Below are positions 1-64,000 of a stretch of DNA of 64,000 nucleotides, in pieces. The stretch spans positions 26,660,001 to 26,724,000 of the forward strand of contig NC_087252.1 in the NCBI RefSeq assembly GCF_037042905.1, in the 5' to 3' direction. Made by a program: the position numbers and the translations under genes. Source of the DNA: Lytechinus pictus (Eukaryota). Position 1 is the first letter of the stretch, and each line of letters begins with the position of its first letter. The notes under the pieces are model-generated. The model was given only the letters and a program-made list of their open reading frames with translations, was not told the origin of the DNA and ran no database searches.

Positions 1-2156
1 ATGAAAAACCCCAGGTTGAGCCTGTTCGCACTGTAAGGTTCGCATTGGGCTAGGAATCGCGAGGAGATGCTCTGAGGTGTTTTGGCTCGGTCATTACGTT
101 GTACATGATTTAGGTGCTTTAAATAGACCTTCACATTACCGTCATGGCCTGTGGGCCAGGCTGCTGTACCAAGTTCATAAAGAGGTATTAAAGAGAATTC
201 CTTGATGGATATCTTGGTGATATCTCAAAATCAACCTCATTTCTATAATAAAAGCGATGGAGGAATATGTACTGTATGTAATCTGGCCTAACATTTCAAT
301 CTTCTATAGGGCTTGGCCACTTTTCATAAGGGTACAGTTTTGATCTTATATTACAGCACAAATAGGGAAAAATAAAAAGGCACAAGAATCTTAAGGCCAG
401 TTAAAGGGGCATTGAGGCCAATCAATAGGGCTTCATCTTTGCTTTGGTATGTGTGTGCCCCTCACCCCTGCCCCCCTCCCGTACCCCTTTAGTTTGCAGG
501 CTCAGATCCTGATTGAAACATTGATCAACAAGTGGGTCTTCACACAAGACTAGCAAGCATAGGCACGCATTCAAACCACTTAAACTTGAGTGAAAGGTTT
601 GCATATAGCAGACTAGTACCCCCTACCCTTCCTTGGAAAATGGCAGCTGAGGAGGATTCCGGATGAAAACACGGCCAAAAGTGGCTCATACTTTTGTAAG
701 CGCGCCATCTCATGAAGATGTGAAAGACCCCTTGATGTGAGCCAAACACAGGAACTTCACCGAACACTCTTACCAGGATACCTCGTTATGGACAGTATCC
801 ATGGTAACGGGACAGGATGGCCATCCCAAGGAGGCGATATTCTTGGAACAGTAGCTGGAACAGATATTCTATATTGTATACTGCTTTTCTCTAAGATGTC
901 AATCTTTTATAATCTTTGTATTGTATTTTTGACTGGAAATGAAATTAAAGAATTCGATGGGTCTTATCCTATACATCTCCCTGTTCCATTTTTTCATCCT
1001 TATTTTCAGTCTGTGATACTTGTTATCTTTCACAGTTCTTTCTTCTTTAATATTTCCCTTTAAGTTAACTTTTCGAATTTTGCATCCAGAATTAAAACTA
1101 CTTCAAGGAAATGGTGAACACGAAACAATTTTCCTATCTTTTTACCTGACAACTACAGTATAAGCTACCAAAAGCCAGGCTATAAGCTTAATTGGCCAGT
1201 ACCAAATTTGCGATGAAAATTAAGGTGTTTTGTTGAAATGCTCCCCTTACCAATGCACATGTTTTACATATAAATGTATTCTGTTCGATTTCACATGAGC
1301 AAGAATAAGTGCATTAAGATGTAAAGACTGGTTGTTTGTTAGTAAGGTCCATGCCTAAAGGAAATAAACTGCATCTCTCGTCATATGTACAAATAATCAT
1401 TTTTAGTCCCCGTTTAAAAAATAATTGATTTATCCTCTTTTACTCACCCAACTATCAATTTTCGTTCAGATATTCTGCCCTCCTGCAGAATTTATCCAAT
1501 TTTAAAGTTCACCACAAAAAAGCTTATCTAGATATGGTATATGCCTACCGCTGAAAGAATGTGATGTTTTTCATGCTATTTATTCGGTTAATTGCGTTTA
1601 AATTTACTTTCAATTCTTCATTCATTTTGTACAGACAGATGGTCTCCTTTGGAAATCAAATTCTCAGCTCTCATTTTAGAATTGATGTGTTCAAAACCAT
1701 ATGGGTACCATCCAAGATAGCTTTTGATTGTCCTCAAATCTTTCTCTCATGGTTATTCAAAAGCATTAATGAAGTTTGGCAATTTCCAAGATTGATGAGT
1801 TTTTGTTTACGTTTTGCAGCTAAATTTGTCAAATTTCTATTTACATCTGATTGATAACTTCAGTGAGCCTGTATACAAACAAATAAAAAATGCCAACTGT
1901 ATTGTGCACTAAAAATAAAACTAATTTTGTATTTCTTTGATGTTACCATTATAGTGAAATTATTGCATTCAGTTACTTGTTTTTCAGAGTAATAGTTTAG
2001 TTGAATCCTTTCATAGAGTCTCTTTTAGGAAGTCGAAATGAGGAAATGTTTGCCTATTTTTTTTTATAGGGGTGCAGGGGGGGGGGGGGTGCGGTGAACC
2101 TAAAAAAATACTGTAGTCCAATGGAGCATGTTATTACTCAAAGGTAAACGATCTTA

Positions 2157-2596
2157 TACCCCTTTCAAACTGGCCTCTTCATTTTTCCCCGGCGAACTTC
2201 TCCGGCACGCAATCCTCACTTCCCGGCAAAGAAAAATATAACGCTTTTATAATAAATAGCGTTAGTAAAAAAAAAACCAAATTGTATGTTTGAGGGTATT
2301 TAACTCTATGGATTGATCGGATCGCTCACATAGCGTGGCCTTCCACATTAAGCCACAGAAACAACAGCTAGCTTGTGCGCGATATCTCAGTTCAGGGGAT
2401 TTCGGGGAGAAAAGAATTTGACCTCTGATGTCATCAAAGAGGAGAAGTTCTCCGGTGAGCTTTCATACTGGCCATTTCACCGGCGAACTTTGCCGGGGAA
2501 TTTCTCCACCTCCCGAGGTGAAGAAGTTTGCCGGCTGTACCTTTCATACTGGACACTTTCCCCTTTGCTGGGGAAAAGCACAGTATGAAAGGGGTA
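2157..2596. mobile_element. MITE (Harbinger-like or TA-targeting)
   Basis: TIR tacccctttcaaactg / cagtatgaaaggggta, flanked by TA on both sides. Confidence 0.7.
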
Positions 2597-2934
2597 TAAT
2601 GGAATCCTCCCCCACTTACTCACCCCCGCCAATTATCCCATAGACAAAGTGCTGCGGCATGATAAAACATTAATGTCACAACACTCTACCTTTACATTAA
2701 GTGCATCTTCAATATAACTTTGACAGATTAAACACTCCCATGGCCGTTGTTTTGAGGGGGCTACAGTGTTTTGGTGTTTGCGTAAAGTAGTTTTGGACAA
2801 CGCAGAGAAGGTCCTAGGTCACCGCTTTGCAAGACGTTCTTCACTCAAAGAAAGATGTCTAAATATGCATCCTAAATGCCCTGACTGGGACTGTTGTATA
2901 CAATAGATGGTCCATCTCTTTTGCACTCATCATG

Positions 2935-3349
2935 TCTCCGTTTATTTCCAACTTGTCTAATGCCAATTCCTCCGATGACCAACTCATCTTCTATTTAAGT
3001 CATCAGTTCGTCCACTATCCACATGGTCTAATCAAGAAGATATCCACTTCGTCCACTCACCATTTCGTCTAATAATCAATTGGTCCAATAGCCATTTAGT
3101 CCATGTATCATTTGGTCTAATTGGACTACCTAAGTGTTAATTTGGCGAAATGAATGAAAATGAAATGGATATTAGACCAACTTGTTATGAGAGGAAATGG
3201 TCACAGGCGAACTGGTGCTTAGATGAAGTGATTATTGGACCAAGTGGCTGTTAGACAAAGTGTTGATGGACGAAATGGCATTTGACTAAATGAAGGTAGA
3301 CAACGTGACGAGTGGAGGAGTTGGCAGTAGACGAATCGGCAAGTTACCC
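2935..3349. mobile_element. Degenerate foldback-type repeat with short tandem subunits
   Basis: Left half rich in (t/c)gtc(t/c)a units, right half in reverse-complement t(a/g)gac units; relative at about 16645-17020. Confidence 0.55.
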
Positions 3350-6175
3350 ATGTCTCAATACCCCACTTGTTGATTAAACTGTCAATCTTAGTCTGCGCCT
3401 GCAGACTAGGTCACCATGATGCCAAGGGCCCTAAAACATGAAAGGGGACGTCCACTCTGAAAATTAGTTGAACATTGATGGGTGCGGAGAGTTGGCATTC
3501 CAGCTGAAGATCATGATCGACCATCTTTGGATGAAGTCCATTGTCCATGTTTGTAATCAAACAGGTCTTACCTTGTTGAGAGGGTTTTGATTGGCTATTG
3601 AGCATAGTTACAATGGAACTTGTGATCAGTGGCATACATGTAGAGTGAACAGTGAACATCATTGGTTTAAAATAAAAACTGACTTTGAACAGTCCATGAG
3701 AAGAGGACTTTTCAGAGTTTGATTGTATCAATTACTTATGCTTTTGATTGCATTTTCAATTGCATTTTTATTGATATTGCATTCTGTTTTCACTTTGATT
3801 GATTTGATGCATTTTGATTGCATCTGAATGCATTTGTTTCAACAAGAACCATAATAAACCTCAGGAGCATTGCCATCAATCTTTCTCTTAAAATCAAGAC
3901 TTTGTAAAGTCAAAACAACCCTATTCTTATTATTATATTTTTATTAGAACATATTTATTCAGGTACAAAAGATCAGCATAAAACTGTTTTTCATCAATGA
4001 CCTGATAAAAACAAAGAACAACAAAAATCATATCATACATGAAAATAAGTCAAAATCTGAGTAAAATAAAACAATGCTTTGTAACATAAATAAAAAAATA
4101 ATTTTATTTTAATAAATGATAATATGAATAAAACTCAAATAATTAAGTTATCAAAAGGGAACAGTTACTAATTATAAAACTACTAATTGTATAATTTATT
4201 CACTGATAAAAAACACTGAAATGATAGCAATGAATTAATTATGGCATCATAGGAAATATATAGAAAGTCGTGTGAAACAATAACAATACGGTATTAATGT
4301 ATGTCTAATCTCTACATGTCTACATGTATGATGGATTTTGGTCGTGAAAACCAACTCCACGAGCGTGGAGTGTTCCTATAAACAGGTGAGAAGAAAAGTT
4401 TGGTCAAGGCATTAATGAATCCATCGCATCGGCACGTCCATCTCATGGATGGGTGACGAGTTGATTCTTCAATATTTGTCGACAATAGCCATCTGATTAG
4501 ACCGCACACAGATCAGGTGAGATGTGACAAAGCCGAGCTATATTTAAATGCGATTAAATCACAGAACCCTAGAAATTCTCTCTCCCACCAGGGTTGTAAC
4601 GACGACGACGACAATGTCCTCCCCATTTGCATGCTAAATACAGTTTGAAATAGAAGAGATTGTGGAGGAAAGAAAGCATAGCGTGCAATGTTTACGTTTA
4701 TGCTCTATGAAGAAGTCACTGTAGAAGTTTACATCATTGAATGTGGTCTGTCAACATGCTGATTGTAGCGTATTCGAGGAGGCGTGACCTAGCAGGCGAA
4801 CGCTTGCTCCTCGTTGGACGATGTCGTGGTGGGTTGGCCCTCGCCGCCGGTGTATAACCCAGACCTAGTTTTGCCCGGGAATTTTATTTATGTAGCAACA
4901 CCCAGGCAGGAAACTAGCTAAAGGTCAAAGTTCATCTGTCGGTTAGTCTGCTTCCTTTTGCGAATCTATTAGCCTTTTCCTTTCATGTACTGGATGTGTG
5001 GGAAAACAAGCGATGTAAATGAAGGTATTCAGAGAAAGAGAGCGAGATAAAGAGAGAGAGAGAGAGAAATGGAATGGTTGTAGACAATTTTTTGGGGGGA
5101 TGAGAAAACAAATGCATATGAAACACATTTCTTCAATTGTATTTATCAATATCATTATGTAGGTGCAGAAGATTTTCTGTTATAGGGGGGAAGAAAAGTT
5201 TTCACAGCATCTAGAAAAGATGCCCAACGGTGGGTAGAAGTGCTGTTGAAGTTCTAAAGAATTTTAAAAATAACAAGAAAGGTTAACCGTACACTTGTCA
5301 ATGAGAAATATGAAAGTAATAATGATACTTTATAATTGCATAGGAAAGGGAGATGTGCTATTACAGGTGAAGGAAACAAAATTCCCATTACCTACAAAAG
5401 ATGCATTTAAAGTGCTAACATTTTTAATGGTGGTGTTGAAGTAAAAATTTTTTTTGAAAGAATGCCAATGGATGACACTTGTTAATGAGTAAGACTGGGT
5501 TAATGTTCGAGGAACCGGGGCAAGGTTTGAAGATTTTCAGGTCTTTTAAATCTATTCCCTTGCTCTCGCTCAAGGCCCTGCGTGCCCTGTAGGGAAATAA
5601 GATCATTCGCCGTGAGCTGAACACGCTTGGCATCAATATCAGCAGACGAACGAAAATCGAGACGGAGCACTTGCCGCCGGAGGAGGTTCGTCCGTCCGTT
5701 TCCTTCAAACACAATTCCCCCTTCTTTCTTCCCCCGGGTAGGTAGGCAGTGTTGTGAATCTCGAAACCATCCTGCATTTGCATTTAGGGGAGTTCAAACT
5801 CGGGTGAGATGATAATTTAGCTTCTGTTGGTTTTTTCCTTGATGACAGAGAGAAAGATAGAGACGGGGAGAAAGGGGTCTAGCAGCAGGGATGGCGTATG
5901 ATCGTCTTGAATGTGACTTGCATTTGTGATTGAGAAAAAAAAAGTGGAATGAGAGATGGAGAGAGAGGAAGAGAAAGAGAGAGAGAATGAGTAAGAAACT
6001 GGAAAGAAGGAATGAGAGATAGAGACAGACAGAAAGGGAGAGAGAGAGAGAGACAAGGGGAATTGAAATAGTAAGAAATTAATAAAAAGGGGAGAGCTTA
6101 AGAAAATGATGAGGAAGACGAAAGGAATGGAAGGCAAATAATGTATTAACAGGAGGAGGTGAGGTTTGTAGGCAT

Positions 6176-6487
6176 AGGCCCGTATTCTGAAGTCGGGTTT
6201 AAGTTAGACTTGGGTTTAAAGTTGTGGTTTAAGTATGGACAGCCAATTGTTACATAAATCAGTAACAATAGGGATATCATATTTCAGCTCATTTATGGCT
6301 CTCAAATCATTCATAATTGTCTACGAAGTATGAAAAATTATTGTCTTCACCATCGATGAATCAGGAAAGAGCACAGTAAACAGAAGAAACATACAACTTA
6401 ATAAAAAAATGATACTTTTGGCTTCCCATACTTAAACCACAACTTTAAACCCGAGTTTAAGTTAAACCCGACTTCAGAATACGGGCC
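6176..6487. mobile_element. PIF/Harbinger-like MITE
   Basis: TIR ggcccgtattctgaagtcgggtttaa, 3-bp TSD ATA; second copy at about 36286-36599. Confidence 0.85.
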
Positions 6488-7437
6488 ATAGGGGTTAAGA
6501 AAAAGTGAATGGGTGTTGAGAAAAGGACTTGGCTTATGTATATTTTGAGAAATGTGTGTAACATATTGAGTGAGAGAGAGAAAAGAAAGAAAGAAAGACA
6601 AACGGAGGATAGAAGAGAAGTGAGACACATGTGAATGAAAGTTGACAAATGAGATGGGTAGGAAAGAAGAAAAAAGAAAAGGTGATGAAGCAGGTTCGGG
6701 AATATTATCCATTTTCAATTTCAATTTGACTTTGAAATACAGATTACGATACAAACAGATAGTGAAAGACTTTTTTTGCACAAAAGAAGAAGAGATTATC
6801 CTATTTCGCCTGAGCAGTAAAAACAAAAATTAGTGACGAAGATTGTGAGGAAAGGGAAATATACACAAAAATTTGAACAGTGATTAGAAGAGGAGGAAGC
6901 GGTTTGGATGCTTGCAAATACAAGGAATTGGAACAAGTATTCGGTCATGTTCTCGCAGACGTCATTAATGTACTTTCCGTTTTCTTTTGCTCGATTTAAC
7001 CGTAGAACCTGTATGAGACCCCCTCTCCTCGCTGATTGCCGGGCATGTTTTTGACATTATGCAATATTGCAGTTGAATTGTGGATGGTGAAACGCACTGA
7101 ACTTAATGCGAACTTCAGAAGCATATACATTCTCTCACTTTGGGGAGGGCTTAGGTTGTGTTTTTTTACGCGAGACAACTGCTTTTACTTCTTGACCAGA
7201 TCCTTTTACGATTAATGAAATCAGTCTGCTTTATCTCTGTTCGTTTCAAGTTGATTAATTTTTTTTTGTAAAGTCATTTTAGAGTTTAGTTTAGTGTTAC
7301 GGGCAGTGGTTGGGCTCTGGAGTAGGAATTAAGTGCTAAGGCTGAAAGATGGGAAAGATAGGCTTGTCATTTAATACAAATTCGATGCGCTCATTTGGTC
7401 AGTGTCCTCGCACTTATAGCTGTTCAGTCTTTATTAA

Positions 7438-8029
7438 AGGAGAATGAAACTCTTGGAGCAAGTTAGCTTTTGTGAAAGCAGAAAAATCAAAGAATAAGAT
7501 CAACAAAAGTTTGAGTAAAATAGGACTAGCAATAGAAGAGTTATGAGCATTTGAATGTCAAGATCACTAATGCTATGGAGATCCTCCTTTTGGCAATGCG
7601 ACCAAGATCTATGATGTCACAGATCTCCCCTTTTGGACACTCTCCCCTTTTGGACACTGAAAATATACCCCAAAACATCTCTTTTTGCTCATTCTAATCA
7701 TATGACAAAATGATTCATCAATGATATAATGTTGTGAAACCTCTGTACTTGTCCTCTCATAAAGAGAACACCTCACCTTGTGATAGACTATAAAAGTTAG
7801 AATATAAGTGAAATAAGTACTAAAGTAACGAGGGAGTTGTACGTGTGTGACATCACAGATCTTGGTCGCATTGCCAATGGGAGGATCTACATGGCATTAG
7901 TGATCTCAATATTCAAATGCTCATAACTTTCTCATTATTCATTCAATCTTCCTCAAATTTTCAACAATATGTTTCTTTGATTTTTCTCTTTGATATGGAT
8001 TCAGCTGGTTTCATGGGTTTCATTCTCCT
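7438..8029. mobile_element. Kolobok-like non-autonomous element
   Basis: TTAA TSD, termini aggagaatgaaac / gtttcattctcct, long internal inverted arms. Confidence 0.8.
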
Positions 8030-11000
8030 TTAAAGTTACCGAATTTGACACTTTTGTGAAGAAACAGTGTAGAAATTATCGTAAAGGAAAACAATGTGTG
8101 CATGGAAATGAGTTAAGAAAATATTATTTGAATAACATAGTAAAAAGAAATTATGAAAGCAGGTTTATTGAAACATTAAAGTAATTATATAAAGCAGGAT
8201 TACATGTATAAAAGAAGGTTTGTAGAAACATAAAAGAGGGTTTAAAGAAGCAGATGGTTTATATAGAAACATATAAAAGAAGGTTTATAGAAACATGCAT
8301 TTATGATCACTTAAAGAAAGTTGTAAATAAGCTCCTAGATAAAGGAATAAAAAAATCAAAAGAAGTATAGCTTACAAAGAACATCCCAAAGAAAAAAAAT
8401 ACAGAAAAGATGCACATGAAATAAATCAAAATGATACACTTTTAATATACTTTAGGATAGATGCTCACCAAAACATATTTGGCTATACATGGAGTTGAGT
8501 CATCCATTCATAATTGAAAGAAACTTTATCAAATATTCATCATCTATTTTCATCTATTTCTTATTCATCTTGATCATGATATAGAGGGCAAGTTTCATAG
8601 GAAAGTTTGGAGTGAATTTCTACCCCCCCCCGATATCTCAGTCTTTCTTCACTTTGCTTTGGTTATACTTATTTATTGTTAATATTTCTTTCTATATTAC
8701 TTCTTTATTGTCTTTGCGACTTTTTTTCTTTCTCTTTGTCTATCTTTATTTTTCTCCTTTATTTTTCTCTTTCTTTTCTTCCTCAATAGATTATCTTAAT
8801 ATTTTCCTTCACATTTGAGTTTTTCTCTCCCTCATATTTCATATGTCTTTTTCATACTTCAATAAATTTCATCTAGTTGCCCACCTGCTCTCTTCTCTCC
8901 TGTGTTTGTCCTCTCTCTGTCTGTCGGTTGTTCATCTGCTTTGTTTGCCCCCTTTCCAAAGTTGCCCTTTCACGTTTCTTCTTCAATCAAGAGTTCAAAA
9001 CATTGTGTAATAACACAGAAATAGATCATGAACACCTTTTGCCTTGCATTGGCCAATTTTAATCAGACACGATGTGCGTTATTACTCTTCAATGAGAAGG
9101 GTTCTCTGGCCTAAAAATAGAGCGACACTTCACCCAATAAACTTGGTTTAACACATGTTCAGTGTACGACAAATGATGCTCTCGATATATCGCAATGAGA
9201 CAGAATAATTGGCTTGACTATGTAGCTCATATTCTACGTGTAATAGCTCAGGAGAAGCGAGGGGTATACATATATACTCATCAACCAATTACAGTAATGG
9301 CTCAAAAATAAAAGCAAATATTTCCCCCTTTCGTTCTCTCCTCGAAATTGCTCATATGACGATGACGTCGAGAGTATCCCAGCCATGGGTTTGTGAGAGA
9401 GGTGCGTCGTCGGGATGACATTGCAAACGATGTGACGTAAAGCCTTGCTCCCAGGCTCTCGGATGTATTATATATTTTCCCCGTCAGGTGATTTGGATGA
9501 TTAAAAATCATAATTTCCATGAACATGTATAATTATCAGAATGCACTGTATGTTCAGACGATGTTCTTGCAGGGCATAAAAAATGCATTGATTATGAAAA
9601 AGATGGTTAAGTTAAATCAGACTATCCACAGCCAATCTGTATATGAGTTTTCTCCTTATAATTTCTCTCTTTTTATATTTTCCCCTTTGTATTCTATTCT
9701 ATATTTTGCAACTACTAGTTACAGTGTGTGTTTGTGAATCTCTTGCCTCAGTCACACTTAACGAAACCGACCCCAAACCGACCAACGGTATGTCATTGGT
9801 AATAACCTAAATAGCTTTGGTCTGTTTGGTGTCTGGATCACTGGTGTGATTGTAGCATAACCATCTTTCTTTTGAAAAGTTGATTCATTTCTTTGTTCTC
9901 AACAAGCCCAACCTGACTCATCTCTGTATAATTGATGCAAGTATGAAAGGAAGGGTGTGTTCAGGCCAATGATACAAAACGCTTTTTATCGGCTTGTGTG
10001 CTGTATCAAAGGCTGCAGAAATTAATTTAAAAAAAATTGTTTGATGGCTCATAGAGACATTCATTTATTCATTTTTAAAACTTTTTGTTTATTTATTCAT
10101 TTGTTCATTTGTTTGGTTCTTCATTAATTCATTCATTCTTCCACCTGTCCGTCCGTCCATCCATCCATTTATTTCTGCATGTTTCAACAGTTTACATCTT
10201 ATGATCATGAACATAACAGCATATGATAAACATTTAAAAATATTCAATTATTTCACAATTGCATATGTCAATTGCATAGAAGCATAGAGAAAGTATTTTG
10301 AGAAAAAAATACTTTATTTTTATTGATCCAATACTTAAGTGAACATAATATTTTGCAACAAATTTCTTTCAAATGCATGATTCTAGACCAAAAATTATTC
10401 GCTTGAACACATTCTAGATGTTGGGTTGGTCTGAGCCTTGTATGTGATAGAAATGGAATCGGTAATGAGGAAATACTAATAACAGACTATGAATCATAAA
10501 ACCAGCGGAGATCTTTATTGCCATTTGGCCTGTTTAAAAAAAAATCAATTTGGGATACCCGGTAATGATCTTTTTAAAACAGCAAAAATGCTGTTTAAAA
10601 TTTCATACTTTATGCTTGGGTATGTCATCTGAAATGTATCGTGAGAAGTGGGAAAATTTGGAGTGGATAAGACAATGCTAGATTAGTCTTTTGAGTGATG
10701 AGAATGATGCATGGCATAATAAAAAAAGAGCTATGTGGTAGTTAATGTTAGCTTTTGAAATACATCCTAAAAATGTTAAATTCAGCATTTTCTCTTTTGA
10801 CTATTTATTTATTTATTTATTTATTCATCTATTTATCTATTTATCTATTTATCTATTTATTTATTTATTTATTCATGCATGAATAGGTATTGGATAGATG
10901 TAAAGAGAAAAATATTATTTAGAGGTGTTCTACTGGGATTCCTTCCCTAAAAATAATGATGAACTTATAGGTATTTTAGATAAACATGAAGGTGTATATC

Positions 11001-11621
11001 GTAAGGAAATATGTATCAGTATTAGATGTATTAAATTATGATTCCTCCCATTTGTTTTGCTTCCTTCTTTGGCCTCCTCTTAACATGGGTAATGACAAAA
11101 TCCTTTGTTGTCATCTTTCAGCTTTTCCCAAAATGGCACAAACTAAGATTTAGGGAAACCAAATGTTGATCTATTTATTGTCTGAAAGGCTTTGCGGCTT
11201 TCAACAGCAAATCTTGTGGCTGGCTCGTGAAGAGCAAAGACTTGCTCCGACAAGAATACATGATGCTTCACCGGAACTCTTCAGATATTGCCATATATCC
11301 AAACTGGAAGAAGATACAGTGATTTATATGGTTCAAAGGATTATATTCTGTAATGTCATCTGTTTTGCGGCGTGCCATTTGTATTTGATGTCCAGCAGAA
11401 AAGAGCACATAGAAAAATTCAAATTTTCATATTTGAGATTAGAGGATATCAACCATGGTATCCTTAGAGATTAATTGTAATATTGAAAAAGGATGAAAAA
11501 AGTCTTGGATTCTATTCCAAGTAAACATGAAAATCGTCACTGGACATTGCAGTTTGATCCCTCTTAAGCCAATATTCATCAAGTATCCTTAACGTGTGTT
11601 CATTCTTTACTTTCGTTGCAG

Positions 11622-11836
11622 ACTCGCGACCCCAGATTGACCCGTCTAAGTTTGACATGGACGAGGCTGAGGCTGCCAACATGCTGATATCGCTGGGCAA
11701 CTCGCGATCGGGAACGCCGTCTTTCACACCGATTCAGCATCACTCGGCTCCCCACTCTCCCCGTACCGCTTCCAAGACGCCGTCTCCTGCCCACTTCGGC
11801 CACCGCAGCCAGACTACTTTCATGCCCATCTCACAG
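11622..11836 (+). CDS. cic: cic exon 1 (CIC-L N-terminal conserved motif)
   Basis: ttgcag| acceptor, cag|gtataa donor; [35 protein letters not shown] resembles vertebrate CIC-L. Confidence 0.9.
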
Positions 11837-14800
11837 GTATAAATCATCATTATTGTAGGCGTACAACAGACTATGCTGCAACAAAAACATCTTTTCTGTC
11901 TGATGTTTGTTTTGTTTAAATTAGTCTTAAATAGTTGAAATAGTAAGGAATGTCTTGATGATTCATTTCAGAGGTCATCAAATCCTACCATTGAAATAAC
12001 TTTACAGATTAATATTCAGACACTTATGACACATTGTGTTGGTAGAGTTGTTTAACCTGGATCGATCGGTCAATCAATCGAAATCGATCGATCGGGTCAG
12101 TCAGTCAGTCAGAGTTGGTTAAAGCCATGCTTGGCCATCAACTTTGACCAAGCTACTCTGTCCATTCTCTATCCTTTTTACAAATATTTTAAACATGTCT
12201 TGATCAGTCATTTCAAAGTAAAACACACAAGGTGCATGATTTGGTGATAATGCATTACTTTACATGACGGAATGATTCAGGAAGACTGGATAAATTCAAG
12301 ATTTCCTCGTCAGCGATCCCATTGAGAGTTAGTGAAAGCCATCCTTGGCCATCTACTTTGGCCAAGCTCTAGCCTGTCCATTCTCTCCACATGTAATATT
12401 ACACCTCTGCTGCCACCTGAAAAGAGAAATTAGGTTCTGGGTGGGTCCGTTGTCATTATTCCTCTTAAAGGATGGAAATCTGGGGCCTGTTTCATAAAGA
12501 AGTTAAAACTCGGTTAGTTTGCAATTTTGGTAACTACCATCGTAACAGCATAGCGGCCAGTCACGATAAAGCTTTTTATGGGACTCACAATAATGGCAAA
12601 GTTACCATAGTTGTAACACTTTTTGAAACGGGGCTCCCGGACCCCATCTTACAAAGACTTGTAAGTGATCTAAACTTCTGTTGTTAGGAGATATGGGCCC
12701 CGTTGTACAAAGAGTTACGATTGATCCAATCAATTGTAACTCTCTGGAAATCCATCAGTGTCATAATTTTTTCTACAGGAAATTTGCAAAATGTCCTTTG
12801 TAATAAAAGGAGAACACCCCAAATTGTCAAGAAATCAATGAATTTATGGATATGCATTCATATCTAGATTTTTTTTTGAACAAACATGCATTTCATATGT
12901 TGACTTTGCTGGCTTTCCATAGTTGCGATTGATCGGATCAATCGTAACTCTTTGTACAGCGGGGCCATGATCAATCGCAAATTGAGTTTGATTTGAATTG
13001 AATCTATCGCAAAGATCTATAAGACACGGCTGCTTGTGGTATCCGTGGAGGTGCATACCGGTGCTTGCATGATGATAATAATTATGCTTGCTGATATAGC
13101 GCTTAAGTCACCTTTTCAGAAGTCTCTAAGCGCTCTACATGTTTAATCATGTACAGTAACGCAGCATAATTACACTGTCTTTAGCAGAACGGCTGTTATG
13201 CGCTCTGCGTTTCAAGAAATAAATAAGTGCAGCACAATGTGGGTAAATTTCTTGCTGAAGGAAAACACACCTTGGCTTGGAATCGAACCCACGTCATTAG
13301 GATTGAAAGATGAGAGGCATTACCATTAGACCATGATGCCCCCGCATAGATTTGATTGGTTCAGAAAACACATACGTCAGTGAAAATCACTGGACTATTT
13401 GCTTTGTGAAAAACTCCCCTGGCGGGTACATCATCCGATCCCAACCGCTACTCGGGTCTAATGAGGACACCTCCCATATGTAGTCCGCTTTGTATGCCGG
13501 TCATGTGCCTGGATCGGCGAAATGAATATGCCCGATTCACCCAAAGCGGCATGTACCAGACAGCTATAACTAAAGTAATTGGTTATTTGCAAGACTGTCC
13601 TGTCCAACCTCGCCTCAAAATATACATCCCCGAGACCTCATCTCCAACAACATCAGCATTCCTTGCTGCCCCCATTTAAATCCTCTCTCCTCTTTTTTTT
13701 TTGGGGGGTAAATATTTCCTAGTAGTCTTGTTTGAGTTTCCTAATGTTCCTCCGGAGGCATCGTGTCATGTACTTAAGAAGGGTATCCAGTATTTATAGG
13801 GATAGTTGAGAGGCGATTGTTTATATGCTTTGATGAATGTGTTTGTTGATTATGCTTCACGTTTTGTCATGAAAACGCTCCATGGTTCATCAATCATGCC
13901 ATTGAGGGTGATGACGAGAATGGCAATGGGGGTGCAAAGATTTCCGGTAGGGACAATACAAAACAATACCTGTAAAGTTTGCGAATGTTAGATGTACAAA
14001 ATCGATATTCATGGTGGGATGTCTTTGATGAATGTTTAACACTGTAAAATCTAATCTAATGAAATGATCAATCGGGAATTGATATTGCAAAATGATGAAG
14101 GAAAGAATTGCGTACTGTATTGGAAGTGCATGTTGATTTGTAAAAGTCAGCAGGTTTCCCGCCATTACCATGGCCGAATTGATGAATTGGGAAAGACATT
14201 TATTTGTCTGTCTTTTCTTGAATGTTTATGAAACAGCAGAATGTTTCATTATCGATTTATACAATTTTGTTATCCTGAAAACTTGAAAAAGCTTTTCAAA
14301 CTTTAAAAAGTATGTTTCAAACTTTTCTTTTTCTGCTGCAGTGTTTAAAAAAAAAATCCCACCTTTTGGTCTCATTTCACTCCATTACAGTTATTTGTTT
14401 GAACAAATTGAAACTGCAAATATATTGATATTGTTAGTTATGTTTGTTTTTATTGTACAAATTTCAAGAGTACCGAAGACTAAAGTATGAAAATTATTTA
14501 CATATCATGCTCAGAATTTAGATGTTTTTACAGAGTTGAATTGAAACCGAAATTTTTTATTAATAAATCTTTAATCAGACATCAAATGCAATTTTATATT
14601 AGTTTTAATCTGTACACTGTACCCCAAATTTGGTAATTACAATGAGACAGGAATTCAATATTGAATGTCATGTGTTTTTATATCAGATGAAGCAACAAAA
14701 AATATAAATATGATGCCAAGATTAAGGCATTTTTGAAACATACTGATATATTCTCAAACAAAATATTTTTTGAATAATGAAATCATTTTTCTTGCACTTT

Positions 14801-17800
14801 GGTTTGAATTTATAGAACTGGGGAGCATTTCATGAAACAAAAAGTCAGTGATTATCACTGACTACTGTTATAAGCTACTGAAATCCTTGCATCTGATTGG
14901 CTCAGAGTAAATTGGTCAGTGAAAATCACTGATAAACCTTTTCATGACACCCTCACCTCGTCTTCATATTGATCATTGATGAGATGAAATTTGTTTTATT
15001 TGAAAAATGATGCAACTATTATACAGATTGGTTAGTGTGGCTTGTAGATGAGCATATCTGATAACGCATTCTTCAGAGATGCCATATTTCAGATTTTGCC
15101 TGATTCAAGGCCTTGACAAGTTTCCATTCCAGGCTTTTTCCGGCTTTGTATTATGTACCATGTATGAGGCTTTAATATGTTCCGGGGGGGGGGGGGGGGG
15201 GGGGGTGTTTCACAAAATGTAAGTATGACTTAGAGTTGCACTTAAATGCCCAGTTGCGTGCGTTATAAAGGCATGACAGCATTGGTCAGATGATGAGATC
15301 ATGCCAAGAGGACGCTCACTACTGCGTATTAAACATTAAAATTGTGCGTTGCATATGTATCATGTATGCATCAGCATTTAAGTGCGACTCTTTGTCATCT
15401 TTATGAAACACCTCCAGGTTTCTTTCCAGGGGGCCGTTTCATAAAGCTGTTTGTAAGTTAAGAGCGACTTTAAGAACGACTAGTGATCCTTTCTTACGCG
15501 CTCAACCATCGCCAATGAATATACCGTTTACCATAAGAAAGGATCACCAGTCGTTCTTAAAGTCGCTCTTAACTTACGAACAGCTTTAAGAAACACCCAC
15601 CAGGTCCAGTGAGAAAACTAACTGGTGTTCCTGATTCTTACATTTGAAACATTTGAATTTGATTCGTTTTCAGATGCAACACGGCTCTCACTCTGGCACT
15701 CCAAGCCGATGGGGAAGCAGTACACCAATCTCTGGAAGATCTTCTGAGGTCACATCCCCTAGACTCCAGCCTGGTCACAGCTCCGGCTCTACACCGACAG
15801 TGCAGACAGGACTCAATTTTGCCACTCCGGTCAGCCCTCACAAGCTCCAGATTCGCATGGAGCATGCCAAAAGGGAGTATTCCAGGAGAACAGATAGCCA
15901 GGACTCTGGAGTGGAACTAAGCGGAAGTACTCCCAAATCGCCTGTCTCGGCCCAGCTCTCTGGGTCGTCGTCAGGCACGCCTAGCCAGCTGTCGGGACAG
16001 CATATCCTATCGCCGGTCAACGTCACAAAGCAGCAGCCAAGAGCAGTATCGACACAGGCTCAGCAGCAGCAACAGCAGCAACAGCCACATCAGCAGCATC
16101 CTCAAGGAGAGAAAAGCCACTTTGAGTTCCCCCCACCACCGTCTGAGAACAAACTCCGAGCTGCTCTCTTGGCTCCACCGAATCAGACAATGTCTGGCAG
16201 TATCCACGTCCAGGAAACCCAGACAAGTCCCAGTAATGATAAGACCAGTAAAGGAACACAGTCAAAGGAAGGACATTCTGGAGATGATGTTTTTGTCCAA
16301 GAAACTAGGAGGCAGAAGAGCGATGACCAGGGGCGAGAGGTTCCTCAAGGTGGGCGCGTCGTACCCCAAGGCGAGCAGCAGGTTGGCCAAGCCCCCATGA
16401 CACCATCAGCTTTAGTACCGCTGGTGACAAAGGGCGCAAAGGACAGTAGCAAAGGAGATAAGAAGGATGGAAGTGGTAAGTATGATCACGTGTGTGGAAC
16501 TGTGGTCTGATTAAAGCGCCCTCTCACACAAGGGGTCCAGAGCTTGCACCTTATGAAAAGGCGTTTCATTCACATGTGCTCCTCCTGACTGAAATGTGTG
16601 AAATGGGCACCTGAGCTCAGTAACACAAAGGTTTGCGATTAATCCTAGTTCATCTACAACCAGATAGTCTACAAACCATCTGGTGCAATTGCCATGTCAG
16701 CCATTTACCATACTGTCTAGCTTACAGTCAGGCAATACCAGTTTCGTTTGATATTCACTTACTAGTCTTTTACCAAGTCTATAAGGTTATTAAAATGAAC
16801 TGTTTATGAACCAAATTTTCATTTGGCAAAGTAAAAAAAAAAAGTGGATGAGATGGAAATTAGACTAAATTAGAATTAGGCTATGAGTGGGTATTAGACC
16901 AAGTGTAGTGTACATGTAGCCCAAACAGGAATTGCACCAAAGTGATAGAAGACAAAATTTGTATTATCCCATATGGCATTAGACTATCTGAGATCTAGAC
17001 CAACTGTTTGTAAACCAAGTGAATTATATTAAAACCATTAAAGCAGACCTGCCAACCTTCTACAGCAAAAACAAAGTATTCTTAGAAGGAAAAAAAGTAT
17101 TTTTGACAAAAAAAGAGTATTTTCAAAAATTTGTGTCAACGAAACAATCGCCAGCCTGTTGTAGTGAGATCAGTGAAAACACATGTGAATTGACTCTACT
17201 TGAAAACTTGATAATTCACCCTTTTAAACATGTGCTCGTAGGCAAGAATTTACTTGTTCCTTTCATGCAACAAGTTACTGGCCCGACAGTGATTTTTACC
17301 AGTCTAGGACTGCAGGACCGGCGCTAGTGTCACGTGTTGTGTATAATTCATACTCCATGATCTGAAATTTTAAAACAAAGTAACAAATCATACAAAAAAA
17401 GTATTGGTGTATTCATATCAATATAGAGGAACAATTACTCTAAAAAGGGAACGGTTGGCATGTCTGTTAAAGGTATGTCGGGAGCTTACTCAAAAGACTG
17501 ATTTGAATGCAATCTTCATTTTTTCTGTAGCCCAAGTTGTAGTCCCACCTGGCCATGTACCCGTCTTTTACTGGCATTCTCTGGTCCCGATCTTCAACAT
17601 CAGTCATCCTTCGGCTTCTTCCTCTCCGACACCCAGCGAAGCCCAGGCTATACCTGGCAGTCAGCAGGGAGCAGCCAGTCAGATGCAAGGTGAGTTGATG
17701 ATGTCATCAATGGGGGTGGAGCCTCGGGGCTTAAACTTTATCACTGATGGTAACATTACCATCATGCTAACTACCGTGGCAGCCTTGCTTATAATGGTCA

Positions 17801-20800
17801 GTCAATTCTTAGGTCCATATACATGGCTAAGTTTGCAATCCATCCCATTCTGAGTGCAAACTAGGTCCAGGTGCCCATTTAGGGAGGGAGATGCAATCAA
17901 ATCCAGCTCAAGAATTTGAATACATGCTGATTTTCTAGTAATCAGAAGCGCATATTTGAGACTTTTATGTTGATTTTGCATAAACACAAACTTTCTGATG
18001 ATTCTGCTATGGCCCATGGACAGAACATATTTCAGATAATGGACAATGATGTGACAACTTGGGAGCTCTGGAAGTATTTTGTCATGGGAATAATACGCAA
18101 GGATCTTTCTTTTATGTATTTTATTTTTTGATGCATTTTAAATTTGATTCAGTCAAGAGTTTTAAACTCACGAATTTGATTGCATGCTGACTTTCAAACA
18201 ATCATAAGTGCATATTTGAGACTTTCATGTTGATTTTGCTCGATCACAAACTACATGCAATGGCCCGAGGATAATTCTTGTTTCACATAATGGACAATAT
18301 CGTGATAATTTGCTCTAGATACCGTATATTTTGTTGTGGGAATATATTACAAGGATTTTTTTTCTTTCAACAGTTATTTTGTTATGCATTGTACATTATA
18401 TAGAGTCTGCTCTGTAAGGAATTGTGACATTTGCCTGTTGAACATGTATCTCACACTTCTCTTTTGTCCTATATTATCTCTTCTTGTCCTTTCTTTCTAT
18501 CTCTCTATCTCTCTATGTGTCTCTCCTATTTTATTCTACATCTCCCATCTCCCTTTCTCTCTTTCACTTCTCTACTCTTCTCTTTCTCTTCCCCTTCTCT
18601 CGACCCCTCTCTCTTCTTCTCTCTCATTCATTATACCCCCTCTCCATCTCTCATCCCCTCTCAACCTTTCACCTTTTTCTCATTCTCCGTGTTTCTCTCT
18701 CCAACTCTCTCCATCTCTCTCAATCTCTCAACCTTTCACTTTTCTATCTTTCATTTTCTTCATCTCTCTCCATCTCTCACCTCCTTCCTTCCTCTCTTCC
18801 TCTCCCTCCCCTTCTCCTCTCTCAGGTGATACGATAAAGTTGTCTGGAGTGAGAACGGTGCAAGGAACGACTATCCTGGGAAAACACGATGGACTCCTGC
18901 CAAAAAGGGAAGAAGGGTAAGACGTCACTCACACTACCTGTCTCTCTTAACCTGTCAATGAACCCTTGGGAGCCTTTCATGAACAGTTTTGCAGTGATTG
19001 TCACTGACCAATTTGCTCTTGGCCAATCGGGTTCAAGGATTTTGGTAGCTTTTAACATTTGTTGATGACAAAACTATTCATGAAATGCTCCTCAGTCTTG
19101 ATGAAGAAGCCATTTTTGTGTTATGATTATTCTATGGAGTTATGATTCTTTCTGTTCTAGAATATATCAATTACTATATCTTTCTTCTTGCCTAATTGAT
19201 GTTGTGGTTGGTATTCATTGATTATTCTTGGGATGGGTATTATTATGAGCATCAGCGTATCAACATCACCTTTATAATCATAATCTATAATCATTATTAT
19301 ACAATTCCCAAGAATGTTCTGTATTTCTGATTGGTCCAAATCGGATCACATGATAGTCAGCAAATTGCAATATTGCATCCAAAATGCACTATCCTGTACT
19401 CTGACGTCATACCAAATGTACTATCCTGCACTCTGACGTCATACCAAATGTACTATCCTGCACTCTGACGTCAGAGTGCAGGATAGTGTGAGGTCTGGAA
19501 TTATCTAGAATTTAGATCAAATATATAATTCGGGGCAACTCAGTAACATGGGTGGGGGGGTGTATAAAACAAACAATGCACGCATTCTTGTGCATAGAGG
19601 ACCTAAATAACGAACTCTGTGCTCGACTCGCCAATTGGATATACCGCACTCGGTCCTGCGGACTTCGATGTGGTATATCCATTGGCTCTTCTTGCACATC
19701 GTTCATTAGTTGGCCCTGCATGCACGTGCATTATTTGTATACTACCATCACGATCACTACCATCATCATCATCACCGTTACTACCACCATCATTGTCATC
19801 CTCATGATGATGATGATGATGACGGCGACAACGAGGACGACGATCATCATAATTGTAACTGCAGTAAATGTGTTAATCATAATATGAGTATTATCTATGT
19901 TGCTATCTTGATGACAAAGGTAATCATTATTACATATGATCATTCATCCTATCTGTCTCTGTTTTACTCTCAGACCAAGTGCGTTCACTTTCCCTCCCAC
20001 TGCCGATAGCGTATCTCCCAGTAAGAGACGATCACAATCTCTCAGCTCATTACCCAAGGATGAGAAGGAACCAAGAAGTCCAAGAAAGGTAGGTCAAGCC
20101 CCTACTTTTCAAAGCTTTTTCCTTCTCCCTAAAGGGCTTCAGAAATTTTGTGCTTAGAAAATTTGTTGCACTATCAACTTTGCTCATTCTCCTGAAGACG
20201 ACAAGAACACACTTGTCGAAACATTGAGTTTGGGTGGTCCATTTTAGGACCAACATTTGCCCAAGAAAGATACATGATGTTCCGTGAAACCTATTACACT
20301 ATTCTTCTTCGCCATGGAAACTTTCAGAAGTTACATCTATTAATTGAATTATTATCATAGAGCTGCTCTGCTTGATGATATGATTTTGTTTTTTTATTGT
20401 AATTCAGTTCAAGCCAAATGACACATTGTATTAAACTTAGTAGCAATTTATGGAGCTGTTTTTCATTTTATGAGAGGTATTCTTAACATTTTGTGGGCAA
20501 ATTGCCCATTGCCAATTCATTTGTATAGTGGTTTCCCTTCCTCCTTTTTCTTCACAGAGTCGAGATAAAGACCATGTGAGGCGTCCCATGAATGCTTTCA
20601 TGATCTTCAGCAAGCGACATCGAGCTCTGGTCCACCAGAGACATCCGAACCAAGACAATAGAACAGTCAGCAAGATCTTGGGAGAGTGGTGGTACGCGCT
20701 CAAACCAAAGGAGAAACAAAAATACCATGAACTAGCATTCCAGGTGAGTTAACAGCTCTTGGCTTTCGTTAGCATGTTTATTATAGAGTTGTGGGTTCAA

Positions 20801-23800
20801 GTCCCTGCCTTAAGAAAGGTGGTTAAAACATGGCAATAAAATGGTCAGAAAGATTTTGAGAGATTGGTGGTACCCGCTCAAACCAAAGGAGAAACAAAAA
20901 TACCATGAACTAGCATTCCAGGTGAGTTAACAACTGTTGGCTCTCATTGGCATTTCAATCAGAGAGTCATGGGTTCAAGTCCCAGCTGCAGCATTATTTC
21001 CTTCAGAAAAGATATCAGCTTTGTGGTGCACGTTACCCAGGTGTAGATAATCAGAACCTGGCAGGAATATTCATTTCTTGAAGTTCTTGTGCACCAAGAT
21101 GGTAGTTTGGCTGCAGTCATAGTAATACTGAAAATTAGTAACTTTAGCATTCTGCAGGGAGGGAACAATTTTTTTTGATAATAAGTTTCATCATCGGGGA
21201 GCTTTTGGAACACGGGATGAAATCGTAATAGGACAGAAGTATCAAACAAGATTGAATTGTACATTCCGAGTCCTAAATTCCTTTGGACTGAGCATGTACA
21301 CATTGATACTCTGTGTATTTGTAAAATTATCTTCTGTGACTTATGAATGATTTTGATGAAGTGGGGTAAAATATGTATTTCTGTCTAACAGGTGAAAGAG
21401 GCTCACTTCAAGGCCCATCCTGACTGGAAGTGGTGCAGCCGGGAGCGCAAGAAGTCGGCGAGCGGGGGGTCGGGTTCCGGCGGGCATTCCACCAGCCCCA
21501 TGGCTAGCCCAGGCCCCCTGACTAGCCCCGGTCCACTGACCAGCCCTGGTCCCGTCACCAGCCCTCTCCTCCTCTCCCCATCACATCACATGATGAGCCC
21601 ACTGACCAGCCCGCTGCCACTGATTAGCCCCAGTCAGCTGACTAGCCCAGGATCTCTGCATCGGGCTAGCCCGAGTAGGATGCTGAGTCCTGGAAGGCTT
21701 CGGAGTCCAATCCATGGGGAGATCCATAAAGAGAAGAGAAGACTATTTGAGTCTGATAGTGCAGACTCTGGTCCTAGTCCTGCTTGGGAACCAGGTGAGT
21801 TATAGACAATTATTGACTATTTGAGTCTGATAGTGCGGACTCTGGTCTTAGTCCTGCTTTGGAACCAGGTGAGTTATAGACAATTTTGACTTTTTGAGTC
21901 TGATAGTGCGGACTCTGGTCTTAGTCCTGCTTTGGAACCAGGTGAGTTATAGACAATTTTGACTTTTTGAGTCTGATAGTGCGGACTCTGGTCTTAGTCC
22001 TGCTTTGGAACCAGGTGAGTTATAGACAATTATTGACCATTTGAGTCTGATAGTGCGGACTCTGGTCTTAGTCCTGCTTTGGAACCAGGTGAGTTATAGA
22101 CAATTTTGACTTTTTGAGTCTGATAGTGCGGACTCTGGTCTTAGTCCTGCTTTGGAACCAGGTGAGTTATAGACAATTATTGACTATTTGAGTCTGATAG
22201 TGCGGACTCTGGTCCTAGTCCTGCTTTGGAAACAGGTGAGTTATAGACAATTATTGACTATTTGAGTCTGATAGTGCGGACTCTGGTCTTAGTCCTGCTT
22301 TGGAACCAGGTGAGTTATAGACAATTTTGACTTTTTGAGTCTGATAGTGCGGACTCTGGTCTTAGTCCTGCTTTGGAACCAGGTGAGTTATAGACAATTA
22401 TTGACCATTTGAGTCTGATAGTGCGGACTCTGGTCTTAGTCCTGCTTTGGAACCAGGTGAGTTATAGACAATTTTGACTTTTTGAGTCTGATAGTGCGGA
22501 CTCTGGTCTTAGTCCTGCTTTGGAACCAGGTGAGTTATAGACAATTATTGACTATTTGAGTCTGATAGTGCGGACTCTGGTCTTAGTCCTGCTTTGGAAC
22601 CAGGTGAGTTATAGACAATTATTGACTATTTGAGTCTGATAGTGCGGACTGTGGTCTTAGTCCTGCTTTTGAACCAGGTGAGTTAGAGACAATTATTGAC
22701 CAACGAACGTAGAGGGCAGCAACACACAAGCGTGTTGCTCTAAGGAAGGTCAACTCCGCTCGAATTTTGTGACCACTTTAAAAAATAAGGTGGGGTTTTG
22801 GGAAATTTGTCGAGTTGATTTTTTTTCATTTGTTAATTTTAAATATTTTTTAATGAACAATTATTAGATCGGTTATTCTGCGTATAAATATTAAATATAT
22901 TACTTTCATTTTTAAAGAAAATATTCAGCTTAAATAATCATGATTTTGACATTTTTCCTCATTTTGGAATATTGAGCCTGTGACGAGGATACCTCATATC
23001 TCTTATTTTCTTCTGCTGAATTTCGCTGCACCATGCCACTAATAAATGCATAGACAACCACCGTAATAATCGAGGTCATTTTTCTGGCCTGGGTGCGCCG
23101 AGTCTGGGCCGGTCGCGCAGCTAGCTAGTGACGTTGATGATGCGCTGGGGCTTCAGGCGACTCGTCATAGATCTAGCAACTTAGACAATGACGTCTAATT
23201 TGCCTGGCCTGATTTGAAGTGTAATGGCTTCAGGGCTGATGTTTATCAACGATGATTGTTCAAGGTTAGATTTCAAATTTTAAATGTCATTTGACTTTTA
23301 AGTCTATAAATCTGAAATAAAGGCGCTGTATCCCCGAAATCCGGGTCTAAATTTCAACTCTGAGTCCGAGACCATGGCATGGACGGCGAAAAAACAACCC
23401 ATGCATCGGATGCATTGCATTGGCTGCGCGCTGCGCTGCAGCTGCACTGTGATGATGGGTTCAGCGAAGAGCTCAGAGAAAATAAGGTGGTTATATTCAA
23501 TCCCGAAATGCTTTGCGAGTGGTCACAAAATCGTCTTGATGCAAATCACCTAATACAGCCGTCTGGTGAAATCGCTGATAACAACAATCACCGATTTGGT
23601 AATGATTTTAGTTTCCTGAAACTTATATTTGTAAAGTTTTAAATATCAAAGTATGTTTTTATATGTATGTATATTCTTCAACATATTTTTAAAGTTATCT
23701 TTGATATTGTTGTAGTCATATTCTTTCATATTCGTTTTTTGATCGCTACTAATTTGTTGTTGTATTTGATCGGCATTTGATTTCGTTGGCATGAACAATA

Positions 23801-26800
23801 AAATACGCGCGCAGCTCAGCTGCATGCGCGTATCGAGTTGACCTTCCTTATAGCAACACGCTTGTGTGTTGCTGCCCTCTACGTTCGTTGTTATTGACTA
23901 TTTGAGTCTGATAGTGCAGACTCTGGTCCTAGTCCTGCTTGGGAACCAGGTGAGTTATAGACAATTTTGACTTTTTGAGTCTGATAGTGCGGACTCTGGT
24001 CTTAGTCCTGCTTTGGAACCAGGTGAGTTATAGAAGGTGATTGACCATTCGAGTCTGAGATTGCAGTCCTGCCTGGGGACCTTGGGAGTTATACAATAAT
24101 TGTTTATGCTGAGATAATTGAACTTAAAATAAACTCATATAATTATGATAGATGTGATAGACTGACAACAAGAAGTGAAAAGCTGTTGAGTCCTATTGTG
24201 TGGACTTTGATCTAAGTCCTGCCTGTGTACCTGGTGAGTGCTAAAAGATGAAGCATAATCTTGAACACACTGACAAACATTTGAGAGTACATTGGATGTG
24301 AGAAATGGGGAAATTCAAGAGCAAAGAATAGGATCTTTGTATTGTTGATTAATTAAAAAACTTTCCTTTCTTTTCCCTGTAGTAAAATCTGATTCAGAAA
24401 AGTCTATATCGCTTTGCCCCATCCCTGAGAAGGAGAAAGCGCCCCCTACCTTCAAACAGAGTCCAGTGCCCATGGACCGTTGCCAGTCGGCGGCCATGTT
24501 GCAGCTCCCACCTAAGAAGCGTTCGTTGAGTCTGAGTCATATGATCATGGGAAGTCCGACCAATCTTCACTCTCCAAGGCCGACGCCTCCCACACCCAAA
24601 CAGGTATGAGAGTGTTAGCAGTCCTGATTTACTGGACTTGGTCCTTATCTACATAGAATAGAGTGACATATAGGCAGAACCATAATATTGGAGAAGCCAG
24701 GAAGTTCAAAGTAGAAAGTAGAGCTAAAGAAAAGAGGTCATCAAATTAAGATACATTGCAAAATAAACAACCCAATGCACTTATACATGTACATAATTAT
24801 TCAAGGAAAGGTGGATAAAACTTTTTAAATAGAATCTTAATAGAAATAGAGAGACTTACAGGCAGAACCACATTATTCTGTCGCTGTTGATGTAACTCCC
24901 GTAGGAACTCGGCAAAGAATTTGAAGAAAAAAAGTATTGGGGAAGCCAGGAAGGTGATTATTACCATAACTCTCTTCCAATGATTTGTATAATTCCTTCC
25001 AGACCACACCCAGTCCAGTCAGTACTCCGGGCCGCTCCTCCCCCCTGAAGCCCAAGGTGGGTGATGAGCCACCGTCGACCACCAAACCTCTCGCACCCCT
25101 GACCCCTCTCAAGCAGCACCCCAGACCTCGGCTAGAGTCGGAGGAGACGCTAAGCGATGACGAGAGGATGGTCATCGATGAGGAGGGCGATGACGATGTC
25201 ATCGGTATGTTTTGTTTTCTTGATTAAATTCATGCTTTTTGTAATGACTTTTGAAAGTCTGGGCCCCGTAACACGAAAGTAAGCGATTAATCGCTAATTT
25301 GAAAGAACAATTCTGATTGGTTCCCAGTCAGTCTACTGAACAAAATGCGCGTGCAACAATGATCGTGATAAGCCATTTCATTTAGCGATTAATCGCTAAC
25401 CTTTTTGTTACGGGGCCCTGGGGTTCCTCTTAATAAAAAAAAAAGTGGAAATGCTATTTGCATTCTTGTTAAGTATGTGTGCGCTTGTTAAAGAAAATAA
25501 AGATTAAAGAATAAAAATTAAAAATATAAAGCCCGTGCAACCAATGTTCATTATCTTAAGATGCCTCCTTTCCCTATTGGTTGACAGCTTTTTCATATAA
25601 TAGCACCCGCACTGTGAGTGAGAATAGAAAATTAAAGAAATATTCAACTGAACAATGAAATCCTGAATGCAAGAAAGAGTAAGGATGTCTTATCAGTGAG
25701 GTCCCAGGAAAACTTCTGTTGTAATGTAATTATTTTTTATTTCGTTACAAGCTGCCAATGGAGAAGAGAGAAATATGACACAGAGCAAACGCATTGATCT
25801 GGAATGCAAGGAAAACGTCGAAGTCAGCGACTCAGAGACAGAATCTGAAAACGAGACGACGATCGAGAACAAAGCGTTCCCTCAGCAGCGTTTCTCCCCG
25901 GTCATGAAGCAGCAGCTCCCACCCTCTGACAAACCCTACAGGCCTAAGCCAATCAAGATCAAGCCTGATTCAAACTCACCAATCAGGAACGAGATCGGGG
26001 GAGATCAGACGGACGGAGCATCCTCCAGGCCGGTGACGACGAAGAGTACGTTCCAGCCGACCGGTGCGGTGTTCAAGGCGCATTCTCCGCGTGGGAGGAC
26101 GGATGCTGTCGGGAGCAAAGCAAAAGCTTTCCATGAGTATCATCCGTGGAAAGGAAAAGCAGACTCAAATCAGCAACAGACTTTATCTAAATCTGAACCT
26201 GCAGGACAGGAAAGGACAAATGAATCTAAGGATAATCAGGGTACATCGCATCAGGGATTGGATGATAGAAGCGGGAAGGACCAGAGAGACAGTAGCGTGT
26301 CTGGACAAGAGCCTCAGCATTCCGCACCTCGAGAGGCATTGGTCAGGAACACTCATTCGGTTGGATTACCAACCACCGTGCGCATTGCACCAAGCCCCGG
26401 GGCGGTGATCGTTCCAGGTCATGTGACCATAGCTCCGAACAGGCCGTCGTCTACTCCGGCCAACTTGAACCAGTCATTGCCAACGTCTGTCATTGTTGCG
26501 AGGACATCAGACATACAGAGTAATGTCCAAGGAAGCGGGAACTTGGCGACGTTAGTGCCAACGTCAGTCCAAGCAATTGTTAGCAGAGGATCTACCTTAC
26601 AGCGTGCTTCGAGTATGGAGTTCCAGAGTGGCGTTGTTCAGATCGGGAGACCGGGTGGACTCACTAATGTGACTATTGCTTCGCCGAGTACGCCAACGAC
26701 TCCTAAACCGGGATTTCCAAACATTAAACCTCTCACCACGAATATGATCGCCACGAATGCTGTCAATGTCAATACTATCCAGGGGAAGATACTAGCAACA

Positions 26801-29800
26801 CCGCCCCCAGCGGAAGCGCCTGTCCAGATTCCGACCACCCCAACGGTCCTGACCAACTTGGTTTTGAAACCTAACGGGAGCGTGGTTCCGGTGCAGACGT
26901 ACAACATGGCCCAGAATCCTGCAGTGGCGCAGCTCCAGTACATCCTGCCCTCTATCCCACAGATCAACACCGGGTCGAAGGTCACCGGCACCACCAACGT
27001 CCAGGTCGGGAGTCTCCAACTGACCCCGACACAACCCCAGTCTCAGGTGACCATCAAGGCTGTCCAGCAACCAAGCCAAGTCACCCTTGTCACCAATCAG
27101 ACACCAGGGGGCGCCCCACATGCCATATCGGCTACCTCCATCAACCATGCTGCGCCCAACACGGGAATGATCACCCAACAGATCTTCAACCATGGGAACA
27201 TCCATACCGTTATCCCGGTTATCACGACGCAACCGTTACCAATGAATCTTGCTCAGCAGGTAGTCACCGTGTCTCAGTCATCGGGATACCACACGAACAC
27301 TCCGCAGTCTCAGCAGAGAGTCACAATAGGTGAGACCTAAGGCCGTTTAATAAAGCTGTCTGCTCATCATGCACAACTTTTTTCATGACTTGAGATACCG
27401 AGAATTTTTCCCATTTTAAGAAATAGGAGTGAGCTTTCTATGACAATTCTAATCAAATAGCAAACTTTGCACTCAAATTTGCTTATTAACAACAAGAAGC
27501 TTAGTTATGATATAAAAAAGGGTCAGGTCCACGATCAATTGGGCAAAATGAATTTTCATTATGTTTATTTTGAAGGATAAAATATGGATGGATTTAAAAA
27601 AATTCATTTACCAAACTTGCACATTAAAAACACATCATAAATAAAACATATCGAATTCAACAGTCCTCAATATCGATTGATCTGAATTTGTGTAATAAAG
27701 ATCAATCGCGATATGAAGTTGATTTCAATCTATCCCATTTGTTGTTCGTCATTTGTTCAACATTAAGCATCTTTGTAACGCTCTTGATTTTCGTAATGGT
27801 AAGGGAATATTATGGCTAAAGTTTTGTTAATGTCCTTCAGGTGAGCATTCCAAGAAACACTGAATATCAATGATATATGTTATAAGCTACTAGAAATCCT
27901 TGCATCCGATTGGCTAAGATCAAATTACTGACCAAACATTTCATGAAATGCTCCCGACCGTTTTCCAAACATCACAACATTGCTTCTTCTTTTGAAGGGC
28001 CTGGTGTGAGCTCGCAGCCGATGAACATCATCACCCAGCCGTGCAGTCCAGTGGTCACTGTGGCCGCAGCGGCCATGGGGAAGAGTACGGTGTCCACTCA
28101 GGCGCTGACCTTCTCCAATACGGCCCTCCTGGCATCACAGCACCAGCAGCAGCAACAACAGAAGTTTGTCTTGCCTCAAGGTCAAAGGTCATTTATCATT
28201 CCATTTCATTTGATTTAGTTTATCAGTTCTGCATCCTGATTTTCTTGCATACCAGGAGCCTGTTTCATGAAACATGTTAAAATGACAAATTTATAATAAC
28301 AGTTTAAAGCTACTGAAATCATTGCATTTGATTGGCTGATTGTAAAGTTGTCATAGAAATTATAACAAGTCTTTCATGGAACAGGCCCCAGAGTTTTTAA
28401 TGAGTTCAAACTAATTTACTTTTTTTTGAAGAATTTATCAGATTCCACAAAGAGATATAATTAATTTTGGGTCACCATTTTCAAAAAATATTAGTCTTAC
28501 TGCTTTTGCTAGTTTATTTATTTCAGTTGTAATGATAGTGATGGTGACATAGCATTTTTTCCTAATTGTATTGACTTGACTGGAATGTATTTTAATAGTT
28601 GATTTATATTTCTGGACATGAAATAGATGAAATGAAAACGACTTGAAGCAGATAGAATATCTCACTATAGCATGGGTTGTGTTAAGGACCCAACCTAAGT
28701 AAGACCTATGAGTTAACAATGACCTTTGACTCCATCCCAATCTCAGGACCGTGACGTACGTTCAGTCAGCAGCCGCGGCCTCTCCTAACCCTGTAATCAT
28801 CCAGCAAGGGGATGCACTGAGAGGGAACGGGGGCAAGACTAAGATACAAGTACCGACTCTGATTCAACCAGCTCTCATGCCGGTCAAGACCACCAATACT
28901 CAGGGTAGGTACTTCTCTACAGCGAAACCGGTCTTTATTGACCACCCAGGGGGAACCACACAAAATATGGCCTTTGTAGACAGGTGGCTGCTATCCTGCC
29001 CAACTTTGGCAAAAGGAAGCAAGTGACACATCAGTCAAATTTGAGTTATTGTTGTTTCTGAAACACCCTTTGTATGTTGCACGTTCAGGCAAATTTGGGG
29101 AAGAAATTATCGTTCTATGGAAAGATATTGAAGAAAATATGCTGTTAAATTGCTTTGATGCCTATGTAAATGACGAAAACACATCCCTCATTTACAACAA
29201 ATGATACTTTTGTAACTTGCTTCCTTTTGCCAAAGTATGGCAGTATAGCCAGGTTCATATTTGCTACACTTGTGCTATACACACCTATCAAAATCATCAA
29301 AGTGCTCTTCGTCATTCACTAGCCGAATAGCCGCTGGTAAAAACGATTCGGAAAGAGTCTGAAACCCAGAATTACCCGAAATGCAAGCACAAAATAATGG
29401 CCTTTAATGACAGGTGGTTGCTATTCACAGGTACTTATACACAAAATCTGCCTCCTTTAGACCAAGTATGAATAAATCTATACAGATACATCTGTAACTC
29501 TCTATCATTTCTATATTTATAGGTTCCGCTAAGATTCTACCAGCAACCAAGGCTCCCGTTCAGCCCCAGTCACAGCTCACCGTCGCCCCCAAACCGGTCA
29601 AGACAGTACCCCCTCTCACACCAGTCCTGAGCCTTGCCCCTTCACCGCAGGCATCTCACCCTCAATCACAACCGATCACCGGTATCGTCATGACCAACCC
29701 CGCCCCTGCATCCTACTCCTTCTCCACCCCATCATCATCATCCGTGACAATGTTTGCGGGTCCCCAGCCTGCGGGGATGCCGGCGGGGATGACGCTGTCA

Positions 29801-32800
29801 ACGGCGATGACGACGACGTCCACGCGGCAGGTTGTGATGCAGGGGACGACTATGGTCGGGCAGCCCATCCCAATCACTGTCTCCATCAAGCAAGGGGATG
29901 CGGCATCCGGTAGAGGGAATATCAGTGGGGTGCTGCATCACTCTAATACTGCACCCAATGCAACAATATGTAAGAATCCTTCCCTCGTGTGAAACTGTTC
30001 CCTCTCTCATACTGTACATGCTGAAGTCTCCTCTGGGATGTGTTTCACAAAGACTTAAATGTGACTTAGTGTGATTCTTTAATGCCACCAGGTACTTCGT
30101 ATCTAACGCGCATAGGGTCATTGATGAATGTAGTGATGACCTGTGTAGTGATACTAATCCATATACAACTGGGAGTAAATGTGTAATAAGGTATATTTTA
30201 ATCTTTTTGAAACACAACTTGGGTGTTTTTAGATATTCTGCCTTTTGAATCCTAAGGCATATTGGTTGTATTGCTCATGTACAGCTTATAGAAAATTGTT
30301 TGATTACTCTGGAATAAATCCCTGATTAAACCGGAGGTAATGTTTCGCAGCCTGTAGGTTTAATTGCTGAGAAAGGCCTTTGTGTCAGTTAACTCAATTG
30401 CCTCATTATTAATAAAGCAGGTAATCATGTTGTAATGTTTTTTCTTGTTTCTGTTTTACAGGTCAGACCCAGCTTCATATCGACAACTCCGGCATCCAGC
30501 CGGGACCCAAAAAGATCAAAGCCACCCTGGCTACCATCCCAGTTGTGACTACCTTACCACCCCATAGCCCCTCAGGGACGGGCCGTACGACCATGGGCAC
30601 CACCATGCAGATCGGCCACTCCAACGGCAGTGTTTTCACATCAGGGGCTGCCGTTTCAGCTAGCCAGGGCTACGCCAGCTACAAAGCCATGCCCAAGCTT
30701 GCACCTATCCAGAGTGCGTCCAGTGAGAAAGGGGGCGGGAAGAGGAATGTGATCGGCAGTGGTGGGAAAGAGGGCAGTTTAGACAAGAGTGCTGCTCCAG
30801 GGAAGGTAGACGTGCATGTCCCGATCAGGCAAGGTGGCGGTGGCGAGAGCCACGTTCATGCAGCGCAGACTGTTCAAAGCTTAAGAAAGCTGCCAAGGAA
30901 CTCCCAGGACGACCCCAGAAAGGACTCCCAAATGGATACAAAAGAAAAAAATCTGAACAGGGAGGAGAAAGTGAATAGGAAAGACACTGAAAAACCTTCA
31001 CCCCTTTCGCATGCAAGTGATAAACCCGCAACGCAGGGGGACGATGGTGACGCGATGAGGGATAAAGACAGACTGGAAACTGACAAACCAGAGCTTATCA
31101 GTACTAATCAAGGACCGAGTGGACATGAGACAGGTCATGAAGATGATGGAGGTCATGAGGGGTCAAGGGTCAAACCCCAGAGGTCCTGCAAAGGTCGTCT
31201 GTACAGGAAACACATGGAAGAGAATGGCAGAGGCAACAAGCCGCCGAGGAGAGAAACCAGGGTAAGAACACAAGCATATGAAAGGCCAGTCAATATAATG
31301 GCCTGAACTAAAACAAAAGTAGGATATTAAACATAGATGTTTAAAGACTGAAATGCATCAATTGATTTAACCCTTATAGAGCTAGGTTATTTTGACCCAT
31401 CTCACTGCTGAGTGAGGCGGCGCTGGTGGAGGATTCGTCATGAGATCTTGTCCTCGACTTTTTAAGTGACAAAAAGTGGCATACACGTGTCATGTCTCAT
31501 ATATTCTTGCAAATTTTGTGGTTAATTGTTTTACAAAATGTCAATTCAATTGATTATGAATTCATCTTGCTTTAAAGTCTTGGTTCCACTGCACTTACGG
31601 ATGCAGATAGGATGTTAAACGGAAAAGAATCTTGCCATCTGTTTGAAAACGTTATGTATTCGTTTGTGTACTCTTTGCATACGTGTTTCATACGCTCTAT
31701 ATCCATCGAGCATCCGTCCAATGTGATATCATCGTTCGCCCATTTTGTCCATTGTCTGGAGCAGATGAAAACGAATGGAACCACCCTGAAATTTTGCTTG
31801 TCTGCTATATCTGTTATGAATACGTATTGTGTCCGTGGGCCAGTGGGACCAGGCCTTAAACCTTCATTATGAGTTGATTAGTTAATGTATTTCACCTCTC
31901 TTTGGTCAATTTGTTGCTTCACAGTCTAGCAAGTCGGCGGAGAGCCCAATCCAGGAAGAAGAAACTGTCTTTCAGTCGCCTAGCAACATGGACACAGACC
32001 CACCCCCACCCTCATCATCATCCTCCTCCTCATCATCATCTGTTGCAATAAGGCCCGCTGAGGGAGGAGAGAGTCAAGGTCAGGGACATGCCACGGAGAA
32101 GAGAGAAAGTGATGGACCAGTCGTTTCAGAAGAAAAGAAGGATGAAAGGTCGCAAGAGGCCTCTTCACAGGGTTAGTGCAGTCAAACCTGTCTGTAATGG
32201 CCGTATGTTACAAAAGCGGTCTGTATGAGCAGGTGGCCTTTAGGCTCACGTTCCCTTTGATAATGTTTCTATGAAGAAGGTACATGTATCCAGTGAACTT
32301 GTTATAGAAACTGAAGGGTGTTTCATGAAAGTTGTCGGCGCTGACTAAATTGTCAGAGCTGACAATTTCAGTGAAATCCTTGGTTTTGATTGTCTGAGAG
32401 GCACTAACCTCTGGCTGTTACCATGGTAACTGTCGGAGAAAGACAAGTTGTCAGTGCTGACAGCTTCATGAAACGGTCCCCTGGTCTTTGTAAACCGATT
32501 TATAGGTTGTTTCTCAAACAGGTTTGACTGGATGAAGGTTCCCTTCTCTAAAGGAACAAAAATACAAGGAGAGAATCAATCTTAGAATAAAATGAGAGGC
32601 GCAATCTAAAACCTGTTTCATCAAACTCGGTTATAAAATAAGCGAGTGATGGAAGTTTGAAAAGTCTTATTGTACTTGCTGTTGGGATCCTCAAATTGGC
32701 AAACATGCTTCAAAATGGCTGATTTTGTGGACAACTCTCCATTTGTTTTGTATACACAAATTTTCAGATTTTACTCTTTATTTTACATATTTCACATTAT

Positions 32801-35800
32801 CTCCTCCTGACCTTGACATATGTGATGTGAATTATGTTTTCCCATGACATATCTTATCATCAGGAGGAGGCAAGATACAATATGAAAGATAATGGGGAAA
32901 CTCCGAAAATTTTGTGTACAAAACAAATGGAGAATTGTCCACGAAATCTGCCATTCCGAAACGTGTTTGCTAATTTGAGTATCCGCATAGAAAGTAAAAC
33001 AAGAATTTTTAAACGTCCATAACTTGCTTATTTCATAACCGATTTTGATGAAATTTGTTCTTCTCATTTTGCTCTTTCCAATAAGATTACTTCTCTCCTT
33101 TGGTTTGGCTTTCCTGTAATTCAATGAAACGTTGATAAAACCATGGGCTGAACACTCCCGGATGACCATCATTTTCATTTTTCGAAACTTATTCACAAGT
33201 AAACTACCAACTGTGAATAAGTTACCAACTATTGGTAAAATAAATTTGCATTGCATTGCATTGAATGGAATTGGTTGAATTTACTTTATTTCAATTGAAT
33301 TGAATTGAAACAAATAAAATCAAAGGCAATAGAATCGGATAGAAAGGTCAATTTTTCCTCCCTCCAATGCCCACACCAGCACAAATGCTAACACCAACGC
33401 TTAACTTGACATCACCCATTGATGAATATGTATGATTGTTAAGAAAGGTAGATGATGATTAAACATCTGCGTGTGGGAGAGGCAACCCATGTTTGTCTCC
33501 TTGCGTAATTATTTCTCCGTCAGATATTGTCACTCCTTTGATTATAAAGAAAGGGGTATTAGACCAATCTATGCGTCCAACATCGTTTTCTTTCCACTTC
33601 GAGATTGTAAAAGTTTCAAAATGAGTTGGTACAGAATCCAATAAAATGACAATCCAAGTGTCCGTATATGTATGAATAAAAACATGCGCCAAGGGATTCT
33701 GAAAGGAATTCTGTAATTGCTTAGAAATTAGCAAGATGAGCATGTTTTTCACCAAAATGTCTGGTCTTTTTACAAGCAATTATAATACACTGTCCCACAT
33801 ATGTCTATCTGTGTTGGTGATCCGTAGTGTGATCGTTTTTCAGCTTAGATTTCATGATTTTACAAGGTTCAGTTCATATTTACCTGTACCACATCTAGAT
33901 ATATAGTGACAGTTACCGTAAGTAACGGACTATAAACCGCACCCGTGGATTAATTGCACCCCCAACTTTGGACTTTAAAAAAAAATCATAAAAAATAAAA
34001 TCCTTCTCACATTATATTTGAGTTACGAAGAAACAAAAACTAAGTTAAAGATTTCAAAGTATCCAAAGAGATTACCGGTATGCGGAAATCTGCTGTTCTT
34101 GATCAATTCATCTACAAATGTTAGCAAGAAAGAAAGGTCCCGACAATATTGGCCACTTACACACTCACTCACCTCACAGTCACAGTGTACACACACACAG
34201 CAATGCCGTTCTTGTACATTGCAAACTACGATACGGTACCACTACCAGTACATCTTATCAAATAATGATCTGTGTCTTTCCGGCGTAGGAGGAAGAAACA
34301 TTCACATTTCTTGCATCACAAACTCACAATCACTTTCAGAATTTGTCTAGCATTCGATGTCTTAGCATGAATTTTGGATACGGGATTACAGGAAGGTTCA
34401 AGAAACAAAGACATTGGCATTTTTTACAGTTGTTTTTAAGGCTTCGTGCCGTCTCTCTCGTGCGTGGTGTACATGGTAGCTTATGAAAAGCAAACGGAAA
34501 GAAAAATTAAGCTGGCGCGAAATGGGACTTTGGAGGGGATCGAGGGTTAAAATGAATAGCGCCAGATTAAGTCGCACTACAACCACAATACAATGCAAGC
34601 TAGCTCAGCTCACTCAACTTTCGCGCTCGCGCTCGCTCAGCTGTGACAAAATATTACCGAGTATGCTTGGCGTCTCTTTGAAAGGGAACTTCGCTGCTTT
34701 GAACCGAGAATAAAGTCGAAATTAGTGTCATGAAGGTGGGTGCATTTGTTATGGACAATATTTGTAATAATCGTAATAATCGCTTCTCATTACCGCGGCT
34801 CATACCCCTCTAAACACTCGATGTGTTGTGAACTGGCAGCCGTCTTACATGTTCGGGAGGGGTTACGACGGGCTGGCTCAGACCCGTCACCGTGGATAAC
34901 CGCACCCCAGACTTTTGCTTCTATCCTGCCGAGAAAAAGGTGCGGTTAATAGACCGTTACTTACGGTAACCTTGGTTTTACGAAATTCTTATGAAATCAG
35001 TGTTTACTGCAACCTCTTTCATTTACATGTATCTTAAACTTCAACAGAACCAACAGGACAGGTAGAGAAGCCATCCAACGAACAGCCTCTTTCCCTAGGC
35101 CCTCAGCCAGATTCAAACCCACAGGACACGAGCACCCCTACCAAAGAAAATGGACAGGCCCACAAGCCCGCCACCACCAGCGATGAGGCATCCGCTTCCA
35201 CCTCTGTGGCCATGGATACGCATGCATTGACCTCGGGAGCAATGGGAGGAAAGGACGGCAGTAGGCAGTTCTCGCACATACTGAAGAGAAAAATTGACGA
35301 TGGGATGGAAAAGTAAGTGACATGTTTGTTTTGCTACGAGCTTCACAACATCCTGTCTAGGATGGACTCTGTCAAAGATATCTTGGGAGGCAGTTACGAG
35401 CTGAATCTTGTACCTTGTATAGTGTGTCTTGTCCTGGATGTCCCTTATTCTTACAAGGAAGTATATTTGGGGTCCTACCTAAGTTTTCTGTGTCCCCATC
35501 GAAAAATATGTTTCAATACCTCTCTTTCATTACATGATCAAGTTACGTAGTTCTGTTTTTCTTCTCTAATCGATTCAAAGCTTTGATTTCGTGGCCCTAT
35601 TATGAGCTGAATTTTGTACCCTGTATCGTGATGCGTCTTGGTTGTACCAGAAGTCCACAAGGAAACGGTTCTCTTGACAGAAACATCTGTGGCCCAAGTC
35701 TTATTTTTCCCCATTGCATCTAACCCTTTCACGCCACAATGAGTTACCTAATTCTGTTTTTCTTTTGTAATTGATTCCGTACGTCACAATCCAGGGTCCT

Positions 35801-38800
35801 TGAGGAGGTCAACTTTGAAGCTCAGTTCCGACAGCTTCCTGAGTACCATCCAGAGGACCACACCAACGAGAGAAACGTCATCCCGCTCACCCCTGAGGCT
35901 ATCGTCAGCAGCTATAGGAGGAAGAGGAAAGGATCTACAAGTAAGATACCCAAGCTTTGCTGCCCTCTCTGGGGGTTGTTTCATGAAACTGTTCATAAGT
36001 TAAGAGCGAATTTAAGAATGACTGGTGATTCTTTCTTGTGTTAAATGGTATTCACCATTAAATGTGCATTGGTGATTATTTAGCGCATAAGAAAAGATCA
36101 CCAGTCGTTCTTAAAGTTGCTCTTAACTTACGAACAGCTTTATGAAACACCCACTTGGTTTACTGTCCTTTTAAGGACTGCACTCAATCCCGACAGATAC
36201 TCTTTCTTACCTCCACTTTCTCGCCTCTCCATTTCACTTTCAGCTCTATCCACTTTCCCTTAGTCCTTTCCTGGACTTGACACATGGGACCGTATTCTGA
36301 AGTCGGGTTTAACTTACACTCAGGTTTTAAGTTGTGGTTTAAGTATGAATAGCCAATCGTTACATAAATCACTAACAGTAGAGATATCCTATTTCAGTTT
36401 CATTTGGCTCTCGAAATCATTCATTATTGCCTAGGAAGTATAAATAGATGATCGTCTTCACCATCGATGAATCAGGAAAGAGCACAGTAAACATAAGAAA
36501 CATACAACTTAATAAAAGTTATGACACTTTTGGCTTCCCATAATTTTAGCACAGAGTTAGACCATTGTCTAAGTTAAACCCGACTTCAGAATACGGGCCT
36601 TGGTGTACCGTAAACCACTTCCACGAAGCAAGATACTGTCCTTAGTGGCTCGACTCTGCATCAAATCTCAGGAGCCCATTTCACAAAGAGTTGTAATTGT
36701 TGCAACTCTGCCATTTTGTAACTGCCATTGAAAGATTGATTGTGATTGGCTACTGAGCTCTGTTGCCATGGTAGTTGCCATCGTGGCAAATGTACTATAG
36801 TTGGAACTCTTTATGAAACAGGCCTCAGGATGATTTTTATGTACAAAATGAATGGGATGTTATTAAAGCATTGTAAAGAAAATTTCCTTCAATAGGCAAG
36901 ACACTTTGATATCATTAAAGTGAAAATGTCTGGATGAAATTGCACATCAACTCATGACAATTTTTAATAATGACTTGTGAAGGAATAAAAACATGCCATT
37001 ATATGATAGGAACATAACATCACAATGAAAGTTCAGCTTTTAGCTGATTTCAGCTATTTTTGTATTTTATTTTATTTTTATTTGTTTACTTTGTTCAAAT
37101 GAAAAGAAGCTTTTGCAATTTCAGCTATTTTAAAGCTAAATGAACGTAGTTGCAGTAAAACACTGATTTCGTGAGAAAGTCTGTAAAACCAAGGTAAAGT
37201 ATTGATATATCATCGTGGATCTAGATCTGGTACAGTTACATAAACTGAACTTTGTGAAATCATAATATCTAGCTAAAAAACGACCACACTGAAGATCGCC
37301 AACACATATAGGCACACGTGGGACAGTGTATTATTATTGCTGGAATAAAGACCCGACGGAAAAGACTGAATCTGCGCTTATTTTGCTTATTTCTCAGCAA
37401 TTACACAATTTCTTCCAGAATCCTTTGGCACATATTTTTTATTCATACAAACAGACACTTTGGTGATCATTATATTGAATTCTGTAAAAAGTAATTTTGA
37501 GATCGTTCCCACAACTGGAATTTATCTTTAATTTGTGATCACCTGCACCACTGAAATAAGTTAATAAGTTTATTAATTAAAAAAATTATTATTGATATTA
37601 TTTTCATTTTATTTTTTGATATTACAACATAAGCTACTTTCTATTTTGGTCATCACTCCCCTGAAATAAGTTTATGAGTTTATAATATTATTCTTCCAGG
37701 TAAGAGTGAATGCGATTCTGACAACGACCCGACGTCACCATGCAAGCTGAAATCACCCCACCGTAGGAGCTCGAGCAGCTCCGAACCCAGTACGCCAGGC
37801 AAGAGAGTGATCGGGGACGACTCTGTCTTCAAGTTCAGCGACAAGTCGGCGGTAGAGGCCTATACCACCAACATGCGAGGTATGAATAAAGAGTTGAATT
37901 CATTCAAGTCTTCAAGCAGTTGGTCTAATTTTCAGATCATCAGTATCAAATTGAATCAGGGTTCGAGGTTTGAGCCCTCGTCGAATCGTTCGAATGGTAA
38001 TGTTAATGATCGATCCCAGGTGTAGATAATCTCTTCTAATTGACAGGCCTGCCAACTACATGTACTCCTTTTTTACTACCCCGTTTGTAATATTTTTTAT
38101 CAACCAAAAAGAGGAGCTCTCCGTTTTCTCAATTTATTTAAGATAAAAAAAGAAATAAGCCCATGTTCTCCGTTTTTCCATTTTCAGATATTGGCAGGCC
38201 TGAATTGATACACATCTGTAAAAACCCAACTATCCTTATATATGCAACATTAGCTGAAAAATGGATTCTGAACCTAAGACAGTATCACAGACCGCCTTCC
38301 ATATAAAATATCCTTTTTTTTTCTTCCCACTATTAGATGAATTGGATGAATATGAAGGAGAGCTGGATCGCTCTGCGTCCTCCTCGTCCTCTTCCCTCTC
38401 CACGCTGCGAAGGATCTTGGATCAGAGACGGATCCTCGTCACGGAGCTCTTCAAGACCAATGGCTACTTCCCTTCTGGTAAATCAACTTTCTCTTTCCCC
38501 CTAGATGATTATCTTGAAAGCATCTTGGGATACGGGTATATACAGTGATGCTAAAAAAAAATTGTTAACCCCACCAGAAAGGGAACATATTTAAAAGTGT
38601 TCAAGTTGTGCCATATTTTAGATATGTAATTGCGAAATCGGGTGATAAAATATTACATTCAAAGTTTGTTTCTCCGGGCTCGCCGGACATTCAACACTCA
38701 GCATGAAGAAGTGCATTTTCTGGTGGGGTTCACTAACGTTTTAGCACCATTGTACACCACCTTCAGTGATATTGTAGGCAAAACTATGCTCTTCACTGTG

Positions 38801-41114
38801 GGCATGAGTAAGAATTATCCAGACAAGGTACATGCATACCTTTTAGTAGTTCCTGTCGTGTTCGGGGTGTTTGGATTGTCGGAAGTTGCCTTGTTTTGGT
38901 AATCATGTTAACACCTTGAACAGAATGGTGTGCATTATTTGTTTTATTGAATTTTGATATGGCTCTTTGCATTTTAATGTACTTTCATCTCGGTTATAAT
39001 ATTTTACCCAAGACTGGTCATAGGTGTTATTAAAATGGCATGTTTACACACCATACATGATTGATCACGTGTGAGCTGTCACCCAATCATTGGGATCCTC
39101 TGCACCCGTGGTATATTATTTACTATTGCCTGATGACCTCTGATCCACAGCCGCTTCCACTGCCGCATTCCAGTCCAAACACCAGGACATGTTCCCATCC
39201 AAGAACTGCCTCCAGCTGAAGATCCGTGAAGTCCGCCAGAAGATCATGCAGCAGTCGTGGGATGAGGAAGGCCAGGAAGGAGAACCCGTCGTACCAGGTG
39301 AGGCTTACTAGTCGCAATCAATCTCTTAAAGGTTATCCATGTTTGCCACTCTCCACCCAGGTGTTAAGTGGGCACACAGTAGGATGTGGACGTCAATGTG
39401 GTTCGATTGGCATGTGTGCATCGATAAGTAAACTGTTGCCTGGCCAGGGTACTCTCCAGGGAGTGGAGACGGCGCACTTTATGTGTGGAACAGTGATGGA
39501 TCCTGTGACCGAGGCCCCGTTGCAGTATGGTAACTTTGCTATCCATTGGTGACTTGCATGGAATCCTTGATTCTGATTGGCTGTTGATCAGCATTACCAT
39601 GGTAGCTTCCACGTTATTGCAAAGTTACCTTAATAGTAACTTTTATGCAACAGGGCCTGGGGTATCAATATTTACAATGTAAAACACTCTGAAATGCATC
39701 GTATGAAAGGCAATATAAATGTAACTATTATTATTATCATTCTTATTAAGCTGTGTGTATGTCAAAGCAGATACGAACCAGCCACCTAAATTGCACCACC
39801 TCAAGCACTCAACTACTAAAAAAAACTGGCCCGATTGCTAACCCATAATGCACCATTCTGAGCAATGTAATCTTAAAGTGTATACCTACCTGAGTGATAA
39901 CATGCTAATTCACTTCACTACTTGATACAGTCATACCACAGTGATGATGTTACCAAGTCACAAAACCAGCACTACTCCTTTCGAAATATTTTAGTTTCTT
40001 TATACAAATGAAATTTCGAGGCTTATTTATTATCTCTACGTAGTATTAATAACAATCTCAATATATATATTTATTGAAGGCTAGATTAGATATTTATAAT
40101 ACACAGTCAATGAGAGACCACAAAGAGTGTCCGACAGTTTGCGTTCCCTTCAATCATGGCTTTACACGCAGCTGGTGACCCCTGTGCTAATGGAGATACC
40201 TCAAATTTACCCTGCTTTTACATAATTGGAGTGCGCTGACTGTAACCCATATCAAACGATCAACCTGATTCATAACATCTAGGACCAGGCTAATGATATA
40301 TTCATCTCAGTGGGGCTAATTATTTATAATTATTAATTATTTATTCATGAGGTCATATATTGGGCCCCATGGACCATTCCAGTGAAATTTGGGTTGAGGA
40401 GGTATTTCATCATGCTCTACTGAAATATGGTATAAAAAAATGCTGAAATTAATAAAAAGGGCAAATTGAAGTCACACTTCGGTACTGTATAGCTGTATGA
40501 ATAAGGTATTAAATGTTTGCATTGATGTTTTATTTCTATTCTGACCAGGTACCCCATCCACACCCAAATCTCCAGTACCCGGTAAACTTCACCTGACGTC
40601 CGTCAAGAGCGTTCGCCTCGGTGGTCCCAATCCCACTAGTAAGATGGCCCTGTCGTCCACCCCACTCAGCAGCGCCAACTCGGCCCTCACCGCCAAGTTC
40701 ACCTTGACTCCAGCTCCGCCCCCTTCCCCCATGGCGAGAGGGGGTTCCCCTAACCCCCAGGGGACACCAACCATGACCAAGTTCCACTACTCCCCGCACA
40801 TGAGCCAGCAGCCGAAGCCCATGTCACCGTTGGTCAAACTCTCCAACCCCCAGCCAGGTTCTCCGGCCCTCCACCCCATCTCGGTCGCCTCCCCTGCTCT
40901 GCAGCATGGCCAGACCATCTTCGTCTATCCTGCCAGCCCCGGCGTGAACCAGTTCCAGCCGGCCCAAGCCGCCCAGGGCAGGCCTCCTACCTCAGTTGTA
41001 CAAGGAGTGGCACCCCCCGGTGCAGCCAATTCGGGGGTGACACATATAGCTCTTCATGGGCAACCTCATATCAATCTGCAAGGGAGTGGGAGTGGGAACC
41101 AGACACCAAAATGA
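11622..41114 (+). CDS. cic: capicua (CIC) HMG-box transcriptional repressor, long-isoform type, 5'-partial; 21 coding exons in window
   Basis: Manual GT-AG reconstruction gives one continuous frame (7259 nt plus 1 nt from an upstream exon = 2420 codons incl. stop). Diagnostic motifs: [89 protein letters not shown]...[14 protein letters not shown]. Confidence 0.97.
12696..12967. mobile_element. Harbinger-like MITE
   Basis: TIR ggccccgttgtacaaagagttacgattgatcc / ggatcaatcgtaactctttgtacagcggggcc. Confidence 0.75.
13080..13342 (-). mobile_element. tRNA-derived SINE (internally deleted)
   Basis: Minus-strand A box tggtctaatgg, B box gttcgattcc; body matches the SINE at 56487. Confidence 0.75.
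15430..15598. mobile_element. Short palindromic Harbinger-like MITE
   Basis: Near-perfect hairpin tttcataaagctgtt...taagttaagagcgac; another copy at about 35971-36152. Confidence 0.75.
15674..16475 (+). CDS. cic: cic exon 2 (S/Q-rich)
   Basis: tttcag| and g|gtaagt; within ORF 15644..16510; [15 protein letters not shown] resembles CIC-L. Confidence 0.9.
17044..17466. mobile_element. hAT-like MITE with 6-bp TSD
   Basis: TIR cagacctgccaacc / ggttggcatgtctg; TSD TTAAAG. Confidence 0.75.
17531..17689 (+). CDS. cic: cic exon 3, ATXN1-binding motif
   Basis: ctgtag| and g|gtgagt; [13 protein letters not shown]. Confidence 0.93.
18470..18825 (+). repeat. CT-rich polypyrimidine low-complexity tract
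   Basis: About 350 nt of mostly C/T ending at the exon 4 acceptor. Confidence 0.9.
18826..18916 (+). CDS. cic: cic exon 4
   Basis: Long pyrimidine tract plus ctcag|, gg|gtaaga; bridges phase 1 to phase 2 as required by the neighbouring exons. Confidence 0.8.
19974..20088 (+). CDS. cic: cic exon 5, RSK/14-3-3 motif
   Basis: ctcag| and aag|gtaggt; [15 protein letters not shown]. Confidence 0.92.
20558..20743 (+). CDS. cic: cic exon 6, HMG box (main part)
   Basis: tcacag| and cag|gtgagt; CIC-type HMG box. Confidence 0.97.
20826..20983 (+). repeat. Diverged tandem duplicate of exon 6 3' end plus donor
   Basis: Copy offset by 178 nt; cgctcaaaccaaaggagaaacaaaaataccatgaactagcattccaggtgagttaaca identical to the real junction. 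Confidence 0.93.
21392..21794 (+). CDS. cic: cic exon 7, HMG box end plus Ser-Pro repeat region
   Basis: taacag| and g|gtgagt; [15 protein letters not shown]. Confidence 0.95.
21741..24033 (+). repeat. 73/74-bp minisatellite made of exon 7 end plus splice donor, 15 copies, interrupted by a TIR element
   Basis: GT donors at 21795, 21869, 21942, 22015, 22089, 22162, 22236, 22310, 22383, 22457, 22530, 22604, 22678, 23950, 24023. Confidence 0.96.
22701..23890. mobile_element. Non-autonomous DNA transposon (P- or hAT-like), 1190 bp
   Basis: 56-bp TIR caacgaacgtagagggcagcaacac...gtcaactc with one mismatch; 8-bp TSD TTATTGAC. Confidence 0.92.
24383..24603 (+). CDS. cic: cic exon 8
   Basis: ctgtag| and cag|gtatga; open frame, phase 1 to 0. 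Confidence 0.85.
25003..25204 (+). CDS. cic: cic exon 9
   Basis: ttccag| and g|gtatgt; [17 protein letters not shown] conserved CIC motif. Confidence 0.92.
25752..27329 (+). CDS. cic: cic exon 10 (1578 nt)
   Basis: tacaag| and g|gtgaga; [15 protein letters not shown] conserved motif; ORF 25775..27340. Confidence 0.9.
27998..28187 (+). CDS. cic: cic exon 11
   Basis: ttgaag| acceptor; weak ag|gtcatt donor chosen on phase. Confidence 0.7.
28747..28904 (+). CDS. cic: cic exon 12
   Basis: tctcag| and g|gtaggt; phase consistent. Confidence 0.78.
29523..29969 (+). CDS. cic: cic exon 13
   Basis: ttatag| and t|gtaaga; P/T/S-rich open frame. Confidence 0.82.
30462..31261 (+). CDS. cic: cic exon 14, ERK-docking-like motif
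   Basis: ttacag| and agg|gtaaga; [13 protein letters not shown] resembles vertebrate KVKAAIASIPV. Confidence 0.9.
31925..32171 (+). CDS. cic: cic exon 15
   Basis: tcacag| and g|gttagt; open frame. Confidence 0.83.
33916..34966. mobile_element. pogo/Tc1-mariner-like non-autonomous element nested in a Kolobok-like repeat
   Basis: TA TSD; TIR ccgtaagtaacggactataaaccgcacc; flanks match the element at 37134-37527 in reverse. Confidence 0.85.
35048..35312 (+). CDS. cic: cic exon 16
   Basis: caacag| and aa|gtaagt; ends [10 protein letters not shown]. Confidence 0.87.
35795..35940 (+). CDS. cic: cic exon 17, conserved block with basic NLS-like motif
   Basis: atccag| and a|gtaaga; [21 protein letters not shown]...SYRRKRK. 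Confidence 0.93.
37134..37527. mobile_element. Kolobok-like non-autonomous element
   Basis: TTAA flanks; homologous to about 33640-33915 plus 34967-35025 on the opposite strand. Confidence 0.65.
37700..37879 (+). CDS. cic: cic exon 18
   Basis: ttccag| and g|gtatga; DPTSP...[12 protein letters not shown]...VFKF. Confidence 0.9.
38044..38202. mobile_element. hAT-like MITE with 6-bp TSD
   Basis: TIR caggcctgccaa / ttggcaggcctg; TSD AATTGA. Confidence 0.75.
38337..38477 (+). CDS. cic: cic exon 19, C1 domain N-half
   Basis: tattag| and g|gtaaat; [26 protein letters not shown]. Confidence 0.94.
39151..39297 (+). CDS. cic: cic exon 20, C1 domain C-half
   Basis: ccacag| and g|gtgagg; [31 protein letters not shown]. 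Confidence 0.95.
40549..41114 (+). CDS. cic: cic terminal coding exon 21
   Basis: gaccag| acceptor, in frame with ORF 40644..41114, TGA at 41112-41114. Confidence 0.87.
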
Positions 41115-41360
41115 AAGCCCTCCTACCATGGCCATGCAAGGAGTAGCACCCCCGGAGCAGCCAGTTCGGGGATGACCCATATAGCTCTTCATGGGCAACC
41201 GAATATCAATCTGCAAGGGAGTGGGAGTGTTAACCAGACACCAAAATGAAAGCCCTTCTACCATTGTCATGCAAGGAGGAGCACCCCCGGTGCAGCCAGT
41301 TCAGGGGTGACATGTATAGCTGGGCAACCACCTATCAATCTGCAAGGGACTTCAAAATGA
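40983..41360 (+). repeat. Triplicated cic C-terminus plus stop (period 135 then 111 nt)
   Basis: Three copies ending ...caaaaTGA at 41114, 41249, 41360. Confidence 0.93.
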
Positions 41361-44300
41361 ATGCAAGAGAAGAACCCTTCTGTATTGAAGAATGTATCTT
41401 CATAAACCCTTCACAGGCAAAGATGTAAATCATCATGAAACATAAAATCATGTTAATGAAAGTCATATGAAGTTTCAATGTTATTCAGAACCCCAAGTAT
41501 AACCATATTCTGACCACCAATAGGTCTTTTGTTGAAGTTATACAAAATCAATCAAATTTAATAAAATCCAAACACTTAATATGCATGATGATTGTCGAAT
41601 TAAGATGCCGATGTTTGATGCATGAAATATGAATAATACTGCTCAGTGAATGAGCACCATGCTAATTAACTACGTTTGCTTTTGATATATCCTGACGCTT
41701 GCAATTCTCAACAATGCCTAGCGAGCCCCAAAGAAAAGGAAGAAAGTTCAAAGCGATTTTTTGAATACTTGATGAAGAAAGGCAATGTTCTTTTTGCAAT
41801 ATGGAGGTATTTGGTGATGTCAGAGAAGGAAAATGGAGCAAAGCGCGTTTGCTCGATTGGTGCAATGAATAATGTGTTCATGTTATAGCATAGAAACGTT
41901 TTTGAAACAGTGTTCGAGGGGCAGTTCTATAATATAATCAACCTTTTTCGTCCAACCCCCATATCTCTTCGATTTAACTTCATGAACTGCTCAATCCATG
42001 AACATTTGAAAGCATAGCGACTTCTTGTGTCAACTTGAAAACAGAGACAAATTATTTCAGGAATCTCCATTATTTGGAGGGTCGGACAAACATATTTTAT
42101 ACCATTGCCCAGATGCAAGGGAAGGTTGTGAAAATAACAGCAATATTATTTATCCATGAATGTGATGATGTCATGTACACGGTGAAATATTTGAAATATT
42201 ACTATCTCTAATATGAATGATAGCAGAGGAACCTAATGCAGAAGATCACGATTCTTGTGTATGTATCAAGGCCGCGGACATCCCACTATTTGAGAGTTTC
42301 CTCAAGAGATTGAAAAAAAAAGGATGAAGGGAAATAATGTTTATATCTTGAAGCAAGAGTTATACTTTACACTCCAAAATTGAGATAGTAATATTTCTAA
42401 TATGAATGATATCAGAGGAATATAAAGCAAAAGATGATGATTGGTATGAATGAAGCAAGGTCACATTCTCTCGCTATTTAAGAATTTTCTCAAGAGATGA
42501 AAAAAAAGATGAAGAAAAGTGTGAATATTCATAGGAATGAGCACTGATTATGTTCACATAACTCTTGAATTCTGTCAACGTAGCTTGAAAGATGAGGCTA
42601 ATTTCAATTGTATTGTGTCAATGAATTTGTAGTATATTGACCAGGGGAATGTTTCTGATACATATCTGTTATAAGCTATGGAAATCCTTGCATCTGATTG
42701 GCTCAGAGCAAATTTGTCAAAGTTGCTGATTATTCGCTCCATGAACCGAGGGAGCATTTCACGTAAAGTTCTGTCAGGGATTTTCACTATCTAATCTCCC
42801 CTCAGCCAATCAGATCCAAGGATTTTAGTAGCTTATAACAATAGTCAGTGTAAATCACTAACTACATGGTACATGAATCACACCCCAGGAGAGGAAGTAG
42901 ACAAAAATTTTATGACAAAATACCATCATGGTATTTGCATCGGGAATGTAAATTGTGATCAGTTGCATCTACTGACTTATGGATAAATGACCTGTAGACG
43001 ATTTGTATCAATCTAATTGTTGAAAATGTTGGAACTTTTGAGCAAAAAAGGAATTCGCATCGAGGAAAAGTGATTTGCTAAATCCGGTAATCTATCAGTT
43101 CTGGGTACCCTAGTACTCATTGAGTGCCTTGGAGTCGTGTTTCAAATTCTTTCATACTGTACATCATATGCTGGAAAGTTTCCTAATCTGTATTTTTTGA
43201 AGAAAAAAAACCCCATCAAAATATTACATTTCCTTTTAACCCAATTTCTATTTCGCATGGATAAAACTCATTATAACGTTTAAGTTGTACCATTATGAGA
43301 AGAATTTGGCTAAGGTAATGTGGATTATCTTATTCCCAAATCTACACCAAATGACCAAAATGAACTTGAGCTTTGCTAAACCTATGAATGTTATGGGACA
43401 TGAATGACAATTCAGTTAATGAACTGGGAAGGAAAGTGATAGAGTATTCAATATAATCTTTCAGGAAAATTAACCAGCTCATCTCTTTGCCCTTCCCTTT
43501 TTAATCATGGTGACTCAAATTGTTGTTTGAATATTAAGTTTGAAAGCAACACAAATATGGAAGGAAATATGGTAAACTACTTGCTTAGAAACTCAGTGAT
43601 AACCTAGATCATATAGATTTATGCTTTTGTCTAATACTGATTCATCAGACCCAAAGAGATTGTCCCAAAATCAAAATATCAATATCACTTAATATCAGAT
43701 AGATTGTTTGAAACCCATTCACACAAAGCTCCTTTTTTGACAAGCAAGGTGTGCCCAGTTTGCACAGTGAAGTGTGAACGCACTATATGTATATTTTTCG
43801 TGAATTCAATGGTTTGCATGTGTATTCTGCTATCAGTTTTCACGTTTACAAACCGTAAGAAGAGGCGGGAAAAGGATTGGAGCACATAAGTGTCTAAATA
43901 CATTCATGCTGCATGTGTACAGGGCCAAGTTACATAAAACTTCGCAATTGATCATTGGGCCAATATCTACGAGTGATCGCATTGAGTATTGTGCATGATC
44001 AATGGTAAAAACCAGCCCCACGATCGATCGCCAAGCTTCATGTTACGCGGCCCAGGGTCCCGCAACGCAAAGATTAATCGTACGCGTGATGTTAACGATT
44101 GACTGTACACTGTCGTCTCTGCAATCTATCGTTAAAAAATGTTCTGCGATGATTGCTACGCTTTGTGTTGCGGGCCCCTGATCGTTATTTGACTAAGATT
44201 GTGTGATAATGAAGTATGTTCTAGTATTCTCAGAAATATTACAGTGTGTGACTATGGAAGTGGTATTATGCTTGTGTATAGTGGTTTTCATACTCGTACG

Positions 44301-46671
44301 TTGCCATGACAATGCATGACTTTCCTTCACTCTCATGGCGGAGTAGTGTCTTTTAAAATTGCATTTCGGATGACGGCAGGTAAAAATTCAGTGGTAGGTT
44401 ATTGGGTGTTTTTTTAAAAGAAAATATTTGTATCGGGCAGTTGGATATGATCATTCCATCAATGTTTTTGTTATCGACTGTGAATTGTATAAATGGGTTT
44501 CTCCCATATGAAGGATGCACTTTGTGACGATATTACTTCGTTGGATATTTTTTCAGTGGCTTTGGTGTTGTTTCCATGGGAATGAATTACCTTGGAAGAA
44601 TATGAAGTTGTCGTTTTCAATGAAATTCTTACCGTGTACTTGTTTGCATGTACGTTTCGATGAAATTCTGACCGTGAACTGTTTTCTTGTACATTTCAAT
44701 GAAATTCTTAATGTAATTTGCTGCAGCTTTTTGAATAGAAATGTAATTTAACAGTAACTAGATGAGCTTTATGTGGTGAAATGCTATGCTTTTCTTCCTC
44801 CGTAGACCTTGTTCTGTGCTTTAATGCATATCTTGAATTGCTGTTGTTTTTGTTTGTATCGAGATACAAGCCGACATTATTATAATATAATGCAAATTTC
44901 CTGAATGGTTGAAATGCATATCTGGGTGTCAAATCCACCTCAAATGGGATTGATTATTTCAGTTTGGTCTGTCTCAGCATTTAGTATATCTTGGAATAAC
45001 ATAGCGAAGATATTTTTGAAAAAATTCAACAATTAATGGTTTTGGAGAAATGTTGTTGGATAATATTTTAATGTGTACTGTAATGAGAGTGGTTTGTTTA
45101 GTATGCTCTGTCGAGGTCCAAACTGCTGTGACCTAAAAGTTAACCCATTGTCTACTGTCTCGTATGGTGGCTCCTGTTTAAAGCTTCTCAAAGTTGATGC
45201 GTTCAGTGGCCAACGGATGAATGAAGTCACTCATTATGGTTTCAAGCAGATGAATCCTTCAATGGGCTGTGTATGTAATGCCTGTTGAGAGGTCTACCTG
45301 ATGTAGCAACGGTACTCTCTTTTCAAAATTATGGAAATTTACTGCAGAAATTGTTGCAAAAATATGTACACAATGCCTTGTGAGAGGACTACTGATGTTG
45401 CAACGGCACTCTCTTTTGAGAATCATGGAATTTTTCTGCAGAAATTGTTGCCGAATTGGGATTGTATTACTCAAAGAGTACATTTATCGATGACTCATGT
45501 ATGCAGTCGGTGTTGTATATTGTATACATTTAGCAATGTCCTTCTCTCAGCCATAGACTATACACGTATACTGCATTCTTTCATTATATATCAGTCCTTT
45601 CTTAAATTTCTTTTCATTAGAAGACTGGGATGGGATTGTAATGGTATTTTCACTTCAAGATTTATATTCCCAAATTGCTAACATTTGTTGTGTAGATAGT
45701 GTCACCATACAAATGATATTTTTGCTACATTTGGTAAAAAGAATGTAATTTGCGGTGTAAAGTGTACATACTATGTCCTATCCTTTTGTAAATAATTTGT
45801 ATATACATGGCGAATGTATAGAGTGTGAATGGCGGGCTGTTTCACATGGTGGTCGTGTCGGAGCTGGATGGACTTAAGTACGGATTTGAAACCTTCTTGC
45901 AATAGATCATGTATGTACTGTAGATATATGTAGTCGTGTGTATATGTGATGCTTTCGTGGAACGATGCCAAAAGTGTATACAAGCTTGACGATGCGTATT
46001 AATCATAAACCAAAGTTAACCCACCCCTGCAGGCTTAGCGGGTATGTTGCTTTAAATATCAGACCACTCCTTAGTTTGCTAGTATAATGAGTGATTCTTC
46101 TATAATGATGTGTTTCTTCTAATCATTTATTTAAATAGGATAAAAATGCCTACATGTATGTCAGATTTAAACAAGCTGGTTTCATTATAACTGCGCATAC
46201 TCCTCAAGGGTGGCTTAAGGTCGCAATAGTACTTTGTGGTGTATTTAAAAAAAAAGGTGGATTTTAAATTGAAAGTCCTGTATAAGTGTCTAGGCACATA
46301 CAAAATGGAACAGGTAATCTCATTGGCAGATTATGCTATAGTGCGCACGATCTGGCCAATGAGGAGGCGTGTTGTATACTGCATGAAATCCTGGAATATC
46401 GGCATGATTTCAATTTTGAATCAACGTCTTGTGAAAGCCAACCTTGGCCCTGTGGCAGTCAAAGATACGATCAATCAAAGATGCGATCAATCAAAGATGC
46501 GATCAATCATACAACGGAGTGTGACTGGAAGCCCATGGGGAACCATGTTCTACAGTTACAATTGATTGCAAATATTACTTGCATCTATTACAGGGCTCTG
46601 TTTCACTGTGCATTGCTGTGTTTGATATATAACAACATTATAGATTAAATATGACTTCATGCATACACACG

Positions 46672-46874
46672 CAGAGCTACCAAGTAGTACTGACTTTCCG
46701 TATTTAGTACTGAAAATAGAGAAGAATACTGATGGTTTCATGCAAAATACTGATTTCTAAAGTTTAAGTTTATGTGTTGTCCTATGGTATTGTGAAAATA
46801 CTAATTTCCTCACCAAAATACTGATTTTCAGCCTTGAATATACTGAAATGTTCTTGTTCAGGTTGGCAGCTCTG
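46672..46874. mobile_element. hAT-like MITE with 6-bp TSD
   Basis: TIR cagagctaccaa / ttggcagctctg; TSD CACACG. Confidence 0.72.
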
Positions 46875-49800
46875 CACACGATGTGTAAAATATGATGTGA
46901 GAAGATGTTAAAAAACATATCTTTTGACCTTTTTTTTAGAGGGGGGGGGGGAAGTTTCCCTATCTACAGAGAAGATTCTGTATATTTAATTGAAAAAAAA
47001 TGAGCTTAATGTTGGAGTGGAATGCGTGTTTAGCTAAATACATCTATTTTTCTATAGTGTATAGATAGAATTGTTAATGTGTTAACAGTATTTATGAAAG
47101 GATAAACTAATGTTTCTTGATTCTTGCCTGTTCATCTGTAGGAGATGGTGTGTTGTATTGAGAAAGCCTGCCATATGGGAGAGAGCGGTGCATGGTCCCC
47201 TCTCATGGTGTATGATGCGATGCCTAATTGAACAAAACTGTATCAAGTGTGTGATTGCTTGTCAAGGGAAAAGAAGGGAGTTTTACCAGTCTGGATTGGT
47301 TTCTCCCCTTTTCAGAAGCCATTTTAAAGTTGTAATTTTTTTTAAATTTGTGTTGTGAGCTGTTACGAAAATCAATGACGAAATTGATTGCCAACTCACG
47401 GCACAAAATATTAGTTTTGAAGCTTCATTTTAATAGGAGTTAAACATTTTTTTTCTCTGTGAGTTATGAAATTTTATTTAAGTCAAAATTAGCTTTTGTT
47501 GGAGGCAAAATGTATTATTTTCATTATAAACACATTACGTGTACCATTGTATTATGTACTGTATAGTGTAGACCCATGCTCTTGTCATGTACTGCAGTCT
47601 AACAATATATGTCTTGAGAAATAAGTGCATGTATTAATTCAACTTTCAAATTCATTCTACAGCCCCCTTATACACATAGCTAGACATTGACAGCTAGCTG
47701 TTTAAATTATACACGTTTTCAAATTGAATATGTGGCCATTTAGCGCCATCTTACGAGACTCTGAGACAAAGCCAGATGATATTGTTACATTGCAATACGT
47801 GACAGGGATCTTGTTTCAAGGGGTATGATATTTTCATCCTATACAGATACTCGGAGCAAAGCGATTAATTTATGTTGTATATTCGTTATCTTGTTTATAG
47901 AAGAAAACTGTTTTACGACTATTTTTAACCGAAATAAAGTGCAATGATTAAGATTTTCTATATATTTCAGTAAGAAAAAAAGTTATATTCTAGATTTAGA
48001 TACAAAAAATGATGTGTGTATTCTGAGAAGATAGGTACGACTATGAAGTTGGTTGATGATCATAATGATGTACGCTTTATATTATAGAGTTCCATTTTTT
48101 GCCCTATGTGTGTTTAAGATGATTAAACTTTGTGATGCATATATATTCCTGCTTGATCTACACATATATCCCATGAAATAGCGCAAAAAAAATGAAATTT
48201 ACTATAAAAGAGAATATAGTTGGTCCTAGAAATATTTGAGAATCTTTATATGCGGAGTGTTGTGATGCATAATGACTACAGTATTTTTATAGGGGTGGGT
48301 GAATTACTCCGCAGTCGAGATTTGACGAGGCTTTGTACACAATCCTCGCAAATTTGTAGAATTTTCGGAGTGTGTAATGCATTTGTATATGTTGCTATAG
48401 ACTCCTACGAGTGGTTGCACTTGGCAACCCATTTCATACCCACTGTTTGTCGTAATGTATGGTGGAGTTTAGGAGAATAAAAAACGAGAAAATCTAGATA
48501 GTGTGATTTTGAGGAGTTTTTATGTTTTTGTCAGGCGAGCCATTGACTTTAGGAGAGAGAGATATGTAAAAGAGATGGAGAGAGAATGAGAGAGGATGGG
48601 GAATAGGAGATTGGTTTGAAAAGGAGGGGGGGGGGGTAGGGAGAGAGGGAGAAAAATGGCCCTGGTAGGGTGAAGAAAATACTTTAAAAGAGCACAAAAG
48701 ACGGGTACATGTAATTGTAGAACAAAAATATGATTGAGTAGAAATCAGATAAAAGTAGAGTAGAAATTAAAATGTTACAGGAGAGCCGAGAAAAAAAATC
48801 ATGAAGCCATCACTGAATCTTTAGCAAATCTACGACACGATTATCAATCGCTGTGATCAAATCGGACCACTCGGTCATCGCTGAGGAAGGCTGCAGTTAG
48901 CAGCCGAAAATTCGCGGTAATTTCGAATTTTTTCTTTGTGTTGAGACCATAAGTTTCAACTTAATGTTACTGTATCTTGTTTTGTTCTTGCCCCTTTCTC
49001 TTCTTTGGTCTTCACCCCACTCGTTCTTACTCTCCCATGAGCAGAGCGCCCATCCTGAACAAGAGCTTTTCAGTTATTTTAAAACTTGAAAATCAACGAT
49101 TGTTAGGGAAACTGGGTGCAGGCGAAGTAGAGATCAATGGGGGGGGGGGGGATGTGACGAGGGGATAATAATCTGATAATGGATCAATTCAATTCAATTC
49201 AAAATTTATTTCAATCAATCAATCATAAAAAATACAGGTATATACAAATTACATAAAAACATGGGATTGGGAGCCCCTGGAAGTTTTCATTAAAAAAACT
49301 TGTGGATGGGGCACCACCATCTATTCAATTAAATACGAATAAATATAAGACATATATAAAGAGTGAACAACAAATAACATTGAAATACAATTTAAAGAAA
49401 CAAAAAGAATAAAGAAACAATGGGCTAATATAGGAGAAATAAACAAGTGTGGCATTGGCAGGAGTTTTTATACTGAGAGAAAAATTCAACTTTCAAAAGT
49501 TTTTAAAACTTATTTAGGGTTTTACTTTGTTTAATATCATTATTTCAATCGTTCCACAGCTTGATTCCTCTACAACATAGGATTTGGGGGTAATTTTAGT
49601 TTTTGGAAGATATTGGTGAAGATCTGATGAATGGAAAGAGGCATTTGCGTTGAAGAGATTATTAAAAATATTTGGCAAGAGATTTGAATGGTAATTGTAC
49701 ATAAATATATAAGTATACATAAGAGCCAAGTCACAAATTTTCAATATTATACAATCAAGAAATAACTTGTTTGTGTGACTATTGAAATCTATTTAAATGT

Positions 49801-50713
49801 GTTTTGAATCCATTCCCCCATAGCATACAGCAATAAGTGAGATGGGGGTAAAACCAAAGTATTATAAAGTGAAATTCATACATGTATGGGTAAAATAAAC
49901 TTCAATTTGCGAAGGACACCAGTACTTTTTGATAAACGAGTGCATCAATCATCAATATGAGGTTTCCAGGATAGAAATTCATTTATCTTGATACTAAAAA
50001 AAATATATTTGATACCTGGGAAATAATCTTGCCATCCATAATAACTGGAGGAATGTCAGTACCAATTTTTTTTTTTTTTTTTTTAATAGTACAAATTTAT
50101 TTTTTTCAACGTTTAGTGACAGTTTATTGCATTGAAGCCAGACAACGACTTTACGAAGTTAAATATTTATGGTGTTAATGAGAGGAATAATATTTTTTGA
50201 GAAAGAGTAATACTGGTATCATCAGCACAGAGTATGAAATTAAGAATTGAGGAACAATTTACAAGGTCATTGATATACAAGAGGAAAAGCAAGGGGCCGA
50301 GGACGGACCCTTGCGGAACGCCATGTGATACATGACTGAGAGTTGACTTGACACCAACAACATACTGCATGCGATTCGATAAATAATTATCAAATTATCA
50401 AACCAATCAAGAGCAAGACTTCTTCTTCCATAATGTTTCATTTTTAAAAGAAGTATGTCATGGTCAACGGTGTCAAATGCTTTCGAGAGATCCAAAAATA
50501 TACCAATGGTGAAATTACCCTTATATCTATTTCTTGCATTATACGATCATACATGTGAAATATTGGCATATACGTTGAATATTTTTTTTTAACGAAAACC
50601 AAATTGTTGTGAGATTTATATATTGTTATGATTCAAAAAGATGTACAAACGTTCAAAAACAATTTTTCTAGTATCTTTGAGAAGATGGTTAAAACAGAAA
50701 TTGGTCTATAATT

Positions 50714-52031
50714 GAAGAGTTTAGTTGCAAAAGGGGTAAGATCCACTTTTTACCATTCCGAGAAAAGGTTACACTTCGTAATTCCGAAGGTTCGTAATTC
50801 CGAAGATTCTTTATTCCGAAGATTCTTTATTCCGAAGGTTCGTAATTCCGAAACACGTAAATTGCCTATACCTCGATGTTCGTTAATCCGAAAACGTAAA
50901 AGGGTTCGTTAATCCGAACATTTGTGGCGTTATTCCGAAGGTTCGACAATCCGAAAACGAAATAAGGTTCGATGTTCCGAAGGTTCGTTAATCCGAAAAC
51001 GAAATAAGGTTCGTTGTTCCGAAGGTTCGTCAGTCCGAAAACGAAATAACGTTCGTTAATTATTTCGTTTTCGGACTATCGAACCTTTGGATTTACGAAC
51101 CTCAATTCGTTTTCGGATTAACTAACCTTCGGAATTACGAACCTCACTTCGTTTTTGGACTAACGAACCTTCGAAAATACGAACCTTCGGAAGAACGAAC
51201 CTTCGGAATATCCGAACCTTATTTCGTTTTCGGATTAACGAAGCTTCGGAATTACGAATGTATGCGCCGAGAAAAACCATGTTTTTTATTCTCACTGCAA
51301 TACTCTTATGAGAAACTAAATTGTCATCATGTACTACCCTATCATGTGAACATAAAATTGGGTATAAAAGAAATCTAACTGTCTTCAATTTTCTATATAT
51401 TGTAAAAATTATCATTGTGGACCTAACCCCTTTTGCAACTAAACTGAAATTAATCCAATCTATTTTTATTAAAAAGGTGATTTTTCTTTGCAGCTTTTAA
51501 TCACATTTTTATGAGAATTTCAAATTTTCGTTGTTTTCATCAGAACGACTAAAAATTTAGAGGATTTGAGACAGAAAACAATAAGAATTTATGAACAATG
51601 GACCTAACCCCTTTTGACAAATGAGCTCTTCAGAATAATTTGTTTGCAAAAGGGGTTAGGTCCACTCCAAGAAAATCATTTTTTTAAATTCTTCCATATT
51701 GCAATATGCGAAACTAAATTTTCGTAATACCCTTCCATGAGAACATAAAATTGGATATAAATGAAATCCACCTGTCTTCATATTTTTGTAAATATTCTTT
51801 TCCAAAAAAAATCTGTGTCGACCTAACCCCTTTTGCAACTAAACTAAAATGGACCTAGCCCCTTTTGAAAAAAAATGGTTTTGCTTTGCCATTTTAGATC
51901 ACTTTTTAATGGGAATTTCATTTTTTCTTTGGTATCATCTTATAGAGCTATTAAAAATCTATACAGTGAGACAAAAAAAAAATCAAATTTGATGAAAAAT
52001 GGACCTAACCCATTTTGCAAGTGAGCTCTTC
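50714..52031. mobile_element. Sola-like non-autonomous element inserted in the LINE
   Basis: TIR gaagag...ttgcaaaa, 4-bp TSD AATT; removal restores DIVNYRPIS; internal repeats ggacctaaccccttttgcaa. Confidence 0.78.
50767..51267. mobile_element. Foldback MITE with ttccgaaggttcg tandem arms
   Basis: Inverted arrays of about 15-bp units; direct flank (c)cgagaaaa. Confidence 0.8.
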
Positions 52032-52672
52032 AATTGACAATGTCTTTACGGTCAACTTTTTGAAAATTTGATAAATTTTAGCTCTTTTAAATGCATTAGG
52101 AACTTCCCCATATTCAAGAGACATATCATAATATGACACGGTGGATGGACACATTGATAAATACATTTTTTCACAATAGATGGGATGATATCATCAGAGC
52201 CACAGGAAAACGTTGATTTCAAGGAGGAGCAAACCGAAATAATTGAATGAATATTGTTCTATCCTTAAAAAAAAAATGAATTCTGTGTCGGAGTCGGGGA
52301 TGACTTGAGCAAGATTTTTGCCCAAATTTGCGAAATATCTGTTGAAATAATTAGATTTCATTTGATTGGTATAAAAAAATTCATTAGTCTAAAACATTTT
52401 GGTTGGTAGAGAAATTTGAGTTTTTTTTCCCAACATGCCCAATATGATATTAATTTCTTGCCATGTTTTCTTCATGTTACCTCTTAAGGTGTTATTTTTT
52501 ATTATAATATTCTCGTTTAGCAAACCGAAATACTTTTACCAAACAGTTTTTAAAATCGTTTCTGGTCCAGAGTATCTATGAAAGATTTTATGCAGGATAT
52601 TTTTTTTATAGATTTCATGATGCCAGAAGAAATCCGTGCTTTGTGGAATCGTGTTTTTTTCACTGCTAACAG

Positions 52673-54609
52673 TAGGGGTGGGCAAATGACAAAAAAAAAT
52701 TGAAACGGGTGGATTTTATGGCCATTTTTGCTGCTGAACTCAAATCTGACAACCATTTTGACCTACGATGTAGTTTGATATTGGTTCCAAGCGATTTTTC
52801 AAAATGGCCGCCAAATTTGTTCTAAATCAGTGTTTTAACAGGTAAATACTTAAATATCTATACAAATAAGGCTTGCCATATGTCTAAATATATGTTTTCA
52901 AGGTCAATGAGCACAAAATACATGAATCAGATTTTTGGTGAAAAACAGCATTTTGAGGTAATTTTTTTGTAAAAATTGCCTCAAAATCACAATGTACATA
53001 AAACCTCAATAATCTATTCATCTATAGTGTTTCATATGTCTAAATATTTGTTTTCATGGCCACTGAGTTCAACAATAGATAAAACAGACATGTTTTGGGA
53101 TTTTGTACTGTCATTTTTAATAGAAAAATAATGTTTCTGTAATTTTCGGAAAAAATTACTGAATACAGACTGCAAATATGCAACTACAGCTTGTAATCTG
53201 GCTATAACCTTTTTTTTCTTGCTATTTGTTAGTTACAATCAATTGTATTGTCTGAATTAAAAGAATGTGTATTTTAGTGGATTTTCGTCAAATATGACCC
53301 CCCCCAAAAAAAATGAATACAATGAAGGATTTCACACGCATGCATGTCATGTAACTATTGCTGTATATATACACACTATATACATGTACACTGTATAAGT
53401 GGATATTTTCAGTTTTTCACAGAGTATCTCCACATCAATTATAACAGAATGAAAAAAGATACAAGAGGACAAGTGCACATATTTTATGTTGTCAAACATT
53501 TGGGAAAATAAGTTCCCGCTAATTTCACAAAAATAGCATTTTGGAACTATTTTAAAATTGAACGGCATAAAATGGGTGTCATCTATCTTGTTAAATATTT
53601 TCAAGAGTGCTGAGTTCAAATATTAGCGTACGTATAAGATTAGAAGCATCGTCATGGTGTTAATTAAAAAACAAGAAAAGATTTTTTTTGAAAAATATCG
53701 GTATACAGAATACATACTTTGAGCCTATAGCATACTGGGGAACATTTCATTACCATTTGCATTCCACAACTTTCCTTAAGAACAATTGACTAAAACTCAC
53801 TGTTACCATGGTAACTATCAGATAATACAGCAATTGTTACACTTCTGACAATTTTTTTTTATGAAACCCTGGGTGGCAGAAAATATAATTCAGCACCAAC
53901 GTTTAAAGGGTTCATAGCCAATAAATTCAGTACTTGCTTGGGAGTTTATGTTATGGCATGATATTCAATCAAAATATTTCATCAATTAAGTTCATATCAA
54001 CAAATTCACAGTCTCTATAACTATTTAGAATGAATGTTTCACATGCTGTTTTATACTACATAATATCTACATAATAATGGGTCATCTTGCCATATTCCCC
54101 ATGATAATGATGATGGAACTGCTGGGCATAAAAAAAATGGGTGATAAGGATACAGTAGACAAAACATGAATAAGAATGAAAATTTCCCTTTATCCTCCAG
54201 ACATGTTCATGTAAGTTGAGTTTAAGAAGATAATGTATACAGGTAATTATATGTAAGACATAGACTTGCTAAGAGTCAGACTCCCAAAACTGACTACTTC
54301 TGAAAATCAGACAATAATCATGATAATAGCAACAATGCCTGTCTGTGTATTATCACTTGGGGTACGATTTGTATTTTTTTTTAAAAGCTAGACTAACATA
54401 GTTATTGATGGAACTATTAAAGTTCCAGGAAGAATATACTTATAAGTGGTTAATTTAAAAAGCAAGGAAATATGCATGGGATCTATGAATGCTTGGTAAA
54501 TTGTTTTCCCTTATGTTTGACAGCTTAAGATATGTACATAATTCTGGTATTTGATATTATTCATTTCGTTATAAATAATGTGGATATATTCTCAGTAAGA
54601 CTGAAAACA

Positions 54610-54654
<45 letters not shown>

Positions 54655-55628
54655 TTATTTATTCCATAAAATGATCAACCTTTTTGTACATCCAACCCCC
54701 ATTTTTCTCAAGTCTTACTTCACTTCATAAACTGACCAATTCATGGTCCTTTGAGAAAATTACAGACTGTAAAATGAACAAGAAATTAGAGACCAAAAAA
54801 TCATGAAGGTCCCACATATAGGGGTTGGACATACATATTTTACGGAATGCCCATATATATACACACACACAGCAATAGTTGCATGACTTGTATGCATCTG
54901 ATATCCTAGCTGCTTTGAAATTATTTATTTTTTGGGAAGGGGGGGGGGGTAATATTTGACAAAAATACACTAAAATACAGATTCTTTTCATTAAGATGAT
55001 ACAATTGATATTTGTAACTGTCTACCAAATCACAATAAAAAACGAGTTTATAGACAACTTACAAGTTGTAGTTACATGAATATTTGCAGTATGTATTTAG
55101 TCATTTTTACCCAAAAAATACAGAAAATGTGATTTTTGACTGAAAATGACTGTACAAGTGACCAAAACATGTATGTTTTATGTATTGTTGGACTCAGTGG
55201 CCATGAAAACATGTTTTTACACTTATAACAAACTACAGATGAACAGATAATCAAGTTCTATGTACAAAAAATTGTCATTTGGGAGCAATTTTTACCAAAA
55301 TTGACCCCAAAACGCTGTTTTTTACCAAAACTCATCATTTTAAATGGCTCAACTTATCTGATTCGTATATTTTAGTGCTCAATGACCATGAAAACATATA
55401 GTTGGATACATTGCAGGCCTTATTTGTATATATATTGAAGGATTTACCTGTTAAAACACTGATTTGGAAGGAATTTGGCGGCCATTTTGAAAAATCGCTT
55501 GGAACCAATATCAAACTACATCGTAGGTCAAAATGGTTGTCGGATTTGGGCTCAGCAGCAAAAATAGCCATAGAATCCACCTGTTTGAAATTGAATTAAA
55601 AAAAAAAGGTTTTATTTGCCCACCCCTA
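52673..55628. mobile_element. Long-TIR non-autonomous DNA transposon, about 2.96 kb, inserted in the LINE
   Basis: Termini taggggtgggcaaat / atttgcccaccccta; several hundred bp of imperfect inverted arms; direct flank CTAACAG. Confidence 0.85.
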
Positions 55629-56486
55629 CTAACAGTAGGAAGACATTCATTATAGGCATCATAAAAATAGTATAGATATGGTTGACATTGTTGGATGCAG
55701 AGATTGGTTTCCAGTCTAGCCAGCTCAATTTCTTTTTAAAGCAATCAATCCCAGCATCATTTATAATTCTCTTCAGTTCCCTTGAAAATGAATTTTTATT
55801 AAACTTTTTTTGCAATATAAAATATTGAGAAATTATCTGAAATGTCAGAATATAGTAGCCCATTTTCATATTCAAATTGGATTGCATTTGTAAAATTATT
55901 ATCTATAACGGTAGCAGATTTGTGCGTGTAGGCTTGCTGATTGCTGGGAATAAATTGTATGAGAACATAGTATTAGCAAATTCTTTGCTTTTAGTGTGGC
56001 TATCAATATTCAACAAATTGATATTTTAATCTCCCATTGTGTATAGTATTTTCTTTAATTGTGTATTTCAGAAAGCAAAGAATCCATATCATGTAAAAAC
56101 GAATCAATTTCAGTATTGGGAGATCTATAGACGTTTCAAACAATTATATTCTTAGAGTTAACATTGACAATTTCAATAAAAATAGTTTGAAGGAATGGAT
56201 TATTTACAGTCAAGTCTGGTCTTTCGAGGAATTAAACGTTTTCGGAAATATACAAGGCAACACCCTCAACAGACACTTCCTTTTACATATTTGTGAACAT
56301 TATAATAAACATATTCAGGAATATTCTCTGTAGATTTATCTGCAAATTTTGTGGTTTGATATTGGTTAGTAAACCAGAAATTTAGTATTTCAAATGTTAA
56401 TGAACATTGTTTACATTTTTAATGTTGATGAACTTTGAACGTGATTTGAAAGAATGTTCAAAATCATTTCTTTCAACAATATTTTT

Positions 56487-58550
56487 ATCGTGGTCTAGTG
56501 GTGAAGATTCTCGTCTTTCAATCTGAGGGACGTGTGTTCGATTCCAAGCCATGGCGTGTTTTCCTTCAGCAAGAAAGTTACCCACGCTGTGCTGCACTCG
56601 ACCCAGGTGAGGTAAATGGGTACCGGCAGGAAGTAATTCCTCAAAAAGCTGTGCACACCAAAATCGGTAGACTAGCTTAGTAGGGGTAATATAGGGGTGC
56701 CAGGTAATAATGGCAGAGGTAAAAATGGCAGAGGTAATAATGGCAGAGGTAATAATGGCAGAGGTAAAAATGGCAGAGGTAATAATGGCAAAAGTAAAAA
56801 TGGCAGAGGTAAAAATTGCAGAGGTAAAAATGGCAGAGGTAATAATGGCAGAGGTAAAAATGGCAGAGGTAAAAATGATGGAGATATGCTACATCATAAT
56901 AATTATCATCCTTGACCGGACTCTTGTCGACGAAATGGGCTATAAAAATTGATTAAATATTATGTTGTTTTTCGTCATTTAAGATCTATACTCTGTCATT
57001 TATATAACTAAACTCAAGCATTTTCTTGCCAAAATGATTTCAATTAGAGACTGCATGACGAAAGGATCGTAAATTCGTAAGCAGAACAGCGCTACACATG
57101 CAAACCCAACGATTTTTTTAAATAATAATAATATAGGATATTTATGTTGCGCACATATCCACCTTTTTTTATTTTTTTTAAATGTAAACACCAATGTGTG
57201 CAACCATTAACCCTCTGAAACAAACAAGTTCGGGTCTACTTCAAACTACTTTCATTAGTTAACCTGGATAACAAAAACAAAAATAACTGAACATTCTGTA
57301 ATAAAAGTATGTTTTCATGTCCACATCATGATGTATCATGATGAATAGATATTGATGTCACTGGCGGATCCATGGGGCACAGCCGGCCCGTGCCCCCCCC
57401 TTGAGAGGTACAATTAAAATCTTAGCAAATATGCGATTCTAACTCAAGTGTGCCCACTTTTTAAAGCGAGACTCTTTTCTGCTTGCTAATTATTTTTGTG
57501 GATGAGTTAGGTGGAAAACTTTTTTGCGTGTCATTTTTCAGGAAAATGTGCCCCCTCACCTTGGAAAATTTTGGATCTGTCCCTGATTAATGTGATACGT
57601 TAAATGTAAATGATACAATTATTATCAGTTTAGTCTTTAGAGAAATACCTCAATGCAGCTAATCCAAGTGGATGTCAGGTTCACAATGGGTTTGACGTCA
57701 TCTATGGGAAGCTGCCCCATGATATTTTATGCACTACAAAATGGTTCATAATTGTTATTTTTTGATATTTTAGGAGCGTAAGTGAAATGATTTGTCTCTT
57801 AATATATTCTGAAGATACAAAAAAAATATTTTGATTTTTCTAGAAAATTACATTTCATTAATATTTCCTATACACCAAATATGGAAAAACTGTTCGCAAA
57901 TGACGTCATCATTAAAATATAAAAGTATAGCTTTTTAATCTTTGATTGATTTCCTAAAACCCTTACCAATATCATTTTATTTTTTCTGCTATTCTTCAAT
58001 GACTTTTAACTGAGGTTGAACTTCCCCTTTAATGATTTAAGTACAATTGCGATCAAGAGTGTGCTTCAAATTTGAATATTAATACAGCGAGAAGGCCGTC
58101 CATGAGAGTCCGGAAGAAATAAGATATTCCAGCCAAAAGATTATCAATTTGATGCAGACGATCTATCTATGATTTCAAAAATGTCACCCTTTCCATTAAT
58201 TTTATTTTCTTAGAATCTTTCTTAGTTAATCTATGTAGGGCTTACATGCGGGGGCTTTTTTAAATTTTTTTCGCATGGGGGTGTAAGACCCTTTTAGCCT
58301 ATACCATTATGACCTCTGCCATTTTTACCTCTGCCATTTTTACCTCTGCCATTATTACCTCTGCCATTTTTACCTCTGCCATTTTTACCTCTGCCATTTT
58401 TACCTTTGCCATTATTACCTCTGCCGTTTTTACCTCTGCCATTATTACCTCTGCCATTTTTACACCGAGCCAATATAGGAGCGCCTTGAGCACCTAGCAA
58501 GATGGAAATATGCGCTGTACAAATCCTTTATTATTTTATTATTTATTTAT
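56487..58550 (+). mobile_element. tRNA-derived SINE split by a foldback element
   Basis: A box tggtctagtgg, B box gttcgattcc, body cacTCGACCCAGGTGAGGTAAATGGGTACC, tail resumes at 58472. Confidence 0.85.
56696..58471. mobile_element. Foldback (TU/Merlin-like) element with 15-bp tandem arms
   Basis: (ggtaa[a/t]aatggcaga)n left, reverse complement right; GG...CC ends; 8-bp TSD AATATAGG. Confidence 0.9.
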
Positions 58551-58883
58551 TAATGTGCTGTTTTTCAAGTTACCACAATTTTTTTGTGGTGGTCTGTAAT
58601 GGCATATGATTAATTTTTCAAGGCACCCTTATTCCCGATTATGATGACACATTCTTCTCGCCAGTAAGAAATATTCTCGTTGAATTAATTTCGACTGCTT
58701 ATAAAAGTGAGTTTCCGAATTTTGGTTCAAAAGGAGGCACGATTTTGGAAATCATTTTCTACCCCAACCACTGAATAATTTGGTAATCCAATATTTTTTT
58801 GGGTAAAAACTAACCCATTTAAACAACCATAAAAAACCGTGATAGGCCTTCCGCTGTCACCATCATTAATGATGGTCGATGAA

Positions 58884-59698
58884 CAGCGCGTCCCAGAAAA
58901 AACGAAACCGAGATCTAGCGATGATTTATCATAACTTAATCATAAATAAAATAGACTTGACCTACCAATGTAAAGCTTAGAATCTCCTCTTTTATCTGGT
59001 ATTACTTACATTATTCCTCATTCACGCATGAGTGAGCAAAAACAATTCGAAGAAAGGATGCCAAAAACTCATATGGCGGGGGTATCTGAATTTCAAAAAG
59101 AAAATCACACGACTAAAATGTTCAATATCTGCTCCTTTCTCTGATACCTTAATAACAGAAAATGGTCAAGAAGTAAAGAAGTTATGATCCCTCGAAACAA
59201 TGCTTGTACTTCCATAATTTCATTAAATAAACGTGTTTTCACCGGTTTCCCACAGAAGCTATCGCACAGTAACAAAAGACTTTATGCATGGCTGATCGTC
59301 AACAAAACGGAGTGTCGAGTGAGTTTGAACGCTAGCCTGTAAAACCTCTTCATTTTATGAAATTATTGAAATTCAAGCCTTATTTCAAATAACCGGAACT
59401 TTGTTATTTCTTGACCATTTTCTGTAATTGAGGTATCAAACTAAAGAGCAGATATTGAACCTTTTAGAAATGTGGTTTTCTTTTTAAAACCCAGATACGG
59501 CCCGCCAAGTGACTTTTTGGTATCCCCTTTTCAAATTGTTTTTGCTCACCCATGCGTGAATGAGAAATAATCTAAGTAATACAGATGAAAGAGGAGATTC
59601 TAAGCTTTAAAATGGTAGTCCATTTGTCTATTGTATTTGTGATTAAGTTATGATAAATCATCGATAAATCTCGGTTTCGTTTTTTGTGGGACGCACTG
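58884..59698. mobile_element. Tc1/mariner-like palindromic MITE
   Basis: TIR cag(c/t)gcgtccca.aaaaaacgaaaccgagat, long inverted arms, TA at right end. Confidence 0.82.
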
Positions 59699-61306
59699 TA
59701 TATTGGTATCACCCCCTGTCCAACTGCTCGGACTACATTCCGATGTTGAATAATAAGAAGTTATGAAAATTATAATTTTCTAAACAGTAATTACTACATC
59801 TAAATCCGCAGTGGTCATATGGCGTGAGGTAATCTATGACGTTAAAATTTTGTATTCCCTTTTATTAGGCCTATATTTGCACGATTTGAAATATAGATCT
59901 CTTCGTCCTGCCTGTGGAATATGGATCTCTTCATTGAATCATAGAAGTATTAATTTAATTTAAAAGCTTGTAAATTAAATTGTGAATATTTTGAAAACAC
60001 ATTAAAAAATTTAGCACATGAATAACCAACTAACAACGATCCATTTGTTTGCCCAATTCAGTTAAAGAGGAGCTCTTGTTCCTTATACATGAACCTGTCT
60101 CAGTGTCATCTTTATCAGGAAATTCAATCGAAAAGTGCCTACCCATTTCCGCATTAGATAAAGACAGATATAATTCCGTTTTTCTCTAAATATATCTCTT
60201 AACTCCATGGTCGTTCTATATCAAATATCATGTTATCGAAATTAAAACTAATCCAACGGGGGGGGGGGGGGGGGGGGGGGGAGGGAACTCCCTCAATTAC
60301 CCACCTCTGAAATATCGAACATATTTTGATTTTCAATCTATTCGGACGAGTGCTACGCAAAAACTGTCATGTTAACCGGTGCACATAGAGGGTTCAATGT
60401 CATTTGCTACGGCGACAATTACTCCACTGTACATTCCATACTAATGGAATTACCAATGGATTACCCTGGATTTAACGCTATATACCATATTCTAAACCTA
60501 AACCTAAATCTAAATCTAACATAACACCCAATTGCAACCACATAACCCTAACCCTATATCATCGAAGAAATAAGCCCGTAACAATTGTCGCTGGAGCAAT
60601 TGTCGTGTCTCCACATAAAGTAAAACACCAGTCATTTTACTCCAGTGTTAAACGGTGTTAGTTGAACACGTGTTCATGGACGCTTAGTTGAACACATAGA
60701 GGGTGTCATTACAGCACCTTTGGTTGCTACTTTGACACTCGTTGGTATTACTGTTACGTTCTAAATATAAGGTATAACTTTCCGCCCTTTCACACGGTAC
60801 CAAAATCGTAATTTGAATGATGATTCCAGTGATAAATAATTCTAATGACGATTTTTAACAAGTGTGAAACCAAACTAGAATCACGACCACTAATCACAAT
60901 CACGTACGAATTCAAATTCTACTCCGGAGGTAAATTCCAGTAGAGTTTCACTGAAATTACGGTACGAATTTTACGTGTGAACGGATTGACCTTCAAAACG
61001 TCTTTAAAGGGGCGGAGCTTACATGACCTTTCAAGAACTTGGTTTCTTTTTTGCTAAAGATGAATTGCAATCATCATTACAAGGACGGTTCAACATTCTC
61101 GTGTGAAAAGGCCCTTAGACACCTAGCTTAGGGTATAGGGCCCTCTTTATTGACACCAACCTGGTGTCAGTCTTAACATATCAGTTTTTACAGTGTGTAT
61201 ATTTTGACTGGTGTCCAACACAACGCACTGCAGTACGGTCTCAGTTGTAAAATGTTTCGCACTCATTCACTGTAACAAATATATATTTACCTTGGAGCTG
61301 AGCTGA

Positions 61307-62210
61307 TAATAATAATAATAATAATAATGGTTATTTATCTGCGCTATACACAAAAAGTATCACAGCGCTTACAATCAGAAATAAAATATAAATATAAATG
61401 ATACGTAACAAACATGTAGAATTATATACATTAAATTGCATCAACCATTGGTGTTCTCAACTGTGCCAGATGAGGCCTGGTGGCCTCTTGCTTGCTGCTT
61501 CGTTCACCAACAATTTAAGGGACAAGCCCGGTCAGCACATCATTCACAGAAGCTCTAGTATAGCACTTGAGGCCACCAGGCCCCAGATGGGTTAGCCAAG
61601 TCAAACCAAATAGTGATAGCAAAATCATCAAAACAAATACACATTAAATAAATGAAAATATAAAACTAGATATTTGGAAAAAGATATGACTTGAGTTGTC
61701 GTTTGAAAGATGATATGGTCGGTGTTGTTCGGATGGAAGAGGGGAGAGTATTCCAAAGTCTAGATCCAGCTACACTAAAACGTTTTTCTGCCATGGAGAG
61801 GTTTGTTCTCGGAATAACAAGTTTGGTGGTATCGTTTAGGGAACGTAGAATACGAGCAGGTGTGTAATGAGCAATTGTGTTTACAAGATATGAAGGACCA
61901 GTACTGTTAATCAATTTATAAATGTACAGACAAAGTTTGAACATGACACGTTGAGAAAAAGGGAGCCAATGGAGTTCCCTAATCAAAGGAGACGTATACA
62001 TATTGCGACCAACTGAAAACACTAAACGTGCGGCACGATTCTGAACACTTTGAAGTTTTTTCTGATCTTTAACACAAAGAACTGAAAAGAGACTGTTACA
62101 ATAGTCAAGTCGAGAAAGTACAAGTGCCCTAACTGCATGATGGCAAGTTTTTTCATTGATAAATCTTCTAATGCGCCACAGATTGGATAAATACCTGGCC
62201 AGGGTCAATA
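61307..62210 (-). mobile_element. 5'-truncated L2-clade LINE (ORF2 C-terminus plus 3' UTR)
   Basis: ORF 61666..62256: ALVLSRLDYCNSL, LHWLP, RLWNTLP, SFKRQLKSYLF; (ATT)n tail. Confidence 0.9.
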
Positions 62211-62862
62211 TGTCAGTGCGATGTTGTATGATATTTTCAGTTTTCCCCTTTTTCAATAAGTGCAGCAGTGCTTGTCATTTCTGTTTATATTTCCTTCTCA
62301 CTGAGTGCAATACTAAATTATCATACCCGTATTGGGGCGGTGGCTGCGGAGAACACTAATCATGTTCTTGCTATTACACAGTAATGCACCAAACATGCCA
62401 AAAGTTAGCGGCTGCTACTTTACCGGGCGCCATTTTTAAAAGGTTTCTGTCTGATAAGACGCTTTTATAGTGCCATTTCTTGGCCTTGCCACTGTTCTGC
62501 TATGGTTACATTTCCGAGTGAAGACTGTAATAGTTTTGCTGCCAATCAACTTGGGTAAGAGGACAACATTTACTATATATTGCGTTGACTTTTAACAGAT
62601 TTATATAACACGGAAATCAATAAAATGCATATGTCGCAAAGTTGCCTATTCAAATTAAACTGTCAGTTTTCATACATTTCAGTTTTGCAGAGTGGGGCAG
62701 GCCATTAAGCTGGAATTTAAACATTGCTTTCCTTTAAAAAGCAAAGAAGATCACGGTGATATAGGTGTCCATAATTGAGGGATGTTTGACATAATTTAAA
62801 AGACTCAATGTTTTATGAAAACTGTGTATGATTTAATGATTCACTCTTGAAGATATGTATAG

Positions 62863-63560
62863 CAGAGGGGTCAATCCTGGGGGGGGGGGGGCGATCGCCC
62901 CACCAATGAAAATATTGGGGGGGGGGCAAACATATCGTTTTGCCCCCCCAATGATTTCACATGTGCAAAAGTTAAATAAGATTGTAATGTTAAACCGAAA
63001 TCAGCAAGCGAGATTGAAATACACAACTCGTTCTTTATTTAAAATCATGCTAAAAATTTCCGCTTTTCAGATTGAAATATAAAAAATTTCAGCTCGCGCT
63101 TCGCGCTCGCATCATTTCTGTAGCAAAACCCCATACTTTTTATGATTAAATATATGTGAATAGAATGTACCCTTTTCAATTCTAATCAAAAGAACACCCG
63201 CTTTGATTTGCAATAATCTTTTGTTGGATATAATCTTGTTCTCTATTAAAAACGTCCATTAAACTGTCATTTTTTCAGATCGAAATATCAAAATTTGAAG
63301 CTCGCGCTTCGCGCTCGCATCTATTGTTTTTTTTAGATACCCATCTTAATCATTGGTACCAACGTGCTTAGAATATAAACCTTTCTGGTCAGAATATAAA
63401 GAAATTTTAGCTCGCCCTCGGCACTCGCATTATCTGTGTAGTGAGATATGTATCCTCATTATGAGTTGCTACAAACAGTCCTAAACAGGCACCTTTTTTC
63501 AGGTCAGTATACTATAAAAAAAATTCAGCTCGCGCTTCGCGCTCGCATTAATTTGTTGGT
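62863..63560. repeat. Repeat with recurring cagctcgcgcttcgcgctcgcat units (probable DNA transposon arm)
   Basis: Units at about 63090, 63300, 63410, 63525. Confidence 0.55.
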
Positions 63561-63594
63561 GAGATGTGTGTCTCTATCTCATTAGTCATATAGA

Positions 63595-63609
63595 TATCTA
63601 TGTATATAC

Positions 63610-63670
<61 letters not shown>
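63595..63670. repeat. (TA)n microsatellite
   Basis: Direct inspection; another at 54614-54650. Confidence 0.95.
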
Positions 63671-63675
<5 letters not shown>

Positions 63676-63776
63676 CTTTTTTCAACATTTTCTTTTATGG
63701 CGCCGGTAAAGTGCAAAAATTTGTGCGCCGCTCTGCAGTGCGCCCCCCCTTTCGCAAAAAGCTGGATCCGCCTATG

Positions 63777-63960
63777 CGCTGTGCTGCACTCGACCCAGGT
63801 GAGGTAAATGGATACCGGCAGGAAGTAATTCCTCAAAAAGCTGTGCACACCAAAATCGGTGGACTAGCTTAGTAGGGGTAATATAGGAGCGCCTTGAGCA
63901 CCTAGCAAGATGGAAATATGCGCTATACAAATCCTTTATTATTTTATTATTTATTTATTA
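63777..63960 (+). mobile_element. 3' part of tRNA-derived SINE, uninterrupted copy
   Basis: Nearly identical to 56586-56695 joined to 58480-58590. Confidence 0.88.
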
Positions 63961-64000
63961 ATGTGCTGTTTTTCAAGTTACCACAATTTTTTTGTGGTGG

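What the first reader, a model, noticed from the sequence alone, without database searches (positions are those of the whole stretch)
21741..24240. Array of 15 intact splice donors built from the end of the HMG-flanking exon
Seen: the last 54 nt of exon 7 plus GTGAGTTATAGACAATT(A)TT is repeated as 73/74-bp units. There are 13 copies including the real one, then a transposon, 2 more copies and 2 decayed copies (last at about 24200-24240). All 15 keep CAG|GTGAGT. Use of any downstream donor reads into an in-frame TAG at 21803-21805 (..WEPGEL*). Established: CIC needs C1 with the HMG box for DNA binding, and such transcripts are typical NMD targets. Inference: the array could act as a copy-number-dependent set of decoy donors or U1 sites that tunes cic dosage or yields a C1-less protein. 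It may equally be a recent neutral minisatellite.
Basis: partly seen in the sequence, partly recalled or inferred. Interest (0 to 1): 0.72.

Follow-up and report, generated by a model that had tools for sequence, protein, structure and literature searches.

The report
Splice-donor minisatellite in capicua intron
The end of one capicua exon and its splice-donor signal really are copied 15 times in tandem at the start of the next intron, but this is a known, usually harmless kind of repeat in which the cell uses the first, genuine donor.

Summary
There are 13 units of 73/74 bp (21741-22700), a 1,190-bp transposon, 2 more units and 2 decayed units. All 15 intact units keep CAG|GTGAGT. Use of any downstream donor would read into the in-frame TAG at 21803-21805.

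The evidence favours a neutral, fast-evolving minisatellite over a regulatory device.
- **Copy number varies.** A second copy of the whole cic locus, 2.3 Mb away and about 96% identical (probably the other haplotype), has only 5 units and no transposon.
- **The expansion is recent.** About 10 units were added, including a 5-unit block copied at 99.7% identity.
- **The donors are not specially conserved.** Their invariance is what chance would give (P=0.18), and one old copy has lost its donor.
- **RNA shows only the canonical junction.** Contigs give 21794→24383 at depth 51, against exon depth of about 58-65. Intron 7 is no more retained than intron 8.

The literature already describes this class in human F7, IFI6, CBS, LMNB2 and PDGF, normally with only the most upstream donor used. 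This scan had already found two similar arrays elsewhere in this genome (a FARP gene and a dioxygenase gene).

Minor use of donor 2, and NMD-masked isoforms, could not be excluded. Verdict: a new member of a known kind, of low interest.

The parts
21392..21794 (+). cic coding exon: the last part of the HMG box, then a Ser/Pro-rich tail. Its authentic donor CAG|GTGAGT is at 21794/21795.
   Evidence: Translation. The preceding exon, 20558-20743, is an HMG box (Pfam) that best matches PDB 'Protein capicua homolog' at E=3e-37. RNA contig joints 20743/21392 and 21794/24383 are.
21741..22700 (+). Minisatellite, units 1-13 (73/74 bp). Unit 1 spans the exon-intron boundary; units 2-13 carry 12 identical pseudo-donors.
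   Evidence: TRF, donor list, unit alignment. There is a higher-order 368-bp (5-unit) period: 21886-22185 and 22254-22553 are about 99.7% identical.
21803..21805 (+). In-frame TAG, 9 nt into the intron. It would end the reading frame of any transcript spliced from a downstream donor.
   Evidence: Read-through translation ...WEPGEL*.
22701..23890 (+). Young non-autonomous DNA transposon of hAT type, by its 8-bp target duplication, inserted at a unit boundary.
   Evidence: 56-nt inverted ends, 98% complementary. At least 40 full-length copies at 98-99% identity and 769 first-look candidates in the genome. 8-bp duplications in 6 of 6 copies checked, and no ORF over 92 aa. Absent from the second cic locus.
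23891..24034 (+). Units 14 and 15, with 2 more intact CAG|GTGAGT donors. The exon-derived 54 nt of unit 14 are identical to those of unit 1.
24051..24101 (+). Decayed unit; the donor is lost (TTG|GGAGT).
   Evidence: Local alignment z = 8.4. Present in both locus copies.
24186..24239 (+). Decayed unit, about 81% identical to the unit, which still has CTG|GTGAGT at 24233/24234.
   Evidence: Local alignment z = 14.5. Present in both locus copies.
24383..24603 (+). Next cic exon; its acceptor is the one used with donor 21794.
   Evidence: Joint 21794/24383, GT..AG, at depth 50.9 in X1 contigs, plus one raw read in X22. Frame checked.

Best explanation
This is a boundary-spanning intronic minisatellite (VNTR). 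A tandem duplication that included the last 54 nt of a capicua exon and the first 20 nt of its intron was later amplified by unequal exchange or replication slippage. The result is 14 extra perfect splice donors at the start of the intron. The splicing machinery pairs the first donor it meets after the exon, the authentic one, with the acceptor at 24383. The pseudo-donors stay silent or nearly so, and the whole array is removed as ordinary intron. The array has no function of its own and changes quickly in copy number. Shown here: the anatomy, the different copy number in the second locus copy, the recent expansion, the transposon insertion, the decay of old copies, and the canonical junction in RNA. 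Inferred: that the first donor is used exclusively, and that the array is selectively neutral.
For: (1) The second locus copy has 5 units, the window has 15, and both share the same 2 decayed units. Unit correspondences are w1=p1, w13~p3, w14~p4 and w15~p5, so about 10 units were added on one lineage after about 4% divergence. (2) A 5-unit block is duplicated at about 99.7% identity. (3) A transposon from a family whose copies are 98-99% identical sits inside the array in one copy only. (4) The donor 9-mer has no variable column, but only 12 of 74 columns vary, so P(no variable column) = 0.18. An old copy has lost its GT. (5) In the X1 RNA contigs the only joint at this intron is 21794/24383, at depth 50.9 against exon depths of 58.3 and 65.2. 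A contig specific to unit 3 of the 5-unit array has depth 9, which is the intron baseline (8.8 in intron 8, 10.5 at the end of intron 7). So donors 4-5 are not used measurably, and intron 7 is not specially retained. (6) The unit occurs only at these two loci, so it arose locally. (7) Precedent: F7 IVS7, LMNB2 and PDGF use only the first donor, while IFI6 and CBS also use the first two pseudo-sites (PMC1557585). (8) The same gene has a second, older junction duplication at the HMG exon.
Against: The RNA evidence is thin. The junction contig has only 28 nt on its shorter side, so it cannot tell donor 1 from donors 2 and 4 of the 5-unit array. The raw runs gave a single junction read. Contigs drop rare isoforms, and NMD would hide transcripts carrying the premature stop. 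All pseudo-donors match the U1 consensus perfectly, and in the F7 experiments only perfect-consensus pseudo-sites could draw some splicing. All 11 diagnostic letters in X1 are of the 5-unit type. If the two loci are true paralogs rather than alleles, the 15-unit copy would be silent in that sample.
Confidence: 0.8

Rival explanations
1. The array is a copy-number-dependent decoy. Downstream donors or bound U1 divert part of the pre-mRNA into transcripts with a premature stop, which NMD degrades or which give a C1-less protein. This would tune cic dosage.
For: There are 15 perfect U1-consensus donors, and every downstream donor reads into TAG 21803-21805. IFI6 and CBS do use their first two pseudo-sites. 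Only letters of the 5-unit type are seen in X1 RNA. NMD could hide such isoforms.
Against: Copy number is 5 versus 15 between two intact, constrained locus copies: 31 synonymous against 14 non-synonymous differences. A transposon sits in the array. The donors are no more conserved than the rest of the unit, P=0.18, and old copies decay. No downstream-donor joint is seen, and array depth equals the intron baseline. In F7, identical pseudo-sites do not compete with the first site.
Confidence: 0.07
2. The array, or its length, is an assembly artefact: a mis-assembled repeat.
For: Repeats of about 1 kb at 96-100% identity are hard to assemble. No genomic long reads could be laid. The assembly appears to keep both haplotypes in this region.
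Against: The array was assembled independently in two locus copies with different, internally consistent unit variants. A transposon with clean ends and an exact 8-bp duplication sits inside it. RNA contigs from another sample carry unit variants of the 5-unit type and the sequence running from the array end into the next exon. There are no Ns.
Confidence: 0.05
3. The window's cic copy is a true, recently duplicated paralog that is silent or degraded because of the long array and the transposon, while the 5-unit copy does the work.
For: All 11 variant letters in X1, exonic and intronic, are of the 5-unit-locus type. The duplicated block is large, at least 430 kb, and only 84-90% identical in places.
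Against: Coding regions are about 99% identical, with roughly 0.45 non-synonymous differences per synonymous one and one in-frame indel, so both lineages are constrained. Neighbouring probes have their second copies at inconsistent places and orientations, or none at all, as retained haplotigs would. An animal that lacks this haplotype explains X1 equally well.
Confidence: 0.06

Closest known systems
Human F7 intron 7 minisatellite (37-bp VNTR, 5-9 repeats; Borensztajn et al. 2006, PMC1557585)
   Same: The first monomer spans the exon-intron boundary, so the authentic donor is followed by identical pseudo-donors. Copy number is variable. Only the most upstream donor is normally used.
   Different: Here the unit is 73/74 bp and takes 54 nt of exon, against 4 nt in F7. 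The donors are a perfect U1 match, whereas F7's donor is weak (UGG/gugggu). There are up to 15 copies, with a transposon inside. The species is a sea urchin. Donor choice has not been tested by experiment here.
Other boundary-spanning minisatellites listed in that paper: IFI6 (6-16) intron 2 with 25 pseudo-sites, CBS intron 13 with 15-20 repeats, LMNB2 with 10-15 repeats of 100 bp, PDGF intron 4 with 16-18 repeats of 81 bp
   Same: Similar unit sizes and copy numbers, with the donor repeated down the intron. LMNB2 and PDGF use only the authentic donor.
   Different: IFI6 and CBS also use the first two pseudo-sites all the time. Whether that happens here is unresolved, and here any such use would meet a stop codon at once.
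Decoy splice sites and decoy exons that promote intron retention (for example SF3B1 intron 4, PMC6097662), and pseudo-5' splice sites that bind U1
   Same: Intronic sequences able to bind U1 without productive splicing.
   Different: Decoy exons have both a 3' and a 5' splice site and are conserved. These units have no credible acceptor: upstream pyrimidine content is 0.65 or less. They are not conserved even between the two locus copies. Intron 7 is no more retained than intron 8.

Membership tests
Boundary-spanning intronic minisatellite with repeated pseudo-donors (F7 IVS7 type) | Head-to-tail array whose first monomer contains the exon-intron junction | tested here: met
   Unit 1 is 21741-21814 and the exon ends at 21794. 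The junction is confirmed by the RNA joint.
Boundary-spanning intronic minisatellite with repeated pseudo-donors (F7 IVS7 type) | The authentic donor sequence is repeated unchanged downstream | tested here: met
   15 copies of CAGGTGAGT between 21792 and 24020.
Boundary-spanning intronic minisatellite with repeated pseudo-donors (F7 IVS7 type) | Variable copy number (VNTR behaviour) | tested here: met
   5 units at the second locus copy against 15 here, with the flanks and decayed units shared. Whether the two are alleles or paralogs is only inferred.
Boundary-spanning intronic minisatellite with repeated pseudo-donors (F7 IVS7 type) | Only, or mainly, the most upstream donor is used | tested here: inconclusive
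   The only joint seen is 21794/24383, at depth 50.9, and donors 4-5 are at the intron baseline. A 28-nt side cannot exclude donor 2, and the raw reads are too few.
Regulated unproductive splicing (poison isoform plus NMD) or decoy donors | The isoform with the premature stop is detectably produced | tested here: inconclusive
   None is seen in X1 contigs or in three raw RNA runs, but coverage is low and NMD was not blocked.
Regulated unproductive splicing (poison isoform plus NMD) or decoy donors | The alternative sites are conserved beyond the neutral expectation | tested here: not met
   Donor invariance has P=0.18. One old copy lost its GT. Copy number differs threefold between locus copies. 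A comparison across species was not possible.
Decoy exon that promotes intron retention | A cryptic exon with both splice sites, and raised retention of the host intron | tested here: not met
   No acceptor-like site in the unit. Intron 7 depth is 10.5 against 8.8 for intron 8, with exons at about 60.
Capicua (CIC) gene | HMG box of the CIC type | tested here: met
   Pfam HMG_box at E=1.8e-16. The best PDB matches are 7m5w and 6jrp, 'Protein capicua homolog', at E=3e-37 and 1e-35, against 8e-21 for the next family. The C1 domain was not located.

The most novel reading that the evidence does not exclude
The long (15-unit plus transposon) form lowers productive cic output. It would do so either by diverting some splicing to pseudo-donors that meet the TAG and trigger NMD, or by loading the intron start with U1. 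Array length would then act as a heritable dosage variant of a key RTK/ERK-pathway repressor in sea-urchin populations. Seeing only letters of the 5-unit type in one RNA sample would be the first hint.
Probability: 0.06. Interest if true: 0.6.

Novelty: new member of a known kind. Interest (0 to 1): 0.15.

Why it matters
It matters little as a discovery, because minisatellites that repeat an exon's donor down the intron are documented and are usually harmless. This one has modest value as a natural test case for 5' splice-site choice. It offers 15 perfect-consensus donors, two natural lengths (5 and 15), and a frame in which any mistake is immediately visible as a premature stop. Together with two similar arrays already noted in this genome and a second junction duplication in the same gene, it suggests such duplications are common in sea-urchin genomes. 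Gene annotators should expect them.

Tried and rejected
- **Dispersed satellite or transposon origin of the unit: rejected.** The unit matches only the two cic loci.
- **Selection on the donors: rejected.** A hypergeometric test gives P=0.18.
- **Units as small exons: rejected.** The unit has no acceptor-like site, and 73/74 nt is not a multiple of three.
- **Comparison across species: not achieved.** The exon-7 peptide search found only distant HMG fragments of 11-36% coverage.
- **Raw RNA runs X21-X23:** almost no cic coverage at the roughly 6% sampled. Their reads lie mostly on the transposon and come from other copies.
- **Allele or paralog:** probes at 26.0, 26.3, 26.9 and 27.5 Mb gave a mixed picture. 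I favour alleles, but this is not proven.
- **Steps not taken:** I did not run the large representative-protein search, because the claim does not rest on an absence of relatives.
Full report
**What is there.** The window is G000:C8:26660001-26724000 and carries a capicua (cic) gene on the + strand.
- Exon 20558-20743 is an HMG box (Pfam, E=1.8e-16). Its best solved relatives are 'Protein capicua homolog' 7m5w and 6jrp (E=3e-37 and 1e-35), far ahead of BBX and the SOX proteins.
- The next exon, 21392-21794, finishes the HMG box and continues into a Ser/Pro-rich tail. Only its HMG part has relatives in the protein collection.
- RNA contigs of run X1 show the joints 20743/21392 and 21794/24383, both GT..AG.

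**The array.**
- TRF reports 13.0 copies of a 74-bp unit at 21741-22700 (96% matches, score 1780) and 1.9 more at 23894-24034. No other tandem repeat in the 64-kb window comes near that score.
- The unit is the last 54 nt of the exon plus 19/20 nt of intron. CAGGTGAGT occurs 15 times in the array.
- Two further copies are decayed but statistically clear, with z = 8.4 and 14.5 against shuffles. The first has lost its GT. The second keeps CTG|GTGAGT at 24233/24234.
- Reading through the authentic donor gives ...WEPGEL and then TAG at 21803-21805. Any transcript spliced from a later donor would therefore carry an early stop.

**The insertion.** The stretch 22701-23890 has 56-nt inverted ends and no ORF above 92 aa. 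All six copies examined have an 8-bp target duplication, here TTATTGAC. The genome holds at least 40 full-length copies at 98-99% identity and 769 first-look candidates. It is a very young non-autonomous element of hAT type. RNA reads on it run off into many different flanks, so they come from other copies.

**A second copy of the locus.**
- The unit occurs elsewhere only at C8:24.38 Mb. That place belongs to a colinear second copy of the whole cic region, about 96% identical over at least 85 kb and reaching at least 430 kb.
- Its array has 5 intact units, the same two decayed units, and no transposon.
- Unit variants pair up as w1=p1, w13~p3, w14~p4 and w15~p5. The ancestral array therefore had about 5 units, and about 10 were added in the window's copy. 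Part of that gain came from copying a 5-unit (368-bp) block, now about 99.7% identical. The transposon then landed between the units corresponding to p3 and p4.
- Coding parts of the two copies are about 99% identical. They differ at 31 synonymous and 14 non-synonymous sites and by one in-frame indel, so both are constrained.
- Neighbouring probes have second copies at inconsistent places: 26.30 Mb matches 23.97 Mb on the + strand, 26.90 Mb matches 39.82 Mb on the - strand, and 26.0 Mb has none.
- All 11 variant letters in run X1 are of the 5-unit type.
- Taken together I think the two copies are most likely the two haplotypes of a very heterozygous animal, both kept in the assembly. That makes 5 and 15 allelic lengths. 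I put this at about 75%; a young segmental duplication is not excluded.

**Is there any sign of function?** I found none.
- The donor 9-mer is invariant across 20 units. But only 12 of the 74 columns vary, so the chance of no variable column among nine is 0.18. The intact donors reflect youth, not selection. Older copies decay, and one has lost its donor.
- In X1, exon depths are 58.3 and 65.2, and the canonical junction contig has depth 50.9.
- The contig running from the array end into the next exon has depth 10.5, and intron 8 has 8.8.
- A contig specific to unit 3 of the 5-unit array has depth 9. So donors 4-5 are not used measurably, and intron 7 is no more retained than its neighbour.
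- No joint from any other donor was listed.

**Limits of the RNA evidence.**
- The junction contig has only 28 nt on its shorter side. That cannot separate donor 1 from donors 2 and 4 of the 5-unit array, which share those letters.
- The three raw rRNA-depleted runs gave one junction read in all.
- Contigs drop rare forms.
- NMD would remove exactly the transcripts in question.

**What may favour the first donor.** The authentic donor is preceded, just upstream of the repeated part, by a purine-rich stretch (AAAGAGAAGAGAAGA; 73% purine over 21711-21740). The pseudo-donors do not have this stretch. That it acts as an enhancer is my inference only.

**Comparison with what is known.** Borensztajn et al. 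2006 (PMC1557585) describe exactly this architecture.
- Human F7 intron 7 has a 37-bp minisatellite of 5-9 repeats whose first monomer spans the exon 7/intron 7 boundary. The identical pseudo-sites are functional but silent, because the most upstream site is chosen.
- The same paper lists LMNB2 and PDGF (authentic donor only), and IFI6 (6-16) and CBS (the first two pseudo-sites are also used).
- Only pseudo-sites with a perfect consensus could draw some splicing in the F7 constructs. Here all sites, including the authentic one, are perfect.
- Hodson et al. 2012 (PMC3413131) show that surplus U1 on alternative strong sites is removed when complex A forms.
- The requirement of C1 together with the HMG box for CIC DNA binding is established (PMC5344332). 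A truncated product would therefore lack that activity, but nothing suggests such a product is made.

**Earlier notes of this scan (unchecked by me).** They report two other donor-repeating minisatellites in this same genome, in a FARP gene and in a dioxygenase gene, both judged ordinary. They name the genome as the painted sea urchin, Lytechinus pictus. In the same cic gene I also found an older two-copy duplication of the HMG exon end with its donor. Such junction duplications seem frequent here.

**Verdict.** The feature is real and well described, and it is a new member of a known kind. The most likely account is a neutral, rapidly changing VNTR in which the first donor is used (confidence 0.8). 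A dosage-tuning role remains possible at a few per cent and needs junction counts under NMD block and allele-specific expression.

Noticed in passing
window 20656-20808 and 20834-20986: A second boundary-spanning duplication in the same gene. The last 88 nt of the HMG-box exon plus 65 nt of intron are repeated once, 178 bp downstream, at 86% identity. The copy keeps CAG|GTGAGTTAA. It is also present in the second locus copy, so it is older than the split between the two.
   Followed up: partly
G000:C8:23.97-24.44 Mb versus 26.30-26.73 Mb (loci L011-L020): The whole cic region exists twice on the same chromosome, 2.3 Mb apart in the same orientation. Identity is about 96% on average and 84-98% locally. 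A probe at 26.90 Mb has its twin at 39.82 Mb on the opposite strand. This is probably an uncollapsed haplotype in the assembly, and annotation and copy counts in this region should be treated with care.
   Followed up: partly
window 22701-23890; L026-L030: A very young non-autonomous transposon family of 1185-1190 bp with 56-nt inverted ends and 8-bp target duplications. There are at least 40 near-identical copies genome-wide, and they are transcribed from many sites. X1 contigs also show internally deleted derivatives (joint 22727/23867).
   Followed up: partly
window 41001-41321: A 135-bp tandem repeat (2.4 copies, 89% matches) overlaps the end of another cic open reading frame (40644-41114). 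It may be a third duplication at a coding-segment end, but the exon boundary there was not determined.
   Followed up: no
window 21495-21658: Coding 18-bp (6-residue) periodicity in the exon tail, with motifs such as SPGPLT and SPLPLI repeated about seven times. These are Ser/Thr-Pro sites of the kind ERK phosphorylates in CIC; that link is only a thought.
   Followed up: no
window 20780-20810 and 20960-20990: The duplicated intron part contains a tRNA-like GGGTTCAAGTCCC motif, which may be a SINE fragment.
   Followed up: no
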